Source: Escherichia phage vB_EcoM_LNA1
Length of the DNA: 64,000 nucleotides
Strand: one strand, 5' to 3'
Sequence record: MZ311863.1
Part shown: positions 1 through 64,000 of the stretch, one piece after another
Layout: the number at the start of each line of letters is the position of its first letter
Numbering within the stretch: position 1 is the stretch's first letter
The notes under the pieces: generated by a model
Seen by the model: the letters and a program-made list of their open reading frames with translations, nothing else
Told to the model about the DNA's origin: nothing
Databases searched by the model: none
Position numbers and translations under genes: made by a program

Positions 1-52
1 TGATAAAACATGGTTCAGGATATTTTTGTAGCTTGTATCTGCTTGTGACATA

Positions 53-598
53 TTAAAAGTGCCCTTTTACTTGTGGAACATAAATTTCAAAGGTTGCTTT
101 ACCATCCTCTGATGGTTTTGACTGTACCTTTGTAAATACACGGTTATCATACAGCTTCTCAAAGAAGTTTTCAAAAGGTAAATACACAGTGGCCTCTTCA
201 GTAACTTTATGGAAAACAGTATGGAACACCACACTAGCATACGGTAAAGCATTGACAAGGATACCTGCACCACCAATTACAAAGACATCTTCATCAATAG
301 AGCTATCAAGATACTTCAAAAATGCTCCAAATGACTCTTTACTGGCTTTAGCATACATTACATCATCTTTTCCAAAGTCTATGCCTAAGTATGGTACAGA
401 ATTTGTTAAGATGAGGTTTGCACGTTCTGGTAAAGGTTTACTACCCAGAGTCTTAAAAGTCTCATTACCCATAACTACTAAGTTATTTTTAGTGAGTCTC
501 TTAAACTCTTGCATGTCCTGTTTGTGTCGAGGCCACGGCATACCAGTCGGTGTACCAAATTCACCGTTTTCACCACTTGCAAATATTAGTTTAATCAT
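53..598 (-). CDS. frd: dihydrofolate reductase
   Basis: 181-aa ORF; MIKLIFA N-terminus, GMPWP and IGGAGILVNALPYA segments resemble T4 Frd/bacterial FolA signatures (from memory). Confidence 0.75.
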   Translation of the reverse strand: MIKLIFASGENGEFGTPTGMPWPRHKQDMQEFKRLTKNNLVVMGNETFKTLGSKPLPERANLILTNSVPYLGIDFGKDDVMYAKASKESFGAFLKYLDSSIDEDVFVIGGAGILVNALPYASVVFHTVFHKVTEEATVYLPFENFFEKLYDNRVFTKVQSKPSEDGKATFEIYVPQVKGHF

Positions 599-855
599 TT
601 TGTAAACCCTTTCTTAATGAACCAGTTGATGACACTCTTCACAAATTTACTACGATGGTAGATAAAATGTGGAGAGGGTTGGTATGAACCATAAGCCCAG
701 AAAGCGATAATTTCATTACACCCTGTGCATCGGGTACTTTCTTCAGCAATATGACCGTTGACTATTTCACTTACCTCACCTTGTAAGTCTGTACACCCAC
801 AATGTGGACATCGGATAGGTGTTCCATCAGACTCATAGCAGTGTTCAATTTTCAT
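595..855 (-). CDS. hypothetical Cys-rich (zinc-ribbon-like) protein
   Basis: 86-aa ORF with CPHCGC and CTGC pairs; start overlaps frd stop. Confidence 0.4.
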   Translation of the reverse strand: MKIEHCYESDGTPIRCPHCGCTDLQGEVSEIVNGHIAEESTRCTGCNEIIAFWAYGSYQPSPHFIYHRSKFVKSVINWFIKKGFTK

Positions 856-1371
856 TTATTTAACCTCAAAAACTGGCTCAAGAACCAATATAAAGTCTAC
901 ACAGTCATCTTCTTCATCCAGAATACCATCAAAGTTCTTAGGAACGAAGTCGAAGAGGCTCATAACAAAGCAGTCAGAAGTGACCTTGATAGTCCCTCCC
1001 ATGTTCTCTACAGTCAACACTGTACGACTTTCTTTTACCTCCCTCAGAAGATTACCCACAAAGTCGTCTAAGAAGTACTTCATCAGTGACTTGAAACCTT
1101 TAGGGTAATCTGTACCAGAGTATGTTTCAATCTGAGGAACAAGCTCAACATTTATACTAGTCTTTGTTAAGAACGTTTTAGAGAACATACTATCAGGTAA
1201 CTTACAAACAGTCTTTCCAGTACCTTCATGCTCAATCTCAACAAAACCAGCTTCGTCGCCACATGTAACTATTTTAAAAGATGCTTCATTCTCATACTGT
1301 GAAGCCATAAACTTTTTAAGCATCTCTTTAAGGAAGTCTGCATGAGCATCTTGTAAGAAGATATCAATCAT
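856..1371 (-). CDS. hypothetical protein
   Basis: 171-aa ORF tightly packed in minus-strand operon. Confidence 0.4.
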   Translation of the reverse strand: MIDIFLQDAHADFLKEMLKKFMASQYENEASFKIVTCGDEAGFVEIEHEGTGKTVCKLPDSMFSKTFLTKTSINVELVPQIETYSGTDYPKGFKSLMKYFLDDFVGNLLREVKESRTVLTVENMGGTIKVTSDCFVMSLFDFVPKNFDGILDEEDDCVDFILVLEPVFEVK

Positions 1372-1384
1372 AGTTAATCACCTA

Positions 1385-1744
1385 TTATGGGAACAAACAC
1401 TTAATGTCATCGTTTTTGAAAACAAAACTTGTGTAATTATGACCATCAACATCCAGCCAAACAGCCTGAACATCTACACCATCAAGATTTTGGTAAAGCT
1501 CTTTGATGAAGTGGTCTTTTACAATCTGACTGCTAGTTGTTTCCAGCTTAATATTTGAGATTGCTGAACCTACAGCCATATAGCCCATGACACGTTTCTT
1601 CTCAGTATGCTTAATCTTACCATCTTTGTAAGCCATAATGAGATTGGAAAGAATCTTCACACCATAATACTTTTCAAGGTGAGTAGGTACACCATAAAAG
1701 CCTAATGCGAAGTTTTCAGAGTGGATAATGTTTTCACGTTTCAT
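1385..1744 (-). CDS. hypothetical protein
   Basis: 119-aa ORF in operon context. Confidence 0.4.
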   Translation of the reverse strand: MKRENIIHSENFALGFYGVPTHLEKYYGVKILSNLIMAYKDGKIKHTEKKRVMGYMAVGSAISNIKLETTSSQIVKDHFIKELYQNLDGVDVQAVWLDVDGHNYTSFVFKNDDIKCLFP

Positions 1745-1745
1745 A

Positions 1746-2078
1746 TTAATCTACCAGCCTTAAATTAAAATTAACACCAAATTTTTCACATACTTCCAAC
1801 ATATACTCAAGGGAGACATTGCCAGTGAGGTGGATTATGTTGGATACACGAGCCTGAGAGATACCACAAATTTTAGCAACTTGCTCTTGAGAAAGACCTC
1901 TTGATTTAATCTCTCTCTTAAAACGATGTGCAACGAAGTCTCTCATTTCGTCTACATCCATTGGACAAATATAACTCTCCATTTCAGCCTCTCTGTCAGC
2001 CTCCCAATCATCTTGTGGAGCATAAGGGTCAAAAACCTCATTCATCTTTCTTCTTCTTCCGTTTGCGTGAAGTATCAA
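1746..2078 (-). CDS. HTH (XRE-like) DNA-binding protein
   Basis: 110 aa; segment LSQEQVAKICGISQARVSNI matches helix-turn-helix pattern. Confidence 0.5.
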   Translation of the reverse strand: MILHANGRRRKMNEVFDPYAPQDDWEADREAEMESYICPMDVDEMRDFVAHRFKREIKSRGLSQEQVAKICGISQARVSNIIHLTGNVSLEYMLEVCEKFGVNFNLRLVD

Positions 2079-2254
2079 TTAATGAATCTATGTTTGTAGC
2101 CCTAACCTTTTCACGTTCATCATTAAGATAATCGTCAAGAGCCTTTTCAATCTGTGAATCATCTTGACAGATAACTGTAAAGACTGTAAAGCCGTCTGTA
2201 TCATCAATTATCTTACCATAACCGCTTCTGGGATGTAACTTTTTAAGAGCCATA

Positions 2255-2638
2255 TCAAATACCTGTGCAGCTTCTGTTTTCTAAGAAATACTCAACACCA
2301 TACATAGCTTTTTGCATCAAATCTTCTTTAAACTGGATACGATGGTTGAGCATAGCCTGTACATCAATATCATCACGGTGTTTCTCTTTAATGTTTGCAG
2401 ATTGCAGGAAATACTCTGCAAGAACACGATACTGGTAGTCAGTTACCTTATCAGTCATCTCTGTTAAAGACTCTTCAGAGGTTGGTTTAAGTAACTCACC
2501 ATTAGCCAGAGCAACACCTTTAACAATCTGACAAGTATCTTCTGGAACACCGGATAAGTCCACATTTGGGAGTTCTGTTGCATTGACTGGTAAATTCATT
2601 GCCATGACCATTGCAGCAGCTAATAAAATCTTTTTCAT
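2255..2638 (-). CDS. secreted protein with signal peptide
   Basis: 127 aa; N-terminus MKKILLAAAMVMAMNLPVNA is a typical Sec signal peptide. Confidence 0.45.
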   Translation of the reverse strand: MKKILLAAAMVMAMNLPVNATELPNVDLSGVPEDTCQIVKGVALANGELLKPTSEESLTEMTDKVTDYQYRVLAEYFLQSANIKEKHRDDIDVQAMLNHRIQFKEDLMQKAMYGVEYFLENRSCTGI

Positions 2639-2763
2639 AATGACCTCAAAGTTATATTAAATTTTGTATTACGTTGAGTATAAAAATAAGCTATAACACC
2701 TGACTTGTCAACAGATTTTATAGCTTATTTGGCAGATTTTTTATAAGGCTACTGCCATCCTTC

Positions 2764-2823
2764 CATACCAAACCACACCAAACCCTGCCAAACCAGAGCC
2801 TACTAGACCATACCGAACCAAAC
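2764..2823. repeat. cluster of CCAAACC direct repeats in intergenic region
   Basis: accaaaccacaccaaaccctgccaaaccagagcc...ccgaaccaaac; at least 5 copies of CCAAAC(C) within 60 bp. Confidence 0.5.
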
Positions 2824-2925
2824 ATCACTTAAAAACCCTTTTAAAAGGCTCTTAAGTGATGCTGGTGAGTACCCGTTGGTTTATGCTGCTCAGTATACTC
2901 ACCAGATTATCTATGTCAACAACTT

Positions 2926-4026
2926 TTATTCATAATCCCTAATAATTAGCCCTACAGGGAACTGTAAAGACCCCTTACGAGTCATCTTCTGGAACTGAAC
3001 CGTTAAAGGTTTCCCGATAAACTCTTCAGGGTGTTCAGCAAGATACTGTTTCTTCTCGTGAGTAGTCTTCCATGAGACATCTACAAAGACGTTAGGAAGA
3101 GTCTCTACAACGAACTTGCCATGACCACGTTTATCGGTCTTTACACCAGTCACTTTAAACTCTTCAGTGTGCATCTTCTTGTGCTTAATCAAGAAGTATG
3201 AACGGTGACAACACTCATAGAAGGAGTCTTCAGAGATTGAACGGTACATTGCACCTTCAAACTTAGCTTCAACCCACTTATCATGAGCTTCATCAAACTC
3301 TTCCCAAGAATTTACACGGATAGTCTGTACAGGAACCACTCTACAGGTATCCCCAAGCTCAACAATAGGTGAACTATCAATAACTTCACGACGCTCAGGC
3401 CAAGATTTTGAATTGTCACAGATATCATACCAGTAGAATTTAAGAAGGTGACGGTCTGGATTGTCAGCATTCTTAATCATAGAGACAATATCTTCTAAGT
3501 CCCAACCATGAGCATAAATCTCACCATCAAAGTCTTCAACTTGTGGATGTAATTTAAGCAACAAAAGTAAGTCTGGGATTAGTTCTGCTGGAACGTTGTA
3601 AACAGTATTCTCACGAGAATAAGCCGTGAAACTAACTGAATCATCATCTCTTGAAATCCTACAACGGACACCATCAAGTTTCGGTTGAGCATCAGCAGGG
3701 AACTTCAGATACTTTGCATGGCTAACCTTTGCAGCATCGTGAGCAAGCTGTACACCTACCTTCTCAGTATTCTGTGCAGACTCTTTTGTGTAAGCATAAC
3801 CTTTGCGGTCAACTTGCTTTTTATACTTAGCAGCAACTTCAAAGAGAGCTTGCTGTTCAGCGTTACGCTCATTCTTTTTACCGATGTTTTTAGGCTCTGC
3901 TGTGTACTCTTCAAACATCATCTTGCCATTTTCTTTACCGTAGGTTGTAATAACTTTGTCACCTACAGCAACGCATGACCAAACGTTGAAGGAACCATCT
4001 TTATTTTGTTTGTACAGAATTGTCAT
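2926..4026 (-). CDS. ATP-dependent DNA ligase
   Basis: 366 aa; KLDGVR adenylation motif (motif I KxDG) in PKLDGVRCRI. Confidence 0.75.
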   Translation of the reverse strand: MTILYKQNKDGSFNVWSCVAVGDKVITTYGKENGKMMFEEYTAEPKNIGKKNERNAEQQALFEVAAKYKKQVDRKGYAYTKESAQNTEKVGVQLAHDAAKVSHAKYLKFPADAQPKLDGVRCRISRDDDSVSFTAYSRENTVYNVPAELIPDLLLLLKLHPQVEDFDGEIYAHGWDLEDIVSMIKNADNPDRHLLKFYWYDICDNSKSWPERREVIDSSPIVELGDTCRVVPVQTIRVNSWEEFDEAHDKWVEAKFEGAMYRSISEDSFYECCHRSYFLIKHKKMHTEEFKVTGVKTDKRGHGKFVVETLPNVFVDVSWKTTHEKKQYLAEHPEEFIGKPLTVQFQKMTRKGSLQFPVGLIIRDYE

Positions 4027-4280
4027 TTTCTCTTACCACCAATCTCTACGTCGATAACTTGAACATCGCCAGCAACATCAAACTTATGAATGATGCTTTC
4101 CACAGTGTAAGTCCAACCCTCAATGCGAACCAACTCACCTTCTCGTGGGACGATTGGATTACGTTGAGCTACGGTTGTAGTGGAGTGAACAACATCATAA
4201 CAATAGATGTAGTTTACTAAGACTTCCATCGAGAAAACCTCACTCAATAACCGTAGTGTGTGATTGTCCATTTTTGCCAT
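4023..4280 (-). CDS. hypothetical protein
   Basis: 85-aa ORF, overlapping start/stop with neighbours. Confidence 0.35.
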   Translation of the reverse strand: MAKMDNHTLRLLSEVFSMEVLVNYIYCYDVVHSTTTVAQRNPIVPREGELVRIEGWTYTVESIIHKFDVAGDVQVIDVEIGGKRK

Positions 4281-4497
4281 AGTTGTAAGATGTTGTTGTT
4301 TGAGAATTTGGACATCTTACAACAACAATATCTCTGCTTATAGCATCACCATTGAGTTTGTAGATTTTGCAGTCTTGCATCTCTGGAGGGAGGCTGTAAG
4401 AAGCATCTTTGTTTTCATAAGATGGGTTGCATCCAGCCAGAAAAATTACTCCAAGTGCAACCATTGCTTTCACACAAATCTTAACCTTATTGTTCAC
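4240..4497 (-). CDS. putative lipoprotein
   Basis: N-terminus MVALGVIFLAGC has lipobox-like LAGC. Confidence 0.4.
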   Translation of the reverse strand: MNNKVKICVKAMVALGVIFLAGCNPSYENKDASYSLPPEMQDCKIYKLNGDAISRDIVVVRCPNSQTTTSYNYGKNGQSHTTVIE

Positions 4498-4629
4498 GAT
4501 AGTCTACCTCTCTGTATGTTTTTAAATAGTGAGTGATGAGTTCTGGTAATTCACTACGTTTAACGTTTGAACGAAGAAGTGTCCAGTCAAAACCTTTACC
4601 AACCCTTCCCCAGAGACTGTACAGTTTCT

Positions 4630-4863
4630 TCATATCAACTCCAGAATATCAATACGTTCACCCTTAAGGACTCCTGTACGGTCTCTTGCAATCTTACCGT
4701 CAACGATAAGGATATGCGCGACCTTTAAAGCCTCACGATTAAAACCTTTTAAGAACTTGCTAGGCATCACGACAATGGACATCTCCTGAATCAACTCTGG
4801 AGTATAGCAATTGTCATGAAGTTGCTGAATAACGTCTGCAAGTGTCATTTTTGGTGTCTCCAA
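4630..4863 (-). CDS. hypothetical protein
   Basis: 77-aa ORF. Confidence 0.35.
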   Translation of the reverse strand: METPKMTLADVIQQLHDNCYTPELIQEMSIVVMPSKFLKGFNREALKVAHILIVDGKIARDRTGVLKGERIDILELI

Positions 4864-5054
4864 TACTCAATGTCAATAAGTTCTTGTGCAATGCTTTTCA
4901 GATTACCTTTCAAGAAAACCTTCTCAGAACCTGAAAGAGATGAATTGTCAATTAACCTGTTCATTCTCTCAAACAACTTATGCTTACGGTTCTTGATAGT
5001 TTCCTTTGAAGCACCTTTCATCATCGCTGCATGGGTTCTTCCACGGTGGCTCAT
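4845..5054 (-). CDS. hypothetical protein
   Basis: 69-aa ORF. Confidence 0.3.
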   Translation of the reverse strand: MSHRGRTHAAMMKGASKETIKNRKHKLFERMNRLIDNSSLSGSEKVFLKGNLKSIAQELIDIEYWRHQK

Positions 5055-5105
5055 AAGCCCTCCTATACAAGATATAGTATAAGGTACTCTTCCCTGAGCA
5101 CCTTG

Positions 5106-5657
5106 TCAACTTAGTTTTGCAAACTCTCCGTGGAGTTTAATAGCAGCTTCACAGTAAGCTTTATGGGCTTCTTCAGGGGTGTCAAACATACCAAGATGAT
5201 AGTTTTTACCTTGTAAACGTATCATTGCTCGAAACCTTTTACTTATCTTCTGTACACCTTTTGGCAACCCAGATGGGGACTCTCTTGACCGATTGCAAGA
5301 GTTTTGTGAAGCTGTACAAACCCTTAAATTCAAGTACCTGTTGTCCCAACCGTCCCCATTCTTATGGTCAACCTGTAAGGTTTTATCAGGTAGATATCCA
5401 TCCATATACAAGATAACTAAACGATTTGCTTGGTAACCCCTTCCATCAATCAGCAACTGAACTGACTTGTGTCCATCAGTATTTGTTCTGTAGTTTCCAG
5501 CCCTCTTACCTCCAAATCTAGAGTTAAAGTTTGCATTACCTTCTCTAAACTTCCAAGTAAAGACCCCTGTTTCGGGGTCGTAGTCCAATAGCTCCTTAAG
5601 ACGAATTTCTGTAATCATTTCAACACCATCAATGTACCTCATACCAGCTCTTACCAA
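5106..5657 (-). CDS. HNH homing endonuclease with AP2-like DNA-binding domain
   Basis: 183 aa; HKNGDGWDNRYLNLRVCTASQN (HNH_3-like) followed by RFRAMIRLQGKNYHLGMFDTPEEAHKAY (AP2-like); starts 29 nt inside the end of DNA polymerase exon 2. Confidence 0.7.
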   Translation of the reverse strand: MVRAGMRYIDGVEMITEIRLKELLDYDPETGVFTWKFREGNANFNSRFGGKRAGNYRTNTDGHKSVQLLIDGRGYQANRLVILYMDGYLPDKTLQVDHKNGDGWDNRYLNLRVCTASQNSCNRSRESPSGLPKGVQKISKRFRAMIRLQGKNYHLGMFDTPEEAHKAYCEAAIKLHGEFAKLS

Positions 5658-6185
5658 CCTTTGCTGTACCAGTTACAAGTGTTTCTTTCCTCAAACCTAA
5701 GTTTTTTGAAGCTTGTCCATACATCCAGTCAGCAATTGCTTTCATATCCTGTGTCATACCCTCTGGACATTCCCAACTATTTTCATCGTGATATGCCAGA
5801 AGTAACCTTGCTCCGATAGCTGGTTTTCGAGCATTCAGTTTTGTCAGGCCATCTTCACAGGCTTTTCTTGCTGCTAGGTTGATGGCCTCATTCTGAATCT
5901 GTGCTTCCGAACTCATCAGGAGGTAGTTCAGGAGTTTATGTGGAGATTTGCACCATATCCATGCTCCAGCGACCCTGATATAACCACCTTTAGCAATTGA
6001 AGAATTCTTCCCAAAAACCTCTTCCAGAGCCTTTTTAGACGCCTTAAAATCGGCTTCTAAGCTGTCAAGTAACTTCTTAATCTTCGGTAGACGCATATAG
6101 TAAGTCTGCTTAGTCAATGCACCTTCTTCTGTAGATGATGCCTTGATAGTTTTTGCAAACTTCTCATCACCTGCACCGAACAATA
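5629..6185 (-). CDS. DNA polymerase (family A) exon 2: end of motif B through motif C
   Basis: begins (L)FGAGDEK matching T7 gp5 YGAGDEK of motif B; contains LLLAYHDE motif C; ORF track start is TTG, so not an independent start. Confidence 0.7.
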
Positions 6186-6453
6186 CATCTGGTCAATACA
6201 CTCGCAAGGTGTACCAGTTCTCTTATGAACTTCTCCGCATTTCTACGGAGTGTCGGACTATATCACGTAGTAGTAATACTACCGTTGCACTTGGGAATGG
6301 TCATTAGCTTACCACCCTACTCTACTCAGTTCATACATTAAGTATGCTTTTCGATAGTCTCTGAACGTTCCTCTCAAGAGGCTTCGCTGCTGATTACCGT
6401 ATCTTCTCAGACTTAGGCTTCCAGCAATTCACAACGTTTTACATGCGCCACTG
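6186..6453 (-). ncRNA. putative ORF-less group I intron in DNA polymerase gene
   Basis: splits motif B (KNGIYA / LLFGAGDEK); 5' exon ends in U, intron ends in G; intron start cagtgGCGCAtg can pair with exon end uGCGU (U.G at splice site); contains GATATAGTCCGAC resembling the Tetrahymena-type P7 core, then hairpin CTCCGTAGAAATGCGGAG (P9-like). Confidence 0.6.
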
Positions 6454-8596
6454 ACGCATAAATGCCATTTTTGGCTTTCTTACGACCTTTTGTAATCTCG
6501 TGAAGAAGTTCCTCGTCCTGTGTCCCCCTACAACGAACAATATCTTCTTCCTTGTTCAGACCAAAGTAAATACTGTTCAGTGTGTGTGCATCAGTACCTG
6601 TGTAGACTTCGTAGAGGTCATTCTCAGCATCATAACGAAGATACTTATCAGTTTCTGGATTGAGGTACTTATCAAGATGCTTGCAATAGTATCTCCCATC
6701 ATCTTGCTTAGTAAATTCTACAAACTCTTTACCTTCAGTTACCGCTTTGGTGAAGTCTTTATCACCCATAAAGTTACACAGTAAAACAAGCTGTGCAGAG
6801 TTCTGGTCAACAGAAACAATGTTAGTACCCTCTTCACAAATCCACACTTCCCTCATAGGTGCTCCATAGACAGCAGCACCAGATGGTACGTTTACAATAC
6901 CATATTGTGTCATACGTCCAGTTGAAGTACCAAATACCATTGCACCAGCACTAAGGCGACCATCGGGACGAATCTGGTTCAACCAACCTTTTTCATCATC
7001 CTTTGAGTTCTCAATAGTTCTGCGTCGGTGCATCAAAGTATAGTACTTAGCAATCTTCTGTCCAAGCTCACCTTCAATCGTATCATAAGATGATTCAGTA
7101 AGCTTTGGTGAAGTACGGATTAAGCAAGGCTCAAGCAAATCTGTGTATTTCTTCACAGACCAGTTATGCTCAATGTACTGTACACCTTCATGTTCAACAT
7201 AGCTCAAACCACACCGCTCAACCATTTCCTGCCACTTAGGATGTTTTGTAATCATCTTTTTATTGTCTTTGAAACGACAAACTTTGACAGGGCGACCATC
7301 TGAGTCTTTCTTGTAGTTCCAGTCATCTGGAATCCAACCAACTGATTTCAAGTAATCTTTAACAACTGCTACCTGAGTCATACGAGAAACTTCGAACTCA
7401 ATTGGTGTATAAGGTGCATCAATCAAACCTGTGTAGCGACTTGACTCAAGCTCAAAGTGATTAACAACATGGCTGTTATAGTACTTCACAGTTTTAACTG
7501 TTTTTACTGGCTTCCAGTCTTTGCATTTCTTACCAATCTTTGCATTCAACTCATTACAAATTGCACGAGCATCCTTCATTGCTACAAAACCTTCCTTGTA
7601 CTCTTCACCAGTTACAGAGTTGGTTGGTGTATAGCAATTTCTCTTTTCAATGTTAAAAATCTTTGTAGTTGGCTTACCAAATGGTTTGATTTCATAAGTC
7701 TGCATCTCACCATTACGTACCTGCTGACGATACTTTGTCTTAGGATACTTGGTAATTCTCTTCAGTCCATCTGCATGACCAAATGTTTCAACATACTCAT
7801 TCCAAGCTTTTGCAAACTCTTCTCCAGTGACTTTACCTTTAGTCTTAATAGTTGGAGGAAGATGTGGTTCAACTTCTGAAGCAAGCTCATTAGTCAACTT
7901 GTCAAGTTCCTTTACATGGAACTCCATAAGCTCTTTATCAGCTTTCCAACCATTGATAGCCTGTTGACTCATCCAGAAAGATGTTTCTTTAGCTCGCATG
8001 TAGGTTTCATAAGTATCTACGCCACACTTCTTTAGCTTGAGATATTCATTATCCAGTGCGCGTTTAGTTTTGGCGTTAATACGGATATCTTCCACAACAC
8101 GAGTGAAGATTTCTGCATTCCACACACCCCAATGTTCAATCTCTGGTTTACGTACACCAACACGAGCACCCCATGCAGCCAAGCCATGAGCACCTTTATA
8201 ACCTTTTGGAGTTGGTCTATCCATCCACTGAACACGGGACTGGATAAGAGAATCCTGAAAGAAATTACTCCACGGTTTACACTTTGGATTATCAAAGTTC
8301 CATAAATCCGGTGCAATGTGATTGAAAACCCACCAGTCATAACCGAGACCGTTATGGATACAAAGACGTTTTGCCTTTAACGCAAACTCAACACCTTCAC
8401 GTAAGCCACCCTTAATGTACTTAGTGTACTTGTGACCGAGGATAGGCTCATCTGTAAAGACCCATACAGGTGGCTCTTCATCGTCAGATTTATAGTCTGC
8501 AAAGGCCATTACGTGAACTTTAGTGAACTCAAGGAGTAAACCATCAGTTTCTGTATCACCAACCAAATGTAAGTTTTTAAAATCTACGTTTTCCAT
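6454..8596 (-). CDS. DNA polymerase (family A) exon 1: 3'-5' exonuclease domain through first half of motif B
   Basis: VGDTETDGL exo motif near N-terminus; VSVDQNSAQL motif A-like; ends ...RKKAKNGIYA before in-frame stop in intron. Confidence 0.75.
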
Positions 8597-8854
8597 TTTT
8601 TACTCCCTCTAAAACCATTAACCTCATACACTACTGCAAAAAATTATAAAAAGCAAGTTGACAATGCACTTGACAAGGTGTTAATCTTTGCGAAGTGGGT
8701 TTTTACTTAAAAGGTTACTTAACAGTTTAACTATACAGATACTTTAAAACTCTTAAAAGATTATTTAATAGCTTTTAAAAAGCTTTAAAGTATAACGTAT
8801 AGAATACGTTAAGATAAAAGATTAAAACTTAATAGTTACTTAAAAGAGGCTTAC

Positions 8855-9277
8855 ATGCAGAAAATGTTTGTTCACCCAGACATAGCTGACTTTGTTAGAG
8901 CTTTGCAGAAGTTGGAAGAACTTGACATTGCTGCTCAACGGGAATATGCTCACCATCACAGGAGAATGGTTGATATACAACATGAAATAGAGTTGTCTGA
9001 AAACTATGAAGATGACTTAAAATGCTCTGTATTTGAGCATATGAAAGATGTTGCTACAGCTAGACGTAAAGCTAAAGACACAGTTGCTTTACTAGATTCT
9101 CTTAAAAAGAGGTTGCAAAGTGGTACAGACCTGTGTAATCTAGCGTCACTGATTAATGATGTTGAAACTTCTTGGGATAGACATTACTATCCACGTTCTG
9201 AAAAGACACTTGACTTTTCTTCATCCGAAAACTTAAAATGTTCTAGAAAGAAACTTAACCAACTGAGAGAGAAATAA
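8855..9277 (+). CDS. hypothetical protein
   Basis: 140-aa ORF downstream of promoter-like TTGACA elements at about 8660-8690. Confidence 0.4.
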   Translation: MQKMFVHPDIADFVRALQKLEELDIAAQREYAHHHRRMVDIQHEIELSENYEDDLKCSVFEHMKDVATARRKAKDTVALLDSLKKRLQSGTDLCNLASLINDVETSWDRHYYPRSEKTLDFSSSENLKCSRKKLNQLREK

Positions 9278-9278
9278 T

Positions 9279-10091
9279 ATGAATACTACTGTAGACCAGA
9301 TGCTTGAAGAAAAAGGTATTGACGAAGCTTTCTTAATCAATGCCGTAGAAAGCATGGCTATGATTCTTCGTGGAAACAACTACACAGAACAGTTTATGCC
9401 TGCAAGCTATAACCTGCCTAAAGACAAGTCTGATAACGGTGCTTTTGCAGAACAGGTTAATATGATGCTGTGTGACAAAAAACTTGCTTTAGCATCTATT
9501 GTTGTAGGTGTTGATGCTCTTGCAGAGTTCATTTTTTATGAGATGCAGAAAAATGACTATATTGCCATGACCTCTGAAGAAAAAGACTCGCTATTGCTCT
9601 TAGATAATAATGAGCTAGTTGACCTGTTAATTTCGTCAACGAGTGCTGTTATGGCTGCTCTTGAGAAGCGCATGGAAGAGAAGCTGTCACGATATGAAAA
9701 ACTTGATTGGGGTGTAGAAGAGTTAAGCCCACGAATCAAAGAGATTATCCAGCAAACCAAAGACTCTTTAGCAGAAGCTGTGAAAGATGATTCTGTAGCT
9801 GATGTAGAACCACTACAGGTGAAGGTTGCTCTGATGATTCCAGCTATCTCTACGATGATGAATATCGTTGCACTAATCCAGCTTTCACAGATGATGGGTG
9901 CAAGCATTGAGTTCATTGAGAGCATGACTGGTGGTGTGAGTATGCAAGCAATCAATGATGTTTTGGTAAGCATCGGTGCTTCAATCATTGAAGAGAAGCT
10001 GCGCACTAACTTTGGTGATGATTTTGTGAAGCAAATCTCAGCTATGGCTGAAAAAGAACACTCACAGATTACCAGTGACCAACTGCACTAA
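9279..10091 (+). CDS. hypothetical protein
   Basis: 270-aa ORF. Confidence 0.4.
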   Translation: MNTTVDQMLEEKGIDEAFLINAVESMAMILRGNNYTEQFMPASYNLPKDKSDNGAFAEQVNMMLCDKKLALASIVVGVDALAEFIFYEMQKNDYIAMTSEEKDSLLLLDNNELVDLLISSTSAVMAALEKRMEEKLSRYEKLDWGVEELSPRIKEIIQQTKDSLAEAVKDDSVADVEPLQVKVALMIPAISTMMNIVALIQLSQMMGASIEFIESMTGGVSMQAINDVLVSIGASIIEEKLRTNFGDDFVKQISAMAEKEHSQITSDQLH

Positions 10092-10109
10092 GTCTTTATA
10101 AATCTTACA

Positions 10110-10137
10110 AGCCTCCTTAGTTGGGGGCTTTTTAGTA
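10110..10137 (+). terminator. putative intrinsic terminator
   Basis: hairpin agcctcc...ggggct followed by ttttt. Confidence 0.4.
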
Positions 10138-10152
10138 ATTAAGGGAGATAAA

Positions 10153-10896
10153 ATGAGTAGTATTATCGCATTTACTGGAAAGGCACGTTCTGGAAAAGAT
10201 ACCTCATGTTCTATTGTGAAGAACATCTTAGAGGATGAATACGGCTATAATGTTGAAGTAATGGCCTTTGCAGACAACCTTAAGCTATCTGCATCAAAGA
10301 TATTTGACCTGACTTGGAATGACCTGTATGGTGAAACTAAAGAGACTTCACAGGTTTTTGACTTATCATATCCTGAACTGATGTTCAAAGTCACAGAAGC
10401 TATGGAGTTTACGTTCAAAGATGAACGTTACCATATGGATTTTAAACTTATGTCAGAACTAACCGGACGATTAATCATGGAGCTTAAGAAGGTTGCTAAA
10501 CCGACTCTATTGACACGTCTAGGGTTTAGTAAAAAGTATAAATTCTCATCAAGACAAATTCAACAGATTTGGGGCACTGAAGTAATCCGTAAAGTTATGG
10601 GTGACAAATTCTGGGCTAAAGACCTTGAAAAACGAATGGCTCGCTTCTTTGAATCTTGTTCACTTATGAATCAAGAGGGTGTTGTTTTAATCAGTGACTT
10701 AAGGTTTGACTCTGAAGCTGAGTGGTTGAGCAGATTTGCACACCAAATTATTGAAGTAAAAAGAGACAATGTGGATAAGGTTTCATCACATGTTTCAGAA
10801 AATGGAATTTCTACCAAATATGCGCGTGACATTATCCATAATAATGGTACTCTTGAAGACCTTGAAAGCAAGCTAAGAGCTATCCTGAAGATTTAA
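10153..10896 (+). CDS. deoxynucleoside monophosphate kinase
   Basis: 247 aa; N-terminal P-loop FTGKARSGKDT and C-terminus IHNNGTLEDLESKLRAILKI resemble T4 gp1 dNMP kinase. Confidence 0.65.
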   Translation: MSSIIAFTGKARSGKDTSCSIVKNILEDEYGYNVEVMAFADNLKLSASKIFDLTWNDLYGETKETSQVFDLSYPELMFKVTEAMEFTFKDERYHMDFKLMSELTGRLIMELKKVAKPTLLTRLGFSKKYKFSSRQIQQIWGTEVIRKVMGDKFWAKDLEKRMARFFESCSLMNQEGVVLISDLRFDSEAEWLSRFAHQIIEVKRDNVDKVSSHVSENGISTKYARDIIHNNGTLEDLESKLRAILKI

Positions 10897-10904
10897 AAGA
10901 GAGA

Positions 10905-11105
10905 ATGAAGATGAGAGTAAAAGACAATTTTAAAGTTATTGACCACCGTTTAGTGGAACTCTCATCTCTTTCCAATGAGGTAATGATTGAACGTCTTAAG
11001 AGAGTTGAATCACGAAGGAAAGAGATTGCAGATGAAATTCATGAACTGGACAAGATTGAAAATGGATTGAAGGCAGAACTACAACGAAGAGGTGCTAATG
11101 TCTAA
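10905..11105 (+). CDS. hypothetical coiled-coil protein
   Basis: 66-aa ORF. Confidence 0.3.
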   Translation: MKMRVKDNFKVIDHRLVELSSLSNEVMIERLKRVESRRKEIADEIHELDKIENGLKAELQRRGANV

Positions 11106-13083
11106 AGGTCGTAAATTGAAAGAGGCTGGTCAGTTTATTGGTCATTGTGCATGTCCACGTTGTGGTTCATCAGATGCTGGTTCAATCTACCACCATGACG
11201 ATGATTCTTATTCGATGACTTGCTTTAGCTGTAACAAAGGTTTCCCAGAGTGGGATTTTGATAAAGGACAAATCGTGAGCACTTATTCTACTGGTTCAGA
11301 TAATAAAAACCGTACTTTCCGTGGGATGGATTTAGATGATGTAAAAGAAAACCTAGAAGCAATGGACTTGAAAGACAGGAAGATTCCTGCAAAAGTTCTT
11401 GAACGCTTAGGTATCAAGGTTGACATTGATAGTGATGGTGAAATTGATGCACATTTCTATCCAACTTACAAACGTAATGAAGATGGCAAGCTAGAACATG
11501 TTGGCTACCGTGTTCGTCACCGTTACCCAGAAGACCATCCAAAAGAACACCTACGTGGTAAGCTAAAAGACTTTTCAGGTGGTGTTGGAGATATTAAAGG
11601 TGAACTGGCAATGTTCGGTTCATGGATTGCTCCAGAAGGTGGTAACCGTCTATTCATCTGGGAAGGTGAGATGGAATGCGCTACAGCAATCTACATGACT
11701 TCTCTGGCAATTAAAGATAAGTCTCGTCGTAAGAATTACTGTCACGTATCTGTTCCATCAGGTGCAAACATTAAGTCTATCAAAGACAACTATCAGTACA
11801 TCACATCATTTGATGAGATTTACTTGTGCTTTGATAACGATGAAGCAGGTGCTAAAGCTACCAAAGAGGCTGCTGGTATCCTTCCTATTGAGAAGGTTCG
11901 CTTATTCCAGTACCCAGAGGGTGTAAAAGACCTTAACGAATGGTGGACAAAGTTCTATAAAGAGAAAGATACAGTTCTGGAAGGATTTAAGCAGCGTATC
12001 TACAACGCACCTCGTTACTGTCCTGCTGGTATCAAGAACTTTGCAGATGGTTTTGAGGCAATGAAGAATCGTGGTCAGATTCCATTGATTCCTTTCCCAG
12101 AATCTTTCGGAGACTTGAACAGGCTAACTTACGGTGGTTACGGTTTAGGTGAGATTACGACTATTGCAGCACCATCTTCAGTAGGTAAGTCAGCTTACAC
12201 CCGTGAGATGATTTATTCAGCTTGGAAAGAAACTGATTATAATATCGGTGTAATTCCTGTAGAAGATACCTATGAAGAGTTGATGGAGATGCTCTGTGCA
12301 ATCCACCTAAGCAAGCAGATTTCCGAGATTCCTTATGATGAACGAGATTGGGATGAATTAAAGGGAGCACACGCCGAGCTTTCAAAAGGTCGTCGCATTC
12401 ATATCGTTGACCATCAAGGGGCAATTGACCAAGATAACCTGCTGGAGTTTGTTGACTATCTTGTTAATAGTTTAGACTGTAAGATTATCATTCTTGACCC
12501 TATTACGTTGGCTCTGTCACGTTCAGATACGGATGAAGAGGAAGTTTTATCTGAGCTATTGCGTCGTTGCAAACGCTACCAGTATGCACAGGTGAACGTC
12601 TGTCACGTTCGTAAGAGTGCAGGTGGTCAGAAGGCTAACTCCGAAGGTGGAGATATCTCTGAAGAGGATATTAAAGGTTCTGGTGCGTATTTCCAGATTT
12701 CTATGAACAACATTCTGTTAATGCGTAACAAGGTTGACCCAGACCCTGTTAAGAAAAACTTGACAAAAATCAAGTTAACTAAATGCCGTCGTCACGGTAA
12801 GTCAACAGGTATTGCTGGTCATACTTGGTACAATCCAGATACAGGGCGTCTCATTAAAGCCTCTGGTTGTGGAGTTGACATTGATGGTGCAGCAGAAAAT
12901 ATTCGCCAACAGTTTGGTATTGGTGAAGCTGAAGACCATTACGATGACTCTTTGCCACATTATGAGGATGAAGTGTTTGACCGTGAGACTGGTGAAGTCT
13001 ATACTGAAGAGCAGCGTCAAAGCTCAACGATTCCACCTGTATTAAGTGAGGATGCAGATGACTGCCCGTTCGAAACTGAGTGA
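11092..13083 (+). CDS. primase-helicase (T7 gp4-like)
   Basis: 663 aa; N-terminal zinc-binding CPRCGS...CFSCNK, central TOPRIM-like region, C-terminal Walker A IAAPSSVGKSAYT. Confidence 0.7.
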   Translation: MLMSKGRKLKEAGQFIGHCACPRCGSSDAGSIYHHDDDSYSMTCFSCNKGFPEWDFDKGQIVSTYSTGSDNKNRTFRGMDLDDVKENLEAMDLKDRKIPAKVLERLGIKVDIDSDGEIDAHFYPTYKRNEDGKLEHVGYRVRHRYPEDHPKEHLRGKLKDFSGGVGDIKGELAMFGSWIAPEGGNRLFIWEGEMECATAIYMTSLAIKDKSRRKNYCHVSVPSGANIKSIKDNYQYITSFDEIYLCFDNDEAGAKATKEAAGILPIEKVRLFQYPEGVKDLNEWWTKFYKEKDTVLEGFKQRIYNAPRYCPAGIKNFADGFEAMKNRGQIPLIPFPESFGDLNRLTYGGYGLGEITTIAAPSSVGKSAYTREMIYSAWKETDYNIGVIPVEDTYEELMEMLCAIHLSKQISEIPYDERDWDELKGAHAELSKGRRIHIVDHQGAIDQDNLLEFVDYLVNSLDCKIIILDPITLALSRSDTDEEEVLSELLRRCKRYQYAQVNVCHVRKSAGGQKANSEGGDISEEDIKGSGAYFQISMNNILLMRNKVDPDPVKKNLTKIKLTKCRRHGKSTGIAGHTWYNPDTGRLIKASGCGVDIDGAAENIRQQFGIGEAEDHYDDSLPHYEDEVFDRETGEVYTEEQRQSSTIPPVLSEDADDCPFETE

Positions 13084-13339
13084 TAGCTATAAAAGAGAGG
13101 GGTTCACACCCTTATTTGAAGAAAAAAGTTTAAATAAATTTCATGAAGAGTGTTTGACAAAGATTGATAGGTTCTATAGAATGCTCCACATGAAATGCGA
13201 TGGAGAAGTTGAAATAGAACAGCAGTTCCATCAAAGTATGATTACAGTCATCATTACACTGCCTCAGCATAATATTGGTTGGCTGTTTATAATGAAAGAA
13301 AATGTGTTTGAATATCAAGTATATCGGAGAATATCATGA
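13046..13339 (+). CDS. hypothetical protein
   Basis: 97-aa ORF overlapping end of primase-helicase. Confidence 0.25.
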   Translation: MRMQMTARSKLSDSYKREGFTPLFEEKSLNKFHEECLTKIDRFYRMLHMKCDGEVEIEQQFHQSMITVIITLPQHNIGWLFIMKENVFEYQVYRRIS

Positions 13340-13492
13340 AACACTCTAAAGCATTTGAAAAAGTTTTTGGGGATTCCTTAAAAGCCACTGCTGGTAAACC
13401 AGCAAAATACTATGAAGAGAAGCGTGTAAGAACTGGAAAAACTGCACGTAAAGCAGCTTCTAAAGATAAGCACAACTTCCAGTAATTAATGT

Positions 13493-13521
13493 TTGACAAT
13501 AGAGTATCAACAAATTAGAAT
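13493..13521 (+). promoter_or_regulatory. sigma70-like promoter
   Basis: TTGACA-17 nt-TAGAAT upstream of 13558 gene. Confidence 0.5.
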
Positions 13522-13557
13522 TGGTACTCTTCATAAATTGAGATAGAGGTTTAAATA

Positions 13558-14415
13558 ATGTCTAAAGTTGTCAAAATGAAAGCTCCGGTAGAGAAGTACA
13601 ATGGTACTGAACGTCAAACTCTGCGTTACCTTCTGAAAGATGTTTGGTTCTATTACCTGAACACTTCACCACGTCCGGGAAAAGGTAAATCCATCGATAA
13701 GAAATTCCCAGGCAAAGACTGTAACTACAGTGTTTCAATTCTGGCAGAAGATGGTAACAAGCTGTTTAAAGAGTTTACTAAGTCTAAGAAAAACCCAGAA
13801 GGTTGGGATAAAGTTACCACTGAAGCAGTTGATGCAGATGACTTCGAAGAGAAGTTTGGTTGCAAACCACCATTTGAAGCAGACACTTACTACATCTTGA
13901 AAGTAAGTCGTGCAGCAGCTTATAAAGATGGTGCTGTGTGGACAGCTAAACAGTCATTCCCTGTAATGCTGATTGAAGAAGTAAACGGTAAGCGTGTAGC
14001 TGTTAAACAGCCGATGAAGAAAATCAAAGCTCAAGCATCTGACAAACATGAAGATGACAAAAACTATGATGTAATTCATCCAGATATTGCAGTTGGTAAC
14101 GGTTCTTTTGGTAGTGTGATTCTTTCTACTCACTTCTACACTTTTGAGAACAATGTTCTGACAAAACCTATTCAGGAACAGTTTATCATTGATACTCTTG
14201 TACCTTACACTGGTGGTAACGGTGCTAACGGTGAACCTGAACTGGATGAAGACGAACTGGCTATGCTTGGTCTTGATGGCGTTGAAGATAATGGTGAAAT
14301 CACTGAAGAAGACGCAAAAGACCACAAACCTTCGAATGATTCTGATGATGGTGACGATGAAGACTTGCCAGACCCAGATGACGAAGAAGATGAAGACTTC
14401 GATACAGAAGACTAA
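13558..14415 (+). CDS. single-stranded DNA-binding protein (T7 gp2.5-like), putative
   Basis: 285 aa; highly acidic C-terminal tail DDGDDEDLPDPDDEEDEDFDTED. Confidence 0.45.
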   Translation: MSKVVKMKAPVEKYNGTERQTLRYLLKDVWFYYLNTSPRPGKGKSIDKKFPGKDCNYSVSILAEDGNKLFKEFTKSKKNPEGWDKVTTEAVDADDFEEKFGCKPPFEADTYYILKVSRAAAYKDGAVWTAKQSFPVMLIEEVNGKRVAVKQPMKKIKAQASDKHEDDKNYDVIHPDIAVGNGSFGSVILSTHFYTFENNVLTKPIQEQFIIDTLVPYTGGNGANGEPELDEDELAMLGLDGVEDNGEITEEDAKDHKPSNDSDDGDDEDLPDPDDEEDEDFDTED

Positions 14416-14433
14416 TCTCTAAAAGTTACTTTA

Positions 14434-14461
14434 AAGCCCTGTACTTAGTATGGGGCTTTTT
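14434..14461 (+). terminator. putative intrinsic terminator
   Basis: agccc...ggggct hairpin followed by ttttt. Confidence 0.4.
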
Positions 14462-14477
14462 CATATGGAGAGTCACA

Positions 14478-15518
14478 ATGGAGAAGTACACGCTAACAAA
14501 ACTTCCCGATTCAGTTACACATGTCTTTATTGACTCTGATAGTATTGCCTATAAAGGTGCTTGTGTAGTTGAGAAAGCAAAATATAAGTATGTCAATAAA
14601 CTCACAGCAGAAGAATCTGAACCATTTGATAATGCAAAAGATGCGGCAAGATGGTTAGCAGACCAGAGAATCCTTGTGGAAGAACTTGGCCTGACATTTA
14701 ATGAAGATGAATGGGAAAGACAGACTTGGAAAGAAGCTAAGAGTGAAAAAGAAGCTATCATGGCTACTCAGCAGGTTCTTCAGGAATGGCTTAAGGTTGT
14801 TGGTAAAGAAAGAACTTGGGTAGGTTATTTAACAGAGAAGGGTGTACACAAACATAAAGACGTTAAAGGTCTTGAGCACCAATATCAAGGTAACCGTAAA
14901 GATGCTGTCACACCAACACACTTAGTTGCTTGTCGTGAATATCTTCTATCAAGACCAGAGTTCAAACTCTTAAAGGGAGGCTTCGAAGCCGATTCCATCG
15001 TAATTGCTAAAGCTGAAAAGATGGGTAAGAAGGCTGCTCTTATGAGTATTGACAAAGACCTTCGACAAGCTGAAGGGACTTATTGTATTGATATGACTTA
15101 TGAAAAGTCACCACTAATTTTTATTGCTGACAATAATGTTGGTGATATCTGGGATTGCCCTATCAAATCAAAACCAAAAGCTGCAAAAACAGTTGGTGTA
15201 GGTTTTAAATTTTTGTGTTATCAGGCTGTTGCTGGAGATAATGCAGACAACTACTTCGGCCTTAAAGGTGCTGGCAAAGTAGCTGTGATGAATGCTTTAG
15301 ATGGTAAAGAGACCTATAAAGAGTGTCTTGACGCTATCTATGAACTCTATGCTAAAAAAGAGTCTTACACCTATGTGTCATGGGATGGACAGACTGTCAC
15401 AAAGACACCATTAGAACTAATGGAACAGCATTTCTGGATAGCATATCAAGAGAGAAATCCAAAAGATAATTTCTCTTTTAAGAAATATAATTGGGAGCCG
15501 TGTATGAATGAAGATTAA
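14478..15518 (+). CDS. flap endonuclease / 5'-3' exonuclease (RNase H-like)
   Basis: 346 aa; HVFIDSDSIAYKG (PIN-like motif) and GLKGAGKVAVMNAL (H3TH-like) resemble T5 D15 / T4 RNase H. Confidence 0.55.
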   Translation: MEKYTLTKLPDSVTHVFIDSDSIAYKGACVVEKAKYKYVNKLTAEESEPFDNAKDAARWLADQRILVEELGLTFNEDEWERQTWKEAKSEKEAIMATQQVLQEWLKVVGKERTWVGYLTEKGVHKHKDVKGLEHQYQGNRKDAVTPTHLVACREYLLSRPEFKLLKGGFEADSIVIAKAEKMGKKAALMSIDKDLRQAEGTYCIDMTYEKSPLIFIADNNVGDIWDCPIKSKPKAAKTVGVGFKFLCYQAVAGDNADNYFGLKGAGKVAVMNALDGKETYKECLDAIYELYAKKESYTYVSWDGQTVTKTPLELMEQHFWIAYQERNPKDNFSFKKYNWEPCMNED

Positions 15519-16005
15519 AGGATTTGGCAATTGTCCCACCTATGGTCATTGGGTATCTTTATGTGGGGAAGTTGACCCCACTAAACATTTTGGTTTTGTC
15601 TATTTAGTACACTGTAAGAAGACCGGACAATATTATATTGGAAAGAAACAGCTTAATAGTGTGACCAAAAGAAAAGTTGCTGGTAAGACTCGGAAGAAGG
15701 TAGTCACTAAGGAGAGTGATTGGATGACTTATGAGACATCTTCTGAGTATATCAAAAAAGATATCGAGAACTTTGGAAAAGAATTTTTTGACTTTTACAT
15801 TATCCAAACCTACTACACAAAAGGTGGTCTAGTTTATGGCGAAGCAAACCTTCAACATAAATTCGATGTAATGACAAAAAGAATTGACTCAAAGCTCAGA
15901 CTCTTCTACAATGCCAATATTGCAGCAATTAAGTTTATCACTAAAGAAACTTATGAAGATGCTGAAAAAAGAATCCATAAGGTAATGAAAGCAAATTGTG
16001 CTTGA
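15508..16005 (+). CDS. GIY-YIG endonuclease-like protein
   Basis: 165 aa; FGFVYLVHCKKTGQYYIGKK matches GIY...YIG motif spacing. Confidence 0.45.
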   Translation: MKIKGFGNCPTYGHWVSLCGEVDPTKHFGFVYLVHCKKTGQYYIGKKQLNSVTKRKVAGKTRKKVVTKESDWMTYETSSEYIKKDIENFGKEFFDFYIIQTYYTKGGLVYGEANLQHKFDVMTKRIDSKLRLFYNANIAAIKFITKETYEDAEKRIHKVMKANCA

Positions 16006-16011
16006 TAACTA

Positions 16012-16275
16012 TTGAGAGAGAATAAAATGTTTAACAAAAGTAAAGCTGTGAGTCATGTAGCAAAGGTTGACAGCAAGATTGAAGAACTTGAGCGCACTCT
16101 TGCAAATGCCAGAGAGTCAATAATTAAAGAAGTTGAAGCTGTTGAATCTCAAATGCAGCACCTAATGCTTAAACGTCAAGAGTTACGTGAGCATCTGGAA
16201 TATATTGAAACACGAGAGCTAAAGGTTAACAGATATTTTAAGGAGTCCAAATGTTTAACTCAAGAGAATCAGTAA
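16012..16275 (+). CDS. hypothetical coiled-coil protein
   Basis: 87-aa ORF. Confidence 0.3.
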   Translation: MRENKMFNKSKAVSHVAKVDSKIEELERTLANARESIIKEVEAVESQMQHLMLKRQELREHLEYIETRELKVNRYFKESKCLTQENQ

Positions 16276-17006
16276 AAAACTGGAATCTTCGTTGTGGAAA
16301 CACTCAAAAGCAACCCTACAGCAATGAGTATTGGGAATCTTTGAAATCTCAATCTCTATGTATGCTTGAAGAAGCAAAAGAGCTTGTAAAAGCAATTGAA
16401 GAGAAAGACCCTATTGAGACACTGGATGCTCAGGCAGATTTGCAATATGTTCTTGACGGTCTGATTTATCTGTCACAGCATGACCACAATGGCGCTATGG
16501 AAGCCGTTTGCCATAATAATGACCTGAAGTACACAGACGACTATGAAGAAGCTTTAAAACGTCTTGCAGACATTGAAAAGCGTACTGGTCAAGAGTGTAT
16601 TATCAGAATGTCAGTAGTTGATGGTAAAGAGTGGTATGCTATTGTTCGTGCAGACGATGGGAAGATTATGAAGCAATCAAATCTCCCTAAAGTACAGCTT
16701 GGTGAATACATTGTAGAACTTGAAAGCCAAGAACTTTTTGTGGTAGTATCTGAGACATGCGTTATCTGCAAAGGTATTGTAGGTAGCTTAAAGGATTTGG
16801 GTGTAGATGGTTTTGTAGAAGTTAATCCAATTACCTCTAAAGCAGATAAAGACTTCTGTAAAGAGAACGGACTATGGATTGCAGATATTGTCTACTATGA
16901 TGGTGAGCAGTTCCATGTAACCTCATACCCGAAACTGAATTATGATGCTAATAACCTGAAGTGCTGGTTAAAAGGGGTTGGTTATAATGGATTCACAGAA
17001 CATTAA
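16251..17006 (+). CDS. hypothetical protein
   Basis: 251-aa ORF. Confidence 0.35.
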   Translation: MFNSRESVKNWNLRCGNTQKQPYSNEYWESLKSQSLCMLEEAKELVKAIEEKDPIETLDAQADLQYVLDGLIYLSQHDHNGAMEAVCHNNDLKYTDDYEEALKRLADIEKRTGQECIIRMSVVDGKEWYAIVRADDGKIMKQSNLPKVQLGEYIVELESQELFVVVSETCVICKGIVGSLKDLGVDGFVEVNPITSKADKDFCKENGLWIADIVYYDGEQFHVTSYPKLNYDANNLKCWLKGVGYNGFTEH

Positions 17007-17310
17007 TAAAGAGGGTGTGGCTCAGAAGAGCCACTTCTCAAACTACAATATTTCTATGACGGTGTTTATGAATGACCCGTTACTAGAAAAATATGGTGAG
17101 ACTCCAGATACACTTCTGGACAATGAACAAGTTTTAAAAGCAGTCCTGTACAAATACGGTATTGATATTGAGAAAGAGTATTCTTTTGAAATCTGCCAAC
17201 ACAGAAACACTTTTGGTAAAGTTGTGATGGCTCCACTCTTTATGGGCGTAGAAAGGACTGACTATGGCTGGTTGTATCTGAAAAGAAACTTGGAGAAATA
17301 CCGTGTCTAA
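16978..17310 (+). CDS. hypothetical protein
   Basis: 110-aa ORF. Confidence 0.3.
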   Translation: MVIMDSQNINKEGVAQKSHFSNYNISMTVFMNDPLLEKYGETPDTLLDNEQVLKAVLYKYGIDIEKEYSFEICQHRNTFGKVVMAPLFMGVERTDYGWLYLKRNLEKYRV

Positions 17311-17638
17311 AGCAAAAAAGCTATCTTATGATGACATTATCTCAGGTGCTAAGTTAGGTGTTGATAGTATCGGACAAGATGTTAAGCACGGAGACACAGT
17401 CATGTACTGTGATGACCGAAGAGGTAGAAGTGCAATCTTGTTTGGAAGAATTGTTTGCAAGATGAGAGGTAATTACGTTGTTGCAGACATGGATGTGAAC
17501 GTTACACAAAAACTTGAAACAATTATGGATGCTAGCGCACCATCATGGTTCCTAAATTGTATGCACACCTCGTCAGTCACAAAAGTAAGTGATAAGTTTT
17601 ACGATATGTGGCAGAATGAGCAAATTTTCAAGATTTAA
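17303..17638 (+). CDS. hypothetical protein
   Basis: 111-aa ORF. Confidence 0.3.
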   Translation: MSKAKKLSYDDIISGAKLGVDSIGQDVKHGDTVMYCDDRRGRSAILFGRIVCKMRGNYVVADMDVNVTQKLETIMDASAPSWFLNCMHTSSVTKVSDKFYDMWQNEQIFKI

Positions 17639-17643
17639 ACTAT

Positions 17644-17667
17644 GGAGCCTCTTCGGAGGCTCTTTTC
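17644..17667 (+). terminator. intrinsic terminator
   Basis: ggagcctcTTCGgaggctc hairpin plus tttt. Confidence 0.55.
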
Positions 17668-17684
17668 ATCTGTAGGATTCAAAA

Positions 17685-19919
17685 ATGATTAAGACAATTA
17701 AAAAATCAAACGGCACAGTAGTAAGCTTTGACCCAGAAAGACTGAATAAGTGGGCATCATGGGCAGATAAACGTGGGATTATCTGGTCAGAAGTCACTAT
17801 GGAAGCCATGAAACGTGTCTATGAGGGTTGCACTACAAAAGAGATGCACCAAGCCATGATTGATGTTTGTGTTGATAAACAAACTCAAGAGTACTCAGAT
17901 ATGGCTGGACGACTGCTTTTGGGTATTATCTACAAAGAAGCCTTTGGAGGCTTTACTAAGGTTCCTACGCTGGTTACCTTCGTTAAAAATATGGAGAGAG
18001 CAGGACTTTGGGAGAAGATGGATTATTCACAGGAAGAGCTTGAATACCTGCAAGGTTACATCGTACACTCAAAAGATATCTCTTACGGTTATGCAGTCTT
18101 GAAACAGTTCAGAGACAAGTATGGTATCCGTGATATTAAAACGGGAAGACTTTTTGAGTCACCACAATTTATGTTTATGGGTATGGCTATGAAAGCTTTT
18201 GAGAAGCAACCAAAGCACCGTAGACTGCAAGATGTTATCAAGCTGTACACTTATCTATCTGACCTGAAGATTAATGCTCCCACACCTTATTTAAACGGTT
18301 TAAGAGCTACTAAATCAGGTTATGCGTCATGCTGTTTGATTAAGGCGAATGATACTGCTGAATCTCTAGGTATTGCTGCAAAGGTTGCCTATGACATGAC
18401 CACAAAGCAAGCTGGTATTGGGATGCTGATGGAGACTCGCACTATTGGTGATGGCATCCGTCAAAATACTATTGAACACATGGGTAAGCTGCCTTATTAT
18501 AAGCTTGTACGTTCATCTGTAGAGGCAAACAAACAGAAGAGTCGTGGTGGTTCAGCTAATAACTTCTACACTGCTCTAGACCCGCAGATTGAAGATTTAC
18601 TGCGTTTGAAGCACCCTACAACGGTTCCTTCTAAACGTATTAATGAGATGGACTACTCATTCGGCACAAACGATTATTTCTGGCAGTGTGTTCAGTATGA
18701 TACAGATTGGTTGCTATTCTCTTACAAAGATGCACCAAAACTCTATGACATGTTCTACACAGCATCTGCTGATGAGTTTGCTATGGCAGTTGGTCACGCA
18801 GTACATACAGGAGTTAAGCACAGACGAGTAAAGGCTCGTGAAATTGCTAAGCTGTTTATTCAACAGCGTTATGCTACAGGTCGTGTGTATCCATTCTTCA
18901 CTAACAATGCAAACACACATACACCATTTAAAGAACCATTGAAGATGTCAAATCTTTGTATGGAAATTGTATTGCCAGTGTATGGTTTTGAGAAAGAGAC
19001 AGACCTTTACAGAGACGATGCTGTGAAAGAGGATGGTGAGGTGGCTCTTTGCTTCCTAGCTAGTTTGGTTGCAGGGAGAATTTCAGAAGATGAATACGCT
19101 GACGTTGCTTATTATGCTCTTGCAATGGTTGACTCCGTTATTGACCTTATGGATTATCCGTATCCGTCGATGCGTAACCATGTTCAGAAGCGTCGTTCTG
19201 TTGGGATTGGCCTTACAAATGTGGCTCATTACCTTGCGAAGAACTACGTGAACTACTCTTCACGAGCAGGTAAAACGAAACTTCATGAACTTGCAGAGAT
19301 GCACTCTTACTATCTGCATGAAGCCTCTCTGAGACTTGCTAAAGAGCGTGGCGTTCCAGAGTACATGAAGTTCACTAAGTATCCTGAAGGCTGGGTTCCT
19401 CCAAAGACAGCTAACAAGAAGATTGATGAAAAGCATGATGCAAAACTACGATATGATTGGGATGACTTAGCACAACGTATCAAAGAAAATGGTGGAATCC
19501 GAAACTCTGTATTAGAAGCTTACATGCCTAATGAGAGTTCTTCACTAGCAACTAATACGACAAACGGCTTGTACCCAATTCGTGACTTTATTTTAACTAA
19601 AAAGTCTGCAACCGGTAACGTACTGTTTATTGTTCCAGATTATGAAGAACTGAAGTATGTCTATGAAATTGCTTGGGATATTGACACCTTTGATATGATT
19701 GATTGTTATGCAATTGTTCAAAAGTTCACTGGTCAGGCTATCTCTTCAGACTTCTATGTTGACTATGCAAAGTCTAAGAAGGTATCATTGGCTCAAGCTT
19801 TGAAGTACATGATTTATGCCAACTCGGTAGGTATGAAAACCATGTACTACCTTAACAGTCGCATTGGTGTAGGTAAATCTGCACTGCAAGATGCTTATTG
19901 CGAGGGTTGTGGTGTTTAG
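17685..19919 (+). CDS. nrdA: ribonucleotide reductase class Ia alpha subunit
   Basis: 744 aa; N-terminal ATP-cone-like region, C-terminal CEGCGV cysteine pair. Confidence 0.8.
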   Translation: MIKTIKKSNGTVVSFDPERLNKWASWADKRGIIWSEVTMEAMKRVYEGCTTKEMHQAMIDVCVDKQTQEYSDMAGRLLLGIIYKEAFGGFTKVPTLVTFVKNMERAGLWEKMDYSQEELEYLQGYIVHSKDISYGYAVLKQFRDKYGIRDIKTGRLFESPQFMFMGMAMKAFEKQPKHRRLQDVIKLYTYLSDLKINAPTPYLNGLRATKSGYASCCLIKANDTAESLGIAAKVAYDMTTKQAGIGMLMETRTIGDGIRQNTIEHMGKLPYYKLVRSSVEANKQKSRGGSANNFYTALDPQIEDLLRLKHPTTVPSKRINEMDYSFGTNDYFWQCVQYDTDWLLFSYKDAPKLYDMFYTASADEFAMAVGHAVHTGVKHRRVKAREIAKLFIQQRYATGRVYPFFTNNANTHTPFKEPLKMSNLCMEIVLPVYGFEKETDLYRDDAVKEDGEVALCFLASLVAGRISEDEYADVAYYALAMVDSVIDLMDYPYPSMRNHVQKRRSVGIGLTNVAHYLAKNYVNYSSRAGKTKLHELAEMHSYYLHEASLRLAKERGVPEYMKFTKYPEGWVPPKTANKKIDEKHDAKLRYDWDDLAQRIKENGGIRNSVLEAYMPNESSSLATNTTNGLYPIRDFILTKKSATGNVLFIVPDYEELKYVYEIAWDIDTFDMIDCYAIVQKFTGQAISSDFYVDYAKSKKVSLAQALKYMIYANSVGMKTMYYLNSRIGVGKSALQDAYCEGCGV

Positions 19920-19974
19920 TTTTAATAACTATGAGGGTCGTAAAAGACCCTCTAAAAATAACTTTGGAGAGACC

Positions 19975-20232
19975 ATGAAAGATTTAATAGAAAAACATGA
20001 GCGACCTATATACTTGCTCCACAAGCCTCGGAAAACGATGTACTATGTGAGTAGCACAGACATGATGATAAAACAAAAGGATGACTCATGGGTTGCTGGT
20101 ATATCTTACATCTCTACAGCAGATGGTAAAATCTACGCAAGACCTTATGAGATGTTCAATGAAGAAAATTGGGAAGTTTTAGACAGAAAACAAGCCTTAG
20201 AAATGATAAAGAAAGGAGAAATCACACTATGA
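19975..20232 (+). CDS. hypothetical protein
   Basis: internal ATG of ORF 19891-20232 chosen so it does not overlap nrdA; 85 aa. Confidence 0.3.
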   Translation: MKDLIEKHERPIYLLHKPRKTMYYVSSTDMMIKQKDDSWVAGISYISTADGKIYARPYEMFNEENWEVLDRKQALEMIKKGEITL

Positions 20233-21302
20233 TTAACCAGCACCCAATCTTTTTAGGCGGTGAGAGAAAAACTTTTGACTCACTTAATAAGCACTACCCA
20301 AAAATCTTTGAACTTTATAAACAACAAAAAGCACAAGACTGGTCAGAAGATGAGTTCCCTTTTGAGCAATCACGTCTTGATTTTGAGAGTGTGCCAGCAT
20401 CAATGTCAGGTGTAATGCTTGAGATTCTTAAGTGGCAGTGGGAAGCAGATACCCAAGTTGCTAAGAGCTTGGCATTCGCCTTTGCACCATTCATCTCTGA
20501 TGATATTTATGCAACTGCAATTATGAAGCAGTCTGAGATTGAAAACCTACATGCTCTAACTTACTCGGAGATTGTAAGGCAATGTATTAAAAATCCTGAA
20601 ACAATCTTAGATGAGATTAACCAGAACGTTGCTGTACAAGACCGATTAAAAACTGTGAATCGTGTTCTTGAAGAATTACTAGATGAAGGTATAAACTACC
20701 GACTGAGTTATGTCCGTGGCTCACTTCTGGACAAAGACCCTTTACACTTCCATAAAGTGATTCTGAAAGGTCTATTTGCAGTGACTGCACTGGAAGGTAT
20801 ATCTTTTATGGCATCCTTTGCATGTACTTTTGCACTTGATGCTCAAGATAAATTTCAGGGTATTGCTCAAGCGGTACAGAAAATTATGCTTGACGAAATC
20901 CTTCACACTAAAATTGATATTGAAGTTTTAAAAGAAACTTTAAGAGATGATGAGTGGCAGAAAGCTTTTCAACAAATTCTTCCAGAGATTAAAGTAATCT
21001 TAGATGAAGTAGTTGAAAGTGAAGAGAAATGGTCGTATTATATCTTCTCCGAAGGACGTGCTGTAGTTGGCTTAAATACAAAGCTTCTTCATGAGTGGGT
21101 TTACTATAATGCTGCCCCGCTGTATGACATGTTTGGCATTCAAAGAGATTTTGTAGCTCCTAAAGAACCACCTTTGAAGTACATGATTAAGAAGATGGAA
21201 ATTGATAAAGAGCAGAATGCTAATCAGGAGCAACAGAACGGTGCGTACCTGTTGAATACTGTTGTAGACGATTTGAATAGTGGATTTTTAGAGGTTCCTT
21301 AA
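20229..21302 (+). CDS. nrdB: ribonucleotide reductase class Ia beta subunit
   Basis: start placed at MINQHPIF; ferritin-like di-iron helical protein directly after nrdA. Confidence 0.7.
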   Translation: MINQHPIFLGGERKTFDSLNKHYPKIFELYKQQKAQDWSEDEFPFEQSRLDFESVPASMSGVMLEILKWQWEADTQVAKSLAFAFAPFISDDIYATAIMKQSEIENLHALTYSEIVRQCIKNPETILDEINQNVAVQDRLKTVNRVLEELLDEGINYRLSYVRGSLLDKDPLHFHKVILKGLFAVTALEGISFMASFACTFALDAQDKFQGIAQAVQKIMLDEILHTKIDIEVLKETLRDDEWQKAFQQILPEIKVILDEVVESEEKWSYYIFSEGRAVVGLNTKLLHEWVYYNAAPLYDMFGIQRDFVAPKEPPLKYMIKKMEIDKEQNANQEQQNGAYLLNTVVDDLNSGFLEVP

Positions 21303-21544
21303 TGACTTATGTAATTTACTCCAAAACTGGATGCCCTCAGTGTGAGACTGCAAAGAATTTTGCAAAAGCTCGTGGTATTGACCACGTTGTGAGAATGTTA
21401 GGGCAGGATTATGAGCTATCAGACCTGATGGATATTGCACAGATGCCAGTTCGTCAGATGCCATTCATCATGAAAACTGATGGACAAAACCTAAAACCTG
21501 TTGGTACGCTACAGAATTTTATGGCAGAGGTGAATAATGCTTAA
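21302..21544 (+). CDS. glutaredoxin/NrdH-like redoxin
   Basis: 80 aa; CPQC active-site motif in YSKTGCPQCETAK. Confidence 0.65.
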   Translation: MTYVIYSKTGCPQCETAKNFAKARGIDHVVRMLGQDYELSDLMDIAQMPVRQMPFIMKTDGQNLKPVGTLQNFMAEVNNA

Positions 21545-21743
21545 ACGCCTTTGGGAAGGTTTGGTTGTTGATGCACCAGCTATTGTGATTGGTATGCTTA
21601 TTGTTAACCTATTTACTGACTTTGAACAAGGTTCATTGTTTGGAGCCATGTTACTATGGGTTATCTTTGAAATATTAGAGATACAGTTAGGTATCACTGA
21701 AAAACTAAGAGAACTCTTTGCGAAGTTTTCTAAAAAGATTTAA
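21537..21743 (+). CDS. small hydrophobic protein
   Basis: 68-aa ORF with hydrophobic stretch. Confidence 0.3.
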   Translation: MLKRLWEGLVVDAPAIVIGMLIVNLFTDFEQGSLFGAMLLWVIFEILEIQLGITEKLRELFAKFSKKI

Positions 21744-21750
21744 AATGAAA

Positions 21751-21772
21751 GGGTCTCTTCGGAGACCTTTTT
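21751..21772 (+). terminator. intrinsic terminator
   Basis: ggtctcTTCGgagacc hairpin plus ttttt. Confidence 0.55.
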
Positions 21773-21791
21773 AGCATGTAAAGGGGCAATA

Positions 21792-22988
21792 ATGAACAAA
21801 GTACAGATTATTAAAAAGAATGGCTCACTTGAAGAACCTGATATCAAAAAAGTTTTAGCAGCAGTCACTAAGTCAGCTAATAGGGTTGGGTATAAAGAAC
21901 TACCACCAGATGTTACCCAAGCTCTTGAGTCAGCATTTATGAGGATTCTGGTAAAATCCACTAAGCAGAATAATTTACTCATTTCAGTAAATGATATTCA
22001 CAGTATTGTTGAGGGTGCTTTGGCAGAAGTCAATCACGAGATTTATGAGTCTTACTCAACATATAGAAATTACCGTAAAGAAGTTGCTCAAAATTGGGAT
22101 GAACTCTACCAGAAGACCAAAGATACACTCTTCTTAGGTGACAGAGAGAATGCTAACTTTGACAGCAGTTTAATTTCTACAAAAGGCTCAATTATTCGTG
22201 GTTACCTGACTAAAGAAATCTTTAAACAGTACCATTTAACACCAGAGGAACTTGAAGCCATTGAAAAAGGGTTTATCTATATCCATGATTTAAGAGACCT
22301 GATTTTTGGTGGTATCAACTGTTGCCTGTTTGACATTGGCAAAGTGCTGAAAGGTGGCTTTGAAATGTCTGGCATTGAATACTGTGAACCGAAGTCTGTA
22401 CTGTCAGCCTTACAGGTTATTGGTGATGTAGTTCTTTCAGCAACTGCACAGCAATTTGGTGGCTTTACTTTAGCAGAGATTGATAAGGTACTTGTACCGT
22501 ATGCTAAAAAATCTTTAGTGTACCACTCAGAGAAAGCTGAAGAGTACGGAATCCCTAAAGAGCAACACTATAATTACGTAATGGAGCAATTACAGAATGA
22601 GTTAACACAAGGTTTCCAATCTCTTGAAATGAAACTTAACACTGTTCCTTGCAGTCGCGGTGATTTTGCATTTACTACTCTGACATTTGGTCTGTTGGAA
22701 CCAGATATGCACAATGAAGATAACCGTCTTCAGTTTATGATTGCCAATACAATCCTTAACGTAAGGATGAACGGGCAAGGAAAAAGCAAAAAACCTGTTG
22801 TGTTCCCTAAACTTGTTTATATCTATGAAGAAACGAGACATAAGCTTGATGTATGCCAAGCAAGGTTGTTTGAAAAAGCTATTGAGTGTTGCTCTAAAGC
22901 GATGTATCCAGATTTCTTAAGTGTGTCTGGTCATGGTGCTGTAGCAGAGGCTTTTGAGCGTTCTGGTAAGGTAATTTCACCGATGGGT
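21792..22988 (+). CDS. nrdD: anaerobic ribonucleotide reductase exon 1
   Basis: N-terminal ATP-cone (MNKVQIIKKNGSLEE...); ends ...VISPMG before in-frame TAA; the conserved PMGCR(A/S)FL block is split here. Confidence 0.75.
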
Positions 22989-23730
22989 TAACAAGCTCTA
23001 TAGCTCATCTAAAACGTGCCTAAACAGGGAAACTCTACAGATGTAGATAATCCTGTGCTAAATGATGTAAGATGTAAGAAACTATATAACATAGGAGTAT
23101 TACATGCCAAATTATCATGTTACTGAAGACGGAAGAGTCTTTAGAGAAAATGGTGTAGAGCTTACACAGTGGAAATCCAACACTGGGTATATGAAAGTAA
23201 AGTTTTACGGTAAGAAGAATCGTGACATGTATGTCCATAGGTTAGTTGCTGAGAAATATGTACCTAACCCAAACAATCTTCCAATTGTAAAACACAAAGA
23301 TGATAACAAACTGAACAACCATGCTTCTAACTTAGAATGGGGAACTCATTCTGAGAATGTTAAAGAAGGTTATGAGAACGGTTGCTACAAGTTTTGTAAG
23401 CGTTCATATGCTGTGAAGGCTACACACAAAGTGACAAAAGAAGTTATTGCTGCCAAGTCAATACGAGAGTTATCCAACATACTCGGATATAATCGCAAGA
23501 CTATCTCTTCAATATTGAAGGGTGTAAAAGAGCATAATAACTTTGAACATGAATTTGAATACATCTAAATGCCGAACGACTAACCGTGATGAATGTAGCG
23601 GTGTAGGGTCAAGCGACTCGAAATGGTACGCTACTTAGAAATAAGTAGAAGATATAGTCTGGACTTACTGGTGACAGTAAGCAGCTTGGATAAAGCGGGG
23701 TAAGCGTAGCGAACTTACCTGAACAACAAG
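22989..23730 (+). mobile_element. putative group I intron with HNH homing endonuclease ORF, inserted in nrdD
   Basis: exon 1 ends in U (ggt), intron ends in G (acaag); joining gives in-frame ...SPMG|CRAFLSPYHNEDGEEFYVGRANIGAVSLNLP; contains AGATATAGTCTGGAC (P7-like core) at about 23650. Confidence 0.7.
23104..23568 (+). CDS. HNH homing endonuclease (intron-encoded)
   Basis: 154 aa; HKDDNKLNNHASNLEWGTHSEN HNH-like motif. Confidence 0.6.
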   Translation: MPNYHVTEDGRVFRENGVELTQWKSNTGYMKVKFYGKKNRDMYVHRLVAEKYVPNPNNLPIVKHKDDNKLNNHASNLEWGTHSENVKEGYENGCYKFCKRSYAVKATHKVTKEVIAAKSIRELSNILGYNRKTISSILKGVKEHNNFEHEFEYI

Positions 23731-24678
23731 TGTAGAGCGTTTTTATCACCATACCATAACGAAGATGGTGAAGAGTTTTATGTAGGTCGTGCTAACATTG
23801 GTGCTGTATCTTTGAACTTACCAATGATTTACCAGTATTCTAAAGAGAATGGCTTAGATTTCTGGAAAGAGCTTGATAAGTACCTAGAAATGATTCGCAG
23901 CTTCCACAAGAAACGTTACGAAATGATTGCTAATATGCCAGCAAGTTCTAACCCTCTTGCATTCACACAAGGTGGCCTGTACAAAGGGAATAAGAAACCT
24001 ACTGACAAGGTTGGCTGGGATATCGTGAAGTCCTTCACAGCTTCTTTTGGGGTTACTGCGCTTGATGAGCTATCTGTTCTTGCTGAAGGTAAACGACTTC
24101 ATGAAGTTGGAAGCTGTAGTTTTGCATATGATGTTCTGGAATATATCAACATGAAGACTGAAGAGTTTAAAAATGAAGATGGCTTCTTATATGCAGTCTA
24201 TGGCACTCCAGCAGAATCACTTTGTGGAACTCAGCTAAAACAGTTCAGAGATATGTTTGGCGTTATCAAAGGCGTTTCTGACAAGGAATACTTTACAAAC
24301 AGTTTCCATATGAATGTTGCAGCAGACATTACACCATTTGAGAAGCAGGACTTAGAAGAACCTTTCTTCCATATCTGTAGAGGCGGCAGAATCCAGTATG
24401 TAAGAGTGGCTAATCCAGAAAACTTATCAGCACTTAAGAGTTGTATTACAAGAGGGATGTTGAAAGGTTTCTATCAGGGACTTAACTTTGACTTAGCAAT
24501 CTGTGAACATTGTGGTAACAGACCAAAGGCTGATGTTGAAGAATGTGATGTTTGCCATTCACATGATATTTCTGTGATTAACAGGGTGTGCGGATATCTG
24601 GGATGGACTAAGATTAAAGGTGAATCCCGAATGAACGATGCAAAAATCGCTGAGATTCGTGACAGAATTTCTATGTAA
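23731..24678 (+). CDS. nrdD: anaerobic ribonucleotide reductase exon 2
   Basis: C-terminal Zn-ribbon CEHCG...CDVCH and glycyl-radical motif RVCGYLG; ORF track start at 23812 is TTG within the continuous frame. Confidence 0.75.
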   Translation, partial: CRAFLSPYHNEDGEEFYVGRANIGAVSLNLPMIYQYSKENGLDFWKELDKYLEMIRSFHKKRYEMIANMPASSNPLAFTQGGLYKGNKKPTDKVGWDIVKSFTASFGVTALDELSVLAEGKRLHEVGSCSFAYDVLEYINMKTEEFKNEDGFLYAVYGTPAESLCGTQLKQFRDMFGVIKGVSDKEYFTNSFHMNVAADITPFEKQDLEEPFFHICRGGRIQYVRVANPENLSALKSCITRGMLKGFYQGLNFDLAICEHCGNRPKADVEECDVCHSHDISVINRVCGYLGWTKIKGESRMNDAKIAEIRDRISM

Positions 24679-24689
24679 AACTTGACAAG

Positions 24690-24965
24690 GTGATGCGGGT
24701 CTTGATAGGCTTGCATCACCTTTTTATTTGGAGTTACATTATGGACTTGTGGCTTTATGTAGCAGTTTGTGGGATTGTATGTCTGATAATCTTATTTATT
24801 CTTGGAGTAATGCGATTTAGAGATATTATACAGTCAGATTTTTTGCCTGAGTTTGCCATGATAGTTGGGGTTATTACCCTTTGTGTCTTGGCGGTGTTCT
24901 ATTCATACAAAACTGTGATATGGATGGAGGCAAACAATTGTGTAAAAAACTCATCAGCACCGTGA
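24690..24965 (+). CDS. small membrane protein (two predicted TM helices)
   Basis: 91 aa, hydrophobic segments LWLYVAVCGIVCLIILFILGVM and FAMIVGVITLCVLAVFY. Confidence 0.35.
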   Translation: MMRVLIGLHHLFIWSYIMDLWLYVAVCGIVCLIILFILGVMRFRDIIQSDFLPEFAMIVGVITLCVLAVFYSYKTVIWMEANNCVKNSSAP

Positions 24966-25064
24966 GGTTACTTATTATGTGAGTGTACTTAGTGGTAGCA
25001 CTACTATACTTGTCCCACAAACTTCTGTAGAGTATCTTTACACATGTGATAATGGTAAAACTAT

Positions 25065-25280
25065 ATGGTGGAATTAACAATGACAACACTCTTAAAAGTA
25101 TTGATACCCATACTACATATAGCAGTCTTCTTCTTTGGTGTTAGTGTTATGGTATGGGGCTTTTCAGACCCACAATGGAGTTTCTCATATCATGGTCAGA
25201 TGGACTTATGGTCATGCTTCAAACCATTTTTAGGGTTAGCTATAGCATTCAGTGCATTACCAACTAAGGTGAGATTATGA
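25065..25280 (+). CDS. small membrane protein
   Basis: 71 aa, two hydrophobic segments. Confidence 0.3.
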   Translation: MVELTMTTLLKVLIPILHIAVFFFGVSVMVWGFSDPQWSFSYHGQMDLWSCFKPFLGLAIAFSALPTKVRL

Positions 25281-25672
25281 TTAAGTTGAACCAAAAACAG
25301 TCAGAGTGGATTAAAGATTACGCCTCAGAGTGTGGCTCTTGCGAAAAGAATCACGTAAGATACTCAACATTCCATACGACCTTCACACTGTATATCAGTG
25401 AAAATGTTCTAAGTGATTCTGTAGAAGATGGTGTAGCATTGCCTAATGAATTACTTGATAAACTAGCTGTAGTCTATGGAACTTGGTCTGAGGAAGATGG
25501 TCACGAACTGTCTGATGATGTTGTCTTCTACACCCTTGAAAACATCATGAACCCAGAGTACATTATGCTAATGACTTGCGCACAAGATTGTGTACCTTTA
25601 CAAAGATTTATTAAAGAGCACTGTGAAGAGTTTATTACCAAACAGGTTCCTTGTCAGGTGGTATTTGAATGA
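25277..25672 (+). CDS. hypothetical protein
   Basis: 131-aa ORF. Confidence 0.35.
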   Translation: MIKLNQKQSEWIKDYASECGSCEKNHVRYSTFHTTFTLYISENVLSDSVEDGVALPNELLDKLAVVYGTWSEEDGHELSDDVVFYTLENIMNPEYIMLMTCAQDCVPLQRFIKEHCEEFITKQVPCQVVFE

Positions 25673-25968
25673 GCAAAACAATTCGAAGAAAAGGTTTAAA
25701 GAACGTTCATGGACTTTATGAGTGGAGAAATGAGGTACGTAACAGAGAAAATGCTTCAGAGGTCTACTACCACTCTGACATGATGTCTAGAAAAGGTGGC
25801 TCTTACGACTTCACAAGCCAGCCTTGTAGAGAGATTAAGAAGGCTACTAAACGTCTTACAAGAACACAAATAAGGCAGCTTCCTAAGACATCCTTCTTAG
25901 ATGAAGACTTTGACATTGATAGTAAGTCTCCAAAGAAAGCTGCTAAGAATACTTATATGTATTGGTGA
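25669..25968 (+). CDS. hypothetical basic protein
   Basis: 99-aa ORF. Confidence 0.3.
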   Translation: MSKTIRRKGLKNVHGLYEWRNEVRNRENASEVYYHSDMMSRKGGSYDFTSQPCREIKKATKRLTRTQIRQLPKTSFLDEDFDIDSKSPKKAAKNTYMYW

Positions 25969-25977
25969 GGTAACTAG

Positions 25978-26463
25978 ATGAATTACATGGAGATTAGACC
26001 ATTTGATACAGCTAATGGTGAAGGGGTTCGTGTAAGCCTCTTCGTAGCTGGTTGTAAGCATCACTGTGAAGGCTGCTTTAACAGGGAGTCTTGGAAGTTT
26101 AATGCTGGTAAAGAGTTTACTTATGCAAACCTATACGGAATCATCCAGTTAATGGGTGACGATGCTGTCAGTGGGTTGTCAATACTTGGTGGAGAACCTC
26201 TGGATGATAGAAATATTCAAGAGGTTACCGACATATGCAAACGTGTTAAAACTGTTTACCCAGAGAAGACTATATGGCTCTGGACAGGTTTTCAACTACA
26301 CGAAAAAATTCACCTAGATGTGATGAAATATGTTGACGTGGTGATTGATGGTAAGTATGATTCATCTAAACCAACAGTTAAACCATATCGTGGTTCTGAT
26401 AACCAAAACCTCTGGAGAAAAGAGTATGGGTGGCAAGGTGATTGTCAGTGGAGAGCCGAGTAA
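25978..26463 (+). CDS. nrdG: anaerobic RNR activating enzyme (radical SAM)
   Basis: 161 aa; GCKHHCEGCFN CxxxCxxC-type cluster near N-terminus. Confidence 0.7.
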   Translation: MNYMEIRPFDTANGEGVRVSLFVAGCKHHCEGCFNRESWKFNAGKEFTYANLYGIIQLMGDDAVSGLSILGGEPLDDRNIQEVTDICKRVKTVYPEKTIWLWTGFQLHEKIHLDVMKYVDVVIDGKYDSSKPTVKPYRGSDNQNLWRKEYGWQGDCQWRAE

Positions 26464-26500
26464 GTCTCGTCGTAAAGTAGGTTACGGAAAAGGTGAAATC

Positions 26501-26803
26501 ATGGTTCTTTCTTTTAACAGTGCTTTATTAGGTACTTACAAAGTTAAGACCGAACTACTTGATGAATGGAGAAAGTATACAAACTCACTTTTCGGTAATG
26601 TTGGAATGGAAGCCTTAGCAGAGATTGAGAAGGCTGGAACATTTGAAGTTGTCGGTAAAGGTAACTACACAATGTTCTACAAAACAAATTTAAACGTTGG
26701 CGACAGTATTGTTGGTGTCACTGAAGAAGAACTTAAAACATTTTGTGAAAAGATTGAGAGAGATACGAAATGGGACTCTGGAACAGTTTTAAATCAAAAG
26801 TAA
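26501..26803 (+). CDS. hypothetical protein
   Basis: internal ATG with aaaggtgaaatc RBS chosen to avoid overlap with nrdG. Confidence 0.3.
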   Translation: MVLSFNSALLGTYKVKTELLDEWRKYTNSLFGNVGMEALAEIEKAGTFEVVGKGNYTMFYKTNLNVGDSIVGVTEEELKTFCEKIERDTKWDSGTVLNQK

Positions 26804-27027
26804 AAGCAGCACTAGCTTCATTAGGTATGCTCACTGGTGTTGATGTGACTCATCTTATGCAGAACTTTAAGATGGATGAGGAGCTGACTAATGAGATTAT
26901 GAAAAGTATCTATGTAGGCCGTGGCAAAGGTGGTAAGAAACAAGCCCACCGCCCGTCTGGTGCAGCAGCTATTAAACGAGCAGCTAAGAAAGCTCGTAAC
27001 CGTAAACGTAATAAGAAGGCTAAATAA
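26770..27027 (+). CDS. hypothetical highly basic protein
   Basis: 85 aa; C-terminus AAKKARNRKRNKKAK. Confidence 0.3.
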   Translation: MGLWNSFKSKVKAALASLGMLTGVDVTHLMQNFKMDEELTNEIMKSIYVGRGKGGKKQAHRPSGAAAIKRAAKKARNRKRNKKAK

Positions 27028-27029
27028 TC

Positions 27030-27350
27030 ATGAGCAAAGTTTATAACACTCGCAAATTACAGATTTTCGTACTGTGTCAGTTTATGGCTAAAGAATATAA
27101 TTTCTACTATTGTGGCACAGGTTTCATTAGCGATGATGATGGCTCATACCTACCATTTAAAGAAGCTGTGAAGCTCTTTAATGAAGAGAAAAACTCTAAG
27201 AAAGATATTGAAAAGGTTAAGCTAACCTACAGCAAGAAAGATAAGAAGATTATCTGCCTAGATAACTTTGTAAAAGTTACTGGAGAAGCAAAAGAGTTTA
27301 TGGATGAGAGTGAGATTTCATTCACAAGCATCTTGAAAGTAGCTCAGTAA
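27030..27350 (+). CDS. hypothetical protein
   Basis: 106-aa ORF. Confidence 0.3.
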   Translation: MSKVYNTRKLQIFVLCQFMAKEYNFYYCGTGFISDDDGSYLPFKEAVKLFNEEKNSKKDIEKVKLTYSKKDKKIICLDNFVKVTGEAKEFMDESEISFTSILKVAQ

Positions 27351-27401
27351 ACAGATACTATAAGGGGACTGTAAAGGTTCCCTTTTTATTTTGGAGATAA
27401 A

Positions 27402-27917
27402 ATGTATCTGTCAAACCTGAAACGTTCGGCTGCAATGTCAGTTCTAAGACTCAGCTTTGAGGAACGTCAAGAGTTCATTGACTCCCACCAATACGACCCT
27501 TCTAACTCGAATCACATGGTTCTTTGGAATCGTGATAGTACTCGTGAAAGAGCACTATTCCGCTACTACCCACATTACACCGTAGACAACCTGTATGAAT
27601 GTTTTGTTGTGAAGAACACCATTACAGTACTCAATAAACTTTGCAGATACACAGGTAGTCAATCCTTCACATTAGGACATCACAAACCTGTTACAAAGGG
27701 TGGTGAGCATCACTGTGCAAACTGGTTTATCCAGACTAGACTCGATAACCAGAGGCAAGGTGATAGTCTTTTAAGTACCCCTAAGATGTCCTATGAAGAG
27801 CAAGAGAAATATATCAAAAATAATATGCCAGATGTGCTTGACAACAACTATACAGATTTGGCAATATCTCTCCTGTTGAAGTTCGAGACAGTTTATAGGG
27901 CAACTTATAATGGCTAA
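27402..27917 (+). CDS. putative HNH-like endonuclease
   Basis: 171 aa; GHHKPVTKGGEHHCANWFIQTRLDNQ weakly resembles His-Me finger. Confidence 0.3.
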   Translation: MYLSNLKRSAAMSVLRLSFEERQEFIDSHQYDPSNSNHMVLWNRDSTRERALFRYYPHYTVDNLYECFVVKNTITVLNKLCRYTGSQSFTLGHHKPVTKGGEHHCANWFIQTRLDNQRQGDSLLSTPKMSYEEQEKYIKNNMPDVLDNNYTDLAISLLLKFETVYRATYNG

Positions 27918-28188
27918 AGAGAAGTGGGAGATTTTACCATTAGTCAGTGAAGGCGGTAATGGTTGTGAAATGTACATGATACGTGGTCATGTTCCAGAAC
28001 CAATTGCACTTGAGATGGTAAACAACTTTACAGATGGCTCTTACAAAGACTTAGGGGAGCCAAATATAAAGCAGCAATGGGTAAAGCCTGTACCAGACAG
28101 CACAGGTAACTGTAGTGTACTTTATCACGTTGTAGACCCTGCAAAATGCAAATCTGCAATGGCAGTAACAAACGTAACTTTTGATTGA
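27910..28188 (+). CDS. hypothetical protein
   Basis: 92-aa ORF. Confidence 0.3.
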   Translation: MAKEKWEILPLVSEGGNGCEMYMIRGHVPEPIALEMVNNFTDGSYKDLGEPNIKQQWVKPVPDSTGNCSVLYHVVDPAKCKSAMAVTNVTFD

Positions 28189-29081
28189 GAGAGAAAACTA
28201 TGAAAACTGTTATTGAAGCCGTCGTCACCGCTCAAGAGAAATTCTTCCACACAGAAAAATTTAATATCATTCAATTCCCATCTGGAGAAATTGGTGGAAA
28301 CTTCTCTGAAGATTTTGTTAAGTTTACTGAGCGTAATGCTGGTAAGATTGATAATGTTATAATTACTGTACAGGGATATGACAAAGATACACTGTTTGCA
28401 TTAGCTTTGGCTAAGGATGCCGTTGACAGTCTTGTTCCCCAGAAATCAGCGATGAAAACCGTTGTTTTCGGGTTCTTACCAAATGCTCGATATGACCGCC
28501 ACATGTTCAAAGGTGATGCAGCAGCACTGAAAGTCTTTGCCAACCTAGTTAATGCAATGGGTTTTGATGCAGTATGTGCTCTTGACCCTCACAGTAATGT
28601 TGCAGAAAACTTATTTAAGTGCTTTCAAAGCATGAAGCAAAAAGATGTGGCAGTACACTTTGCAAGTGACCCACGCATTGATTTCTTGGTAGCCCCAGAT
28701 GCAGGTGCAGCTAAGAAGACTGAAGATACCGCTAAAGAGGTGGATAAACCGTATATCACAATGTCTAAGGTGCGCAATCTTAAGACTGGAGAAATCACTG
28801 GTATGCGAATCCTTGACGATGTTGATTTGACCGATAAAACTGTCATGATTCTTGATGATATCTGTGATGGTGGTCGAACCTTCGTAGAGGCAGCTAAACA
28901 CCTACGTGAAGCAGGTGCAAAACGTGTGGAACTCTATGTAACTCATGGTATTTTCTCTAAAGGTGTTGAAAACTTGCTTGACAACGGTATTGACCATATC
29001 TACACTACAAACACTTTAGGTGAAGCTAAAGACCGTGGCTTAACACATTACGCCCAAGTTACTGTAGCAACCATTGATTGA
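28185..29081 (+). CDS. prs: ribose-phosphate pyrophosphokinase (PRPP synthetase)
   Basis: 298 aa; PRPP-binding loop MILDDICDGGRT (consensus DDxxDTGGT). Confidence 0.7.
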   Translation: MREKTMKTVIEAVVTAQEKFFHTEKFNIIQFPSGEIGGNFSEDFVKFTERNAGKIDNVIITVQGYDKDTLFALALAKDAVDSLVPQKSAMKTVVFGFLPNARYDRHMFKGDAAALKVFANLVNAMGFDAVCALDPHSNVAENLFKCFQSMKQKDVAVHFASDPRIDFLVAPDAGAAKKTEDTAKEVDKPYITMSKVRNLKTGEITGMRILDDVDLTDKTVMILDDICDGGRTFVEAAKHLREAGAKRVELYVTHGIFSKGVENLLDNGIDHIYTTNTLGEAKDRGLTHYAQVTVATID

Positions 29082-29090
29082 AACTTTATA

Positions 29091-29111
29091 GGGGCTTGAA
29101 AGCCCCATTTT
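29091..29111 (+). terminator. putative intrinsic terminator
   Basis: ggggcttgaaagcccc hairpin plus atttt. Confidence 0.4.
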
Positions 29112-29126
29112 GAGAGAGATTAAAAG

Positions 29127-30908
29127 ATGACTAAATCGCTTTACGCAGTACCAGCAGGTTTAAACGCAGATGCTTACAAATCTGGTCATGTTTACCAGTA
29201 CCCTAGTGCAACAGAATACTTGATGTTCAACCTGACACCACGTAGTGACAAATGGTTTAACAGCCCCTTAGCAATTGATGGTGTAGTAGCTTTTGGTATT
29301 CAACGTTTCGTTAAAGATTACCTGATAGACCACTGGAACGCCACTTTCTTTGAACGTGATAAAAAAGAAGCAGTTGACGAAATCTTAGAAGTCATGAATG
29401 GTGTTCTGGGTAAAGATGCTATCGGTCGAGAGCATTGGGAAGCACTTCACGATTTAGGCTATCTACCAGTTGAAGTATACGCTGTAGAAGAAGGTACAGT
29501 TGTTCCTATGCGTGTTCCAATGATTGTCTTCCAGAACACTGTTTCAGGTTTCCATTGGGTAGCAGGTTATCTGGAAGATGCTTTCTCTGCTGAGATTTGG
29601 AAGACTTGCACCATTGCAACTATTGCATTGCACTACAAACGTATCTGTAAGAAGTGGGCTGACCTTACTTGCGACAATGACTTACATTTACCTTATCAGT
29701 GCCATGACTTTGCTATGCGTGGTATGTCCGGCTTTACCGATGACGCATTTAATGCTGTAGGTCACTTAACCAGCTTTAAAGGAACTGATAGCTTCCCTGC
29801 TGTATACACGGCTAAACGCATCTATGGACAGTCTTACCCAATTTCTGATATTGGTAGTTCTGTACCAGCCACTGAACACTCTGTAATGTGTGCAAACATT
29901 GCTTGGGAAGGTGGTAATGAATTGATTGAAGAGGAAAGACGCTTTAAAGGTGAGTTGCAAACCTTCCGTCGTTTCTTAACAGAAACTTACCCAACTGGTA
30001 TTGCAAGTATTGTTTCAGATACTTATAACTTCTGGAGAACTGTGTCAGAAATCTTACCAGCACTTCGTAAAGAAATTATGGAACGTGATGGTAAGCTGGT
30101 AATTCGCCCTGACTCTGGAGACCCTGTACATATTGTCACAGGCTATAAAGCAATCCACTTAGAGTGTGCTAAGAAGACTTATTATGAGCACCTAAGCAAG
30201 CTGGAAGCTAGTGACACAATGTTGAATGCTGTTCTGAACATGAAGCTTGAAAACATCAACTATGGTATTGCTGGATGGCTACTGTCAGAAGGCTACGAAA
30301 TGGTTGTTGACAGAGAAGACTTTGAAGTTGCTGATACAGTGATGTTGAAAAATGCTTATATGGTTGGCTCTGCAAACGTTGTAACACGTCCTGTAGCAGA
30401 GATTGATGGAGCTATTAAGACCCTGTACAACATCTTCGGAGGGACTATTAACTCTAAAGGGTTTAAGGTACTGGATGAGCACATCGGCCTTATCTATGGT
30501 GACTCTATCACGCTGGAACGTGCAAACGAAATCCTGAAGCGTCTGTATGAAATGGGTTTTGCAAGCTCTAACGTAGTGTTTGGTGTAGGCTCTTACACTT
30601 ACCAGTACATGACTCGTGACACCTTTGCATTTGCTGTCAAAGCAACTCTTGCAAGCATTGGTGGTAAAGAGATTATGCTTGCAAAAGACCCTAAAACAGA
30701 TAGTGGTGTTAAGAAATCTGCCTTTGGTGGTGTAGCACCTATGTGGGATGGTGATAAGCTGAAAGCTGTAGATGGCTATGGATTCCAGAGTTTTGCAGAT
30801 GTACTTGACCACCAAGCTTGTGCTTTACGTTTAGTCTTTAGCGACTCTGAGCAGTTCGGTTATACAACTCTTGGAGATATTCGAAATAATATTGACAAGC
30901 AGCTTTAA
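29127..30908 (+). CDS. nadV: nicotinamide phosphoribosyltransferase (NadV-like)
   Basis: 593 aa; directly follows prs; GHLTSFKGTDS and general NAPRTase-family architecture (motif-level call from memory). Confidence 0.6.
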   Translation: MTKSLYAVPAGLNADAYKSGHVYQYPSATEYLMFNLTPRSDKWFNSPLAIDGVVAFGIQRFVKDYLIDHWNATFFERDKKEAVDEILEVMNGVLGKDAIGREHWEALHDLGYLPVEVYAVEEGTVVPMRVPMIVFQNTVSGFHWVAGYLEDAFSAEIWKTCTIATIALHYKRICKKWADLTCDNDLHLPYQCHDFAMRGMSGFTDDAFNAVGHLTSFKGTDSFPAVYTAKRIYGQSYPISDIGSSVPATEHSVMCANIAWEGGNELIEEERRFKGELQTFRRFLTETYPTGIASIVSDTYNFWRTVSEILPALRKEIMERDGKLVIRPDSGDPVHIVTGYKAIHLECAKKTYYEHLSKLEASDTMLNAVLNMKLENINYGIAGWLLSEGYEMVVDREDFEVADTVMLKNAYMVGSANVVTRPVAEIDGAIKTLYNIFGGTINSKGFKVLDEHIGLIYGDSITLERANEILKRLYEMGFASSNVVFGVGSYTYQYMTRDTFAFAVKATLASIGGKEIMLAKDPKTDSGVKKSAFGGVAPMWDGDKLKAVDGYGFQSFADVLDHQACALRLVFSDSEQFGYTTLGDIRNNIDKQL

Positions 30909-30922
30909 AAGTATATGATAAG

Positions 30923-30945
30923 AGGCTCCTACGGGAGCCTTTTTA
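30923..30945 (+). terminator. intrinsic terminator
   Basis: gaggctccTACGggagcctc hairpin plus tttt. Confidence 0.55.
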
Positions 30946-30961
30946 ATTTCTGGAGAAGATT

Positions 30962-31297
30962 ATGAAAATCAAAGAAATGAACATTAACGTTGTCCTAGAA
31001 GAACGTTGGGAGAACATTAAGAAACCTGAAGATGGTAAAAAGTTCCTTAACAAAATTTTAGTAGCAGCTAAAGAAGAACTGACTGGCAAGATTGCAGCAG
31101 CAATCACAATAAAAATCTGTGTAAAAGGTCTTCCACAACATCACCAATTTGCACTTGACGAGTTTAAAGAAAGCTTCTACAATCCAAACAAACAGATGCT
31201 TGAAAGTAACTTTGCAGTGTCTACAAGTATCGTCCATGACAGAAGCTTTATCCTTTACAAGAATATGAGAGGTGAGTCATGCAAGCATATTGGATAG
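30962..31297 (+). CDS. hypothetical protein
   Basis: 111-aa ORF. Confidence 0.3.
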   Translation: MKIKEMNINVVLEERWENIKKPEDGKKFLNKILVAAKEELTGKIAAAITIKICVKGLPQHHQFALDEFKESFYNPNKQMLESNFAVSTSIVHDRSFILYKNMRGESCKHIG

Positions 31298-31483
31298 AAA
31301 TTTTACTGTCACTTGGTAGTGTAGCAGTATTTGTTTACCTTCTTTGCAAGTACTATGCAGAGCACAAGAAGTGTGATTACTGCAACGGGGAAGGGTACAC
31401 AAGAGCAGGTTGTTGCCCTATTTGTGGTGGTTCTGGTAAAATGTTTAATAAGTAATTTAACAGTAAACTAAGAGGAAAGTATT

Positions 31484-33850
31484 ATGCGCATGGTAAATGA
31501 CCACGCAGAAGTGATTAAGAGTTCAACTTCTTTAGAGACGTCTCAAGCACAGATTACAATGACACCTGAGATGTTCAGCCTTTTGAGTTCAGGTGTATAC
31601 ACATTCAAAGAAAGGGCAGTGATTCGTGAACTGTCATGTAACGCAGTAGATGCTCAAAAAGAAGCTGGAAAAGAGAACATCCCATTCCATGTGCATTTAC
31701 CTACTCGATTTGAGCCTTACTTTGAAGTCCGTGACTTTGGAACTGGTTTAACCCATGATAAAGTAATGAGTTTGTATCTGAACTATGGGGCTTCTACGAA
31801 GAATGACTCCAATGATTACATTGGTGCAATGGGTATCGGCTCAAAATCCCCATTTGCAATTGCTCAGTCATTCACAGTATCTAGCTATGTTGATGGTGTT
31901 GTTAATAAGTACTCTGTTTACCTTGAGAATGGTATCCCTCAAGTAACTAAGCTTACTACCAACCCAACAAATGAACCCAATGGTTTAGCTGTACGTGTGG
32001 CAGTTGCTGACCATCGTATTTCAAAGTTCTTTGAAGAGGCTGGTCACGTATACTCATACTTTGCTGTAAAACCAGAAAGTAACATTGTATATGATGATGT
32101 ATTAGCAGATATGAATGTCATTGCCCGTGAAGAGGGTGTTTATGATGCTATGATTCATAAGCAAAGCTGGCGTTCTAGTGGCAACAGGACAGAGTTTAAT
32201 GTGGTGATGGGTAATATTGCCTACCCAGTGAACATGGAAGCATTACTTGGTGATGATTTCTTCAAAGTCTTGCCAGAGTTTTTCCGTAGGAGCGTAGACC
32301 TTGTAAACATCTACATGCCTATTGGTTCAGTTGCTATTGCAGCTTCTCGTGAAGCATTGCAGATGAATGACACGACAAAAAATGTTATCATTGAGGCTAC
32401 TAAAAAGATAACTGAAGCCATTACAAAGGATGTTATCAAGAAAGTTAATAGCCAACCTACACTCATGGATGCTGCACAGGCCTATGCTGAGTTACGTTTG
32501 AACTCACGAGAGATGTTTAATGCTGTGTGTCCAAAGCTAGAGTGGGGTGGCGTTAAGCTTGATTCTCTGGAAGAAGAATTGCTAAACATTCGTCGTGGAA
32601 TTATCTACGCAGAAGACGGCTCAGTCATTTACGAACGTGACGGTAAAGGTAATATTAAGGTTGATAGGAACGGGAACAATATCCCTAAAGTAGATTATCT
32701 TTATGACCCAGTTGCTTATGTCAAGTTTAACTCTTTAGAGAGTAAGATTCGTGCAACAGCACTATCCTACACTCAAGAGGCGAGCATGTTCAACATCTTT
32801 GGTGCAATGCGCAAAAGCCAGATTGGACAGTTTTTGTTCGTGATTAATGACCGCCGAAATAAAAATGGCACTGAGAAGACTGTTGGGCGTAACCAAATCT
32901 TGCGTGGTGCATGTCGAGACTATGCAAGTGAGTCTAGTCTGTTTCACAGATACAATGGTATTGTCTTTGTATTCTCGACTGAAAAAGAGTTAGATGACTT
33001 AATCAATCTGCACAAACTTGATAAAAGCTTGCTAAAGATTGTGAAAATGTCTGATAAGGAACACCATTACCAGCGTAAAGAAGCTGTAAGAGGTGTTGTA
33101 AAACTCTGGAAAGCTGTTCCAGCAGAAGGTGTAGCCTCCTACAAAGAGGTGTCAGAGGACTTAGACACAATTGAAGAACCTCAGCTTTACATTAAGGCAA
33201 TTGGTGACACAGTTGATGGCGAATGTTTTTGCTCATCTCCAGAAGATGTAGCTAAGTCAGTTGCCAATGTCATTGAAAAGACAGTCTATGTTTTCCGAAA
33301 AGCAAATTGGAAAAAGATACCAGAAGACTGGATTGAAGTAGATGAGAAGCTCTTGAGCAACAGCTTAACTAATGTTCACTGGATTAATCATAACAGGTAT
33401 ATGACACGTATCTATATGAATGGTGTCCTAGACCTGACAAGCAGTTGGATTATTGCCAGAAACTTTACGTTCAATAACAGGAAGATTTCTCGTGGCTATT
33501 GCTATTCACGGGATACAAACAAAACTATCTTCCTAGAAGGTAATGAAGAGGCTGTAGAGGCAATGTTTGGTAAAATCCAGTATGTTGCTGCACCATTTGC
33601 ATACACTTACACTATTAGTGTGTTGAAAACTTTGAAAGATTGTCTTGACAACGATACAAAGCTTTACAAGAAAATTAAGAAAGCTGGTGACCGTATGGTT
33701 ATTAAGGTGACAAACTACCTTTCAAAAAGAAAACAAGAAAACTTCTTGCTTTCCCATTTAGATTGGAATAAAGTGTCACCCATCGAAGTGAGTAAGTTCT
33801 TAGGTTTTGATGTGAAGTGTGTTCCAGAAGGAACTACAGTTTACGATTAA
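31484..33850 (+). CDS. rIIA-like protein with GHKL-type ATPase domain
   Basis: 788 aa; N-box RELSCNAVDA, G1 VRDFGTGL, G2 GAMGIGSKSPF (Bergerat fold); size and pairing with downstream gene resemble T4 rIIA. Confidence 0.5.
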   Translation: MRMVNDHAEVIKSSTSLETSQAQITMTPEMFSLLSSGVYTFKERAVIRELSCNAVDAQKEAGKENIPFHVHLPTRFEPYFEVRDFGTGLTHDKVMSLYLNYGASTKNDSNDYIGAMGIGSKSPFAIAQSFTVSSYVDGVVNKYSVYLENGIPQVTKLTTNPTNEPNGLAVRVAVADHRISKFFEEAGHVYSYFAVKPESNIVYDDVLADMNVIAREEGVYDAMIHKQSWRSSGNRTEFNVVMGNIAYPVNMEALLGDDFFKVLPEFFRRSVDLVNIYMPIGSVAIAASREALQMNDTTKNVIIEATKKITEAITKDVIKKVNSQPTLMDAAQAYAELRLNSREMFNAVCPKLEWGGVKLDSLEEELLNIRRGIIYAEDGSVIYERDGKGNIKVDRNGNNIPKVDYLYDPVAYVKFNSLESKIRATALSYTQEASMFNIFGAMRKSQIGQFLFVINDRRNKNGTEKTVGRNQILRGACRDYASESSLFHRYNGIVFVFSTEKELDDLINLHKLDKSLLKIVKMSDKEHHYQRKEAVRGVVKLWKAVPAEGVASYKEVSEDLDTIEEPQLYIKAIGDTVDGECFCSSPEDVAKSVANVIEKTVYVFRKANWKKIPEDWIEVDEKLLSNSLTNVHWINHNRYMTRIYMNGVLDLTSSWIIARNFTFNNRKISRGYCYSRDTNKTIFLEGNEEAVEAMFGKIQYVAAPFAYTYTISVLKTLKDCLDNDTKLYKKIKKAGDRMVIKVTNYLSKRKQENFLLSHLDWNKVSPIEVSKFLGFDVKCVPEGTTVYD

Positions 33851-33855
33851 AGTGT

Positions 33856-33885
33856 TTGACAAGGGGCTTCAAAGCCCCTTAGAAT
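33856..33885 (+). promoter_or_regulatory. sigma70-like promoter with hairpin in spacer
   Basis: TTGACA-18 nt-TAGAAT; spacer contains ggggcttcaaagcccc. Confidence 0.45.
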
Positions 33886-33929
33886 ATCCTTACAAAATGA
33901 TTTATTAACTAACAAGAGAGAGTAATAAG

Positions 33930-35039
33930 ATGACTACTAAAACTAAAGCACAGATTGACGCAGAAATTTACAAACTGGTTAAAGAGGGTAAGCTGACTAA
34001 AACAGCTATTGCACAGAAATTTAACACTTCAACCCGTTCAGTTGGTCGTGCTGTAGAGCGTCATGAAGCAACCTTAAAAGGTAAGAAAAAGGTAGCTTCT
34101 AAACCAGCTACGAAGACTTTGAAGCAAGTTGCTAAGTCAGTTAAAAAGAAAGCTGGAAAATCAGTTGAAAAGGTTGTTAAAGAGCCTGTACAGAAGGCTC
34201 CGGTAAATAAACTACACGAAGCTATGCAGAATGGTAACCAGATTGAGTATATGATTACTGGCGATTCTGTTATCATGACTTTCGGTGCAGATTCTGAAAT
34301 CGTTGAGTCTACCCATCCGAACTACAAAGAAATCGTAATGGCTGTTGTAGGCGGTGAGTATAAGAAAGCTTTCGAACTGATGAACATTCGTAAGTCTATC
34401 GAAAACTTCACTCAGGGTGCTATCACCATCAAAGGTGACAAGTTATTCTACGGTGCTGTTGAGATGCGTTCTACTCTGGTTGACCGTATTCTTCACATGA
34501 TGAAGACTGGAGATAAAGGTTTCGAACGCCTTGTGATGTTCTTCGAAAAACTGATGGAAAACCCATCTAAAGATTCCGTAGAACAACTTTGGGGCTTCGT
34601 ATCTCACCTTGATGTTGAAATTGATGAAGAAGGCTACATCATTGGTTGGAAGAAAGTCTCTACTCGTGAAGGAAAGCTGGTTGACTCCCACACCTACAGA
34701 GTACCTAATGATTTGGGTAACATTGTAGAAATGCCACGTTGGATGGTTGATAATAACCGTAACGTGACTTGCTCTCAAGGTCTTCACGTTGGTGCTTGGG
34801 ATTATGTTCGTTGCTTCTCAGGTGATACAATCCTGAAGGTTCGTGTCCACCCACGAGATGTTGTATCTGTTCCAACTGATTACAACGATATGAAGATGCG
34901 TTCATCTCGTTATGAAGTTGCAGCAATCGTTGATAACCAACGTAAAGTGCTGAAAGAATGGGATGGCAAGACTGAAGCTTTGCATGTCATCGTTGGCACT
35001 GCTGGAGAACTTATCTCTCAGCGTAAACGTGAAATCTAA
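33930..35039 (+). CDS. rIIB-like protein
   Basis: 369 aa; N-terminal HTH-like TAIAQKFNTSTRSVGRAVER; immediately downstream of rIIA-like gene. Confidence 0.4.
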   Translation: MTTKTKAQIDAEIYKLVKEGKLTKTAIAQKFNTSTRSVGRAVERHEATLKGKKKVASKPATKTLKQVAKSVKKKAGKSVEKVVKEPVQKAPVNKLHEAMQNGNQIEYMITGDSVIMTFGADSEIVESTHPNYKEIVMAVVGGEYKKAFELMNIRKSIENFTQGAITIKGDKLFYGAVEMRSTLVDRILHMMKTGDKGFERLVMFFEKLMENPSKDSVEQLWGFVSHLDVEIDEEGYIIGWKKVSTREGKLVDSHTYRVPNDLGNIVEMPRWMVDNNRNVTCSQGLHVGAWDYVRCFSGDTILKVRVHPRDVVSVPTDYNDMKMRSSRYEVAAIVDNQRKVLKEWDGKTEALHVIVGTAGELISQRKREI

Positions 35040-35055
35040 TAAGTAATTTCTTAAA

Positions 35056-35078
35056 AGGCTGCTTCGGCGGCCTTTTTT
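35056..35078 (+). terminator. intrinsic terminator
   Basis: aggctgcTTCGgcggcct hairpin plus tttttt. Confidence 0.55.
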
Positions 35079-35139
35079 ATTTGTATTTTGTGCAGAGTGC
35101 TGTATAATTGTTGTCACGATAAACTAAACAGGAGAACCA

Positions 35140-35688
35140 ATGAAGAATTTGATTCTAGGTTTGTGCTTAATGTTTACAGCACACTTATCTTATGCAGTTG
35201 ACTGCCCAGAGCTATCAATTAGCCAAAAAGTAAACATGTTAAAAGCTTACCAGTATGGTGAGAATAATATGGGTAAAGGTTGGGGTATCACTCTAGCTGC
35301 TATAGCCTTACAAGAGTCAGAGTTAGGTCTGAAGGTAGAGAATAAAAAGACCCATGACTATGGTATTTTCCAGAATCACTTGAAGACTGTTGTAAAGCGT
35401 AACAAAATCAGCCCTAATGTGGCTAAAAAGAAACTCTTAAAAGACTTTGACTATGCTGCAAAAGAAACACACAAAGAGCTTGAGTTTTGGACGAAGGTGC
35501 ATGGTCACCCAAAGTCAAAGAAGGCTTTACAAAAAGTTTTAGCGTCATATAATGCTGGGTATTCGTACAAAATCCCTAAAGCTAAGAAATACTCTCAAGA
35601 TGTCTATAACAATATGAAAGTTATCGCTCAATGTGAATTTGCAACAAACATTTCTAAGGTAAATCATGAAAAAATTAAGAAAGTTTGA
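35140..35688 (+). CDS. secreted lytic transglycosylase-like (SLT/lysozyme-like) protein
   Basis: 182 aa; signal peptide MKNLILGLCLMFTAHLSYA; QESELG...YGIFQN resembles SLT catalytic Glu region. Confidence 0.45.
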   Translation: MKNLILGLCLMFTAHLSYAVDCPELSISQKVNMLKAYQYGENNMGKGWGITLAAIALQESELGLKVENKKTHDYGIFQNHLKTVVKRNKISPNVAKKKLLKDFDYAAKETHKELEFWTKVHGHPKSKKALQKVLASYNAGYSYKIPKAKKYSQDVYNNMKVIAQCEFATNISKVNHEKIKKV

Positions 35689-36361
35689 CGAAGTGCTGTG
35701 TCATGCTTATGACTTACATCCCCATGAATTAGGTATTGATACTGACATATGGACTCCAGAGCAGTGTAGAGACTTTGAAGATACTGCAAGGGAGGTTGTA
35801 TGCTCACTTGAAGAGTTCCACACACCGGAGCCAATTGTGAATGCTGTCGATAAAGAGACTGGGAAAGCCATAGGTGTAAGACGTGATAGCCTAGTCATAG
35901 TCAATAAAGACCTTGTAGAGAAAGGAAATCTTATCCTAGCAGATATTGATGGTGTTCTAACATATTTTAATCACGAAGCTTACTCAGCAGAGTTGACTGA
36001 TGGGTCATTTTCACAGTACACCAACTTACTTGATGCTGTAAGAGCAAAACCAACATATGTTTTCCACATCATTGATGCAATTGCAAATCATGCAGCAGTT
36101 GGGTTCTTGACAGCAAGAGGTGAGACTCAGAGAATACCTACTGAGATGTTTTTAAGACACAATATAGAACATGATTACTTGCTTTTTATGCGTGGCTTTG
36201 GAACAAATTCTCTAAGTGCAGAAAGTTTAAAGGTTAGGATGATTCAGTCTTGCATTCTTCCTTATTTTAATATAGTATGCTTTATAGAAGATACAGAGAA
36301 GAATGTGCAGAAGGTGAACAGAATCCTTCCACACATCAAAACCATGTTAGTTAAACATTGA
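35666..36361 (+). CDS. HAD-superfamily phosphatase (possible 5'-deoxynucleotidase)
   Basis: 231 aa; LADIDGVLT matches HAD motif I DxDGT. Confidence 0.45.
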   Translation: MKKLRKFDEVLCHAYDLHPHELGIDTDIWTPEQCRDFEDTAREVVCSLEEFHTPEPIVNAVDKETGKAIGVRRDSLVIVNKDLVEKGNLILADIDGVLTYFNHEAYSAELTDGSFSQYTNLLDAVRAKPTYVFHIIDAIANHAAVGFLTARGETQRIPTEMFLRHNIEHDYLLFMRGFGTNSLSAESLKVRMIQSCILPYFNIVCFIEDTEKNVQKVNRILPHIKTMLVKH

Positions 36362-36371
36362 GAGAAAACTT

Positions 36372-36836
36372 ATGAACAATATCATTACGGTAGCACTGGA
36401 CGTTACGGCAAACAAATCTGAAGTAGTTCGTAACATTATCAAGAACAACTTTGAGGGTAAAATCTTCCGTGCTGTCAACGTAAAAGCAGATGGTAACATT
36501 CGAGAGTATCGCGCTCTTTTGAATGTTAAGAAACACGTAAAAGGTTCTGGCTCAACGACAGCACACAAAGAAAACCTGATGACTATCTATGATATGGGGA
36601 TGGCTTCAGAATTAGGTGCTGAAGGTATTGTTAAAGAAGGTGCTCCGTATCGCTCTTTCAATCTGGAAACTGCTCTCATGCTTTCCTTTACAAGTGGTTC
36701 TAAAACAACTACTTATCTCTTTACTGATGCTGCAACGGTATCTGCTATCAAGGATAGCACCGTCAAAGCTGGGGTAGCTGCTGCTGCAAAAGCTTCTTCG
36801 ATGGCTGCAAATGTCCTTGCTAAAGTCCTCGGTTAA
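36372..36836 (+). CDS. hypothetical protein
   Basis: 154-aa ORF. Confidence 0.35.
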   Translation: MNNIITVALDVTANKSEVVRNIIKNNFEGKIFRAVNVKADGNIREYRALLNVKKHVKGSGSTTAHKENLMTIYDMGMASELGAEGIVKEGAPYRSFNLETALMLSFTSGSKTTTYLFTDAATVSAIKDSTVKAGVAAAAKASSMAANVLAKVLG

Positions 36837-36846
36837 GGTTAAGATA

Positions 36847-36870
36847 CAGGCTCCTTCGGGAGCCTTTTTA
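36847..36870 (+). terminator. intrinsic terminator
   Basis: caggctccTTCGggagcct hairpin plus ttttt. Confidence 0.6.
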
Positions 36871-36886
36871 AATTCAAGGAGTATTA

Positions 36887-37771
36887 ATGAAACCAATGTT
36901 TAAGTATCTTGGTGGTAAAACAAGAATACTGAAAGAATATGAGCGTTTAGGTGTCTTTCCAGACAAATGTGAAAACTTCTATGACCTGTTTTCAGGTGGT
37001 GGTTCAGTAGCTATTTGGGCTTATAACAGATACCCAGAGGCAAAAGTGTTTATTAATGAGATAAATAAACATATTATAGGTCTTTACACAACTTTCAGAG
37101 ATGACTATGAAAACTTCATGGAAGAATTTGAGTACCTGTCAAAAAGGTACTTAGCCTTACCTATGCAGGAAGAGTATGCCGTGAAAGGCCAGCGTCATAA
37201 CCGTCTACGCTATAAAATGTATTACAGTGTAAGAGAGGAACTTCTTTTGCTTGGTGAAGAAGGAGCATATGACTACAGGTACTATGCCAGACAGTTTTTC
37301 CTTCAAAAACTAAGTTTTGGTGGTGTATGGCAGACTACTAAAGAGATGAAAGGTCACTATGCAACACCTTGCGGGTATTTGCTGGAAGAAGAGATTTTCT
37401 TCACAAAAACTAAGAAGTCACTGTCTGAGTTCTACAGTTTTATCACTGATGAGAGGGTGATACTTAGCAGTGAACCTTATAACAGGGTTGACATAAAACA
37501 TGGAGAAGGCACAGTTATCTACTGTGACCCCCCGTATATCAACACCAACCAGAAATATGGTGCAAAGTTTGACATTGAGATGTCTGTAAAATTATGCGAA
37601 GATATGATTTCTTGGGGGGAGTTAGGCTCTAAAGTTTTGATGTCAAACTCTCAGTGGGATGGATGGGCAAACCTAATTCCTGAAAATTTTAACTTGACAG
37701 AGGTTAGCCATTCATACACAATACATGCACAGAGAAGCAAAGATATTAACGAAGTAATTATTCACAACTAA
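36887..37771 (+). CDS. dam: DNA adenine methyltransferase (Dam-like, N6-A)
   Basis: 294 aa; N-terminal FKYLGGK and catalytic DPPY in VIYCDPPYINT. Confidence 0.75.
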   Translation: MKPMFKYLGGKTRILKEYERLGVFPDKCENFYDLFSGGGSVAIWAYNRYPEAKVFINEINKHIIGLYTTFRDDYENFMEEFEYLSKRYLALPMQEEYAVKGQRHNRLRYKMYYSVREELLLLGEEGAYDYRYYARQFFLQKLSFGGVWQTTKEMKGHYATPCGYLLEEEIFFTKTKKSLSEFYSFITDERVILSSEPYNRVDIKHGEGTVIYCDPPYINTNQKYGAKFDIEMSVKLCEDMISWGELGSKVLMSNSQWDGWANLIPENFNLTEVSHSYTIHAQRSKDINEVIIHN

Positions 37772-37782
37772 GGTATCAAGTT

Positions 37783-38595
37783 ATGGCAAACAGCATCAAT
37801 GTAGCACTGAATGGCAAGGTTGTTAAAATTCACACTAAGATTATCAGTGTCGAGGATTTTCTTAATGAAAAACGTTACAAAGAAAACCCTCGTCAACGAA
37901 ATACACTTAAGCGTCTGAAAAGCAAACACCTTAATGGTGACGTATCACCAGACCAAACAGTAGTCCATGTGGCTAAGTTCGGGAGTTCACTGTTCATCAT
38001 TGATGGGCACTCACGTAGAGAGGCATGGAAAGTTGGTAACCTGACACGACCAGAAAACTTGATTGCAGTTATATACCATGTGAACTCTATATTGGATGTC
38101 ACAGATTTGTATACACATTTTGACTCTGAGTTAGCAAGAGAGAAGCCTTCAGAAGTTTATTACGGAAATATGAAGATGATTTCTTTCAACCCAGAGTCAG
38201 AACTGATGAAAGCATCTTGGGCAACTGCTATTAAATATGTTGCTGCATACTACGGTGTACAACAGGTCTCTAACACTGAAACAGTTAAATATCTTAATGA
38301 CTTTAAAAATGAGCTGGAACAAATTGATTCTCTTGAAGTACAGCTTAAAGGTGTAGTAAACGCAAAACGGAAATATTCTTCTGGGATTCGTGCAGCAATG
38401 TTAATTACACTACGCCTATATGGTGATGCTGCATTTTCCTTTTGGGAAGACTATAATGATTACTGTGAAGGTATGTCTAACAAATATGTTACAGAGGTAT
38501 ACCAACTGGCATTACAAGCTGGTCGCGGAGCACAGGCTGATAAGTTGTTGATGAATCAAGCGATTTCACTTGTCAACTATTACAGTCAAGAATAA
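37783..38595 (+). CDS. hypothetical protein, possible ParB/DGQHR-like nuclease domain
   Basis: 270 aa; FIIDGHSRREAW resembles DGQHR/ParB N-terminal motif; weak. Confidence 0.3.
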   Translation: MANSINVALNGKVVKIHTKIISVEDFLNEKRYKENPRQRNTLKRLKSKHLNGDVSPDQTVVHVAKFGSSLFIIDGHSRREAWKVGNLTRPENLIAVIYHVNSILDVTDLYTHFDSELAREKPSEVYYGNMKMISFNPESELMKASWATAIKYVAAYYGVQQVSNTETVKYLNDFKNELEQIDSLEVQLKGVVNAKRKYSSGIRAAMLITLRLYGDAAFSFWEDYNDYCEGMSNKYVTEVYQLALQAGRGAQADKLLMNQAISLVNYYSQE

Positions 38596-38599
38596 TACA

Positions 38600-38622
38600 C
38601 AGGCTCCTTCGGGAGCCTTTTT
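38600..38622 (+). terminator. intrinsic terminator
   Basis: caggctccTTCGggagcct hairpin plus ttttt; near-identical copy of the 36847 terminator. Confidence 0.6.
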
Positions 38623-38641
38623 CATTTCAGGAGATTGTTAA

Positions 38642-38989
38642 ATGACATTTAAAGAGTTCTGTCAAGCTACTTTCATAATTGTTTTCTTAGTTGGGGCAGG
38701 TGTCTGGGGAGGATACTCTTATAGAGACTACCAAGTTGCTGAAGCTGAGCTAAATAATGAGAAACTGATAAGTGTTGCTAAAGATGCTTATCAGGAAGGT
38801 TTAGTCACACTCAGCACTAATTACAAAAATGATTTGAAAGATGTGCTTGCTAAGAATAAGCATACAAAAGAGGTATTAACATATGAAAAAACTAAGCCAG
38901 AGTTTTATAATGTTTGTGTTACTGATAACTATGTCAGGGTGTTCAACGAACAAAGTGAACAGTACATTCAAAAACTCCCAAGTAAGTGA
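38642..38989 (+). CDS. putative i-spanin (Rz-like)
   Basis: 115 aa; N-terminal TM helix ATFIIVFLVGAGVWGGY then coiled-coil-like region; overlapped by lipoprotein ORF. Confidence 0.4.
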   Translation: MTFKEFCQATFIIVFLVGAGVWGGYSYRDYQVAEAELNNEKLISVAKDAYQEGLVTLSTNYKNDLKDVLAKNKHTKEVLTYEKTKPEFYNVCVTDNYVRVFNEQSEQYIQKLPSK

Positions 38990-39152
38990 GAGTGATAAGT
39001 ACACTCAAGAAGAATCACGGTATATCATCAAAGGTAACACAGGCAGTGATGTAGCAGCAGCACTTGAGTTCTACCGTGACGGCTTTTACCAGTGTACAAT
39101 TAAAGCTAATAACCTTATTGACATGATTTTATTAGGAAATAAACAGCAATGA
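38883..39152 (+). CDS. putative o-spanin (Rz1-like lipoprotein)
   Basis: 89 aa; lipobox-like LITMSGC; starts inside 3' end of preceding ORF in another frame. Confidence 0.4.
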   Translation: MKKLSQSFIMFVLLITMSGCSTNKVNSTFKNSQVSESDKYTQEESRYIIKGNTGSDVAAALEFYRDGFYQCTIKANNLIDMILLGNKQQ

Positions 39153-39418
39153 CAGAGCATGAAGATACTTTTTACGTAGAAGGGTACTTACTGTTACCGC
39201 GACCAAAAGAAACTTATATGCGAATTGACTTCATACCAACCATTATGGATAATGTGATGTGCCATATCTTTATGCAAGGTGTCACAGCGCAACTTAAGCA
39301 TGTTGGTAAAGAGTGCAAAATAAAGGTTGACACTCATCCAGAAATCAAAGAGAATCACTACACATGGTTCTTACCAGATTCTAAAGAAATCTTAGCAGTT
39401 CTCAAAACGAGGAAGTAA
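39149..39418 (+). CDS. hypothetical protein
   Basis: 89-aa ORF. Confidence 0.3.
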   Translation: MTEHEDTFYVEGYLLLPRPKETYMRIDFIPTIMDNVMCHIFMQGVTAQLKHVGKECKIKVDTHPEIKENHYTWFLPDSKEILAVLKTRK

Positions 39419-39420
39419 CT

Positions 39421-39744
39421 ATGCAGATTAATGGAAGAGATTTTGTAGCCGTTTACTATGAGAAAGATAAAGAGGTTGGTGTAGCACAAGTAACCTATGG
39501 CAACGGTAAGTGGTTATATGGAACAATCGCAGTAGTAGGCACAAGAAGTGATACAAAAACTTTTAAAGATTGTGTTGACCTTCTTGAAGAATCCATTCAG
39601 AATCATTGGTGTCTGATATGGATGACTGATAATGAAGTGATGGAGCGTTTCAAAAAGATTGACATCAACATTGACAGTATTGAGCATGTTGATTTATATG
39701 AGCTAACTGAGAAGGTAAACTATGAAAGCTCTAGAGGTAATTGA
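39421..39744 (+). CDS. hypothetical protein
   Basis: 107-aa ORF. Confidence 0.3.
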   Translation: MQINGRDFVAVYYEKDKEVGVAQVTYGNGKWLYGTIAVVGTRSDTKTFKDCVDLLEESIQNHWCLIWMTDNEVMERFKKIDINIDSIEHVDLYELTEKVNYESSRGN

Positions 39745-39949
39745 TAAAGACACTGGAGAAGTTACATCAGCATGTGTCTTCGTTAGTAACGACACAGTGA
39801 TACCATTTTACAATCTCGATAGTTTTAGTTTTACAGGGATAACTCCAGAAGAATACTTTGAAGACCTTACCTTTGCCAGAATCTCTATAGATACATTCTA
39901 TAAATGCTTCTATGATGAAGGTAAAGAATTACGAGAAACTGAACTATAA
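39722..39949 (+). CDS. hypothetical protein
   Basis: 75-aa ORF. Confidence 0.3.
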   Translation: MKALEVIDKDTGEVTSACVFVSNDTVIPFYNLDSFSFTGITPEEYFEDLTFARISIDTFYKCFYDEGKELRETEL

Positions 39950-39961
39950 GGTATATATTAT

Positions 39962-40162
39962 ATGGCTGACTTCTGCAAAGACTGTTCTATCGAAATGTTC
40001 GGACGTGATACAGGTGACTTAAAAGGTCTTATCACTGAAGATGACTTTAAAGCTGGTTATGCAATGCCAGTAATCTGTGAAGGTTGTGGGTGCATATGGG
40101 TAGACCACGAAGGACAGCGTGTAAAACCTTCAGAAGATAAAGAATCTTGGGAGAGATGTTAA
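39962..40162 (+). CDS. hypothetical Cys-rich protein
   Basis: 66 aa; CKDC ... CEGCGC. Confidence 0.3.
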   Translation: MADFCKDCSIEMFGRDTGDLKGLITEDDFKAGYAMPVICEGCGCIWVDHEGQRVKPSEDKESWERC

Positions 40163-40948
40163 ATGGGTATTGTAAAAATCATCAAAGGGGATATCTTTGA
40201 CGCCTTTGATAAAGGTAAATTTGATATCATCGGTCATGGTTGCAACTGTATGAATTTCATGGGTGCAGGTATTGCAGCAACTATTTCTAAGCGTTATCCA
40301 AAAGTGTATGATACTGACACAGAAGTTTACCTGTTTGCAGGTGGCATCCGTCACAAACCCTGTGAAAATTTACTAGGTAATTTCTCTGTAGCACGTTTAA
40401 AACAAGGTCGTATAGCTAACCTTTACACCCAACTTCATACTGGTAAAGATGCCCGATACAGTGCTTTAGAGTCATCTTTGAAACAGCTTAACAGATACTG
40501 TGAAGTTAACCAGTTGAAGAAAGTTGGCCTGCCTATGATTGGTGCAGGTATCGGTGGACTTGACCCTCAAGCTGTCACAGTTATCATCAATCAGGTGATG
40601 AAGAGCGTAGATGTTTACCTGTATGTCTACGAGGCAGAGATGTACAACAAGTTACACTCAGGTTGGAAGAACTACTGTGAACCAGAATACTTTGCGGGTG
40701 TAGTAGTGTTCACAGACAACACAGTTACCCTCTTCAGACGAAGAAAAGGTAAGATACATCAAAGTAACCCTCCGGTTGAAAAGATGTCTCTAAGTAACGC
40801 TCTAGTTACCCACCTGTCGAAGAGCAATCACAGGATTGCAGTAACATTTGGCAGCGATGCAGATGCTTACATCTATGCAAGAACTGATGAGGCTATCGAG
40901 ACGGTTTTCTCTTCACCGGAAGTTACCTTCTTAGACGCAAAGAACTAA
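40163..40948 (+). CDS. macro-domain (ADP-ribose-binding/processing) protein
   Basis: 261 aa; IIGHGCNCMNFMGAGIAATI resembles macro-domain N-x(5)-GGG-[VI]-x(2)-AI region. Confidence 0.5.
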   Translation: MGIVKIIKGDIFDAFDKGKFDIIGHGCNCMNFMGAGIAATISKRYPKVYDTDTEVYLFAGGIRHKPCENLLGNFSVARLKQGRIANLYTQLHTGKDARYSALESSLKQLNRYCEVNQLKKVGLPMIGAGIGGLDPQAVTVIINQVMKSVDVYLYVYEAEMYNKLHSGWKNYCEPEYFAGVVVFTDNTVTLFRRRKGKIHQSNPPVEKMSLSNALVTHLSKSNHRIAVTFGSDADAYIYARTDEAIETVFSSPEVTFLDAKN

Positions 40949-41020
40949 GAAAACTCTGTAGAATATTCACAATAGACTAAGCCTTTCTTATCTGGTAAAT
41001 TTTTCAGGTAAGGAGGGCTT

Positions 41021-41218
41021 TTTCATTTCAGGATTGTGCAGGTAGAGTTCTGGACAGAAATCTGTAGAGAGAATTTTGAACTCCAAAGAGAAAATTCATT
41101 TTCAAATTGTGCAGGTAATCTCCAAAGAGCTTTTTCATTTTCAAAACGTGCAGAGAAAAATCAGGTCGGGCAAGAAAAATCATTTTAGAATTGTGCAGGT
41201 AGGTGGGTGCAGGTGGGG
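41021..41218. repeat. iteron-like direct repeats
   Basis: four copies of about 25 bp CATTTTCA-N3-5-TTGTGCAGGTA (41021-41046, 41091-41119, 41130-41155, 41176-41203) plus gtgggtgcaggtgggg, followed by AT-rich stretch. Confidence 0.55.
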
Positions 41219-41377
41219 ATGTCGCCATTTCTCACAAGGCTACCACATCCGAAAAGAAAAGTCAACAGAAAAATTTGTAGCGGATTGAAAAATAATTCTT
41301 GATTTGTGTTCTGTTTTGTGGTATTCGCGCGCACCCGTTTCATTGCATTTTTGCCAAAAATATTTTTAAAATTTTTC

Positions 41378-41406
41378 TTGACTATTCGAACGGGGTTATC
41401 TAGTAT
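41378..41406 (+). promoter_or_regulatory. sigma70-like promoter
   Basis: TTGACT-17 nt-TAGTAT upstream of first small-gene cassette. Confidence 0.45.
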
Positions 41407-41411
41407 TTGCA

Positions 41412-41469
41412 TCAACGGGGAGGAAATGACTTCCCCACTAAATAAACCCTTAAACTAGGAGATTCTAAA
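41412..41469 (+). promoter_or_regulatory. leader cassette type A (copy 1)
   Basis: TCAACGGGGAGG(A/G)AATGAC(C)TTCCCCACTAAATAAA(g/c)cCTTAAACTAGGAGATTC(a/t)AAA-ATG; hairpin directly upstream of SD. Confidence 0.5.
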
Positions 41470-41658
41470 ATGGCATCAAGAAAAATTAAAGTTGGCGATG
41501 AGGTTAACATCAAGCACGAATATTCTTACAAAATGCTAACTATCCGCTCTTATAAGGTTTATCAGGTGGAAGCTATCCACGAAGATAACACTTTTTCCTT
41601 AAAAGGTTATAGCGAACGTTTCCCTGCTGAACTCTTTGAGAAATGGAGCGCGAAATAA
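41470..41658 (+). CDS. small hypothetical protein (cassette gene)
   Basis: 62 aa; preceded by type A leader. Confidence 0.4.
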   Translation: MASRKIKVGDEVNIKHEYSYKMLTIRSYKVYQVEAIHEDNTFSLKGYSERFPAELFEKWSAK

Positions 41659-41864
41659 TGCTATACGGTCGTGAATTGATGGTTACAACTAACGTTAACA
41701 CAAATGTAAAACGTTTTTACATGCGAATTTGTGGCGTATGGTCTAGAATATCAGAAGCTGACTACTGCAACTATGTAGAAACGGCAATCAACTCTGATTG
41801 TTATCTTACAAGGAATACTAAAAAATTTACGAGACAGACAGCGGTTTACTATTACGATATCTGA
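41658..41864 (+). CDS. small hypothetical protein
   Basis: start placed at internal ATG after ggag RBS. Confidence 0.3.
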   Translation: MLYGRELMVTTNVNTNVKRFYMRICGVWSRISEADYCNYVETAINSDCYLTRNTKKFTRQTAVYYYDI

Positions 41865-41867
41865 TAA

Positions 41868-41955
41868 AGTAATTTACAAGGGGCTTAAAAGTTGATATCT
41901 TAAGCCCCAGATAAAGAGTTTTACCACATCAACCCTTAAACTAGGAGATTCAAAA
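41868..41955 (+). promoter_or_regulatory. leader cassette type B (copy 1, divergent)
   Basis: ggggcttaaaagttgatatcttaagcccc hairpin then AGATAAAG...CTTAAACTAGGAGATTCAAAAATG. Confidence 0.45.
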
Positions 41956-42336
41956 ATGGCTTATCGTGCACCTAAATTCATCAATAAAGACAATTTCCGC
42001 AATGCACTGGAAAAATCACTTGATGAGAATTTTACAGGTCGGGTTATTGTTGTACACGCATTCAATTTTAAGTATGATATTAACGGGAATAAAATCAACC
42101 ATTACACGGCAACCATGTTAGATGGTGCACTTTCAAGTGAAAAAGCCATTCTTCATGCACTTGCAGGACGTGGTAAAAACCTGATAAAATGCAATAAGAG
42201 ACGTTATCAGGGCGGCGCATATGGTTACGATGATGCTGTTTATCATCTTGAGAATATGGGCTATTCAGTGGAAAAATCTGGAGTATCTCAAATAATCGGC
42301 AGTGATGGTTATGTGACAATCTTCAAAATTAACTAA
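41956..42336 (+). CDS. small hypothetical protein (cassette gene)
   Basis: 126 aa. Confidence 0.4.
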   Translation: MAYRAPKFINKDNFRNALEKSLDENFTGRVIVVHAFNFKYDINGNKINHYTATMLDGALSSEKAILHALAGRGKNLIKCNKRRYQGGAYGYDDAVYHLENMGYSVEKSGVSQIIGSDGYVTIFKIN

Positions 42337-42338
42337 TA

Positions 42339-42424
42339 AATTACTTTACAGGGGGCTTATAGTTCGATAAAATAAGCCCCAGATAAAGTGATTTACCACT
42401 AAATCCTAAACTGGAGAATCTAAA
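42339..42424 (+). promoter_or_regulatory. leader cassette type B (copy 2)
   Basis: TACTTTACAGGGGGCTTATAGTTCGATAAAaTAAGCCCCAGATAAAGTgaTTTACCACTAAATCCTAAACTGGAGAaTCTAAAATG. Confidence 0.5.
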
Positions 42425-42721
42425 ATGAAATTATCAAATAAAGTTAGGGAAAATCTAAGCAAGTTACTCAACAAAATCGATTTTATTGAGACCTCAAGAA
42501 ATACTCATGAGGTTATGGAATGGTTACACGGCAAGATAAAAGGCCGTCGTGTGGTGATTTGTTTATGGAACAGTTGCAGGGAGTATAAAAAACCTGTATT
42601 ACAAATTAATATTTATGATAATACTTTTAAAAGCCCTGTAAAGTCGAAAAGCGATTTATTAGAATCCTATGAGATAACTGTAAGTGGCAAGGTATCACGT
42701 AAAGAGGAAACACCATGTTAA
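42425..42721 (+). CDS. small hypothetical protein (cassette gene)
   Basis: 98 aa. Confidence 0.4.
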   Translation: MKLSNKVRENLSKLLNKIDFIETSRNTHEVMEWLHGKIKGRRVVICLWNSCREYKKPVLQINIYDNTFKSPVKSKSDLLESYEITVSGKVSRKEETPC

Positions 42722-43047
42722 TAACTGGCGTCACTGCAATTATAGCCATTATAGCACTTTATAAGGCATATAAAGCCTATAATCTGGCAAGTAAGGCAAT
42801 CACGCAACAGGTCAATAATAACCTTGTAGAGAGCTTTCTAGGGCGTTTAAGTGATGAGCAAATAAAGCGGCTAGAGATGAGCTTCAGATATAAAGCGAAA
42901 ACCTATCAGATAAGTGACATCTTCAAAGATGATTTTCAGTTAGTCGATGATTATAACGCTCTGATAAATGCTTTAAATATCAGTGACTTAAAAGACTACT
43001 ACGCTGTAATTGTTCAAGAATTGAGCAAACGAAAAAATTCCTCTTGA
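42715..43047 (+). CDS. small hypothetical protein with N-terminal TM helix
   Basis: 110 aa; LITGVTAIIAIIALY hydrophobic segment. Confidence 0.35.
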   Translation: MLITGVTAIIAIIALYKAYKAYNLASKAITQQVNNNLVESFLGRLSDEQIKRLEMSFRYKAKTYQISDIFKDDFQLVDDYNALINALNISDLKDYYAVIVQELSKRKNSS

Positions 43048-43077
43048 TTTTGATTTTAAAAACAAGTAAATTACTAA

Positions 43078-43137
43078 TCAACGGGGAGGGAATGACCTTC
43101 CCCACTAAGTAAAACCCTTAAACTAGGAGATTCAAAA
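43078..43137 (+). promoter_or_regulatory. leader cassette type A (copy 2)
   Basis: near-identical to copy 1. Confidence 0.5.
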
Positions 43138-43410
43138 ATGTACACTACTAACAACGGTCGCACCTTAAACGTAACCCTGCGCCACTACGTGAACGGTGTA
43201 ATGCACTTCGAGGATTTACAAGCTGAACAACATATCTTGGATTGGCAACTTGCAGGATTCCAAAAAACTGTTACAGGTTACGGGAAAAAGATTCCAACTA
43301 GTTGGAAAGTATACTACGAAGGACGTTTGCGCAGAATTTATCAGGATGTTTACAGTAATAGCGCATCAAGTTACATCATGGTAAAAGGTAAAAAGCTGCA
43401 TTTAGTATAA
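43138..43410 (+). CDS. small hypothetical protein (cassette gene)
   Basis: 90 aa. Confidence 0.4.
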   Translation: MYTTNNGRTLNVTLRHYVNGVMHFEDLQAEQHILDWQLAGFQKTVTGYGKKIPTSWKVYYEGRLRRIYQDVYSNSASSYIMVKGKKLHLV

Positions 43411-43496
43411 AGTACTTTACAGGGGGCTTATAGTTCGATAAAGTAAGCCCCAGATAAAGTACTTTACCACTAAATCCTAAATTGGAGATTCAAAAA
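43410..43496 (+). promoter_or_regulatory. leader cassette type B (copy 3)
   Basis: near-identical to 42339-42424. Confidence 0.5.
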
Positions 43497-43901
43497 ATGG
43501 TTATTAATAACCGTGAATTATTAATTTTAAAAGCACGTTTGACCGTTAACCGGATTAATGTTATTACGTCATCAGCACCAGACGAGACACTGCACAACAT
43601 TATTGGGAAGATTCAAAGTGTTATCTTAGACGTTGAAAACGTAAAAAACTCACTGATTGACGTTGCAGCAGGTATCACGCTAGACGGTGCACAATACGAA
43701 ATGGCTGACATGTTGGGCAAATCTAAGGTAATGAATAGGGAGTTAGATTTGAAAATGTTTAGATTTGCTGTTAAAGTATGGCTATCCGTCGAGTATGATG
43801 CTAATTATGCAATCGCTGACTTTTTCGCAACATGGTTACAACGTAATTTAACAAATCACGATTTTCGTAGTATCTGCGATGCAATTTATACAGAACTTTA
43901 A
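43497..43901 (+). CDS. small hypothetical protein (cassette gene)
   Basis: start at ATG (MVINN...) that follows the conserved leader. Confidence 0.4.
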   Translation: MVINNRELLILKARLTVNRINVITSSAPDETLHNIIGKIQSVILDVENVKNSLIDVAAGITLDGAQYEMADMLGKSKVMNRELDLKMFRFAVKVWLSVEYDANYAIADFFATWLQRNLTNHDFRSICDAIYTEL

Positions 43902-43944
43902 AAATTTTTGTTGACACTGGTTTCTAGATAGATTAAATTACACC

Positions 43945-43999
43945 TCAACGGGAGGGATGACCTCCCCACTAAATAAAGTCCTAAACTGGAGATTCTAAA
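43945..43999 (+). promoter_or_regulatory. leader cassette type A (copy 3)
   Basis: TCAACGGGAGGGATGACCTCCCCACTAAATAAAGTCCTAAACTGGAGATTCTAAAATG. Confidence 0.5.
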
Positions 44000-44203
44000 A
44001 TGGCTATTATTAACGGTTTAAACATTGAAACTACTCACATCAAAGACATCAAAGTTGGCGATATAGTCCTTTTTCACGGCGTAGAGAAAACTGTTACTGC
44101 AAAAGATATCAAAGAGGATTCATTCATGGGCCGGACCCTCTTCGGTGAGTCCTATTGCTTAGGTTACCTTGCAGTTTTAAAAGTTGTCAAAGGTAATCGT
44201 TAA
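44000..44203 (+). CDS. small hypothetical protein (cassette gene)
   Basis: 67 aa. Confidence 0.4.
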   Translation: MAIINGLNIETTHIKDIKVGDIVLFHGVEKTVTAKDIKEDSFMGRTLFGESYCLGYLAVLKVVKGNR

Positions 44204-44288
44204 AGTACTTTACAGGGGGCTTATAGTTCGATAAAGTAAGCCCCAGATAAAGTACTTTACCACTAAATCCTAAACTGGAGATTCTAAA
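44204..44288 (+). promoter_or_regulatory. leader cassette type B (copy 4)
   Basis: identical hairpin GGGGGCTTATAGTTCGATAAAGTAAGCCCC. Confidence 0.5.
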
Positions 44289-44831
44289 ATGAAATGCTTT
44301 CACGGTACTACTCAAGAAAACTTCCTCAATCTGATTAATAACGGCGATAAGCCATCAGGTGCATGGAATTGTTCGGATATGGACGGCAATTTTTACGTAT
44401 ATCCAGAAAATAAAATCTATGGCGACGATGAGCAAGAAATAATCTCTGAAGGTATCCAGCAAGCGTTAGGCAATGCCGCTATCACCGCAGCTTTCCAGAT
44501 GAAAACTCAAAACATTGTTATCTTGGAACTTGATATTCCAGAAGATGACCTGAATGATGATTATTCTTGTGATAATATGGCTGGCGTAGCAAGTTTTACA
44601 GAATACTTCGATTTGAATTGGATTAAAAAGGTTTACGTAACCGAGTTTAACGCTATGTATTCGCCTTTTTGTCTTCCTTCACTGGATAACCCAAATATGA
44701 ATTATCTTGATGAGACATTAGAGCTACTTGCTAAAAGTGTTCAACAGTCGGACAGTACTCAGGTTTTTTGTGACATCATGGAGACACTGGCAGGAAACAT
44801 CACAGAAGAGGATTTAAAGAGTTTTTTATAA
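44289..44831 (+). CDS. hypothetical protein (cassette gene)
   Basis: 180 aa. Confidence 0.4.
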   Translation: MKCFHGTTQENFLNLINNGDKPSGAWNCSDMDGNFYVYPENKIYGDDEQEIISEGIQQALGNAAITAAFQMKTQNIVILELDIPEDDLNDDYSCDNMAGVASFTEYFDLNWIKKVYVTEFNAMYSPFCLPSLDNPNMNYLDETLELLAKSVQQSDSTQVFCDIMETLAGNITEEDLKSFL

Positions 44832-44863
44832 AAACCTATACAATCACCTTATAAACACTATTC

Positions 44864-44883
44864 AGCCCCTTGTAGGGGCTTTT
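44864..44883 (+). terminator. putative intrinsic terminator
   Basis: agccccttgtaggggct hairpin plus ttt. Confidence 0.4.
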
Positions 44884-44897
44884 AAGGAGCTTAAATC

Positions 44898-45131
44898 ATG
44901 CTTACAACCGTTTACCTCATCCTTTCTATTTGTAATGGCCATTCATGCGACTTTAAAGGGCTTGAGGAGTTTACAGGAAGTAAAGAAAATGCTATTCAGG
45001 TTTGCCAGATAGCAAGGCAAGACTATCCCGCAAGTGATGATATACAATGTTACTTTAAAACAGAAGATGACGACGGAATCTATTTCGATAGTGTTGATGG
45101 CCAATATGAAATTATCATAGAAAAAGACTAG
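44898..45131 (+). CDS. small hypothetical protein
   Basis: 77 aa. Confidence 0.35.
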   Translation: MLTTVYLILSICNGHSCDFKGLEEFTGSKENAIQVCQIARQDYPASDDIQCYFKTEDDDGIYFDSVDGQYEIIIEKD

Positions 45132-45162
45132 ACAAGCCTGATAAAAGTCTGTAAATTGTCAA

Positions 45163-45222
45163 TCAACGGGGAGGGAATGACCTTCCCCACTAAATAAAGT
45201 CCTTAAACTAGGAGATTCAAAA
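45163..45222 (+). promoter_or_regulatory. leader cassette type A (copy 4)
   Basis: near-identical to copy 2. Confidence 0.5.
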
Positions 45223-45564
45223 ATGGCTTATGTAACCGTAATTACCGATAAACCGGATTCATCTTGGTCAACTCAAGTAAGTGATAAGATGACACCTATG
45301 CAGTGCCTAAAATACTTTGAGCAATGGAATAAAGGCGAGGAAACCAGCCCCTTTCAAGTAATGCAGATTATTCATGCAGACAACGAAGGGATTAAAACGG
45401 TTTTAAATAGTGAGCACTATACAACCCGATTTGAAACGAGATGTAAAACGATGAAGTTATTACGTGAGTCCGGTTATACCCATATTGCCGCACTAATCTG
45501 GGATGACCTGCTAAAAAATCAGCGTATCAGCTACGTAAAGCCTGAAAAAATATTCATCAGTTAA
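45223..45564 (+). CDS. small hypothetical protein (cassette gene)
   Basis: 113 aa. Confidence 0.4.
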   Translation: MAYVTVITDKPDSSWSTQVSDKMTPMQCLKYFEQWNKGEETSPFQVMQIIHADNEGIKTVLNSEHYTTRFETRCKTMKLLRESGYTHIAALIWDDLLKNQRISYVKPEKIFIS

Positions 45565-45727
45565 TCAATAACTTACAAAAAACTTTCAAAAAAGTATTGA
45601 CAATACCCCTTGACATTGGTAATGTTGTTCGAGGGGGTTTATCTAAAAGGGATTAACTTAAAAGATTCTTTATAGATAAACTGAAAAAATTGCTTGCAAT
45701 CAGATATCAAAACAAGTAAATTACTAA

Positions 45728-45786
45728 TCAACGGGGAGGGAATGACCTTCCCCACTAAATAAAGTCCTTAAACTAGGAGATTCATA
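45728..45786 (+). promoter_or_regulatory. leader cassette type A (copy 5)
   Basis: near-identical to copy 2. Confidence 0.5.
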
Positions 45787-46317
45787 ATGAACAAGTTCAA
45801 AGCTATCAACTTCATTCGTTCAAATGCTGTAATGTCTAAACCTGTTAAAGATACCTACGAATTTCGCTGCAATGGTGTACACTTCGCAACAATCACCAAA
45901 TCAGAAAACGGGGCTTATTACGTCCATCGTCGTAATGTTGCAACCGTTGTAGTCTCTCATTTTATGCAAGCCGTAGCGAAACTATTACCGCTATTCTTAG
46001 AAATTTACTTGGATGAGTGTAAAAACGTTCACAATCACGTTAAAAACCTTTTAAATAGTTATAAAATGGCTTATGAGCATTCAATCAAGTTTTTAAACAA
46101 GTTCTATAAAGCCCCTGTAAATACTGTTTCAATGGCTTACAGTGTAAGCGGTGAGTTGGTCAGTCTCTTCGAAGTGGAAGGAATCGAACTGCATGACTTG
46201 CGCCCTAGCGGTTACGCTAAGACACTGGGAGAAGGTTTATCTTTCAATATCAAAAACTTAGAAAAAACTTTGAGAGATATTGGAAAAGATATTGACGAGA
46301 CAATCAAAAACCTGTAA
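45787..46317 (+). CDS. hypothetical protein (cassette gene)
   Basis: 176 aa. Confidence 0.4.
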   Translation: MNKFKAINFIRSNAVMSKPVKDTYEFRCNGVHFATITKSENGAYYVHRRNVATVVVSHFMQAVAKLLPLFLEIYLDECKNVHNHVKNLLNSYKMAYEHSIKFLNKFYKAPVNTVSMAYSVSGELVSLFEVEGIELHDLRPSGYAKTLGEGLSFNIKNLEKTLRDIGKDIDETIKNL

Positions 46318-46325
46318 ATTGTCAA

Positions 46326-46380
46326 TCAACGGGGGATGACCTCCCCCACTCAATAAAATCCTTAAACTAGGGGCATCAAG
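46326..46380 (+). promoter_or_regulatory. leader cassette type A (copy 6, divergent)
   Basis: TCAACGGGGGATGACCTCCCCCACTCAATAAAATCCTTAAACTAGGGGCATCAAG-ATG. Confidence 0.45.
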
Positions 46381-46644
46381 ATGGAAAACGTAGAATTAAC
46401 CAAACTTTTACAAATTGCAACCGACAAAGAAGATGTAGCATTATTCCACCGTATCGAAAGCGATTTGTTCAATGGTGAAATCATCAAAGAATCTTACGAA
46501 GTTGTCGGATTCAAAGATGGTAAAGCGTTTGGCTTTTTTGACCTCGACAAAGGCAACGCGGTTGCAAAATATGATGTTTTATCTTGTGAGATTCTTACAA
46601 AATACAACGAAAAAAGGCTTGCAACATACGCCAACATGCAGTAA
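46381..46644 (+). CDS. small hypothetical protein (cassette gene)
   Basis: 87 aa. Confidence 0.4.
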   Translation: MENVELTKLLQIATDKEDVALFHRIESDLFNGEIIKESYEVVGFKDGKAFGFFDLDKGNAVAKYDVLSCEILTKYNEKRLATYANMQ

Positions 46645-46652
46645 ATTACTAA

Positions 46653-46709
46653 TCAACGGGAGGTAATGACCTCCCACTACATAAAACCCTTAAACTAGGA
46701 GATTCAAAA
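46653..46709 (+). promoter_or_regulatory. leader cassette type A (copy 7)
   Basis: TCAACGGGAGGTAATGACCTCCCACTACATAAAACCCTTAAACTAGGAGATTCAAAAATG. Confidence 0.5.
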
Positions 46710-46958
46710 ATGGCAACTATCCGCGCAACTGTTAACGCTTATGGCTGTTATACTCTGGACGTTAAATTTGATATTGGTGGGACTGATGAATGTTTTTCCT
46801 TAGTGAAGACAGTTATCAAGCAAGTTATTCCAGACTATAACCCTACTGATGACTTCTGGAAAGATGCCGTAAAAGAGGCCATAAACGATGAGCATCACTA
46901 TCACTATTGGGGCGATTTAATTGTTTCCCTGTACTACAGCAAACAAGGTTACAACTAA
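46710..46958 (+). CDS. small hypothetical protein (cassette gene)
   Basis: 82 aa. Confidence 0.4.
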   Translation: MATIRATVNAYGCYTLDVKFDIGGTDECFSLVKTVIKQVIPDYNPTDDFWKDAVKEAINDEHHYHYWGDLIVSLYYSKQGYN

Positions 46959-46968
46959 TCGACGCAAC

Positions 46969-46990
46969 GGGGCTAAATAGCCCCAGATAC
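46969..46990 (+). terminator. putative intrinsic terminator
   Basis: ggggctaaatagcccc hairpin after last cassette gene. Confidence 0.4.
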
Positions 46991-48640
46991 CTTCAAAGCT
47001 CCTTTTCATAGGGGCTTTTTTACGTCTTATCGAATCCCTATACAATCCCTTTCCCTTTCCTTTCCAGAATCTCTCCCACTGATTCGATAGAATCTATCTC
47101 AGACCTTAAAAAGCAATAACTCTGTAGCTTATCCTATAGCCTTTTATCAAATCAACTTAAATATAAGCCCATAACCCGAAAGGGAAGGGCAACCATTTAA
47201 ACGCCCTATAAAGCCCTATAACGGCCTTTTTAACCTAACTTAAGGGATTGCATTACCTCACCCTTAAAAGCCCTTTATAAAGCTTCCCAGAGCCTTAAAA
47301 GAATCTTATAAGGGTGTAAGCTTTATCATCTCGTTAGTATTCTTGTGAATAACTAAAAAGGGCTTGTCAGTGTCTTAAAAGTATGTTATAGGGGCTATAA
47401 AGTTACTTCAAAGTTACGTGATAGATAGCTTAAAAGTTACGTAAATGCTAGCCCCCTTAACATTTTCTTAACAATTTCTTAACAAACCCTACATAGTTAT
47501 GCTTGTTAGGGACTTGTTAGCAACTTGTTAAATCTCTGTTACAACCATGTAAAAGCCTTGTAAGAACCTTTGACATAGCCTTTAAAGCTCCTGTAAAGCC
47601 CTATAAAGGGCTATCCATACAGTTGAGGGGTAAATACTAGGGAGAGCCTGAAAAGAGCCTATAAAGGGCTATAGAGAGCTTTTAAAAGGGCTATTTAGAG
47701 AGTCACTAAGAGGGAAAGGGAACGATAAGAAAAGAATAGTGACCATGTTAATAGCCTGTTAAAAAGATTAAACACTTGTTAGGAACTTGTTAATTATCTT
47801 AACAAAATAACCCTTTAAAATTAACTTGTTAACTCTTGTTAGTCATCTGTTAAGACTCTGTAAAGACCATATAGCAACTGTTAAGGAACTGTTACCCTCT
47901 TGTTAAAACTGTTAAAAATCTGTTAATACCTCTGAAGAGATGTTAAAAAGATGTGAGAACTGTTGAGAGATTGTTAATGATATTTTAAAATTTTGCAAAG
48001 GGGGTGTTAAGGAGCTGTTAAGGGCTACCAAGCAGATATACATCTTCTACAGATATTTTTCAGTTCCTTCAAAAACCCTAAAAAATGACTTGATAGTCCT
48101 ATTTTATAAAAATTTTAAAAATCTGAATAATTACCCAGACAGTCTTTTAAAAATACAGGCATAAACAGGCTTATAAGATACCTTGTTAGTACCGTGTTAG
48201 ACCTTGTGAGATAAGGTCTGTAAAGATATTCCTGTTAAGTTTGTTAAAACAGTCTATATAGAGGCTTAGTAATACCTAGTGAACACCTATAGAGGGTAAC
48301 ATAGCTTACCTAGAGATTAAGAGGTGTATAGGAGCTTCTAAGAGGGTGTAGAGGTATGGTTAAGGTGATTGTATAGGTTGTTAAGAAGGCTTGTTAGAAG
48401 AGTGTTTAGAAGGACTATACAGAGGGGCTATTAAGACCACTAGATAGATACTAAGATGCTATATAGTACTATATAACTATATAGAGAGTAAGATTAAGAA
48501 GGTTGTTAAGAAGGATAGATATTTTATTCACATATGATGGTGACCCAGAGGTTGGGACAACCGATAAAATTTTATAAAAAATATAAATTTCGTAAATTTT
48601 ACTCAATAAAAAGCCCCCAATTAAGGAGGCTCTTAAGATA
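46985..48640. repeat. ORF-free region dense in short direct repeats
   Basis: no ORF of 60 aa or more on either strand across about 1.65 kb; more than 30 copies of YTGTTAR (cttgttag, ctgttaa, ttgttaa), plus recurring CTTAAAAG and TATAAAGGGCTAT words. Confidence 0.6.
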
Positions 48641-48642
48641 TT

Positions 48643-49236
48643 TTAAATCAGTGTTTCCAGAACTGTTTTTAATGATGACTTGGTTGTCTGATAAAAATGA
48701 GTAAATCCGTTGTTGTTATCGAATATCTGCATCATGATATCATCTCCCTTGATTGGGTACACTCGGATATCATAGTGAAACCCATTAAAGACAGCAGAAC
48801 CATTACAGAACACACTAAAGTCATCCACTGAGATGTACTCTTCATGACCTGTGATTTTTATACAGATGCCTTTACTCGGTCTCTTAGGGTTGATATCTTC
48901 CATCACAGACATACTCTGCCCACCAAGAGATACCATAGTGACCACTTTACGGTTCTTCTGTTTAAAGTACATCTTAACTTTCTGCAAAGTGTCTTCATAG
49001 AACGGATAAGACCTTTCTACAAAGATTCCTTCAAGTGGCTCTTTACCTTTTACAATACCTCTGGTATGACGTACTGCAAAGATAATTTGTTGGAACCAGT
49101 CAAGATTTTCTTCGGAGAGTGCTTCTCGAACATCACTCCAGTCAAGCACTAAGTAGTTACCTTCAACTTCTTTTAAGTTATCTTTTTCCATATCTATCAC
49201 ACCGTTATCGTAAAACTTGGTAGGCTGGTACTGCAA
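48643..49236 (-). CDS. hypothetical protein
   Basis: 197-aa ORF, first gene of minus-strand block. Confidence 0.4.
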   Translation of the reverse strand: MQYQPTKFYDNGVIDMEKDNLKEVEGNYLVLDWSDVREALSEENLDWFQQIIFAVRHTRGIVKGKEPLEGIFVERSYPFYEDTLQKVKMYFKQKNRKVVTMVSLGGQSMSVMEDINPKRPSKGICIKITGHEEYISVDDFSVFCNGSAVFNGFHYDIRVYPIKGDDIMMQIFDNNNGFTHFYQTTKSSLKTVLETLI

Positions 49237-49669
49237 ACTTGTTGCTGTTGTTCTTAATAAGGTCTTCTTCTGTTACTAAGAATGTAATCCCACATAAGTG
49301 CTTATAGCGGCTATCATACTCAAATATTTTAAGTAGGTATTTACCATCATGATAGACAGATTCTACTACACCTTTTGCAACAATCTTTCCAGTCTTGAAG
49401 TCTTTAAGACGGTATACATTACCAACTTTAGGGACTGTTTTCACTTCAGGTTCTTTTAGCTTCTCACCAAATTCTACATCACCTAGTAAGTGAGAACTTT
49501 CAAACGCTACATATTGCATATAAGCTTCTGAGCATTCCCAGATAAAACAATGTACAAGAACCTTAGCAGCATGTCTTGAACAATTCAAATTATCACAAAT
49601 CTCTTTGTACATTTCGTCTTTAGTTGAGTTATCAAGCATTGCTTTTTGAACGACTTCTTTAATTTTCAT
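49205..49669 (-). CDS. hypothetical protein
   Basis: 154-aa ORF. Confidence 0.4.
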   Translation of the reverse strand: MKIKEVVQKAMLDNSTKDEMYKEICDNLNCSRHAAKVLVHCFIWECSEAYMQYVAFESSHLLGDVEFGEKLKEPEVKTVPKVGNVYRLKDFKTGKIVAKGVVESVYHDGKYLLKIFEYDSRYKHLCGITFLVTEEDLIKNNSNKFAVPAYQVLR

Positions 49670-49721
49670 TTCGCTACCTTCTAAGTTTCTACAAAGGGGC
49701 TATCAAGTAACCCCTAAGTTA

Positions 49722-49946
49722 TTACTCAGACTTTTCAGTCTTCTTATCGGATTTCTTACTAGTCTTCTTCTCAGCTTTCTGCTCAGGTTCCTTCTCAGGA
49801 GTTGCCTTGATAACCATATCAAGAAGCTCTGATAAGTCACTCTTCAGCAAAGTAACAGGCTGCTCGTTGTAGAAGTTTTTGTCAAGATAAACTTTAAACT
49901 CTTCTATAGAAGGAAATCCAAAAATTGGTACAGGTGTCTTAATCAT
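49722..49946 (-). CDS. hypothetical protein with lysine-rich C-terminus
   Basis: 74-aa ORF. Confidence 0.3.
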   Translation of the reverse strand: MIKTPVPIFGFPSIEEFKVYLDKNFYNEQPVTLLKSDLSELLDMVIKATPEKEPEQKAEKKTSKKSDKKTEKSE

Positions 49947-50022
49947 TACTTAGTCTCTCCATAGGCATCTTTTAAGATTGCCTTGTTAATCATTTCAGCG
50001 ATTGCAAAACGAACACATACAG

Positions 50023-50556
50023 CTATAATTGTAGGTTGCATTCTTTACTTACCTCTTCAAGTTTAATCTCAGAGTCCTTAAGTCGTTTCTTATGAACTCT
50101 GAACCTCATTAGTGAGATGATGATACCAGCTAAAGGGACAGCATACAAGTACCATACATCATAAACCTTTGCAGTAATCTGTGTAATGGTCAAGTCTTGA
50201 ATTATGTAGCTGATTACTGATACTGCCAGTAACGTTGCTAAGAAGAATACCAGTACCATAGCAATACTTAGGCATCTTCTGGCATGGTGTTCATGCTTAA
50301 TGCACTTATTCTTTTCGTCAACAACCCTGTTGTAGTCGTTTGTAAAGTCTCTGTAGAAAGCTTTCAAGTATTCTTGAGTGTAGCCCTCAAAGCAACCTGT
50401 ACCGTACCAATAATCACCACCAAAATGTGCTATGATACCGGTATCTCCATTTGGTTTCGTCACTCTTAAAGAAGTGTGGTGGCGAGTATCCTGAAAATCT
50501 ATCTTATATCTTTCTTCGTAAATCATTTTCCAATCCCTCTCAATCGTTTGTTCCAC
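50023..50556 (-). CDS. hypothetical membrane protein
   Basis: 177 aa; two hydrophobic helices (LSIAMVLVFFLATLLAVSVISYII, YLYAVPLAGIIISL). Confidence 0.4.
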   Translation of the reverse strand: MEQTIERDWKMIYEERYKIDFQDTRHHTSLRVTKPNGDTGIIAHFGGDYWYGTGCFEGYTQEYLKAFYRDFTNDYNRVVDEKNKCIKHEHHARRCLSIAMVLVFFLATLLAVSVISYIIQDLTITQITAKVYDVWYLYAVPLAGIIISLMRFRVHKKRLKDSEIKLEEVSKECNLQL

Positions 50557-50741
50557 TCAAGGTCAACAAGCCTTTGCAGGACTTTCCCTCTAGGTGTTAC
50601 ACCTTTTAAATCTGCATCGTAGCAACGGTAAAAGTCACCTTCAGCGTGTTTACCATAGCATTTTCTGATATTCTGGCTCCTACGATACTGCTCTAACAGG
50701 GACAGTTTGTAGTAGTCTTCAACTGTAGTTAGTTTTTTCAT
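50523..50741 (-). CDS. hypothetical protein
   Basis: 72-aa ORF. Confidence 0.3.
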   Translation of the reverse strand: MKKLTTVEDYYKLSLLEQYRRSQNIRKCYGKHAEGDFYRCYDADLKGVTPRGKVLQRLVDLEWNKRLRGIGK

Positions 50742-50824
50742 TCTTTTACCATGTCTCTTATCTAGAAACTAAAAAGGGAACTACCTCTCGATAGCTCCCA
50801 TCATAGTCAATATTGTATACTCGG

Positions 50825-51406
50825 TCAAGAGTATTTTTTAGGCAGCAATGCACTGCGCTTGTTACTCTCTTCACTCAATAGTGCAATGAAATCATCACTT
50901 TTACCTTTCCACGGGCTGAATGAAGGGATATGTTCACGGATAGCCTCAATCACTGTTTTAAGTGCTGTGTTCTTCATCCACCAATCAGAATCTGCTGATG
51001 CTACCACGTAGTATCCACCGTCATCAGTTAAAATCGGCTCTGAAATACATGGTGAAATCAAAGTGGTGATGATTGAACCATTGTTCATGTAGTATGTACG
51101 CTTCATAACCTTTTCAAGAAGCTTGTGAAGGTCACCAAACAGTGCTACAAGTTCTTTGTGGTCAATGTCTTTTTCGAGGCTTGCTCGGTACTTCAATAGT
51201 GCAGCATCAACCTCTCTGTCATTAAACTTGAAGTACTGGACTTCATCAACAAGGCAAACACTGATATTGTTAACATTCATAGTCAACTTGCAAACTTTTG
51301 CAGGAGAGTTGATACTTGGTTGAAAAAGTGCAATACACCCTTCAATGTTTCCAAAATGTTGGACTAGTGTTACTTGTGGAGTGATATTCTGTTGCTCTTC
51401 GGACAT
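50825..51406 (-). CDS. hypothetical protein
   Basis: 193-aa ORF. Confidence 0.4.
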   Translation of the reverse strand: MSEEQQNITPQVTLVQHFGNIEGCIALFQPSINSPAKVCKLTMNVNNISVCLVDEVQYFKFNDREVDAALLKYRASLEKDIDHKELVALFGDLHKLLEKVMKRTYYMNNGSIITTLISPCISEPILTDDGGYYVVASADSDWWMKNTALKTVIEAIREHIPSFSPWKGKSDDFIALLSEESNKRSALLPKKYS

Positions 51407-51750
51407 TACAGTTTCCTCATTAAATACTTTTTAAGTTGTGTGTTAGGTTTCTCAAAAACTTCTATAGAAGATATCTTAACAGCTTCACCACGCATACCTG
51501 TATGTTTGAATATGTAGTACTCTAACATCCCTATGTACTTTGCTGGTAAGTCATGCTTGACATACACCGTCACAGAATCTTCAAATTCAACGACCTTTGT
51601 ACCATCTTTGTAGTTAAACTCTTTAGGATGGTTGTAGTTATCTATGTCGTACATTAAAAAGAGTCTTTTACGTTGTAAGTCAAGCTTATTTGTTAAAGAC
51701 TCTTTGATATCTGAGAAGTTTTTGTACACTGTGACATGGAGCTTACTCAT
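51406..51750 (-). CDS. hypothetical protein
   Basis: 114-aa ORF. Confidence 0.35.
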   Translation of the reverse strand: MSKLHVTVYKNFSDIKESLTNKLDLQRKRLFLMYDIDNYNHPKEFNYKDGTKVVEFEDSVTVYVKHDLPAKYIGMLEYYIFKHTGMRGEAVKISSIEVFEKPNTQLKKYLMRKL

Positions 51751-52036
51751 CGTTAAACTCTCTGACGAAGAAATAGTTGACTTTGTTATTACCTACCATA
51801 AGGTCAAAGCAGGTATTCTCAAAAGGTTTGTTGTAGGCATCATATGAAACATATGGGTCAGCTACTTGCTTAGTGCTTAACTTCTTACTTGATGGGTTTA
51901 AGAGGCCACCATACAGCTTCTTGATAGACTCTTCTACAACAGACCAGATGATTTCGTCAGTAATTTCTTCGTACAGGTCAAGTTCACGCTCTAGTGAGAA
52001 GTCACAAATAGGGAAAATAACCTGTACTTTACTCAT
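51743..52036 (-). CDS. hypothetical protein
   Basis: 97-aa ORF. Confidence 0.35.
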   Translation of the reverse strand: MSKVQVIFPICDFSLERELDLYEEITDEIIWSVVEESIKKLYGGLLNPSSKKLSTKQVADPYVSYDAYNKPFENTCFDLMVGNNKVNYFFVREFNDE

Positions 52037-52431
52037 TAGCGAATGACCTGTGTTACCTGAATAGCTTCAGTTACTGACAAATCACCAACCGTTTCTTCTT
52101 TGACGAAGGTGAAGGTAAGTTCAACAGGCTCTTGTTCTTCCTGCTCAACCGGAATACCGTTAAGCTCATCAAAGATTGATTGAGTTGTCCAGTCTTCTCC
52201 ACCATCTGGGTAGTGGATTGCGTAAAGTGGAAACTCTAAATTATACCAAGCAAAAACAGGGCAACCATCTGCATCATCTCGACATCTGTGGAGATATGTG
52301 TTTGTACCTTCAAAATGCAAATGGAGATTACCATTCTTCTCAAATAGAAGAGCATCTTGCAGGTCTAGTTCCTCATTTTCGCTGTAACGGCTGACATCAA
52401 CCTTAACATGGATATGACTGTTATTATTCAT
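52036..52431 (-). CDS. hypothetical protein
   Basis: 131-aa ORF. Confidence 0.35.
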   Translation of the reverse strand: MNNNSHIHVKVDVSRYSENEELDLQDALLFEKNGNLHLHFEGTNTYLHRCRDDADGCPVFAWYNLEFPLYAIHYPDGGEDWTTQSIFDELNGIPVEQEEQEPVELTFTFVKEETVGDLSVTEAIQVTQVIR

Positions 52432-52822
52432 AAAAACCTCTCTCTGCTTGTTCGATTTTTGCTCTTAAAATTTCGCAATGTTGTAAATGGTAGTTAGCTT
52501 CTTGTTCATGTGTTGCTAACTGCCTTTCAAGAACAGTTTTATAATAACCTGCAAGTTGCTCTTTTGTCAATGGGTGCTCTGAAATAATATCAAGTCCACT
52601 TTCACCAAGAGGATTGAATTGTCCATGCTCATTGACATTGTAAGTCTCAAACTTGAACATACCATTGTTCACAGACTCAATAGGTGACAGTTCAACAAGC
52701 TCTACAGTAAACCGTGTATACACCTTGTCGCCTCTTGAAACTACATTGTTTCCAATGATGCGTACAAGCGAACCATTACGAGTGTATTTAAAAGTCCCAA
52801 AATCACTAGCCCAAAGCTTCAT
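52424..52822 (-). CDS. hypothetical protein
   Basis: start moved to internal Met (MKLWASDFG); the upstream part of the ORF (GSFGSLFFFS) is translation of a terminator hairpin. Confidence 0.35.
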   Translation of the reverse strand: MKLWASDFGTFKYTRNGSLVRIIGNNVVSRGDKVYTRFTVELVELSPIESVNNGMFKFETYNVNEHGQFNPLGESGLDIISEHPLTKEQLAGYYKTVLERQLATHEQEANYHLQHCEILRAKIEQAERGFYE

Positions 52823-52840
52823 AGTTTTCTCCTTAGAAAA

Positions 52841-52866
52841 AAAAAAAAGGCTCCCGAAGGAGCCTA
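52841..52866 (-). terminator. intrinsic terminator (minus strand)
   Basis: minus-strand ggctccTTCGggagcc followed by a run of 10 T. Confidence 0.6.
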
Positions 52867-52874
52867 TGAAGATA

Positions 52875-53339
52875 TTACTTTGGATATACACTGTCAAGAT
52901 AAATGTTAGCTTCCATTCTACGTCTGTTTTTCAGTCCGTTTGAAGTAACCTTCTCACCTTTGACTGTAATCTTGTTCCACCACTGCATAGCTTCTGCACA
53001 ACCTACCTTATTACCAGCATTGTGGCGCTTGATAAATGTAGAGTCCTGCATAGCTGTGATACCGATGTTGTATGTTTCACTTACAAGTGCGTCGAACTCA
53101 TTCTGAGAAGTGGGAACCTTGATAGCTTTGTTCACTGCTGTAACAAACTTTTCAACATCTGCGAGAAGATACTGTTCAGCTTGTTCAGCCGTGATTTTCA
53201 TACCCATCTTAACAGGTTTTCCGTCAATACGGATTGTACCATACCCGATTGTTGGGATTCCGGCAGAATCTTTGTAAGCCTCTAACTTCAGACCTTCAAA
53301 GAACTTAATGGCTTCTAAGCCTTTTCTTGAGAGTTGCAT
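52875..53339 (-). CDS. endolysin, GH24 lysozyme family
   Basis: 154 aa; EGLKLEAYKDSAGIPTIGYG matches lambda R / P22 gp19 lysozyme catalytic region. Confidence 0.7.
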   Translation of the reverse strand: MQLSRKGLEAIKFFEGLKLEAYKDSAGIPTIGYGTIRIDGKPVKMGMKITAEQAEQYLLADVEKFVTAVNKAIKVPTSQNEFDALVSETYNIGITAMQDSTFIKRHNAGNKVGCAEAMQWWNKITVKGEKVTSNGLKNRRRMEANIYLDSVYPK

Positions 53340-54724
53340 TATGCCCCTCCTGCTGGGTTAACTGTAACCGTTGCCGCATTAGATGTTACAGAGCCACCTG
53401 CACCAGTTACAACGCAAGTGTAGCTTCCTGCATCAGCAGCGGTTGCACCTTCTTTGGTGTAAGTTGCAGTAGTTGCGTCTGGGATGTTTTCCTCACCCTT
53501 CTTCCACTGATAGCCTGTTGCACCTGTTGCCACAACATTCAGCGTTAAGGTCTCACCTTCAGTGATTTCTTGATTGGTTGGCTGTTGAGTGATTACAGGA
53601 AGAGCATTCACAGTAACTGTCGCTGCATTAGAAGTGACTGTTGTACCACCTGCACCAGTAACTACACAGGTATATGAACCAGCATCAGCAGGGGCTGCTT
53701 TAGCTTTCGTGTAAGTTGCACCAGTTGCGCTAGGGATGTTCACATTGTCTTTCTTCCATTGGTAACCTGTTGCACCTGTAGCCTCAACGCTCAGCGTCAA
53801 GCTACTACCTTCATTGACTGCTTGGCTGGTTGGCTGCTTGGTAATCACTGGTAGAGCGTTTACTACAACAGTCGCAGGGCTAGAAGTAACAGAACCACCT
53901 GCACCCGTTACAACGCAAGTGTATGAACCTGCATCTGCTGGCAGTGCGCCAGACTTGCTATAAGTAGCTTCTGTAGCTGAAGGGATGTCAGAGCCATCTT
54001 TCTTCCATTGGTAACCTGTTGCACCTGTTGCAGCCACTTCCAAGTTGATATTCCCACCCTCATTGATGGTCTGGCTAGAAGGTTGCTGTGTAATCACAGG
54101 TAGTGCATTAACAGTAACTGTTGCCGCGTCTGAAGTAACACTTGTCCCAGCCTCTCCAGATACAACACAAGTATATGAACCAGCATCGGCAGGTACTACA
54201 GATTGTTTTGTATAAGTTGCAGAAGTGGCACTGGAGATATCCTCACCACCCTTCTTCCATTGATATCCAGTGGCGTTAGTTGCAAGAACGCTTAGGGTAA
54301 GTGTGCCACCCTCATTAACTGTTTGGTTTGTTGGTTGCTGAGTAATTGCTGGTGGCTTAATAGCATCCTTCAGCTTAGCATTCAACATTGAGAACGGCTT
54401 AACTCTTGCCAACCATTCACAATACACTGTATCAACGTCTTTACCATTGATAATTGCATATTGTAAATCCATGAAGAAGTCAGAAGTTCTCATTTGAGCA
54501 CCGACGCTGTAAAGCAAATCATCACTAAAAGGAACTTTATAGTCTGGTTTGTAGTCAAACTTCTCAACTTCTGCGATATCAGCTTCAGGCCAATATGAGC
54601 TATAGGTTAGTGGTAAAATAGCCTCTTGATATGTTCTAAAATCATATCTCTTACCAGCCTTTACGTTTGCAATGAAGCCCTTCACAAACTCTTTGAAGTC
54701 TGGGTAAGTCTTTGCTTTAATCAT
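53339..54724 (-). CDS. protein with four tandem Ig-like repeats
   Basis: 461 aa; about 170-aa N-terminal domain then four ~95-aa repeats each containing ATGYQWKK...ADAGSYTCVV (Ig/I-set-like); underlying DNA 53357-54347 is tandemly repeated. Confidence 0.5.
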   Translation of the reverse strand: MIKAKTYPDFKEFVKGFIANVKAGKRYDFRTYQEAILPLTYSSYWPEADIAEVEKFDYKPDYKVPFSDDLLYSVGAQMRTSDFFMDLQYAIINGKDVDTVYCEWLARVKPFSMLNAKLKDAIKPPAITQQPTNQTVNEGGTLTLSVLATNATGYQWKKGGEDISSATSATYTKQSVVPADAGSYTCVVSGEAGTSVTSDAATVTVNALPVITQQPSSQTINEGGNINLEVAATGATGYQWKKDGSDIPSATEATYSKSGALPADAGSYTCVVTGAGGSVTSSPATVVVNALPVITKQPTSQAVNEGSSLTLSVEATGATGYQWKKDNVNIPSATGATYTKAKAAPADAGSYTCVVTGAGGTTVTSNAATVTVNALPVITQQPTNQEITEGETLTLNVVATGATGYQWKKGEENIPDATTATYTKEGATAADAGSYTCVVTGAGGSVTSNAATVTVNPAGGA

Positions 54725-55092
54725 TTCTTTTTAGCCTCTAAATGTGCGTTTAATCTAAAATAACCTTTATGATGTGAAGATACATCGCCGACAACAATAC
54801 CTTTAATCTCATAACCCTTACCAATCACATATTGGATATCCATAAGAAATCTACCAAGACCAACAATATGAAACATTGGATATAATAGATTTTCAGAATC
54901 TGGAATGTGCATTTCAGGGTTGTAGGCAGGTTGTTCACTTGTTGGTGTGATATCTTCTTCAGGCCATTTACTTAGTCTCCATGTCAAAGGTGTTGGGATA
55001 ACATCACTAAGATTGTACCTTTCACCCTTTTTCACAGAATTGATGTAGGATTGTAGGAAGCAGTAAAAGTCTTTTGCACTCTTAGCCTTCAT
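54721..55092 (-). CDS. paralogue of the N-terminal domain of the Ig-repeat protein
   Basis: 123 aa; shares KAK..F..F...I..VK.G.RY and FLMDIQY(V/A)I blocks with N-terminus of 53339-54724 product. Confidence 0.4.
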   Translation of the reverse strand: MKAKSAKDFYCFLQSYINSVKKGERYNLSDVIPTPLTWRLSKWPEEDITPTSEQPAYNPEMHIPDSENLLYPMFHIVGLGRFLMDIQYVIGKGYEIKGIVVGDVSSHHKGYFRLNAHLEAKKK

Positions 55093-55140
55093 TAAATATC
55101 CTTATAAATAGTAAAAGGGGTATCAACCCCCTATCTACAC

Positions 55141-55731
55141 TTAAGCCTTAGTCTTAAGTAGGTTCTTAAGTTTTTTGAGATTCATACTCTCATCGAACTT
55201 AAAACCAAATCCATTGACATAATCAATGAACTCGGATTTTTTGCTAAGTGATAGCGCATAATCCATATCAAAGCTGTTACTTGTTTCTGCGTCTGGACTA
55301 GAGTTCACATCAAATGAAATTTCTGTAGGCTCTTGTTTGCTTTTTCTCATATTATCCACTAATAAGCAGGTATAGTTTGCTGGATAGAAGTTCACACTCC
55401 CGTCAACGTAGCTATACTTATTATTGTGAATAAGGTTGGAAAATACCTTAAGAAATGTTTCTGAGTCGTGGCATACAAGCTTGAATTGACTAGACTCTCC
55501 AAGAGCAACTAATGAATATGGACTTTCACTATCAAAGGCATAGTTTGGATTCGATGCCGTTACTGTTACACGCATCAAATTATTAGCGATGGTTTTTTGT
55601 TTAAAAGAGTTTTGAACATAGAAAAGACCTCTGTCACACTGGTTGACTAACTCTTTCAAGAGGTCATTTGCATATGGTGAATTAATTGATACAGAGCCAT
55701 CACTATTGTAATTAAAAGTTACTGTTAACAT
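55141..55731 (-). CDS. hypothetical protein
   Basis: 196-aa ORF. Confidence 0.35.
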   Translation of the reverse strand: MLTVTFNYNSDGSVSINSPYANDLLKELVNQCDRGLFYVQNSFKQKTIANNLMRVTVTASNPNYAFDSESPYSLVALGESSQFKLVCHDSETFLKVFSNLIHNNKYSYVDGSVNFYPANYTCLLVDNMRKSKQEPTEISFDVNSSPDAETSNSFDMDYALSLSKKSEFIDYVNGFGFKFDESMNLKKLKNLLKTKA

Positions 55732-55958
55732 TTTTCAGTTCTCCTGCGATTTATAATTTTGCTGCAATAGAGAAACGAAGTAAACTCACTGGAAGAAACC
55801 ATTAAGTGTTGTTCACTAGATTGAGCCATTGCCCTGAAATACATTCCAGTCAAAGCATCATAGTGACTATTCTTTCCAATTGAGGTTATATAGCCATGAC
55901 TCTTTGCAGTTTGATATAAATCTATAATATCTGCGATTTCTAATTGGGAACTACACAT
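55725..55958 (-). CDS. hypothetical protein
   Basis: 77-aa ORF. Confidence 0.3.
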   Translation of the reverse strand: MCSSQLEIADIIDLYQTAKSHGYITSIGKNSHYDALTGMYFRAMAQSSEQHLMVSSSEFTSFLYCSKIINRRRTEKC

Positions 55959-56350
55959 AGATAATCCTCTTGTCTTCTGTAATTTTGAAAGAACAGGTAC
56001 AGACCAATTTCAGAGGATGAATAGTAGAGTAACTCTACCCTTTTTGATTCCTTACAGTGATTGGTGTTTTTACCTTTCTTCGGGTTATTTGATTTTCTCA
56101 TTAAGTCTCCTTTGTAGAACAAGGCAGACCTACAGCTTTAAGTAAGATGGTACAGTAATCCATACAACAAGTCAAGAACTATTACAAGTTAAAAAAGTTG
56201 TTGACAAAGTACTTGACAAGGTGTAGGCTTATAAATACTTAGAAGATAACTTAAAAGGTTCCTCTAAAAAGGCTATTTAAACAGATATCTTTCTGGATAT
56301 CTATCTTTTATCTTAAAAGCCTTTTAAGAGGTCTTATAAGAGGCATACCA

Positions 56351-56722
56351 ATGAAAAACAGAACAAACAAAGGCCAGTTTAAAAAAGGCCAATCTGGAAA
56401 CCCATCTGGAAGACCAAAAGGCTCTCGTAACAAAAGCTCACTTGTAAAAGCTCAACTGACCATTGATAATTCTGCTGAGTTTGCTGCAAAGCTGTTTGAG
56501 GCAATTGTTACAAGGGATGCTGCTAAGCTTGCAGAGTTCGGGTTAAACACAGATGACGTAACCATCAAGAGTATGATTGAGGTCGGTAAAACCATCTTTA
56601 CTCACTCAGCAGGTGAGATGAAAGCACTTGCAGCAGACACTAAGAAAACCCCTGATAATGGTGGTCAGCCACAGACAGATAACAAACCAACGTTCTCTGC
56701 TGTAGCGACTCTCAAAAAATAA
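56351..56722 (+). CDS. hypothetical protein with GNPSGRPKG motif (DUF5681-like)
   Basis: 123 aa; N-terminal KGQFKKGQSGNPSGRPKGSRN, a motif I recall from a phage/plasmid DUF family. Confidence 0.35.
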   Translation: MKNRTNKGQFKKGQSGNPSGRPKGSRNKSSLVKAQLTIDNSAEFAAKLFEAIVTRDAAKLAEFGLNTDDVTIKSMIEVGKTIFTHSAGEMKALAADTKKTPDNGGQPQTDNKPTFSAVATLKK

Positions 56723-56803
56723 TTTTAAAAGGTGTTGACAGACTCTGCAAAGTTGTTCTAAAGTCTGTCACATCAAACAACAAATGAGAGAAGAGAGTAA
56801 AAT

Positions 56804-58219
56804 ATGAGCGAATTATTCAAACATGCGCACCTTCATGCAGGTCGAACTGAAAATGGTGCTGTAAACCATACTTCATCAATGTCTGCTCTTGTGGACTTTT
56901 ACAAAGCTGCTGGTTCAAGCCGTAGCAATGTAGAAATCTTACCAGACTTGTTCTACAAAGCTTTGCGTGAGGATGTTGATGTTGCAGTTCGTATTTTGCT
57001 TCACATGCGAGATGTACGAGAAGGTATGGGTGAGCGTAAAGCCTTCAGAACTGTTTTACTTAAAGCAATCGAAGATAAAGTTTTAGAGCCTACACAGGTT
57101 CTTCGTATTATGGATAAGATTGCAGAACTTGGTCGTTTTGATGACTTCAAAATCTTTGTAGGTACTCGTTTCGAAACAGATGCCTTCAAGCATTTAGAAG
57201 CAGCATTACTAGACCCTGCAACAGCAGGTTTGGCAGCCAAGTGGTTACCACGAGTCAAACCACGTCATAAGCAGTTTGTAAAACGTTTCTGCAAGTTTGC
57301 CAACTTGAGTGAGAAAGAGTACCGCACACTGTTGTCTGCACTGTCTGATACAGTTGAGCAAAAAATCTCTGCTAATGAGTTTGGTAAGATTGACTACAGT
57401 AAGATTCCTTCACTTGCTGCTGCACGTTACCAAAAACTCTTTAACCGTAAAGATGGGGAACGTTACAAAGCTTACATCGAGTCCCTCTCAAAAGGTGAGG
57501 CTAAGATTAATGCTGGTGCTGTTTACCCATACGATGTGATTAAATCTATCAAGTATGGTAATGCAGATGTTGCTAATGAGCAGTGGAAAGCACTACCAAA
57601 CTGGATGGCAGAAGGTGAAAACATCCTGTGTATGACTGATGTTTCAAGCTCAATGTCTTGGGTGAATCTTGGCTCAATTACTGCCCTTGATATTGGTGTA
57701 TCACTTGCCTTGTATGTAGCAGAACGCAATACAGGTTGCTTCAAGGATGAGTTAATGGTTTATTCAACAAACCCTCACTTCATCGAACTGAGTGGTGATT
57801 TACGAAACCGTCATCGTCAGGTGATGCGACATGTTGAATATGGCTCAACTAACTTACAAGCAGCTTTTGACCGCATTCTTGAGGTAGGTAAGAGAAACAA
57901 CTTGACTCAGAAAGATATGCCAAGTAAGCTTATCATCTTCTCTGATATGGAGTTCAATCAGGTTGATGGTGCAAATGGTCGTACAAACTTTGAAGCAATT
58001 CAGAGTAAGTACAAAAAAGCTGGATACGAAATGCCACAACTAGTATTCTGGTACTTAGCAAACCGTAATGGTACTTGCGAAGTGTCTGTTAAGGATAATG
58101 GTGTAGCAATGGTATCGGGGTTCTCTCCAGCCACTTTAAAAGCTCTGCTTGGTGGTGAGAAGTTTGACCCAATCAGCGTAATGCTTAAAGCAGTAATGAT
58201 TGACCGTTATATCTGGTAA
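56804..58219 (+). CDS. vWA (MIDAS) domain protein, possibly TROVE/Ro-like
   Basis: 471 aa; C-terminal half has MIDAS motif DVSSSMS and downstream IIFSDMEFN; N-terminal helical domain unassigned. Confidence 0.45.
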   Translation: MSELFKHAHLHAGRTENGAVNHTSSMSALVDFYKAAGSSRSNVEILPDLFYKALREDVDVAVRILLHMRDVREGMGERKAFRTVLLKAIEDKVLEPTQVLRIMDKIAELGRFDDFKIFVGTRFETDAFKHLEAALLDPATAGLAAKWLPRVKPRHKQFVKRFCKFANLSEKEYRTLLSALSDTVEQKISANEFGKIDYSKIPSLAAARYQKLFNRKDGERYKAYIESLSKGEAKINAGAVYPYDVIKSIKYGNADVANEQWKALPNWMAEGENILCMTDVSSSMSWVNLGSITALDIGVSLALYVAERNTGCFKDELMVYSTNPHFIELSGDLRNRHRQVMRHVEYGSTNLQAAFDRILEVGKRNNLTQKDMPSKLIIFSDMEFNQVDGANGRTNFEAIQSKYKKAGYEMPQLVFWYLANRNGTCEVSVKDNGVAMVSGFSPATLKALLGGEKFDPISVMLKAVMIDRYIW

Positions 58220-58238
58220 AAAGTTTTAAAAAAGGGTA

Positions 58239-58267
58239 TTGACAATGTGTTTAATACCCTTTAATAT
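58239..58267 (+). promoter_or_regulatory. sigma70-like promoter
   Basis: TTGACA-17 nt-TAATAT; a second weaker TTGACA element at 58330. Confidence 0.45.
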
Positions 58268-58385
58268 GTTCTACATAGAGACGAAATGAGAGCTTTTCTA
58301 AGATACTGAAAAATATTTTAAAAAAGTTCTTGACAATCACTAAAAAATAATGTTAAAGTGGTTACATAGAGTTTGAAAAGTTTAT

Positions 58386-58462
58386 CTCTGTTTAGCTCAG
58401 CTTGGTAGAGCGTTCCGTTTGGGGCGGTAAGGCCGGAGGTTCAAGTCCTCCAACAGAGACCA
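58386..58462 (+). tRNA. tRNA-Pro (UGG)
   Basis: manual fold: acceptor ctctgtt/aacagag (C1-G72), D-arm gctcagcttggtagagc, anticodon loop tttgggg, T-arm ggagg-ttcaagt-cctcc, CCA encoded. Confidence 0.65.
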
Positions 58463-58469
58463 AATTAAT

Positions 58470-58547
58470 GTTCCAGTAGACAAAATGGTATAGTCACCAC
58501 TCTTTCAAAGTGGATATTTGAGGGTTCAAATCCCTTCTGGAACGCCA
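58470..58547 (+). tRNA. tRNA-Glu (UUC)
   Basis: acceptor gttccag/ctggaac, anticodon arm ccact-ctttcaa-agtgg, T-loop ttcaaat. Confidence 0.6.
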
Positions 58548-58552
58548 GTTTT

Positions 58553-58630
58553 GACAGAAGACCAATTACAGCAAACTTAATCTTATTCATCTGAAGGTAA
58601 ATCGGACAAAGAAGAGATTTGGTCTGGTCA
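58553..58630 (+). repeat. inter-tRNA repeated element (copy a)
   Basis: gACAGAAGACCaaTTACAGCAA ... tttGGTCTGGtca; same 5' and 3' motifs recur in 3 further units. Confidence 0.5.
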
Positions 58631-58638
58631 TTAAGAAT

Positions 58639-58715
58639 TGCGGGTATAGAGAAAGGGCGTCTCACATGTCTCATTAGCATGGTATCGGCAGGTTCGACTC
58701 CTGCACCCGCCTCCA
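58639..58715 (+). tRNA. tRNA with CAU anticodon (Met or Ile2-type)
   Basis: D-arm gaga-aagggcg-tctc, anticodon arm catgt-ctcatta-gcatg, T-arm gcagg-ttcgact-cctgc; acceptor pairing imperfect, exact ends uncertain. Confidence 0.5.
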
Positions 58716-58720
58716 AATTT

Positions 58721-58790
58721 TACAGAAGACCGTTTACAGCAATATTTATTAAATTTTTAGCGGAAAAATTGAAAGATACGGTCTGGTAAT
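58721..58790 (+). repeat. inter-tRNA repeated element (copy b)
   Basis: tACAGAAGACCgtTTACAGCAA ... acGGTCTGGtaat. Confidence 0.5.
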
Positions 58791-58799
58791 ACTAAATAT

Positions 58800-58876
58800 G
58801 GTTAGGAAGCACATAAGGTATGTGCGGTCGCCTGTTAAGCGAATGGCACAGGGTTCGAATCCCTGACTAACCGCCA
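58800..58876 (+). tRNA. tRNA-Asn (GUU)
   Basis: anticodon loop ctgttaa, T-arm caggg-ttcgaat-ccctg, acceptor ggttagg/actaacc, CCA encoded. Confidence 0.65.
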
Positions 58877-58885
58877 AATTTAAAT

Positions 58886-58973
58886 GTGTCGTTATCCCGT
58901 AGATGGTAGCGGTGGGGACTGTAAATCCCTTGTCATTGAGACTCGGTAGGTTCGACTCCTACACGGCACACCA
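58886..58973 (+). tRNA. tRNA-Tyr (GUA), long variable arm
   Basis: 88 nt; anticodon arm gggga-ctgtaaa-tccct, T-arm gtagg-ttcgact-cctac, acceptor gtgtcgt/acggcac. Confidence 0.6.
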
Positions 58974-58994
58974 ATTTTGATAGGGCTACTTAGC

Positions 58995-59030
58995 CCCTCC
59001 CTTAAAGGGTTCTTACGAGTATCCTTTAAA
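58995..59030 (+). repeat. palindromic element AAGGGTTCTTACGAG..TCCTT (copy 1)
   Basis: cccttaaagggttcttacgagtatcctttaaagg; second copy at 62443. Confidence 0.5.
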
Positions 59031-59032
59031 GG

Positions 59033-59112
59033 AGCAGAAGACCAAATACAGCAAGTTACTTAAAATTTCAAGCCAATTTAATTTTGAAAAATTTAAAACT
59101 TGGTCTGGCTCA
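59033..59112 (+). repeat. inter-tRNA repeated element (copy c)
   Basis: gagCAGAAGACCaaaTACAGCAA ... ttGGTCTGGctc. Confidence 0.5.
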
Positions 59113-59120
59113 ACAAATTT

Positions 59121-59258
59121 ACAGAAGACCGTTTACAGCAAAACTTAAACAATCTATTTCTCGGTAAAGAAAAGGCGAAGATTCGACTCCTTCACTCGGC
59201 AGATGTCGAGTTGGTGTAATGGTAGCACTTAAGATGATAAACAACGGTCTGGTAATTA
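59121..59258 (+). repeat. inter-tRNA repeated element (copy d) containing tRNA-like fragments
   Basis: ACAGAAGACCgtTTACAGCAA ... T-arm-like gaagattcgactcctt and hairpin actcggcagatgtcgagt ... acGGTCTGGtaat. Confidence 0.45.
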
Positions 59259-59401
59259 CCTTTGTAGGTGAGCTATTAAGCTTACCTGTGAGTATGCGAC
59301 CACAAAGGGTGAAAGGGTAAATTCTAGATTTAAACCCAAAAAGGCACATCACTACAGACCTTAAGCAAGTCTGGGTAGCTTATCTACAAAGATAATTTAA
59401 T

Positions 59402-59477
59402 GGAAGTGTAGCAGAATGGTGATGCGGCAGACTTTTAATCTGACAGGCGATGGGTTCGATTCCCTCCACTTCTACCA
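59402..59477 (+). tRNA. tRNA-Lys (UUU)
   Basis: anticodon loop cttttaa, acceptor ggaagtg/cacttct, T-loop ttcgatt, CCA encoded. Confidence 0.6.
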
Positions 59478-59481
59478 ATAT

Positions 59482-59558
59482 GGTTCAGTCGCAGATAAGG
59501 TAATGCAAGGGTCTCATAAACCCTATGAATGTGGGTTCGATTCCCATCTGAACATCCA
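59482..59558 (+). tRNA. initiator tRNA-fMet (CAU)
   Basis: anticodon arm agGGt-ctcataa-aCCct with three consecutive G-C pairs, and 1-72 mismatch (G.A): both are bacterial initiator hallmarks. Confidence 0.6.
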
Positions 59559-59560
59559 AT

Positions 59561-59636
59561 GCTGTGAAAGCACATATGGATGTGCATTCGGCTGATAACC
59601 GAAAGGCAGAAGGTTCGAATCCTTCTCACAGTACCA
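59561..59636 (+). tRNA. tRNA-Ile (GAU)
   Basis: anticodon arm ttcgg-ctgataa-ccgaa, T-arm gaagg-ttcgaat-ccttc, D-arm gcac/gtgc. Confidence 0.65.
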
Positions 59637-59651
59637 ATTTCAATAAAGTTG

Positions 59652-59680
59652 TTGACATTGAGATGTGACTACTTTATACT
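59652..59680 (+). promoter_or_regulatory. strong sigma70-consensus promoter
   Basis: TTGACA-17 nt-TATACT; followed by about 200 nt with no ORF before next tRNA. Confidence 0.55.
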
Positions 59681-59884
59681 AACCTTAGTTTTCGTTGCGT
59701 AGCGTCTATTTTGCAAATTTAAAATAAATGCAAACGACAATGTTTTTCTGGCAGTAGCTTAATAGGCTAAACACCAGTGAGGTCTTCCAATCCCTCATCA
59801 AAGAATTTGGCGTACTCGCCCACGGTATGGTTAATAAGGTGGGCATCTTTAAGGGCTTTCTAAGAGAGTCTTTAAAGATAATTA

Positions 59885-59966
59885 CGGGGCGTATCTCAGC
59901 TGTCTTCTAAACAGCCGTTAACCGAGTAAGTGGAGTATGCGGGTTCGAGTCCTGCCGCCTCGACCA
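59885..59966 (+). tRNA. atypical tRNA-like gene (possible Arg UCU-type hairpin)
   Basis: good 7-bp acceptor cggggcg/cgcctcg and T-arm gcggg-ttcgagt-cctgc with CCA, but internal arms non-canonical; hairpin gctgt-cttctaa-acagc looks like an anticodon arm. Confidence 0.35.
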
Positions 59967-60115
59967 ATTTAGTTAGCAGATTACTTAGACGACCTAAGCG
60001 GGTCTTCCTGTAGGGAGGTGGTCTGTATCTCATGTTTTCCAGAACATGTAAATAATCTGAGAAGGGGCTTTACAGTGTTGAGATAATACGGTAAGCTTCG
60101 AATTATAGTTTTAAT

Positions 60116-60186
60116 AGGGGTGAGCTATGGCAGCAATAGAGTCTCCAAAATTCTTGATTAGAGTTCGAATCTCTCCACCCCTGCCA
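60116..60186 (+). tRNA. tRNA-Trp (CCA)
   Basis: starts aggggtg, anticodon loop ctccaaa, ends caccccctgcca; closely parallels E. coli tRNA-Trp ends. Confidence 0.7.
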
Positions 60187-60200
60187 GAACAGGTGCTTGT

Positions 60201-60605
60201 ATGAAACTTTGTAGAAAATGTTCTCAAGAAAAGCCTTTAAGCTGCTTTCATAAAAGGGGTAATGGCTATCAGTCTGCTTGCAAAGATTGTAAAGCTAAGT
60301 ACTCAGCAAAGAGATACAAAGAAGACCCTACTTATAAAGCAAAAAGAAAAGTTAGGGCAAAATATGACAAAAAGAGGAACAGAGAGTTCCTTAGTAGATA
60401 TAAAAAGTTTTGCAAATGCAGGATGTGTGGCGAATCTGAGCCAGTAGCTTTGGATTTTCATCACTTAGACCCTAAAGAGAAAGATTTTGCTCCAAGCAAT
60501 CTTAAAACTTACTCTAGAGGCACTATTAAGCGTGAAGTCCGTAAGTGTGTTGTGCTTTGTTCAAACTGTCATAGGAAAGTTCATGCAGGACTGTTAAGTA
60601 TTTAA
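60201..60605 (+). CDS. HNH endonuclease inside tRNA cluster
   Basis: 134 aa; Zn-ribbon CRKC...CKDC and DFHHLDP...CSNCHRKVH HNH motif. Confidence 0.6.
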   Translation: MKLCRKCSQEKPLSCFHKRGNGYQSACKDCKAKYSAKRYKEDPTYKAKRKVRAKYDKKRNREFLSRYKKFCKCRMCGESEPVALDFHHLDPKEKDFAPSNLKTYSRGTIKREVRKCVVLCSNCHRKVHAGLLSI

Positions 60606-60618
60606 CAGTCTTATTAGG

Positions 60619-60706
60619 GGTAGGTAGCGGCTAATGGTAGCCAAACTGTCTTGAAAACAGTTGCCACTGTAGAGATACGGTGAGGGTTCGACTCCTTTAC
60701 TTACCG
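60619..60706 (+). tRNA. tRNA-Ser (UGA), long variable arm
   Basis: 88 nt; anticodon arm actgt-cttgaaa-acagt; long variable arm; T-loop ttcgact; CCA not encoded. Confidence 0.6.
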
Positions 60707-60962
60707 CCTAATAAGATTTTAAAGCCAAGCTTCATTCGGATGTCGCTTTGGTATCCCTCGTGTTGTCTAACACATTGATAAAACACCTAGTAGGTGTCAC
60801 GGAGAAGAGATAATATCAAGCTCTCCAAAGGTTCTAGTCGCCGGATTAAACAAGACTATGCAAAGACCTTTTTAGGTCTTTTTAGAGGGCTTCTAAGGTT
60901 ATTACAGCTTGTTGTGGAACCTTGTTGCTTAGGTTCTTAGAAGTTCTCTAAAAAGATTTAAT

Positions 60963-61040
60963 GGGAGATTGATGGTAATTGGTAAACCTATCTCGCTTAG
61001 AACGAGATGTTTGAGGGTTCGAATCCCTTGTCTCCTACCA
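60963..61040 (+). tRNA. tRNA with UAG anticodon (Leu-type) but short variable arm
   Basis: anticodon arm tctcg-cttagaa-cgaga; T-arm gaggg-ttcgaat-ccctt; discriminator A; class I length. Confidence 0.5.
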
Positions 61041-61047
61041 AATTAAT

Positions 61048-61123
61048 GCAGGTGTAGCAAAATGGTTATGCGGCTGACTCTTAATCAGTAAGACGATGGG
61101 TTCGAATCCCTCCACCTGTACCA
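61048..61123 (+). tRNA. tRNA-Lys (CUU)
   Basis: paralogue of 59402 tRNA; anticodon loop ctcttaa. Confidence 0.55.
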
Positions 61124-61129
61124 AACATT

Positions 61130-61205
61130 GGGGATGTAGTTTACATGGTTAAAACATAAGTTTTGCAAACTTAAGTACAGGGTTCAATTCCCTGCTTCTC
61201 CACCA
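61130..61205 (+). tRNA. tRNA-Ala (UGC)
   Basis: G3.U70 wobble in acceptor (Ala identity element), anticodon loop ttttgcaa, ends ctccacca. Confidence 0.7.
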
Positions 61206-61211
61206 ATTAGT

Positions 61212-61286
61212 GCATCCATAGTTTAAACGGGAAAATTACAGTCTTCCAAACTGAGGTTGAGGGTTCGATTCCCTCTGGATGCTCCA
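61212..61286 (+). tRNA. tRNA-Gly (UCC)
   Basis: acceptor gcatcca/tggatgc, anticodon loop cttccaa, discriminator U. Confidence 0.65.
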
Positions 61287-61292
61287 AATAAT

Positions 61293-61369
61293 GCTGCTTT
61301 CGTATAATTGGCTATTACACATCCCTTGTAAGGATGGAAATGCAGGTTCGAGTCCTGTGAGCAGCACCA
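61293..61369 (+). tRNA. tRNA-Thr (UGU)
   Basis: anticodon arm catcc-cttgtaa-ggatg, T-arm gcagg-ttcgagt-cctgt. Confidence 0.65.
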
Positions 61370-61371
61370 AT

Positions 61372-61462
61372 TCAGAGGTCAAGTGAAAGACCGCTGGTGT
61401 CAACTGAAGACCGTAACAAATTCCACGGAGTTGAGTTAGCGGCACAACTTCAGACCTCTTTC
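61372..61462 (+). ncRNA. candidate structured non-tRNA element
   Basis: terminal inverted repeat cagaggtc...gacctct; contains ctGAAGACCGTaACAaA related to the inter-tRNA repeat motif. Confidence 0.3.
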
Positions 61463-61464
61463 AT

Positions 61465-61539
61465 ACTCGCTTAGTTTATATGGTAAAATATCACCCTTAC
61501 AAGATGAAGAAAAAGGTTCAAGTCCTTTAGTGAGTACCA
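61465..61539 (+). tRNA. tRNA-Val (UAC)
   Basis: anticodon loop cttacaa, T-arm aaagg-ttcaagt-ccttt, acceptor actcgct/agtgagt. Confidence 0.55.
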
Positions 61540-61540
61540 T

Positions 61541-61618
61541 GTTCCAGTATCCCAATTGGCAGAGGATGCAAGCTCAAACCTTGTATTAGTGACGGTTCGA
61601 ATCCGTCTTGGAACACCA
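61541..61618 (+). tRNA. tRNA with CAA anticodon (Leu-type) but short variable arm
   Basis: anticodon arm gcaag-ctcaaac-cttgt; acceptor gttccag/ttggaac shared with the Glu tRNA at 58470; discriminator A. Confidence 0.45.
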
Positions 61619-61637
61619 ATTTTAAGAGGCTATTTAG

Positions 61638-62195
61638 ATGAGATATTTGAAGTATGCTTCATGGATTTTCCTAGCTTTACTAGAACCATTTGCAGCAGCC
61701 CTAGCAGTCATCTTAGCACCTTTCGTAGTTCCATTCTACAGTGAGAAGAAAGGGCATCTACCTTTTGGATTCAGATGGATGGAGACCTATGACAACCCGA
61801 TTGATGGTGATGAAGGCCACGTTAAAAGATGGGCTAAGATTAGAAAGATTGGTAAGCTGGGTGTCTACATGCAGAGAGTTGGATGGCTCTGGAGAAACAA
61901 AGCTTATAACTTCTCTTACCATGTATTAGGAAGAGATGTAAAAGGTGTGACTAAGTGGAAAGGTAATATCAACGTAAGTTCTGACCCTGAAGATAATCAG
62001 ACAGGTTATCTCCTAATGTGGAACAGTAATGCTTGGGGATTATTCGCTTTTATCCCATCAATTAAAGTCTTTGGTAAGCAGTTTTACTGGAGAATTTATG
62101 TTGGATGGAAACTAAAAAGCGTTGTCCCAGAAGAGAGAGCATTCTCAAGGGAAAGAGTTATGTTGGCATTCTTTATTCATCCACTGAGAAAGTAA
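61638..62195 (+). CDS. hypothetical membrane protein
   Basis: 185 aa; N-terminal hydrophobic helix WIFLALLEPFAAALAVILAPFVVPF; embedded in tRNA cluster. Confidence 0.4.
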   Translation: MRYLKYASWIFLALLEPFAAALAVILAPFVVPFYSEKKGHLPFGFRWMETYDNPIDGDEGHVKRWAKIRKIGKLGVYMQRVGWLWRNKAYNFSYHVLGRDVKGVTKWKGNINVSSDPEDNQTGYLLMWNSNAWGLFAFIPSIKVFGKQFYWRIYVGWKLKSVVPEERAFSRERVMLAFFIHPLRK

Positions 62196-62203
62196 AGATT
62201 TAA

Positions 62204-62279
62204 AGGGGATTAGTTTACAAGGTTAAAACCTCGGTCTTTGAAATCGAAGAAGTTGGTTCAATTCCAACATCCCCCGCCA
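62204..62279 (+). tRNA. tRNA-Gln (UUG)
   Basis: anticodon arm tcggt-ctttgaa-atcga, T-arm gttgg-ttcaatt-ccaac. Confidence 0.55.
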
Positions 62280-62281
62280 AT

Positions 62282-62360
62282 GCTCCATTACTCCAATTGG
62301 CAGAGAGGCCAGACTTAAAATCTGTGTTATGTATCGGTTCGAATCCGATATGGAGTACCA
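62282..62360 (+). tRNA. tRNA with UAA anticodon (Leu-type) but short variable arm
   Basis: anticodon loop cttaaaa, T-arm atcgg-ttcgaat-ccgat, discriminator A. Confidence 0.45.
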
Positions 62361-62365
62361 ATTTT

Positions 62366-62441
62366 AGCGGTATAGCATAACTGGCAATGCAGCAGTCTCT
62401 GAAGCTGTCCTATTAAGGTTCAAATCCTTATGCCGCTGCCA
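62366..62441 (+). tRNA. tRNA-Gln (CUG)
   Basis: anticodon arm gcagt-ctctgaa-gctgt, T-arm taagg-ttcaaat-cctta. Confidence 0.55.
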
Positions 62442-62442
62442 C

Positions 62443-62470
62443 TTCTAAGGGTTCTTACGAGAGTCCTTAA
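62443..62470 (+). repeat. palindromic element AAGGGTTCTTACGAG..TCCTT (copy 2)
   Basis: cttctaagggttcttacgagagtccttaaatg. Confidence 0.5.
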
Positions 62471-62471
62471 A

Positions 62472-62547
62472 TGTGGCCTTATCATAAATGGTAATGACCC
62501 ATGCTGTGAACATGGTCTATACGGGTTCAAATCCCGTAGGTCACCCC
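62472..62547 (+). tRNA. tRNA-His (GUG)
   Basis: anticodon arm ccatg-ctgtgaa-catgg, discriminator C, T-arm acggg-ttcaaat-cccgt; no encoded G-1 seen. Confidence 0.6.
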
Positions 62548-62552
62548 AATTT

Positions 62553-62629
62553 ATAGTCCAAGTAGCTTATATGGTTAAAGCGCGTGTCTGAAAAACATGA
62601 GAAGAGGGTTCAAATCCCACTGGACTACC
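62553..62629 (+). tRNA. tRNA-Phe (GAA)
   Basis: anticodon arm cgtgt-ctgaaaa-acatg, acceptor tagtcca/tggacta; 3' end assignment uncertain. Confidence 0.55.
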
Positions 62630-62646
62630 AATTTCAAAGGTGCTTA

Positions 62647-63381
62647 ATGAAAGAGATGACAGAACAAGGTAAGGAGATTTTTAATCTCTTAAAAACCGGT
62701 AAAGGGTTTTCTAACCCGCTTATTACTGGTGCAGCAGTTCTCGGTGGAACCGTAGCTGCCTCTACATCACTTGTAAGCTCTATTAGCTCTGTAACAGACC
62801 CTACAATAAAAGATAAGCTTGTTGCTGCTGGGCTTACAACAGTCCTTCTAAACAGCTTTACAACAAGCCTTACAAGCACTACAGCAACTACTAAGACCCT
62901 AACAGACTACGGTCAAAAGTCTATTGATGAGTTTTCATCACGTATGCAGGTAGCAAAGGGATACTCCAATGTTATGGGTGCAGCAGGGGAACAAGTTGGT
63001 TGTACACCATTCAGTGGTATTATGGGTGTTGCTACAGAGTATGGTCAAAAAGCTATTGGCATGATGAACAGTACACTAGATAGTGTTAATGGTGTGTTAA
63101 GTGACTTGCAAGACGCTATTGATGAGGGTCTTGATACTGTTTCTGATTTAGCTAATCAAGCTGTTAGTAAAATTAATGAAGGCATTTCAAAGATTACAGC
63201 TTATGCAGATGAAGTTGTGCAGATGATTGAAGAAGAAGCTGCCCTTATTGCAGAGTACCTTAAAACGAATATTAATGGGTTCTTAGCAGGTATCTTACCA
63301 GACTGGTTTGATGATGCCTGTAAAACTGGTGTAATTGACACTATTGCAACACCAGAAATGAAGAGCGCATTACAGAAATAA
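62647..63381 (+). CDS. hypothetical Ser/Thr-rich protein
   Basis: start moved to internal Met (MKEMTEQG) because the 5' part of the ORF overlaps tRNA-Phe. Confidence 0.4.
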   Translation: MKEMTEQGKEIFNLLKTGKGFSNPLITGAAVLGGTVAASTSLVSSISSVTDPTIKDKLVAAGLTTVLLNSFTTSLTSTTATTKTLTDYGQKSIDEFSSRMQVAKGYSNVMGAAGEQVGCTPFSGIMGVATEYGQKAIGMMNSTLDSVNGVLSDLQDAIDEGLDTVSDLANQAVSKINEGISKITAYADEVVQMIEEEAALIAEYLKTNINGFLAGILPDWFDDACKTGVIDTIATPEMKSALQK

Positions 63382-63382
63382 T

Positions 63383-63475
63383 GGAAGATTAACCCTAAAA
63401 GGTAAGGGAGCAGTTTGCTAAACTGCCAGTAGCTGAGAAATCGGTGTACCAGTTCAAGTCTGGTATCTTCCTCCA
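63383..63475 (+). tRNA. tRNA-Ser (GCU), long variable arm
   Basis: 93 nt; anticodon arm gcagt-ttgctaa-actgc, 21-nt variable arm, T-arm accag-ttcaagt-ctggt. Confidence 0.65.
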
Positions 63476-63480
63476 ATTTT

Positions 63481-63556
63481 GAATCCGTGACAGAAATGGA
63501 TATGTGCCTGTCTGCAAAACAGGTTTATAAGGGTTCAAGCCCCTTCGGATTCTCCA
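63481..63556 (+). tRNA. tRNA-Cys (GCA)
   Basis: anticodon arm cctgt-ctgcaaa-acagg, discriminator U, acceptor gaatccg/cggattc. Confidence 0.65.
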
Positions 63557-63778
63557 AGTTATTTTACTCTCTCTCAATTAAAATAATAATAATGCCCTGC
63601 TATAAGTATTCTTCCTTTCGCTACCGAAGAGTATTTTTAGACAGGGCTTTTTTACAGAGTTATACTTTATAAGAAGCCTTATACAGTATGTCTCTGACGT
63701 ACATTGTGGTTTCTCCTTGACGGTCTCTGTGCCGTCTTTTTTAAGGGGAAACAAGATTAATTATTTGGAGAAAACATA

Positions 63779-63979
63779 ATGAGCGAGAACGTTTATAAAG
63801 AACTTTATGAAGCTAACAAGAAGTTAGAGTTTATGCAGAATACTATCATGGCAATTGCAGATAGATTATCTGTAGCAACAGGTATTGATATTAAAGAAGC
63901 ATCTATGGATGCACTTCTTGATGCTGTTGATGCAAAGTTCGAAGTTAAGAAAGAAGAGACTGCTACAGACTCTGAATAA
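63779..63979 (+). CDS. small hypothetical acidic protein
   Basis: 66-aa ORF. Confidence 0.3.
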   Translation: MSENVYKELYEANKKLEFMQNTIMAIADRLSVATGIDIKEASMDALLDAVDAKFEVKKEETATDSE

Positions 63980-64000
63980 TTCTATTTGCGGAGGCGCTTA

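What the first reader, a model, noticed from the sequence alone, without database searches (positions are those of the whole stretch)
40163..40948. Macro-domain protein in the early region
The N-terminal segment IIGHGCNCMNFMGAGIAATI resembles the macro-domain ADP-ribose-binding loop. Macro domains reverse ADP-ribosylation or bind ADP-ribose derivatives; in a phage that also carries NAD salvage genes this could be an anti-defence factor (against ADP-ribosylating toxins such as DarT-like, or cyclic ADPR signalling). The about 110-aa C-terminal extension is unassigned.
Basis: inference. Interest (0 to 1): 0.5.

Follow-up and report, generated by a model that had tools for sequence, protein, structure and literature searches.

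The report
Phage macrodomain with orphan C-terminal domain
This Felix O1-type phage gene really does encode an ADP-ribose-removing macrodomain, related to the phage T4 protein that defeats the bacterial DarTG2 DNA-ADP-ribosylating defence, but here it is fused to a fast-evolving 100-residue domain that resembles nothing known.

Summary
The ORF 40163-40948 (+, 261 aa) is real, and the quoted motif lies at residues 22-41. The window is a Felixounavirus (Felix O1-like) genome.

**Macrodomain (residues 1-157).** This is a confident call: Pfam Macro scores above its cut-off, TARG1 and DarG are the best solved structures, and the PADLOC DarG model matches at E 6e-15. The domain is 35% identical (E 6e-24) to T4 Tk.4/AdfM, which a 2025 preprint showed to be T4's anti-DarTG2 factor.

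**Active site.** The catalytic Lys of TARG1/DarG is an invariant Gln here. The same holds in T4 AdfM and in SCO6735, a proven thymidine-ADP-ribose DNA hydrolase. The conserved Asn and His are present.

**C-terminal domain (residues 158-261).** It is beta-rich and has no homologue outside this phage clade among 1.84 billion representative proteins. It has no significant structural neighbour and no likeness to the DarT-binding domain of DarG. It is under purifying but laxer selection than the macrodomain.

**Allele replacement.** In 13 sequenced relatives, the gene body is replaced by a 40%-identical allele.

**Verdict.** This is most likely an AdfM-type DNA de-ADP-ribosylase with an unexplained accessory domain. 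Interest is moderate, and the function is untested.

The parts
40163..40948 (+). Complete CDS of a 261-aa two-domain protein (macrodomain plus orphan C-terminal domain), including the stop codon
   Evidence: ORF list and sequence. phrog_335 matches full length at E 1.6e-114. 199 of 200 matching phage records hold at least 80% of it at 80-99% nt identity.
40150..40155 (+). Shine-Dalgarno-like GGAGAG, 7-9 nt before the ATG. The stop codon of the upstream 66-aa ORF (40160-40162) abuts the start codon.
   Evidence: Read directly from the sequence.
40163..40633 (+). Macrodomain, residues 1-157, of the TARG1/DarG/Poa1p-like (ALC1-like) class
   Evidence: Pfam Macro above its cut-off. PDB sequence and profile hits to TARG1, DarG and Poa1p. 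Foldseek TM 0.75-0.82 to TARG1 and DarG. PADLOC DarG E 5.6e-15 and NCBIfam antitoxin_DarG E 8.4e-15, over the macro part only. 35% identity to T4 Tk.4/AdfM, E 6e-24.
40235..40276 (+). Substrate-binding loop 1, residues 25-38 (HGCNCMNFMGAGIA). H25, N28, G34, G36 and A38 are invariant in the family.
   Evidence: Invariant columns of A1. N28 aligns with DarG N22 and PhiKZ AdfM N23, and N28 is invariant in A4. Mutating that Asn lowers activity in PhiKZ AdfM (PMC13309987) and in SCO6735 N27S (PMC9411070).
40418..40432 (+). NLYTQ motif, residues 86-90. Invariant Q90 occupies the position of the catalytic Lys of TARG1 (K84) and DarG (K80).
   Evidence: Alignments. T4 Tk.4 has the same NLYTQ. SCO6735 has Gln85 at this position and Q85A abolishes its activity (PMC9411070).
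40532..40564 (+). Phosphate-binding loop 2, residues 124-134 (PMIGAGIGGLD). P124, G127 and G129-D134 are invariant in the two-domain family.
   Evidence: It aligns with DarG PPLGVGNGGLD.
40634..40945 (+). C-terminal domain, residues 158-261: a linker helix, then six predicted beta-strands and one helix. An orphan domain of unknown function.
40979..41020 (+). Terminator-like hairpin (17 pairs) followed by a T run, 31 nt after the stop codon. It suggests the gene ends a transcription unit.
   Evidence: Consensus scan. This is a pattern match only.
39962..40162 (+). Upstream 66-aa Cys-rich ORF (CxxC...CxxC) that abuts the macro gene. The pairing is syntenic in Felixounavirus, in Mooglevirus and next to the divergent allele.
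   Evidence: phrog_2210, unknown function. It is not conserved next to the distant Pectobacterium-phage or metagenomic homologues, so partnership is unproven.

Best explanation
The gene encodes an early-acting counter-defence enzyme of the AdfM type. Its N-terminal macrodomain binds the ADP-ribose that the host toxin DarT2 attaches to thymidines in single-stranded phage DNA. It hydrolyses the ribose-base bond, which restores replicable DNA. Catalysis would follow the Gln-type route described for Streptomyces SCO6735. In that route Q90, positioned by N28, holds the distal ribose while an activated water does the chemistry. This differs from the Lys-based route of DarG and TARG1. The C-terminal 104 residues form a separate, lineage-specific beta-rich domain. 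It most likely tunes specificity by protein or nucleic-acid recognition, for example by binding the toxin or by targeting the enzyme to its substrate. Shown here: the ORF, the macro fold, the conserved active-site residues, homology to T4 AdfM and to DarG macrodomains, and that the C-terminal domain is a selected orphan domain. Inferred: the substrate, the anti-DarT2 role, and any role of the C-terminal domain.
For: Macro fold: Pfam 30.1 bits against a cut-off of 22; PDB profile E 2e-10; AlphaFold2 pLDDT 78.9 and pTM 0.79; best Foldseek hits are TARG1 and the DarG macrodomains of T. aquaticus and M. tuberculosis, E 1e-9 to 6e-9, TM 0.75-0.82. DarG-likeness: PADLOC DarG E 5.6e-15 and NCBIfam antitoxin_DarG E 8.4e-15, both stronger than T4 Tk.4 itself scores. 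Homology to a tested factor: 35% identity and E 6e-24 over residues 3-157 to T4 Tk.4; a tk.4 knockout sensitises T4 to DarTG2. A second AdfM, PhiKZ gp104, removes DarT2-made ADP-ribose from DNA in vitro (PMC13309987). Active site: H25, N28, G34, G36, T89, Q90, G127, G129 and G131 are invariant across the family. Gln at the Lys position is compatible with thymidine-ADPr hydrolysis, because SCO6735 has Gln85 there and needs it (PMC9411070). Strong purifying selection on the macro part, dN/dS 0.02-0.16. Whole-allele replacement in a 92%-identical backbone is the pattern expected of a gene in an arms race.
Against: No experiment exists on any Felix O1-type protein (searches found none). Identity to T4 AdfM is only 35%, and the T4 evidence is genetic and from a preprint. 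The catalytic Lys of DarG and of PhiKZ AdfM is absent. Macrodomains of this class also process small ADP-ribose derivatives and protein- or RNA-linked ADP-ribose, and sequence alone does not separate these substrates (PMC9503650). The extra domain is absent from both characterised AdfM proteins. It shows no likeness to the DarT-binding domain of DarG and is not markedly acidic or basic. Its proposed role is therefore a guess.
Confidence: 0.55

Rival explanations
1. It removes ADP-ribose from RNA or protein targets of other host ADP-ribosyltransferase defences or toxins, for example mRNA-modifying CmdT-type toxins. DNA modified by DarT2 would not be its substrate.
For: TARG1, the best structural and sequence match, acts on protein- and nucleic-acid-linked ADP-ribose. 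SCO6735 also acts on a protein substrate. The substrate range of phage macrodomains is poorly known (PMC9503650).
Against: The closest characterised phage homologue was the single significant hit in the DarTG2 screen. The domain matches DarG-specific models better than any other curated model in PADLOC or NCBIfam.
Confidence: 0.17
2. It processes soluble ADP-ribose derivatives. One version is a Poa1p-like ADP-ribose-1''-phosphate phosphatase, which is the source of the database label 'phosphatase'. Another is a degrader of ADP-ribose-derived immune signals such as Thoeris cyclic ADPR isomers, possibly feeding ADP-ribose back into phage NAD metabolism.
For: The HxCNC...GxG loop matches yeast Poa1p, with H25 and N28 equivalent to Poa1p H23 and N26 by motif spacing. 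Poa1p is a sequence and Foldseek hit. Aravind and colleagues argue that phage macrodomains mainly target soluble derivatives (PMC9503650). A metagenomic homologue, P0020, is fused to a cREC domain that is predicted to process cyclic-phosphate ADPr. NAMPT and a PRPP-synthetase-like gene are in the same genome, and a polynucleotide kinase lies 3.8 kb upstream.
Against: The Poa1p sequence match covers only the first 60 residues. The NAD genes are 9-12 kb away in other transcription units. No 2'-phosphotransferase or cyclic phosphodiesterase that would generate the substrate was seen near the gene. The T4 homologue has a demonstrated DarTG2 phenotype.
Confidence: 0.15
3. It is a non-catalytic ADP-ribose binding module (a reader or sponge). 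The C-terminal domain would be the effector part.
For: The Lys (and, for TARG1, the Asp) that catalyse hydrolysis in DarG and TARG1 are missing. Some GenBank records call the orthologue a 'high-affinity ADP-ribose binding module'.
Against: The residues needed by the Gln-type hydrolase SCO6735 (His, Asn, Gln, Gly-rich loop) are all present and invariant. T4 AdfM has the same Gln and protects against DarTG2.
Confidence: 0.06

Closest known systems
T4 Tk.4 = AdfM (anti-DarT factor macrodomain; NP_049723, 155 aa)
   Same: It is homologous over the entire macrodomain: 35% identity and E 6e-24. It has the same HGCNC, NLYTQ and IGAGIG motifs, including Gln at the DarG-Lys position. Both are orphan phage genes with no adjacent toxin.
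   Different: T4 AdfM is a single domain. The Felix O1-type protein carries an additional 104-residue domain. The two genomic neighbourhoods are unrelated. The function is tested genetically only for T4.
DarG antitoxin of DarTG2 (T. aquaticus and M. tuberculosis; PDB 5M31, 5M3I, 7YK3)
   Same: The macrodomain is among the best structural matches and matches DarG-specific models. The overall architecture is also an N-terminal macrodomain followed by a second domain. The loop 2 motif GxGxGGLD is shared.
Streptomyces coelicolor SCO6735 (PDB 5E3B)
   Same: It belongs to the same ALC1-like class of macrodomain. It has Gln at the Lys position plus the nearby His and Asn. It hydrolyses thymidine-linked ADP-ribose on DNA and neutralises DarT (PMC9411070).
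   Different: Direct sequence similarity is only weak, E 0.095. It is a bacterial single-domain protein, not a phage gene.
PhiKZ gp104 AdfM
   Same: It is a phage-encoded orphan DarG-like macrodomain with in vitro DNA de-ADP-ribosylase activity, and it shares the conserved active-site Asn (PMC13309987).
   Different: It keeps the DarG-type Lys (FPTKDNW), is a single domain, is imported into the phage nucleus, and is 23% identical to the window protein.
Human TARG1/OARD1 and yeast Poa1p
   Same: TARG1 is the best solved-structure match by sequence and by fold. Poa1p shares the HxCNC...GGG loop.
   Different: The TARG1 dyad K84/D125 aligns with Q90/G131. Both are cellular enzymes acting on protein-linked ADP-ribose or on ADP-ribose-1''-phosphate.

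Membership tests
Macrodomain superfamily (Pfam PF01661) | Profile score above the curated gathering threshold | tested here: met
   30.1 bits against a cut-off of 22, E 5.1e-7, profile positions 2-117 of 118.
Macrodomain superfamily (Pfam PF01661) | Three-layer alpha/beta/alpha macro fold | tested here: met
   AlphaFold2 model with pLDDT 78.9. Foldseek probability 1.00 and target-normalised TM 0.75-0.82 to TARG1 and DarG, with 229 PDB chains at E<=0.001.
Macrodomain superfamily (Pfam PF01661) | Gly-rich loop 1 (GxG) and phosphate-binding loop 2 lining the ADP-ribose cleft | tested here: met
   MGAGIA (residues 33-38) and IGAGIGGLD (residues 126-134) are invariant or nearly so in the family and align with the loops of TARG1 and DarG.
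TARG1/DarG Lys-type hydrolases (ALC1-like class) | Catalytic lysine (TARG1 K84, DarG K80) | tested here: not met
   An invariant Gln (Q90) occupies that column in three independent alignments.
TARG1/DarG Lys-type hydrolases (ALC1-like class) | TARG1 Asp125 partner of the dyad | tested here: not met
   It aligns with G131. DarG also lacks this Asp (PMC9411070).
Gln-type ALC1-like hydrolases (SCO6735 type) | Gln at the Lys position, plus the Asn that positions it and a nearby His | tested here: met
   Q90, N28 and H25 are invariant. Equivalence to SCO6735 Q85, N27 and H24 is by transitivity through K84/K80 and DarG N22. SCO6735 itself was not aligned residue by residue.
Gln-type ALC1-like hydrolases (SCO6735 type) | Hydrolysis of thymidine-linked ADP-ribose on ssDNA | not testable with these tools
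   This needs an enzyme assay.
AdfM (phage anti-DarT factor, macrodomain) | Homology to a characterised AdfM | tested here: met
   35% identity and E 6e-24 to T4 Tk.4 over residues 3-157. 23% identity to PhiKZ gp104 in a multiple alignment.
AdfM (phage anti-DarT factor, macrodomain) | Phage-encoded orphan with no cognate toxin gene next to it | tested here: met
   The neighbours are small ORFs of 62-126 aa in PHROGs of unknown function. The two that were scanned against Pfam (the 66-aa and 126-aa ORFs) had no hit.
AdfM (phage anti-DarT factor, macrodomain) | Protection of the phage against DarTG2 | not testable with these tools
   No published test on any Ounavirinae phage was found.
DarG antitoxin (NCBIfam NF048014, PADLOC PDLC02990) | Full-length match above the curated cut-off | tested here: not met
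   54.9 bits against a cut-off of 250. Only profile positions 2-153 of 338 are matched. PADLOC matches positions 5-147 of 329.
DarG antitoxin (NCBIfam NF048014, PADLOC PDLC02990) | C-terminal DarT-binding domain | tested here: not met
DarG antitoxin (NCBIfam NF048014, PADLOC PDLC02990) | Operon with darT | tested here: not met
   No ORF of DarT size lies beside the gene, and no DarT-like family hit was found among the neighbouring ORFs that were scanned.
Poa1p-like ADP-ribose-1''-phosphate phosphatase | His of the HxCNC loop (Poa1p H23) and overall fold | tested here: inconclusive
   H25 is present. The sequence match to Poa1p covers only residues 2-61 (E 9e-6), while Foldseek covers the whole domain (E 1.6e-8). 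Residue equivalence rests on motif spacing and on my recollection of the Poa1p sequence. Activity is not testable here.

The most novel reading that the evidence does not exclude
The orphan C-terminal domain is a new toxin- or substrate-recognition module. On this reading, Ounavirinae phages independently assembled a two-module 'DarG analogue': an enzymatic eraser plus a binding domain of unrelated fold. The two 40%-identical alleles circulating in one genus would then track different DarT (or other ADP-ribosyltransferase) variants in Salmonella and E. coli.
Probability: 0.2. Interest if true: 0.6.

Novelty: new variant of a known kind. Interest (0 to 1): 0.38.

Why it matters
DarTG systems are common in enterobacteria. 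Felix O1-type phages are widely used for Salmonella typing, biocontrol and therapy, so knowing that they carry a probable anti-DarTG2 enzyme helps predict host range. The Gln-for-Lys active site is shared with T4 AdfM. This suggests that a large clade of phage macrodomains, with tblastn hits (E<=1e-5) in about 2,800 phage records, uses the less-studied SCO6735-type mechanism. The fast-evolving, clade-restricted C-terminal domain and the whole-allele replacement give a concrete, testable handle on how specificity evolves in an enzymatic counter-defence. None of this overturns current understanding.

Tried and rejected

**C-terminal domain related to T4 gp61.2, or to the T4 neighbours of tk.4 (Tk.3, Vs).** Rejected. 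hhalign probabilities are 0.3%, 0.1% and 0.1%. That gp61.2 is AdfA is from my memory of LeRoux et al. 2022.

**Any Pfam family for the C-terminal domain.** Only scattered single-member hits with E>0.02.

**Structural neighbours of the C-terminal domain.**
- BFVD returned only the SUSP2 orthologue.
- The afdb50 library was not available.

**Exhaustive profile search of 1.84 billion representatives with the C-terminal profile.** It found only the domain's own family, plus P0031. P0031 is a 2,374-aa repeat-rich protein whose 79.8 bits are spread over 10 repeat stretches, so I treat it as spurious.

**The upstream 66-aa Cys-rich ORF as an obligate partner.** It is syntenic within Ounavirinae but absent next to the Pectobacterium-phage and metagenomic homologues.

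**Structured RNA around the gene.** Nothing meaningful in Rfam.

**Literature on Felix O1-type macrodomains or their DarTG sensitivity.** None found.

**Charge-based mimicry or DNA binding by the C-terminal domain.** Net charge ranges from -4 to +3 across the family, which is not informative.

Full report
**Observation.** It runs from the ATG at 40163 to the TAA ending at 40948 on the + strand and encodes 261 aa. A GGAG lies at 40150-40153. The stop codon of a 66-aa upstream ORF abuts the start. The quoted peptide IIGHGCNCMNFMGAGIAATI is residues 22-41. A strong terminator-like hairpin (17 pairs plus a T run) follows at 40979-41020.

**Source and context.** The window is a Felix O1-like myophage of genus Felixounavirus, subfamily Ounavirinae.
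- The gene matches 200 phage records at 80-99% nucleotide identity, and 199 of them cover at least 80% of it.
- Those records label it 'phosphatase', 'hypothetical protein' or 'macro domain'. The Felix O1 orthologue is NP_944801.
- The gene lies downstream of rIIA and rIIB, a polynucleotide kinase, the spanins and four small ORFs of unknown function.
They are 9-12 kb upstream in other transcription units, so the link is no more than co-residence.

**The macrodomain.**
- Pfam Macro scores 30.1 bits against a gathering cut-off of 22.
- The single sequence hits human TARG1 (E 1.4e-6), the DarG macrodomains, Poa1p and coronavirus Mac1 in the PDB. A 12-sequence family profile improves TARG1 to 2e-10 and M. 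tuberculosis DarG to 1.3e-8.
- An AlphaFold2 model (pLDDT 78.9, pTM 0.79) gives TARG1 and the DarG macrodomains of T. aquaticus and M. tuberculosis as its best Foldseek hits (E 1e-9 to 6e-9, TM 0.75-0.82), followed by Poa1p.
- Among defence-oriented libraries, the only match is DarG: PADLOC E 5.6e-15 and NCBIfam antitoxin_DarG E 8.4e-15. In both, only the macro half of the model is covered, and the NCBIfam score (54.9 bits) is far below the 250-bit cut-off.

**Active site.** Three alignments place the invariant Q90 of the NLYTQ motif in the column of the catalytic lysine of TARG1 (K84) and DarG (K80). TARG1 D125 aligns with G131. The protein is therefore not a Lys-type TARG1/DarG enzyme.

The same Gln occurs in T4 Tk.4 and in every Tk.4-like phage sequence I aligned. 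It also occurs in Streptomyces SCO6735. That protein is an ALC1-like macrodomain that hydrolyses thymidine-linked ADP-ribose on DNA and neutralises DarT. In SCO6735, Q85A is inactive and N27S is nearly inactive (PMC9411070).

The window protein has the matching invariant residues H25, N28 and Q90, plus both Gly-rich loops. N28 is the same column as PhiKZ AdfM N23, whose mutation lowers activity (PMC13309987). All of this favours an active hydrolase using the Gln-type route.

**Closest characterised relative.** Residues 3-157 are 35% identical (E 6e-24) to T4 Tk.4. A 2025 preprint found tk.4 as the single significant hit when a T4 transposon library was passed through a DarTG2 host. It showed that a clean knockout becomes DarTG2-sensitive, and it renamed the gene adfM (10.1101/2025.11.20.689424). 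Independently, PhiKZ gp104, also named AdfM, removes DarT2-made ADP-ribose from DNA in vitro and rescues DarT2 toxicity (PMC13309987). Related macrodomains occur in about 2,800 phage records. I found no paper on the Felix O1-type protein.

**The C-terminal domain.** Residues 158-261 are present in about 257 phage records: the Ounavirinae genera plus Pectobacterium phages Wc4-1 and Arno162.
- Modelled alone, the domain gives pLDDT 78 and pTM 0.70, with a helix, six strands and a final helix.
- A profile search of 1.84 billion representative proteins returned only its own family and one repeat protein that I regard as spurious.
- It is unrelated to the DarT-binding domain of DarG (7YK3_B, hhalign 0.2%), to T4 gp61.2 and to the T4 neighbours of tk.4.
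- Its net charge is near zero and variable.
- The architecture 'macrodomain plus second domain' therefore parallels DarG2, but the second domain is not homologous to DarG's.

**Evolution.** Between genera, the macro part keeps 76-81% identity while the C-terminal part keeps 45-52%. Nei-Gojobori dN/dS across six orthologues is 0.02-0.16 for the macro part and 0.10-0.55 for the C-terminal part. Both are selected coding sequence, and the second is under constraint that is typically 2-5 times laxer.

A second allele (P0009 type) also exists. It is 259 aa, 40% identical overall, 50% in the macro part and 24% in the C-terminal part. It sits on a contig that is 92% identical in DNA to the window from rIIA up to window position 40304, which is residue 47 of the gene. 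There is then no nucleotide similarity until window position 41135. Thirteen sequenced Felixounavirus-size phages carry this allele. Allele replacement inside a conserved backbone is typical of genes under conflict, but this is an inference.

**Mechanism and rivals.**
- **AdfM-type DNA de-ADP-ribosylase that counters DarT2, confidence about 0.55.** The fold, the active-site residues and the homology are shown. The substrate and the phenotype are inferred.
- **Erasure of RNA- or protein-linked ADP-ribose made by other host transferases, about 0.17.**
- **Processing of soluble derivatives, about 0.15.** Poa1p-like phosphatase activity explains the database label 'phosphatase'. A metagenomic homologue fused to a cREC domain and the arguments of PMC9503650 keep this reading alive.
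- **Pure binding, about 0.06.**
- The role of the C-terminal domain is open. A toxin-binding or substrate-targeting function is the most interesting possibility, and nothing here tests it.

**Verdict.** The macrodomain itself is a new, untested member of the AdfM/DarG-like kind. The fusion to a clade-restricted orphan domain and the two-allele polymorphism make it a variant worth an experiment. A specialist would not be greatly surprised.

**Limits.**
- The structure models rest on shallow alignments of 11-12 sequences.
- I could not inspect the model coordinates or the inter-domain error.
- The SCO6735 and Poa1p residue equivalences are by transitivity and motif spacing.
- The timing of expression was not examined.

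Noticed in passing
window 36837-38640: A two-gene accessory cassette. It holds a Dam-like D12 N6-adenine DNA methyltransferase (36887-37771, PF02086, E 3e-23) and a 270-aa ORF (37783-38595, phrog_2615, with an IIDGHSRREAW motif and no Pfam, NCBIfam or PADLOC hit). Identical hairpins AGGCTCCTTCGGGAGCCT flank it at 36848-36865 and 38601-38618. The full cassette is present in only 13 of 213 related phage records. It is absent from VSe11 and from contig L011.
   Followed up: partly
window 40305-41134 versus L011 6143-6933: Most of the macro gene, from residue 48 onward, together with the downstream spacer, is replaced by an unrelated-in-DNA allele that is 40% identical in protein. The surrounding backbone is otherwise 92% identical. 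13 sequenced phages carry that allele, including BPS17L1, Si3, finno and phiWec172.
   Followed up: yes
phage records LR699048.1 (VpaE1_ev035), KM657822.1 (VpaE1) and LR597663.1 (VpaE1_ev78): VpaE1_ev035 carries the divergent type B allele (95.7% to P0009). Its namesake VpaE1 (41.9% identity to P0009) and VpaE1_ev78 (95.9% nt identity to the window) carry the window-type allele. This suggests the locus can be exchanged by recombination between co-cultured phages.
   Followed up: no
window 28185-30908: The PRPP-synthetase-like gene and the NAMPT gene are directly adjacent here. In Salmonella virus VSe11 an HNH endonuclease gene (vse11_128) sits between them.
   Followed up: no
window 35666-36361: A 231-aa polynucleotide kinase (phrog_3970, E 1.7e-127) lies between rIIB and the spanins. 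This hints at an RNA or DNA end-repair function in the same gene block as the macrodomain.
   Followed up: no
window 40949-41955: The spacer between the macro gene and the next conserved 126-aa ORF is 1,007 bp here against 522 bp in VSe11. The extra sequence holds two small ORFs: 41470-41658 (phrog_15633) and 41643-41864 (phrog_5293). Their function is unknown.
   Followed up: no
L012 1250-2269 (metagenomic contig, protein P0020): A homologous Gln-type macrodomain (36% identity) is fused to a cREC_REC domain (PF20274) instead of the Felix O1-type C-terminal domain. This clade of macrodomains therefore recruits different C-terminal partners.
   Followed up: partly

Follow-up and report, generated by a model that had tools for sequence, protein, structure and literature searches.

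A conserved array of four direct repeats behind the macro-domain gene of a Felixounavirus-type phage, a predicted multi-site protein-binding locus

Direct repeats which serve in the initiation of replication are best known from the iteron arrays of theta plasmids and of lambdoid and P1-type origins, in which asymmetric sites of the same orientation succeed each other every 22 bp or so. Lambda ori has four 19-bp iterons that are bound by the O protein and, among virulent myoviruses, T4 has an origin with short direct repeats, oriE, in which iterons are associated with RepEA and RepEB. The main T4 origins act via promoter-driven R-loops, and T7-type replisomes need no iteron-binding initiators. 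Distal multi-site operators and enhancer-like arrays likewise place several sites for one protein side by side ahead of a promoter. Finally, the injection stop signal of T5 is a conserved non-coding repeat region located 7.9% from the entering end of the genome (bioRxiv 10.1101/866236). An array of direct repeats bound by a protein is a familiar kind of element; the one described here appears to be new as an element of the Felix O1 subfamily.

Felix O1 is a classic phage in the typing, diagnostics and biocontrol of Salmonella, and relatives such as Bas63, wV8 and phiEa21-4 are in wide use. To our knowledge, no origin, temporal regulator or non-coding control element has been defined in the Ounavirinae apart from the terminal repeat. 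Literature searches returned no paper pairing "Felix O1" with "iterons", no description of the array and no Felixounavirus transcriptome paper, and the PhageMaP paper on Bas63 gives no data on this gap. The analysis of Felix O1 by Whichard et al. (2010; PMC3185647) describes no origin, and the repeats given there are others than those of the array.

The DNA analysed is a stretch of 64,000 nucleotides (the window). In the region of the array it shares 90-93% identity with Felix O1-like phages from Salmonella, E. coli and Shigella and, by its sequence, the source phage is a member of the genus Felixounavirus in the subfamily Ounavirinae. The array occupies a non-coding gap between the macro-domain gene and the first small gene, given as 520 bp in a preliminary description and measured here at 521 bp (40949-41469). 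The features of the locus are the following.

40163-40948, left of the gap: macro-domain ORF (261 aa, Pfam Macro)
40979-41020, plus strand: intrinsic terminator of the macro-domain gene, a 17-pair stem then a T run
41019-41044, plus strand (core 41023-41040): unit 1, TTTTT-TCATTTCAGGATTGTGCA-GGTA
41049-41072, plus strand: possible truncated relic unit (TCTGGACAGAAAT-CTGTAGAGAGA), a by-eye match to the extended consensus
41081-41090, plus strand: spacer motif CTCCAAAGAG, 5' extension of unit 2, from the repeat family and conserved in relatives
41091-41117, plus strand (core 41096-41113): unit 2, AAAAT-TCATTTTCAAATTGTGCA-GGTA
41120-41129, plus strand: spacer motif CTCCAAAGAG, 5' extension of unit 3, from the repeat family and conserved in relatives
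41130-41156, plus strand (core 41135-41152): unit 3, CTTTT-TCATTTTCAAAACGTGCA-GAGA
41175-41201, plus strand (core 41180-41197): unit 4, AAAAA-TCATTTTAGAATTGTGCA-GGTA
41203-41218, plus strand: G-rich tail GTGGGTGCAGGTGGGG after unit 4
41256-41330, plus strand: conserved non-coding block (AAAGTCAACAGAAAAATTTGTAGCGGATTGAAAAATAATTCTTGATTTG...) between array and promoter, from the conservation profile
41378-41406, plus strand: predicted sigma70-type promoter TTGACT-17-TAGTAT, first promoter of the small-gene region
41411-41469, plus strand: 5' leader with a hairpin (GGGGAGGAAATGACTTCCCC) and a Shine-Dalgarno site, preceding the first small gene
41470-41658, plus strand: first small ORF right of the gap (62 aa), first in a run of small plus-strand ORFs

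The four units are direct copies of the form [A/T tract]-TCATTT-N7-GTGCA, with cores that start at 41023, 41096, 41135 and 41180 and are spaced by 73, 39 and 45 bp from start to start. The four copies of a ca. 25-bp unit and the tail announced in the preliminary description are present where it placed them, and the comparison of the units that it proposed showed the core to be common to all four. Each site is bipartite, the centres of TCATTT and GTGC(A) being about 12 bp apart or roughly one helical turn, and every core is preceded by a tract of 4-5 A or T; in unit 1, the T-run of the macro-gene terminator passes straight into this tract. Unit 3 has an odd 3' flank, GAGA versus GGTA in units 1, 2 and 4, and is also odd in relatives. 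The tail contains a fifth half-unit, GTGCAGGT (41207-41214), in a segment that is hypervariable, with 30-38% identity to relatives and a C-rich tract in Felix O1 and phiEa21-4. Inside the 73-bp spacer, segment 41049-41072 may possibly represent a truncated relic unit, an assignment made with low confidence on sequence resemblance; it holds the single exact copy of AATCTGTAGAGA in the window and, considered as a second motif, AATCTGTAGAGA showed no convincing enrichment (16 found versus 9.8 expected, with 5 of 100 shuffles reaching 16).

A unit logo built from 98 distinct units of 58 related loci has TCATTT and GTGCA as invariant parts, separated by seven mostly A/T positions. The tract of 4-5 nt before the core is all A or all T, the choice for a given unit varying between lineages, and is itself preceded by a conserved 5' extension, T-C-N-G-G-A-G-A-G, that corresponds to the spacer motif CTCCAAAGAG.

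In the 64-kb window, the core TCATTT-N7-GTGCA has exactly four copies, all of them within the array and on the plus strand, versus 0.085 in shuffled sequences, and the expectation in shuffles for the full 22-mer with up to three mismatches is 0.00; from these counts, the array is real and far beyond chance. The complete 89.5-kb genome of ASO1B likewise contains exactly four cores, all in the array and on one strand. A single array per genome agrees with an origin or some other unique cis element and does not agree with a promoter family, a candidate that was rejected in view of the lack of further copies in the window or in the 89.5-kb relative and of any promoter match inside the array.

Immediately 3' to the macro-domain gene, an equivalent array was found in each of six Ounavirinae lineages, namely Felixounavirus, Suspvirus, Mooglevirus, Kolesnikvirus, Hafnia phage Zyzzx and an uncultured IMG/VR lineage (contigs L037 and L260), with TCATTT-N7-GTGC invariant across all six. 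Most genomes have four units, with three in the Si3/phiWec172 type and about five in L037. Spacings are of 73-77, 39-41 and 45 bp in Felixounavirus, Suspvirus and Mooglevirus, and of 37, 37 and 39 bp in Kolesnikvirus (Erwinia phages). The macro proteins encoded next to the array are only 35-42% identical between lineages and the genes downstream of it are unrelated. In blastn comparisons with Erwinia phages, the array was the sole part of the gap that could still be aligned, by way of unit 4 and its 5' flank GGTCGGGCAAG. When compared to Mooglevirus, identity is 83% in the units versus 64% in the spacers, 36% in the tail and about 70-79% in the promoter region. The 3' arm and T-run of the macro-gene terminator are invariant in 30 aligned Felix O1-, Susp- and Moogle-type relatives, and the terminator region overall is 64-67% identical to Mooglevirus-type sequences; the annotations of KhF2 and ASO1B list it as a rho-independent terminator.

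Scans for a two-unit pattern in collections of viral, metagenomic and bacterial genome sequences detected no array outside Ounavirinae-type contigs, the other matches being unrelated perfect tandem repeats or coding repeats. BLAST searches of plasmids gave no counterpart, and no such array follows the macro-domain genes of other phages such as the T4-like ones. Occurring once per genome, the array is the best-conserved non-coding element that was found outside the terminal repeat, and as such it offers a concrete and small target, four sites of about 26 bp, which could be used for finding the binder, for mapping replication starts, and in engineering, either as a place to leave untouched or to make the replication of a plasmid depend on the phage.

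The 3' flank of the units reads AGGTA in the Felix-, Susp- and Moogle-type phages, ATAGG in Kolesnikvirus and the IMG/VR lineage, and TTATAA in Zyzzx; depending on the lineage, the flanked form is GTGCAGGTA, GTGCATAGG or GTGCTTATAA and is nearly uniform inside each genome. As the flank changes jointly in the units of a lineage, it would have co-evolved with a binding protein that is lineage-specific and hence probably phage-encoded. We read this concerted change as the pattern that would be expected for a cognate phage protein rather than for a fixed host factor, and gene conversion between units possibly helped it along. Since the motif is found nowhere else in the genome yet is kept in every lineage examined, we infer that proteins dock here, and the array is predicted with good confidence to be a multi-site binding locus for a DNA-binding protein specified by the phage. 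The broader proposal of the preliminary description, a cis-acting array of repeated binding sites resembling iterons or an operator, is in this respect borne out by the uniqueness of the array, its presence in six lineages, the better conservation of units than of spacers and the concerted flank change.

The function served by such a locus is less clear-cut, the hallmarks of an origin and of an operator both being lacking, so that sequence does not decide between them. With iteron arrays the locus shares three to five asymmetric sites of ca. 20-26 bp that have the same orientation and are unique in the genome, an A/T-rich promoter region within 200 bp, and sites that shift in concert between lineages; at least three direct repeats of one asymmetric site of ca. 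17-25 bp are expected at an iteron origin, and there are four here. It differs by the spacing of its units, 37-45 bp (73-77 bp for the first gap) versus about 22 bp, which also puts them out of phase: the values of 73/39/45 in the window, and of 75/41/45 and 37/37/39 in relatives, have no helical phase in common, the short ones corresponding to 3.5-4.3 turns. The cognate initiator of iteron systems has no recognisable equivalent. None of the ten neighbouring ORFs encodes a Rep, O, RepA or DnaA-type initiator or belongs to a DNA-binding family according to Pfam and PHROGs, no initiator family was detected by the same means among the window proteins tested elsewhere, and no RepEA or RepEB homologue was recognised among the proteins tested. 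The likeness with T4 oriE is that of a myovirus origin with short direct repeats, the sequences being unrelated. Of the window proteins tested, only an XRE-type HTH protein encoded at 1746-2078, 39 kb from the array, is a clear DNA binder. The gap (40949-41470) has no match to the DnaA box (TTWTNCACA) or to the IHF site (WATCARNNNNTTR), two consensus motifs that are found with iterons.

The AT-rich tract reported to follow the repeats does exist, but it begins ca. 150 bp past the last unit and corresponds to the UP element and -35 region of the sigma70-type promoter (A/T-rich UP region at about 41347-41377). It includes the least stable 40-bp stretch of the gap (41347), which ranks in the top 0.6% of the window and only in the top 10% when 100 bp are considered. 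Across the whole window, GC skew tracks the orientation of the genes, with no shift where the array lies. "Classic architecture of an iteron-type origin", as the array had been called, is therefore overstated: helical register, initiator gene, DnaA and IHF consensus and skew change are all missing and the AT tract is a promoter UP region. Moreover, the primase-helicase of this phage is T7 gp4-like (Toprim and DnaB_C), and T7-like replisomes are of a type not known to use iterons. A more origin-like place is the AT-rich divergent region 8600-9279, located between the DNA polymerase gene (minus strand) and the primase-helicase block, which contains the least stable 100-bp window of the 64 kb together with a 55-bp near-palindrome, several divergent promoters and a switch in the sign of GC skew. 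Whichard et al. (PMC3185647) assumed the start of early divergent transcription at the equivalent region.

As a leading guess, held tentatively and ahead of the operator or insulator and end-linked roles considered below, the array would nonetheless be a replication origin or replisome-loading site, the replication role being inferred in the same way as the binding itself. In such a scheme, the same-orientation sites (four here, three to five in relatives) would be bound by a sequence-specific and most likely phage-encoded protein, making the array a cis-acting nucleoprotein assembly site. Its occupied sites and the transcription that starts at the strong promoter 176 bp downstream could jointly open the DNA for helicase loading, and the array would serve as origin or loading site for a T7-like replisome composed of the gp4-like primase-helicase and a family-A polymerase.

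A transcriptional role is rather unlikely as an alternative, although the locus lends itself to it by position. A phage protein coating the array would act as a distal operator or enhancer for the first small-gene promoter, or as a roadblock backing the macro-gene terminator; in an insulator version, it would keep the upstream rII-macro transcription unit apart from the terminal small-gene module. The array indeed lies exactly in the space that separates the conserved terminator from the small-gene region's first sigma70-type promoter, unit 1 overlaps the terminator T-run in all lineages, and the array forms a border at which conserved synteny, to the left, gives way to small, hypervariable genes to the right. 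The promoter itself has an equivalent in Felix O1 (TTGACA-17-TACTAT). In addition, an XRE-type HTH regulator is encoded in the window. However, from the sequences, the distance between unit 4 and the -35 element (41378) is 176 bp in the window and about 110-260 bp in other lineages, so that there is no fixed geometry between operator and promoter. XRE-type dimers usually bind palindromes, whereas the units are asymmetric. No regulator gene adjoins the array among the neighbouring ORFs, the sole HTH gene being the one 39 kb off. Very similar sister cassette promoters and leaders do without such sites: a nearly identical 5' leader (41411-41475) recurs upstream of seven further small genes, and the leader at 41411-41469 is part of the small-gene cassettes and not of the array. 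What the locus has in common with distal multi-site operators and enhancer-like arrays is a group of adjacent sites for one protein ahead of a promoter; asymmetric sites, a variable promoter distance, the lack of an adjacent regulator and site-free sister promoters set it apart. The "multi-site operator" of the preliminary description did not hold up for the same reasons, the asymmetric sites lying at least 176 bp upstream of the nearest promoter, at a variable distance and with no regulator gene next to them. Two further observations were made in this part of the gap: the ASO1B annotation has a promoter at the position equivalent to 41378-41406, and the conserved block 41256-41330 includes a weak -35-like TTGATT.

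Beyond these known kinds of elements, it is conceivable, but improbable, that the array is the site of an Ounavirinae-specific protein and a new cis element altogether, either an origin with a novel initiator or a polar boundary of DNA entry or expression. In the former case, this would be the long-missing origin of Felix O1, with an initiator unrelated to Rep, O or DnaA that feeds a T7-like replisome. In the latter, a T5-like two-step strategy would exist in a contractile-tailed phage and would stage a terminal module for host takeover.

The position of the array relative to the genome ends bears on this last point. The terminal repeat was mapped to 47451-48031 of the window, about 6.2 kb past the array. 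The 608-bp terminal repeat of UAB_Phi87 (PMC4837284, Fig. S1) maps to 47459-48031, and the 613-bp repeat of Ro111lw (PMC6454146), found at both ends of its record, starts at the equivalent of 47451 and ends at that of 48029. The array as the terminal repeat itself, or as a pac or cos site, was rejected since the ends of these two phages map to 47451-48031. In Ro111lw (86,950 bp), 6.4 kb separate it from the right repeat further on, and the physical right end is 7.0-7.2 kb (8%) away, with only small genes in between, for which several promoters are annotated in ASO1B. The opposite end of the genome carries the endolysin and tail genes, from which the right end plausibly enters first.

An element linked to the genome end, either a T5-like injection stop that would pause DNA entry once the first ca. 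8%, with the small host-takeover genes, is inside, or an accessory site that would work with the terminal repeat in recognising or organising the ends, ranks behind the transcriptional role, and we regard it as distinctly unlikely. The arguments in its favour are the array's placement 8% from the right end, behind an interval filled solely by small, individually promoted genes, and the comparable placement of the T5 stop signal, also made of non-coding conserved repeats. The similarity with the T5 signal (Repeat Region 3 of the left terminal repeat) extends to the terminal block that it bounds, in T5 the first-step-transfer region, where the early genes are small and poorly conserved and have host-type promoters, and to a non-coding element that is better conserved than the neighbouring ORFs (bioRxiv 10.1101/866236). 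By contrast, the T5 signal extends over 1.2 kb within a 10-kb terminal repeat and is built of nested inverted repeats, palindromes and paired DnaA boxes. None of this is seen at the array, which consists of four simple direct repeats, lacks a DnaA consensus and lies 6.4 kb from a terminal repeat of 0.6 kb, in a phage with a contractile tail. On this comparison, the parallel is best taken as positional only. We know of no report of two-step entry for Felix O1-type phages or other myoviruses, and a distance of 6.4 kb to the cut sites is too large for a terminase recognition site.

The IMG/VR contigs L037 and L260 provide a further argument that cuts both ways. In these, a TTAACA-rich block begins only a few bases after the array. 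Its start matches the first ca. 30 nt of the Felix-type terminal repeat and it has the same motif density as that repeat; both contigs end within about 0.7 kb of the block. Such a junction between array and terminal-repeat-like sequence speaks for a link with the genome end. If the block is a terminal repeat, however, the array bounds no entering module there and is end-linked rather than an inner boundary, which weakens the stop-signal version and brings the two end-linked versions into conflict.

It is very unlikely that the repeats are clustered host DnaA boxes serving to recruit or titrate DnaA. In Kolesnikvirus, the 3' halves of the units (TGTGCATAG or CGTGCATAA) agree with the complement of the DnaA box, TGTGNAWAA, at 7 of 8 specified positions, and those of the IMG/VR lineage do so at 5-7 of 8. 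The window and all Felix-, Susp- and Moogle-type phages, however, read TGTGCAGGT (4-6 of 8, mostly 5) and Zyzzx reads GTGCTTAT. Since these enterobacterial hosts all have essentially one and the same DnaA box, such lineage-specific drift counts against DnaA, which would also leave the conserved 5' half TCATTT unexplained. With no consensus box in the gap, and 11 in the window versus 8.3 expected, a DnaA-box cluster is unsupported for this phage.

More improbable still, and largely refuted, is a function of the repeats at the RNA level, as a structured non-coding transcript or a sponge for protein, or as the coding sequence of a small repeat protein. Several frames do run through the array free of stops for 45-71 codons and ORFs have been annotated over it (Felix O1 ORF31-34, Moogle gp115, KPS64 gp126 and Ro111lw 00140), but a coding repeat was rejected because spacings of 39, 41, 37 and 73-77 bp break the frame within and between lineages and leave the units in different frames, and a structured RNA or Rfam family because folding was no better than that of shuffled sequences (z = -0.05 and +0.21 on the two strands) and no Rfam family came near its gathering threshold, the array moreover lying after a strong terminator with no promoter predicted inside it on either strand. 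Several of the GenBank ORFs drawn over the array are probably spurious; in the records, these are annotated on either the minus or the plus strand.

In Kolesnikvirus (Erwinia phages; loci L004, at 2002-2140, L036 and L043), each of the four array units has a 3' half that is a near-consensus DnaA box, which reads TGTGCATAG or CGTGCATAA and matches the consensus at 7 of the 8 specified positions. This does not hold for the array versions in phages of E. coli and Salmonella. Among the window proteins tested, a single one was recognised as a clearly sequence-specific DNA-binding protein, and it is a candidate for the array binder:

1746-2078, - strand: 110-aa protein with an XRE/Cro-type helix-turn-helix at its C-terminus

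An alternative origin candidate to the array is the divergent region that separates the DNA polymerase gene from the primase-helicase block:

8600-9279: very A/T-rich divergent intergenic region, with the DNA polymerase gene (- strand) on one side and the primase-helicase block (+ strand) on the other
6413-8596 and 5629-6183, - strand: family-A DNA polymerase, as two ORFs
5106-5657, - strand: HNH endonuclease ORF, directly downstream of polymerase ORF 5629-6183 and overlapping it

The divergent region contains the lowest-stability 100-bp window of all 64 kb, at about 8745. A near-palindrome of 55 bp spans 8739-8793, CTTAAAAG-type repeats and several promoter-like sites are also present, and the GC skew changes sign within the region. 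In the related phage ASO1B, the polymerase is encoded by a single 2.7-kb gene, likewise with an adjoining HNH gene.

The small genes that follow the array extend to a homologue of the Felix O1-type direct terminal repeat, located inside a 1.2-kb non-coding region in which + and - strand transcription converge:

47451-48031: homologue of the direct terminal repeat (ca. 610 bp), which corresponds to the physical genome ends

Short repeats of the TGTTAA/TTAACA and CTTGTAA types are crowded there, with 7-8 per 200 bp vs. three at most elsewhere. Over its first ca. 30 nt, the Felix-type repeat matches the start of a TTAACA-rich block found in an Ounavirinae-like uncultured lineage, represented by two IMG/VR contigs, L037 (88,375 bp) and L260 (84,893 bp):

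L037, about 600-1010 (- strand), and L260, 2100-2520: macro-domain gene, array and TTAACA-rich block

In this lineage, a short macro-domain gene (148 aa) is followed by the array and then directly by the TTAACA-rich block, and each contig stops no more than about 0.7 kb from that block. The genome end and the array may be adjacent in this lineage.

Two further features concern the array and its 3' flank:

41028-41415, both strands: ORFs annotated over the array in GenBank records, also at equivalent positions in relatives
41203-41255: hypervariable segment directly 3' of unit 4, the last array unit

The array-crossing ORFs (Felix O1 ORF31-34, Moogle gp115, KPS64 gp126 and Ro111lw 00140) do not keep their frame from one lineage to another and are probably artefacts of annotation. 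The hypervariable segment is G-rich on the + strand in the window and in many relatives, while Felix O1, ASO1B and phiEa21-4 have instead a long C-rich tract (CCCAGCCCCTCTCCCCCTC...) that could be Rho-utilisation-like or R-loop-prone.

Finally, in the interval that runs from the array to the terminal repeat, at least eight small genes are each preceded by a nearly identical 5' leader, which could serve as an RNA-processing site, a translational control site or a recombination substrate for cassette shuffling:

41411-41475: 5' leader, with a hairpin (GGGGAGGAAATGACTTCCCC) and a Shine-Dalgarno site
About 41928, 43077, 43945, 44254, 45162, 45727 and 46652: further leader copies

Follow-up and report, generated by a model that had tools for sequence, protein, structure and literature searches.

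Cassettes of the kind described below have previously been described only for T4-like phages, where they are known as promoter-early stem-loops (PeSLs); the PeSL stem-loops of phage RB49 were shown to act as terminators. Our literature search found no paper describing these cassettes in Felix O1-like phages. The Felix O1 genome paper lists one flanking terminator under the name t13 and, without interpretation, a 39-bp direct repeat that corresponds to the promoter half of one cassette (A3, Table 1). The phage analyzed here is a Felixounavirus, a Felix O1-like myovirus that shares about 90% identity with phages JN01 and HY02. In the window (the complete stretch of 64,000 nucleotides that was analyzed), 14 plus-strand ORFan genes spanning 41470-46958 and 11 cassettes, seven of type A and four of type B, lie between canonical terminators at 40979 and 46997; this array corresponds to Felix O1 genes 14-23, located between terminators t13 and t23. 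The anatomy and behavior of the cassettes match those of T4-type PeSLs feature by feature, here in a different phage subfamily. We consider it likely that the array represents a hyperplastic region of early genes, in which PeSL-kind cassettes in two standard forms also serve as recombination sites.

A first-pass annotation had described about 14 small genes with seven leaders of one type and four of another, and the count was borne out by the list of open reading frames and by 3-7 leader matches against 0-0.04 expected from dinucleotide-preserving shuffles. Type A leaders are located upstream of the gene starts at 41470, 43138, 44000, 45223, 45787, 46381 and 46710, and type B leaders upstream of those at 41956, 42425, 43497 and 44289. 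The order is A B B A B A B A A A A, such that the two types alternate, as had been proposed, only in the middle of the array. The statement that a cassette launches each gene holds for 11 of them; g2 (41658) and g5 (42715) lack a cassette of their own, overlap the preceding gene and are probably translationally coupled to it, and g10 has its own small hairpin and AAGGAG. The repeated unit was also longer than the conserved 55-60-nt leader first noted: it comprises about 95 bases, including a -35/-10 pair that had been left uncounted, and forms direct repeats at the gene boundaries. The array exceeds the originally proposed bounds, 41412-46958, on both sides: its first promoter is at 41378, and to the right of g14 come a promoterless half-cassette hairpin (46969-46984) and the terminator that closes the array (46997-47021). 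Several stop codons are embedded in promoter hexamers: the TGA of g5 sits within the -35 of A2, the TAG of g10 is part of the -35 of A4, the TAA of g12 makes up bases 1-3 of the -10 of A6, and the TAA of g13 is inside the -10 of A7. Cassette copies were not found in the rest of the 64-kb window or in the rest of the 88-kb JN01 genome. They are present in about 250 phage records, and the hosts, nearly all Escherichia, Salmonella, Shigella and Citrobacter, are those of Felix O1-type phages.

Table 1. Features of the array and its boundaries. Genes g1-g14 are of unknown function; SD, Shine-Dalgarno.
Feature	Position	Strand	Description	Source
Left boundary	40979-41028	+	intrinsic terminator, closes upstream operon (Felix O1 't13')	terminator scan
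A1	41376-41469	+	-35 TTGACT 41378-41383; -10 TAGTAT 41401-41406; hairpin 41417-41423/41430-41436; shared leader; SD	
g1	41470-41658	+	62 aa; phrog_15633	ORF list
g2	41658-41864	+	ATG overlaps g1 stop codon; phrog_5293	ORF list
B1 (variant)	41861-41955	+	-35 TTTACA 41873-41878; -10 TATCTT 41896-41901, TG before; inner stem 41880-41888/41900-41908; A-type 3' leader	
g3	41956-42336	+	126 aa	ORF list, PHROG, Pfam
B2	42331-42424	+	-35 42345-42350; -10 TAAAAT 42368-42373; two-part hairpin 42337-42348/42352-42360/42372-42380/42384-42395; fold -24.7 kcal/mol, z -6.3	
g4	42425-42721	+	98 aa	ORF list, PHROG, Pfam
g5	42715-43047	+	110 aa; overlaps g4	ORF list, PHROG, Pfam
A2	43042-43137	+	-35 TTGATT 43044-43049; -10 TAAATT 43067-43072; predicted +1 A43080; hairpin 43083-43090/43096-43103	
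g6	43138-43410	+	90 aa	ORF list, PHROG, Pfam
B3	43405-43496	+	-35 43416-43421; -10 TAAAGT 43439-43444; predicted +1 A43452; two-part hairpin 43408-43419/43423-43431/43443-43451/43455-43466; fold -27.2 kcal/mol, z -7.1	
g7	43497-43901	+	134 aa	ORF list, PHROG, Pfam
A3	43909-43999	+	-35 TTGACA 43911-43916; -10 TAAATT 43934-43939; hairpin 43950-43955/43961-43966	
g8	44000-44203	+	67 aa	ORF list, PHROG, Pfam
B4	44195-44288	+	-35 44209-44214; -10 TAAAGT 44232-44237; two-part hairpin 44201-44212/44216-44224/44236-44244/44248-44259; fold -27.3 kcal/mol, z -7.2	
g9	44289-44831	+	180 aa	ORF list, PHROG, Pfam
g9-g10 hairpin	44864-44890	+	short hairpin GCCCCTTGTAGGGGC, then TTTT and AAGGAG	
g10	44898-45131	+	77 aa; own small hairpin and AAGGAG	ORF list, PHROG, Pfam
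A4	45128-45222	+	-35 TAGACA 45129-45134; -10 TAAATT 45152-45157, TG before; hairpin 45168-45175/45181-45188	
g11	45223-45564	+	113 aa	ORF list, PHROG, Pfam
Third element	45596-45645	+	single copy; TTGACA, 17 bp, TAATGT; stem CCCCTTGA/TCGAGGGG brackets -10	
A5	45692-45786	+	-35 TTGCAA 45694-45699; -10 TAAATT 45717-45722; hairpin 45733-45740/45746-45753	
g12	45787-46317	+	176 aa	ORF list, PHROG, Pfam
A6 (variant)	46291-46380	+	-35 TTGACG 46292-46297; -10 TAAATT 46315-46320; hairpin 46331-46336/46342-46347; SD region AGGGGCATCAAGATG	
g13	46381-46644	+	87 aa	ORF list, PHROG, Pfam
A7	46617-46709	+	-35 TTGCAA 46619-46624; -10 TAAATT 46642-46647; hairpin 46658-46664/46669-46675	
g14	46710-46958	+	82 aa	ORF list, PHROG, Pfam
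Right boundary	46965-47021	+	promoterless half-cassette CAACGGGGC-TAAATA-GCCCCAGATA (stem 46969-46973/46980-46984), then intrinsic terminator (Felix O1 't23'; stem ~46997-47016, then T-run); fold -23.5 kcal/mol, z -3.8	fold

The 14 proteins belong to 14 different PHROG families, each without known function. They showed no Pfam domain above the curated cut-off and no blastp cross-match to one another, in agreement with the initial view that the coding sequences are mutually unrelated. A recent tandem duplication of whole genes, or MITE-like transposons, could also produce similar leaders; the repeats are direct and closely spaced, and type B has long inverted ends. This origin is contradicted by the unrelated coding regions, by the single orientation of all 143 copies compared, which keep an exact stop-codon-to-ATG register, and by the maintenance of cassettes at orthologous slots in three genera. 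Target-site duplications were not visible in the aligned copies, and we regard such an origin as extremely improbable.

The copies compared (75 of type A and 68 of type B) came from 14 genomes of three genera. The promoter hexamers and their spacing are invariant, with the exceptions given below, while spacers, loops and stems vary, the stems with compensation. Because variants spread by gene conversion, the copies are not independent and the compensatory changes represent few evolutionary events. A simple consensus scan for promoter-like sites found no overall excess in the region (26 against 20.9 expected). The type A layout consists of a sigma-70-type promoter (TTGnnn, 17 bp, TAnnnT), a G/C hairpin that begins 11 nt past the -10 (about +4), and the shared leader. 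The 17-bp spacer and the -10 TAnnnT were present in 75 of 75 copies and the -35 TTGnnn in 64, leaving 11 exceptions; the spacer sequences belong to several unrelated lineages. The first paired base was found 11 nt after the -10 in 62 of the 75. The stems have about ten different sequences, all of which fold, and 95.5% of the cells in the covariance-model alignment were paired. Two-sided covariation was sparse among close relatives (one of eight pairs), and the 500-shuffle control does not amount to a probability where sequences are related.

At the 3' end the two types share one leader, CCT(T)AAACT(A)GGAGATTCAAAAATG, so that the cassette-led genes all receive an identical Shine-Dalgarno, an 8-nt A/U spacer and an AUG. 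The hairpins do not abut the Shine-Dalgarno as was first thought; they end about 21 nt (type A) or about 30-35 nt (type B) upstream of GGAG. Since each cassette bears what appears to be a host sigma-70 promoter, each gene or coupled pair would be its own early transcription unit, and the cassettes probably switch the array genes on early. In type A, the predicted start is the A of ATCAAC, which precedes the 6-8-bp G/C hairpin by 3-4 nt (A45165 is another predicted primary 5' end), and the mRNA would therefore open with a 5'-terminal stem-loop. This structure most likely guards the transcript from 5'-end-dependent decay (RppH/RNase E). Published RT-PCR data on Felix O1 showed ORFs 16, 20, 21 and 22 of the array to be maximal at 5 min, and genes 14, 17, 19 and 23 to peak at 25 min. 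These timings are weak evidence either way on early expression, because the same table also puts several structural genes at 5 min.

Type B cassettes have a different layout, TTTACA, 17 bp and TAnnnT, in which a hairpin of about 21 bp brackets the -10. This hairpin has two parts, a 12-bp outer helix and a 9-bp inner helix, which are separated by a 3x3 internal loop; an 11-nt terminal loop caps the inner helix. All 68 copies have the -35 TTTACA; four have an 18-bp spacer and the other 64 one of 17 bp, and TG precedes the -10 in 33. The hairpin loop varies except for the T, A and T of the -10, which never change. The minimum-energy fold contained 19-24 pairs in 64 of the 68 copies, from three genera. 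The inner helix was 97.5% paired; the four copies of ESCO45 all have UA in place of GC, and one pair shows a C-G/U-G split of 37/27. The outer helix was 91% paired, one pair being GC in 50 copies and UA in ten. Only on the plus strand do the wobble pairs read U-G, which argues for a structure formed by the sense RNA. The inner stem has its arms in the promoter spacer and at -7 to -1, directly followed by the A at which transcription is predicted to start. Therefore, the hairpin would form only when transcription of the upstream gene reads through, and in such RNA it would most likely act as a 3' barrier, an attenuator or a processing site.

The last of these roles could be the principal one. 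The main function of type B may be RNase III-type processing of a long polycistronic early RNA, as at the sites between the early genes of phage T7, with the promoter secondary or absent. A cut in the 3x3 loop would leave the upstream mRNA protected by a hairpin, and the 5' end of the released downstream mRNA would nearly coincide with the predicted start of the embedded promoter. The two-part architecture with z down to -7.2, its maintenance in three genera, the covariation in both helices, and the sense-strand-specific G-U pairs all fit this reading, as does the lack of an intrinsic terminator inside the array, so that read-through RNA is expected. However, a processing function alone does not account for the invariant TTTACA, its fixed 17-bp distance from the -10, the frequent TG or the constancy of T, A and T in the -10, and 59 of 66 copies have A-A or G-A mismatched at one position of the outer helix. 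We hold this reading to be possible, and only tentatively so.

The hairpins could instead be terminators or attenuators that insulate the genes from upstream transcription, as in the original view of PeSLs, with its own promoter alone driving each gene. An RB49 PeSL stem-loop with a G-run and a C-run matched rrnB T1 in the extent to which it reduced a downstream reporter, and the GenBank annotation of ASO1A calls the type A hairpins 'rho-independent terminator', a WebGeSTer prediction. However, a T-run followed the hairpin in none of the 11 cassettes (type A continues with ACTAAAT and type B with AGATAAAG), and the terminator scan found no terminators inside the array, its sole terminator-like site in 40500-47500 being the one at 40979. 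Genuine T-run terminators are present at both array ends, and the type A hairpin lies between its own promoter and its gene, where efficient termination would silence the gene. The terminator role suggested in the first-pass annotation was not sustained, and insulation of this kind seems rather unlikely; the hairpins of the array have no U-tract and, for this reason, an attenuator role is uncertain.

The first-pass annotation had suggested an RNase site or a repressor operator as possibilities. On the operator reading, a dimeric repressor of phage or host origin would bind the inverted repeats as DNA and turn the early promoters off, producing an early-to-middle switch. The core promoter is covered by palindromes, TAAAGTACTTTA and GGGGCTTA...TAAGCCCC, which extend over the -35, the -10 and the start of transcription; AGCCCCAGATAAAGAG is invariant across three genera, beyond what pairing alone needs, and a small 'putative transcriptional regulator' is annotated in relatives. 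Nonetheless, pairing allows U-G and not A-C (27 and 63 cells at two pairs), which fits a sense RNA and not a symmetric DNA site. The covarying positions 19 and 70 are in different palindromes, 47 bp apart, as an RNA helix predicts and separate operators do not, and the type A structure is kept while the stem and loop sequences change. An operator function is thus improbable.

Our favored interpretation of the cassettes as PeSL-like units includes a role in recombination. The gene maps of relatives differ by whole cassette-plus-gene units: LF82P5 is without g3-g8, LF110P4 keeps only five genes, Michonne and KPS64 have empty or tandem cassettes, and Michonne has the g1 homologue in another slot. 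At deletion junctions the cassettes are chimeras of the two parental cassettes, and in RPN213, which lacks g13-g14, a type A promoter is fused straight to the right-end half-cassette. Type B cores are 85% identical between orthologous slots of different genomes versus 81% between different slots of the same genome, and GGTG/CACC is common to all ESCO45 copies. Judged from these genome comparisons, the cassettes demonstrably serve as sites of crossover by which genes are acquired, lost and exchanged among related phages. Being direct repeats of about 95 bp at gene boundaries, they would double as homologous-recombination sites through which cassette-plus-gene units may be deleted, duplicated, replaced or moved, and the cassettes themselves homogenized. 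The early proposal of a modular promoter/stem-loop/translation-initiation cassette, comparable to PeSLs, that co-regulates and shuffles small accessory genes has good support from sequence and comparative genomics; overall, the original observation was real and partly confirmed, and its interpretation is partly supported.

The array also contains a single-copy third element (Table 1) that lacks the standard leader and is followed by no ORF in the window. Its region is 84-96% identical in all 13 relatives carrying it.

The 5.8-kb stretch that carries the array shares about 90% identity with Felixounavirus genomes, for example JN01, REP8-10, and HY02, and is the counterpart of genes 14-23 of Felix O1. 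It matched 255 phage records, the hosts of which are nearly always Escherichia, Salmonella, Shigella or Citrobacter, and the coverage of the region in relatives ranged from 96% down to less than 10%. One Staphylococcus-named and one Campylobacter-named phage were found among the ~250 matching records; these two are probably mislabelled or contaminated. Fourteen ORFs of 62-180 amino acids, numbered g1 to g14 from left to right, are located on the plus strand between two canonical terminators. A PHROG scan assigned the 14 proteins to 14 separate families, every one of unknown function, a Pfam scan of all 14 found no domain above the cut-off, and blastp among the 14 found no mutual similarity. 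A cassette, i.e., an intergenic unit composed of promoter, hairpin, and leader with a Shine-Dalgarno sequence, precedes 11 of the 14 genes. The cassettes are of two types (A1 to A7 and B1 to B4, numbered from left to right), which follow each other along the array as A B B A B A B A A A A. As for the genes that lack a cassette, those starting at 41658 and 42715 each overlap the preceding gene, and the one at 44898 has its own small hairpin and AAGGAG. Essentially no cassette matches are expected in shuffled sequence. The array of small genes with two kinds of conserved leader described in the first-pass annotation was confirmed as genuine and clearly not a chance pattern; some of its details were corrected.

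All cassettes of the window are within one 5.6-kb array of small ORFans. Profile searches of the 64-kb window detected no cassette outside the array, and in the close relative JN01, a complete genome of 88 kb, the cassettes are confined to the homologous array. A search of 40900-48600 against Rfam at a permissive threshold found no curated family that reached its gathering score; the best results were three chance-level miRNA/sRNA matches of at most 26.1 bits, compared to gathering scores of 47-110.

Features of the array and its surroundings, with annotations from one relative
Feature	Sequence	Position	Remarks
Gene directly upstream of the array	window	40163-40948	macro-domain protein, Pfam PF01661, E 5e-7
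Canonical terminator t13	window	40979-41028	left boundary; sole terminator-like site in a scan of 40500-47500
Non-coding stretch	window	41021-41377	357 nt, between terminator t13 and the first cassette promoter
Type A cassettes (n = 7)	window	before gene starts 41470, 43138, 44000, 45223, 45787, 46381, 46710	
Type B cassettes (n = 4)	window	before gene starts 41956, 42425, 43497, 44289	
Third promoter/stem-loop element	window	45565-45700, core 45596-45645	single copy; TTGACA, 17 bp, TAATGT
Half-cassette	window	46965-46989	promoterless; closes the array
Second canonical terminator	window	~46997-47021	right boundary
Repeat-dense stretch	window	47030-48500	~1.5 kb, no convincing ORF; CTTGTTA-type and CCCTATAAAG-type repeats, families D5-D7, D11, D12
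Promoter/terminator annotations in ASO1A	MZ726791.1	1893-1962, 2944-3013, 4541-4571	directly upstream of genes; correspond to type A cassettes

The cassettes of the window were compared to those in the homologous region of 13 other phages. The 14 genomes (nine Felixounavirus, two Suspvirus, two Mooglevirus, and ESCO45, which is assigned to Ounavirinae only) contributed 75 type A and 68 type B copies. For clustering, ORF starts were trimmed to the cassette ATG, because calling from the first ATG adds N-terminal extensions encoded by the leader. The 5′-end of the type A cassette is an A/T-rich tract upstream of the -35 hexamer, with copies that open with AAAAATT or AAATTTTT. In the window, the -35 variants are TTGACA, TTGCAA, TTGACG, TTGATT, TTGACT, and TAGACA, the distance to the -10 hexamer is exactly 17 bp, and the -10 hexamer is mostly TAAATT. 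A segment of 7-8 nt ending in ATCAAC follows, and then a G/C hairpin of 6-8 bp, the G-run and C-run arms of which (GGGGAGGG/CCTTCCCC) are located 11 nt downstream of the -10 hexamer. The 3′ part consists of ACTAAATAAAG followed by CCT(T)AAACT(A)GGAGATTCAAAAATG. The type B copies open with ATAAAGTA, also an A/T-rich tract upstream of -35, and are organized as TAAAGTACTTTACA-GGGGGCTTA-(loop with the -10)-TAAGCCCC-AGATAAAGTACTTTACC followed by the 3′ module common to type A. In the window, TTTACA is the -35 hexamer of this type, TAAAGT, TAAAAT or TATCTT is found 17 bp downstream, and the G-run and C-run stem arms GGGGCTTA/TAAGCCCC flank the -10. The hairpin is not where the first-pass annotation had placed it relative to the Shine-Dalgarno sequence.

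The positions of the hexamers were highly conserved across the 14 genomes. All 75 type A copies have a 17-bp spacer and a -10 of the form TAnnnT, and 64 of them have a -35 of the form TTGnnn, while the spacer sequences themselves belong to several unrelated lineages. In type B, TTTACA was present in 68/68 copies and the spacer was 17 bp in 64 and 18 bp in the remaining four; T, A and T are invariant in the -10 slot within an otherwise variable loop, and a TG precedes the -10 in 33 copies. Fixed hexamers and spacing together with variable spacers and loops are the signature that would be expected of a sigma-70 promoter. This prediction is based on positional conservation across copies, because the number of promoter-like sites in a consensus promoter scan was not above chance (26 vs 20.9 expected). 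Predicted sigma-70 promoters fit a phage of the Felix O1 type, which does not encode its own RNA polymerase (Whichard et al. 2010, PMC3185647). All copies end with GGAG(A), 8 nt, and ATG, and the common 3′ module is the same translation-initiation region for all 11 genes. At the other end, the upstream genes terminate within the cassettes, where their stop codons fall in the -35, the -10 or the outer stem. For g5, g10, g12, and g13, the final codons also serve as promoter sequence, with stop codons within the hexamers of the next cassette (43045-43049, 45129-45134, 46315-46320, and 46642-46647): the TGA of g5 is inside TTGATT, the TAG of g10 inside TAGACA, and the TAA of g12 and that of g13 inside TAAATT.

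Folding of the type A leaders produced a 5′ hairpin and a weak stem of 3-4 bp in which (U)CCU is paired to the AGG(A) of the Shine-Dalgarno sequence. The first paired base of the hairpin was found 11 nt past the -10 in 62/75 copies, a position of about +4 if the transcript starts 7-8 nt past the -10 (a predicted start). About ten distinct stem sequences, with different loops, all fold at this fixed position; they include GGGGAGGG/CCTTCCCC, GGGAGG/CCTCCC, GGGGGA/TCCCCC, GGGGAGG/CTTCCCC, GGGGC/GCCCC, GGGC/GCCC, and GGGGAAG/CTTCCCC. When 57 copies were aligned with a covariance model, 95.5% of the helix cells were paired and two-sided changes were few, and the type A shuffle control gives no probability for related sequences. 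The low number of two-sided changes is explained by the fact that stems of G/C homopolymers vary mostly by symmetric shortening. The evidence for the type A structure rests more on the roughly ten stem variants at a fixed distance than on the covariance alignment. In NBSal004 (fetched sequence L013, 5245-5358), the type A hairpin that precedes g8 has a 5′ arm expanded to 14 consecutive G residues (GGGGGGGGGGGGGGCGATAACCTCCCC), which could be due to replication slippage in the G-run or to a sequencing error. An ATG in the type A loop was considered as the start of a leader peptide. This candidate was rejected, as inspection by eye showed that frame and stop vary between copies through 1-nt indels, and the Mooglevirus and Suspvirus variants have no ATG in the loop.

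Both the E. coli ompA mRNA and the leader of phage T7 gene 10 (phi10) carry 5′-terminal stabilizing stem-loops. The type A cassette has the same layout as the phi10 leader, with a G/C hairpin 3-4 nt from the predicted 5′-end, an A/U-rich spacer, and a strong Shine-Dalgarno sequence; it differs from ompA and phi10 in that its 5′-end is a predicted one, and in that the hairpin would also be internal in read-through RNA. With the usual distance of 7-8 nt from the -10, transcription from type A is predicted to begin at the A of ATCAAC (e.g., A43080 and A45165), 3-4 nt upstream of the hairpin, and the hairpin would most likely act as a 5′-terminal stabilizing stem-loop of the ompA or T7 gene 10-leader type.

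The inner stem arms of the type B cassette are located in the promoter spacer and at -7 to -1. At the RNA level, the fold obtained for three of the four copies in the window consists of 12 bp, a 3 × 3 internal loop, 9 bp, and a terminal loop of 11 nt (-24.7 to -27.3 kcal/mol, z -6.3 to -7.2); the fourth is weaker (-14.2 kcal/mol). Across genomes the inner helix was 97.5% paired, with GGGG/CCCC replaced by GGTG/CACC in all four ESCO45 copies, CTTA/TAAG replaced by TTAT/ATAG in many Suspvirus and Mooglevirus copies, and one pair divided between C-G and U-G (37/27). The outer helix was 91% paired; one of its pairs occurs as G-C (50 copies) or U-A (10 copies), and at a second pair U-G is found in 63 copies. 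When the 3′ partners were slid by one column, pairing fell from 93.7% to 53-58%. On the plus strand the wobble pairs read U-G, and the opposite strand would show A-C mismatches. Therefore, the selected structure is that of the sense RNA and not a symmetric DNA site. The interpretation of the TAAAGTACTTTA palindromes as operators was downgraded because of these strand-asymmetric G-U pairs and the long-range covariation.

The type B transcripts are predicted to start at the A directly after the inner stem, e.g., A43452. With such a start, the two-part hairpin would form only in read-through RNA from the upstream gene. Substantial read-through is expected, because the hairpins of the array have no T-run downstream: they are followed by ACTAAAT in type A or AGATAAAG in type B, and no cassette hairpin has the combination of a G/C hairpin and an immediate U-run that defines an intrinsic terminator. 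In read-through RNA the type B hairpin probably acts as a 3′ barrier, an attenuator or a processing site. RNase III processing sites are found between the early genes of phage T7. It is possible, and tentatively proposed here as a rival or complementary reading, that type B is a site of this kind. The 12 bp/internal loop/9 bp shape resembles the T7 early sites, and the two share an intergenic hairpin of ~60 nt, lower and upper stems with an internal loop, and repetition between small early genes. Type B differs from them in the embedded promoter and in a mismatch in the lower stem of most copies. Regarding what is expected of an RNase III substrate, about two helical turns of double-stranded RNA, often with an internal loop, the shape fits. 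An unlikely extension is that type B is doubly coded, so that the same ~60 bp would be a sigma-70 promoter as DNA and a two-part RNase III-type hairpin as read-through RNA, and a cut at the internal loop would leave almost the 5′-end produced by the promoter. Double coding would give every gene the same leader, regardless of whether its mRNA were made de novo or cut from a polycistron. If this were true, the type B cassettes, together with the type A 5′ hairpin and the shared leader, would make the array an integrase-free, integron-like gene-capture system driven by recombination, in which any cassette-flanked ORF would be instantly expressible and exchangeable across Ounavirinae.

The gene maps of the 14 genomes differed by entire cassette-plus-gene units. 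LF82P5 lacks g3-g8, LF110P4 retains only g3, g9, g10, g13, and g14, and other phages have extra units (n1, n2, n3, n4, n9, and n17), nearly all of which come with their own cassette; n4 has none in NBSal004. The slot of g8 is occupied by an unrelated gene in Suspvirus and Mooglevirus, and a g1 homologue with 40% identity is found in another slot in Michonne. Both g3 and g11 have a type A cassette upstream in one phage and a type B in another. Nucleotide alignment revealed chimeric cassettes at four junctions. In LF110P4, g13 is preceded by a cassette whose 5′ half is that of A4 and whose 3′ half is that of A6 of the window, the Felix O1 cassette before g11 combines the A3 promoter with the A4 leader, typing phage 11 has the A1 promoter and hairpin joined to g3 through the shared 3′ module, and a mosaic type B cassette links g2 to g9 in LF82P5. 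In RPN213, where g13-g14 are absent, a type A promoter is fused directly to the closing half-cassette. Empty or tandem cassettes were found in two phages. In Michonne (fetched sequence L010, 113-992) a type B cassette and the n2 gene are duplicated in tandem, and the ATG of one cassette is fused directly to the CTTTACA of the next. KPS64 (fetched sequence L009, 5605-5836) has two tandem type A cassettes with no gene between them. These tandems could be genuine recombination products or assembly artefacts at repeats. Cassette variants are mosaically distributed among genomes. The type B core shares 85% identity between orthologous slots of different Felixounavirus genomes compared to 81% between different slots of one genome, and all four type B copies of ESCO45 are homogenized. 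Such footprints indicate that the cassettes frequently undergo homologous recombination and gene conversion with one another.

Promoter-early stem-loops (PeSLs) are known from the T4-like phages RB49/phi1, T4/PST, and KVP40/nt-1 (Arbiol et al. 2010, PMC2839356; Comeau et al. 2014, PMC4122927). Like PeSLs, the cassettes of the array are repeated intergenic units of ~100 bp that extend from stop codon to ATG and include an A/T-rich tract, a predicted sigma-70-type early promoter with a 17-bp spacer, a G-run/C-run stem-loop, a Shine-Dalgarno sequence, and a start codon. The stem-loop is over the -10 in one PeSL subclass and downstream of it in another, which compare to type B and type A, respectively. 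In both systems the units are clustered in a hyperplastic region of ORFans, the insertions and deletions that distinguish relatives have cassettes at their limits, and half-cassettes occur in chimeric and degraded form. There are also differences. The array has only two, highly standardized types with an identical 3′ leader module, and it is a single, terminator-closed array, whereas T4-like phages have several hyperplastic regions. In addition, the type B stem is a long two-part hairpin with the predicted start exactly at its base. The RB49/phi1 PeSLs have experimentally demonstrated promoter and terminator activity and mini-circles, whereas for the cassettes described here a promoter is predicted from sequence. 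Furthermore, the carriers examined were all Ounavirinae (Felixounavirus, Suspvirus, and Mooglevirus), a different phage subfamily and not T4-like myoviruses, and the likeness was judged by architecture. The PeSL class is defined by architecture, not ancestry; therefore, the cassettes are grouped with PeSLs as elements of one kind that occur in a further lineage, and not as homologues. The first-pass annotation had compared the leaders to the PeSLs of T4 as promoter/terminator/translation-initiation units that shuffle or co-regulate genes. The promoter, leader, and shuffling parts of this comparison were supported, but a classical terminator role was not, since the cassettes have no T-runs and the terminator scan found no site within them. 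Judged by these sequence features, the array adds a second group of virulent myoviruses, unrelated to the first, that carries mobile regulatory cassettes of the PeSL type.

Parts of the cassettes have been reported before. The Felix O1 genome paper lists a 57-bp direct repeat (CTTTACATGGGGCTTAAAAGTCTGTAAAGTAAGCCCCAGATAAAGAGCTTTACCACT) and a 39-bp direct repeat (TTGACACTGGTTTTTAGATAGATTAAATTACACATCAAC) (Whichard et al. 2010, PMC3185647), which correspond to the type B core and a type A promoter, respectively. They were given as repeats only and are absent from the promoter list of that paper, which called temporal regulation unknown (PMC3185647). The wV8 paper does not mention promoters or repeats. 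Our literature searches on Felix O1-like phages found no description of the cassettes beyond these uninterpreted repeats, no paper connecting PeSLs with this group, and no transcriptome or other transcript data for any Felixounavirus. By end-point RT-PCR in Felix O1, the array ORFs 16, 20, 21, and 22 peak at 5 min and ORFs 14, 17, 19, and 23 at 25 min, a timing that showed no correlation with cassette type (A vs B). In the GenBank record of ASO1A, some cassettes are marked 'promoter' and, 10 nt later, 'rho-independent terminator' (a WebGeSTer prediction); in the latter case, the 5′ leader hairpin was probably mistaken for a terminator.

Mobile promoter/stem-loop cassettes had previously been described in T4-like phages only. 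The same architecture and recombination footprints in Felix O1-like phages suggest that virulent phages have a general means, probably of convergent origin, of maintaining a fast-evolving pool of early accessory genes that is expressed and exchangeable. These phages belong to an unrelated subfamily in wide use for the typing of Salmonella and E. coli, biocontrol, and therapy. The cassettes would fill a gap in the Felix O1 genome paper, which gave the repeats and did not find promoters for the region (PMC3185647), and would account for the strong variation of the region among ~250 sequenced relatives and the frequent assembly breaks there. They also single out at least 14 ORFan families, all with a predicted promoter of their own, as probable early genes for host takeover or anti-defence. 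As natural, compact, and standardized expression units with many sequence variants, they may be usable in phage engineering.

Other elements were found within and around the array. The macro-domain gene upstream is labelled phosphatase, macro domain protein or O-acetyl-ADP-ribose deacetylase in relatives. A 29-34-nt repeat, (A)GAGCTTTTTCATTTTCAAATTGTGCAGG (families D8 and D10), occurs four times in the non-coding stretch ahead of the first cassette. This stretch shares 79-98% identity with 11 relatives and a partial 71% match with the fetched segment of SUSP2; it could hold regulator binding sites. In the third promoter/stem-loop element, CCCCTTGA/TCGAGGGG flank the -10, the standard leader is missing, and no ORF follows in the window. 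Its region is conserved in 13 relatives (84-96% identity), and in Suspvirus and Mooglevirus a 46-amino acid ORF is located shortly downstream. This element could drive a small RNA or a tiny gene. Plus-strand genes and minus-strand genes form blocks that converge at the repeat-dense stretch to the right of the array. The GenBank records of several relatives start or stop in or near this stretch and the mistaenkt record annotates a repeat_region there; it may be a physical genome end, a packaging region or an origin.
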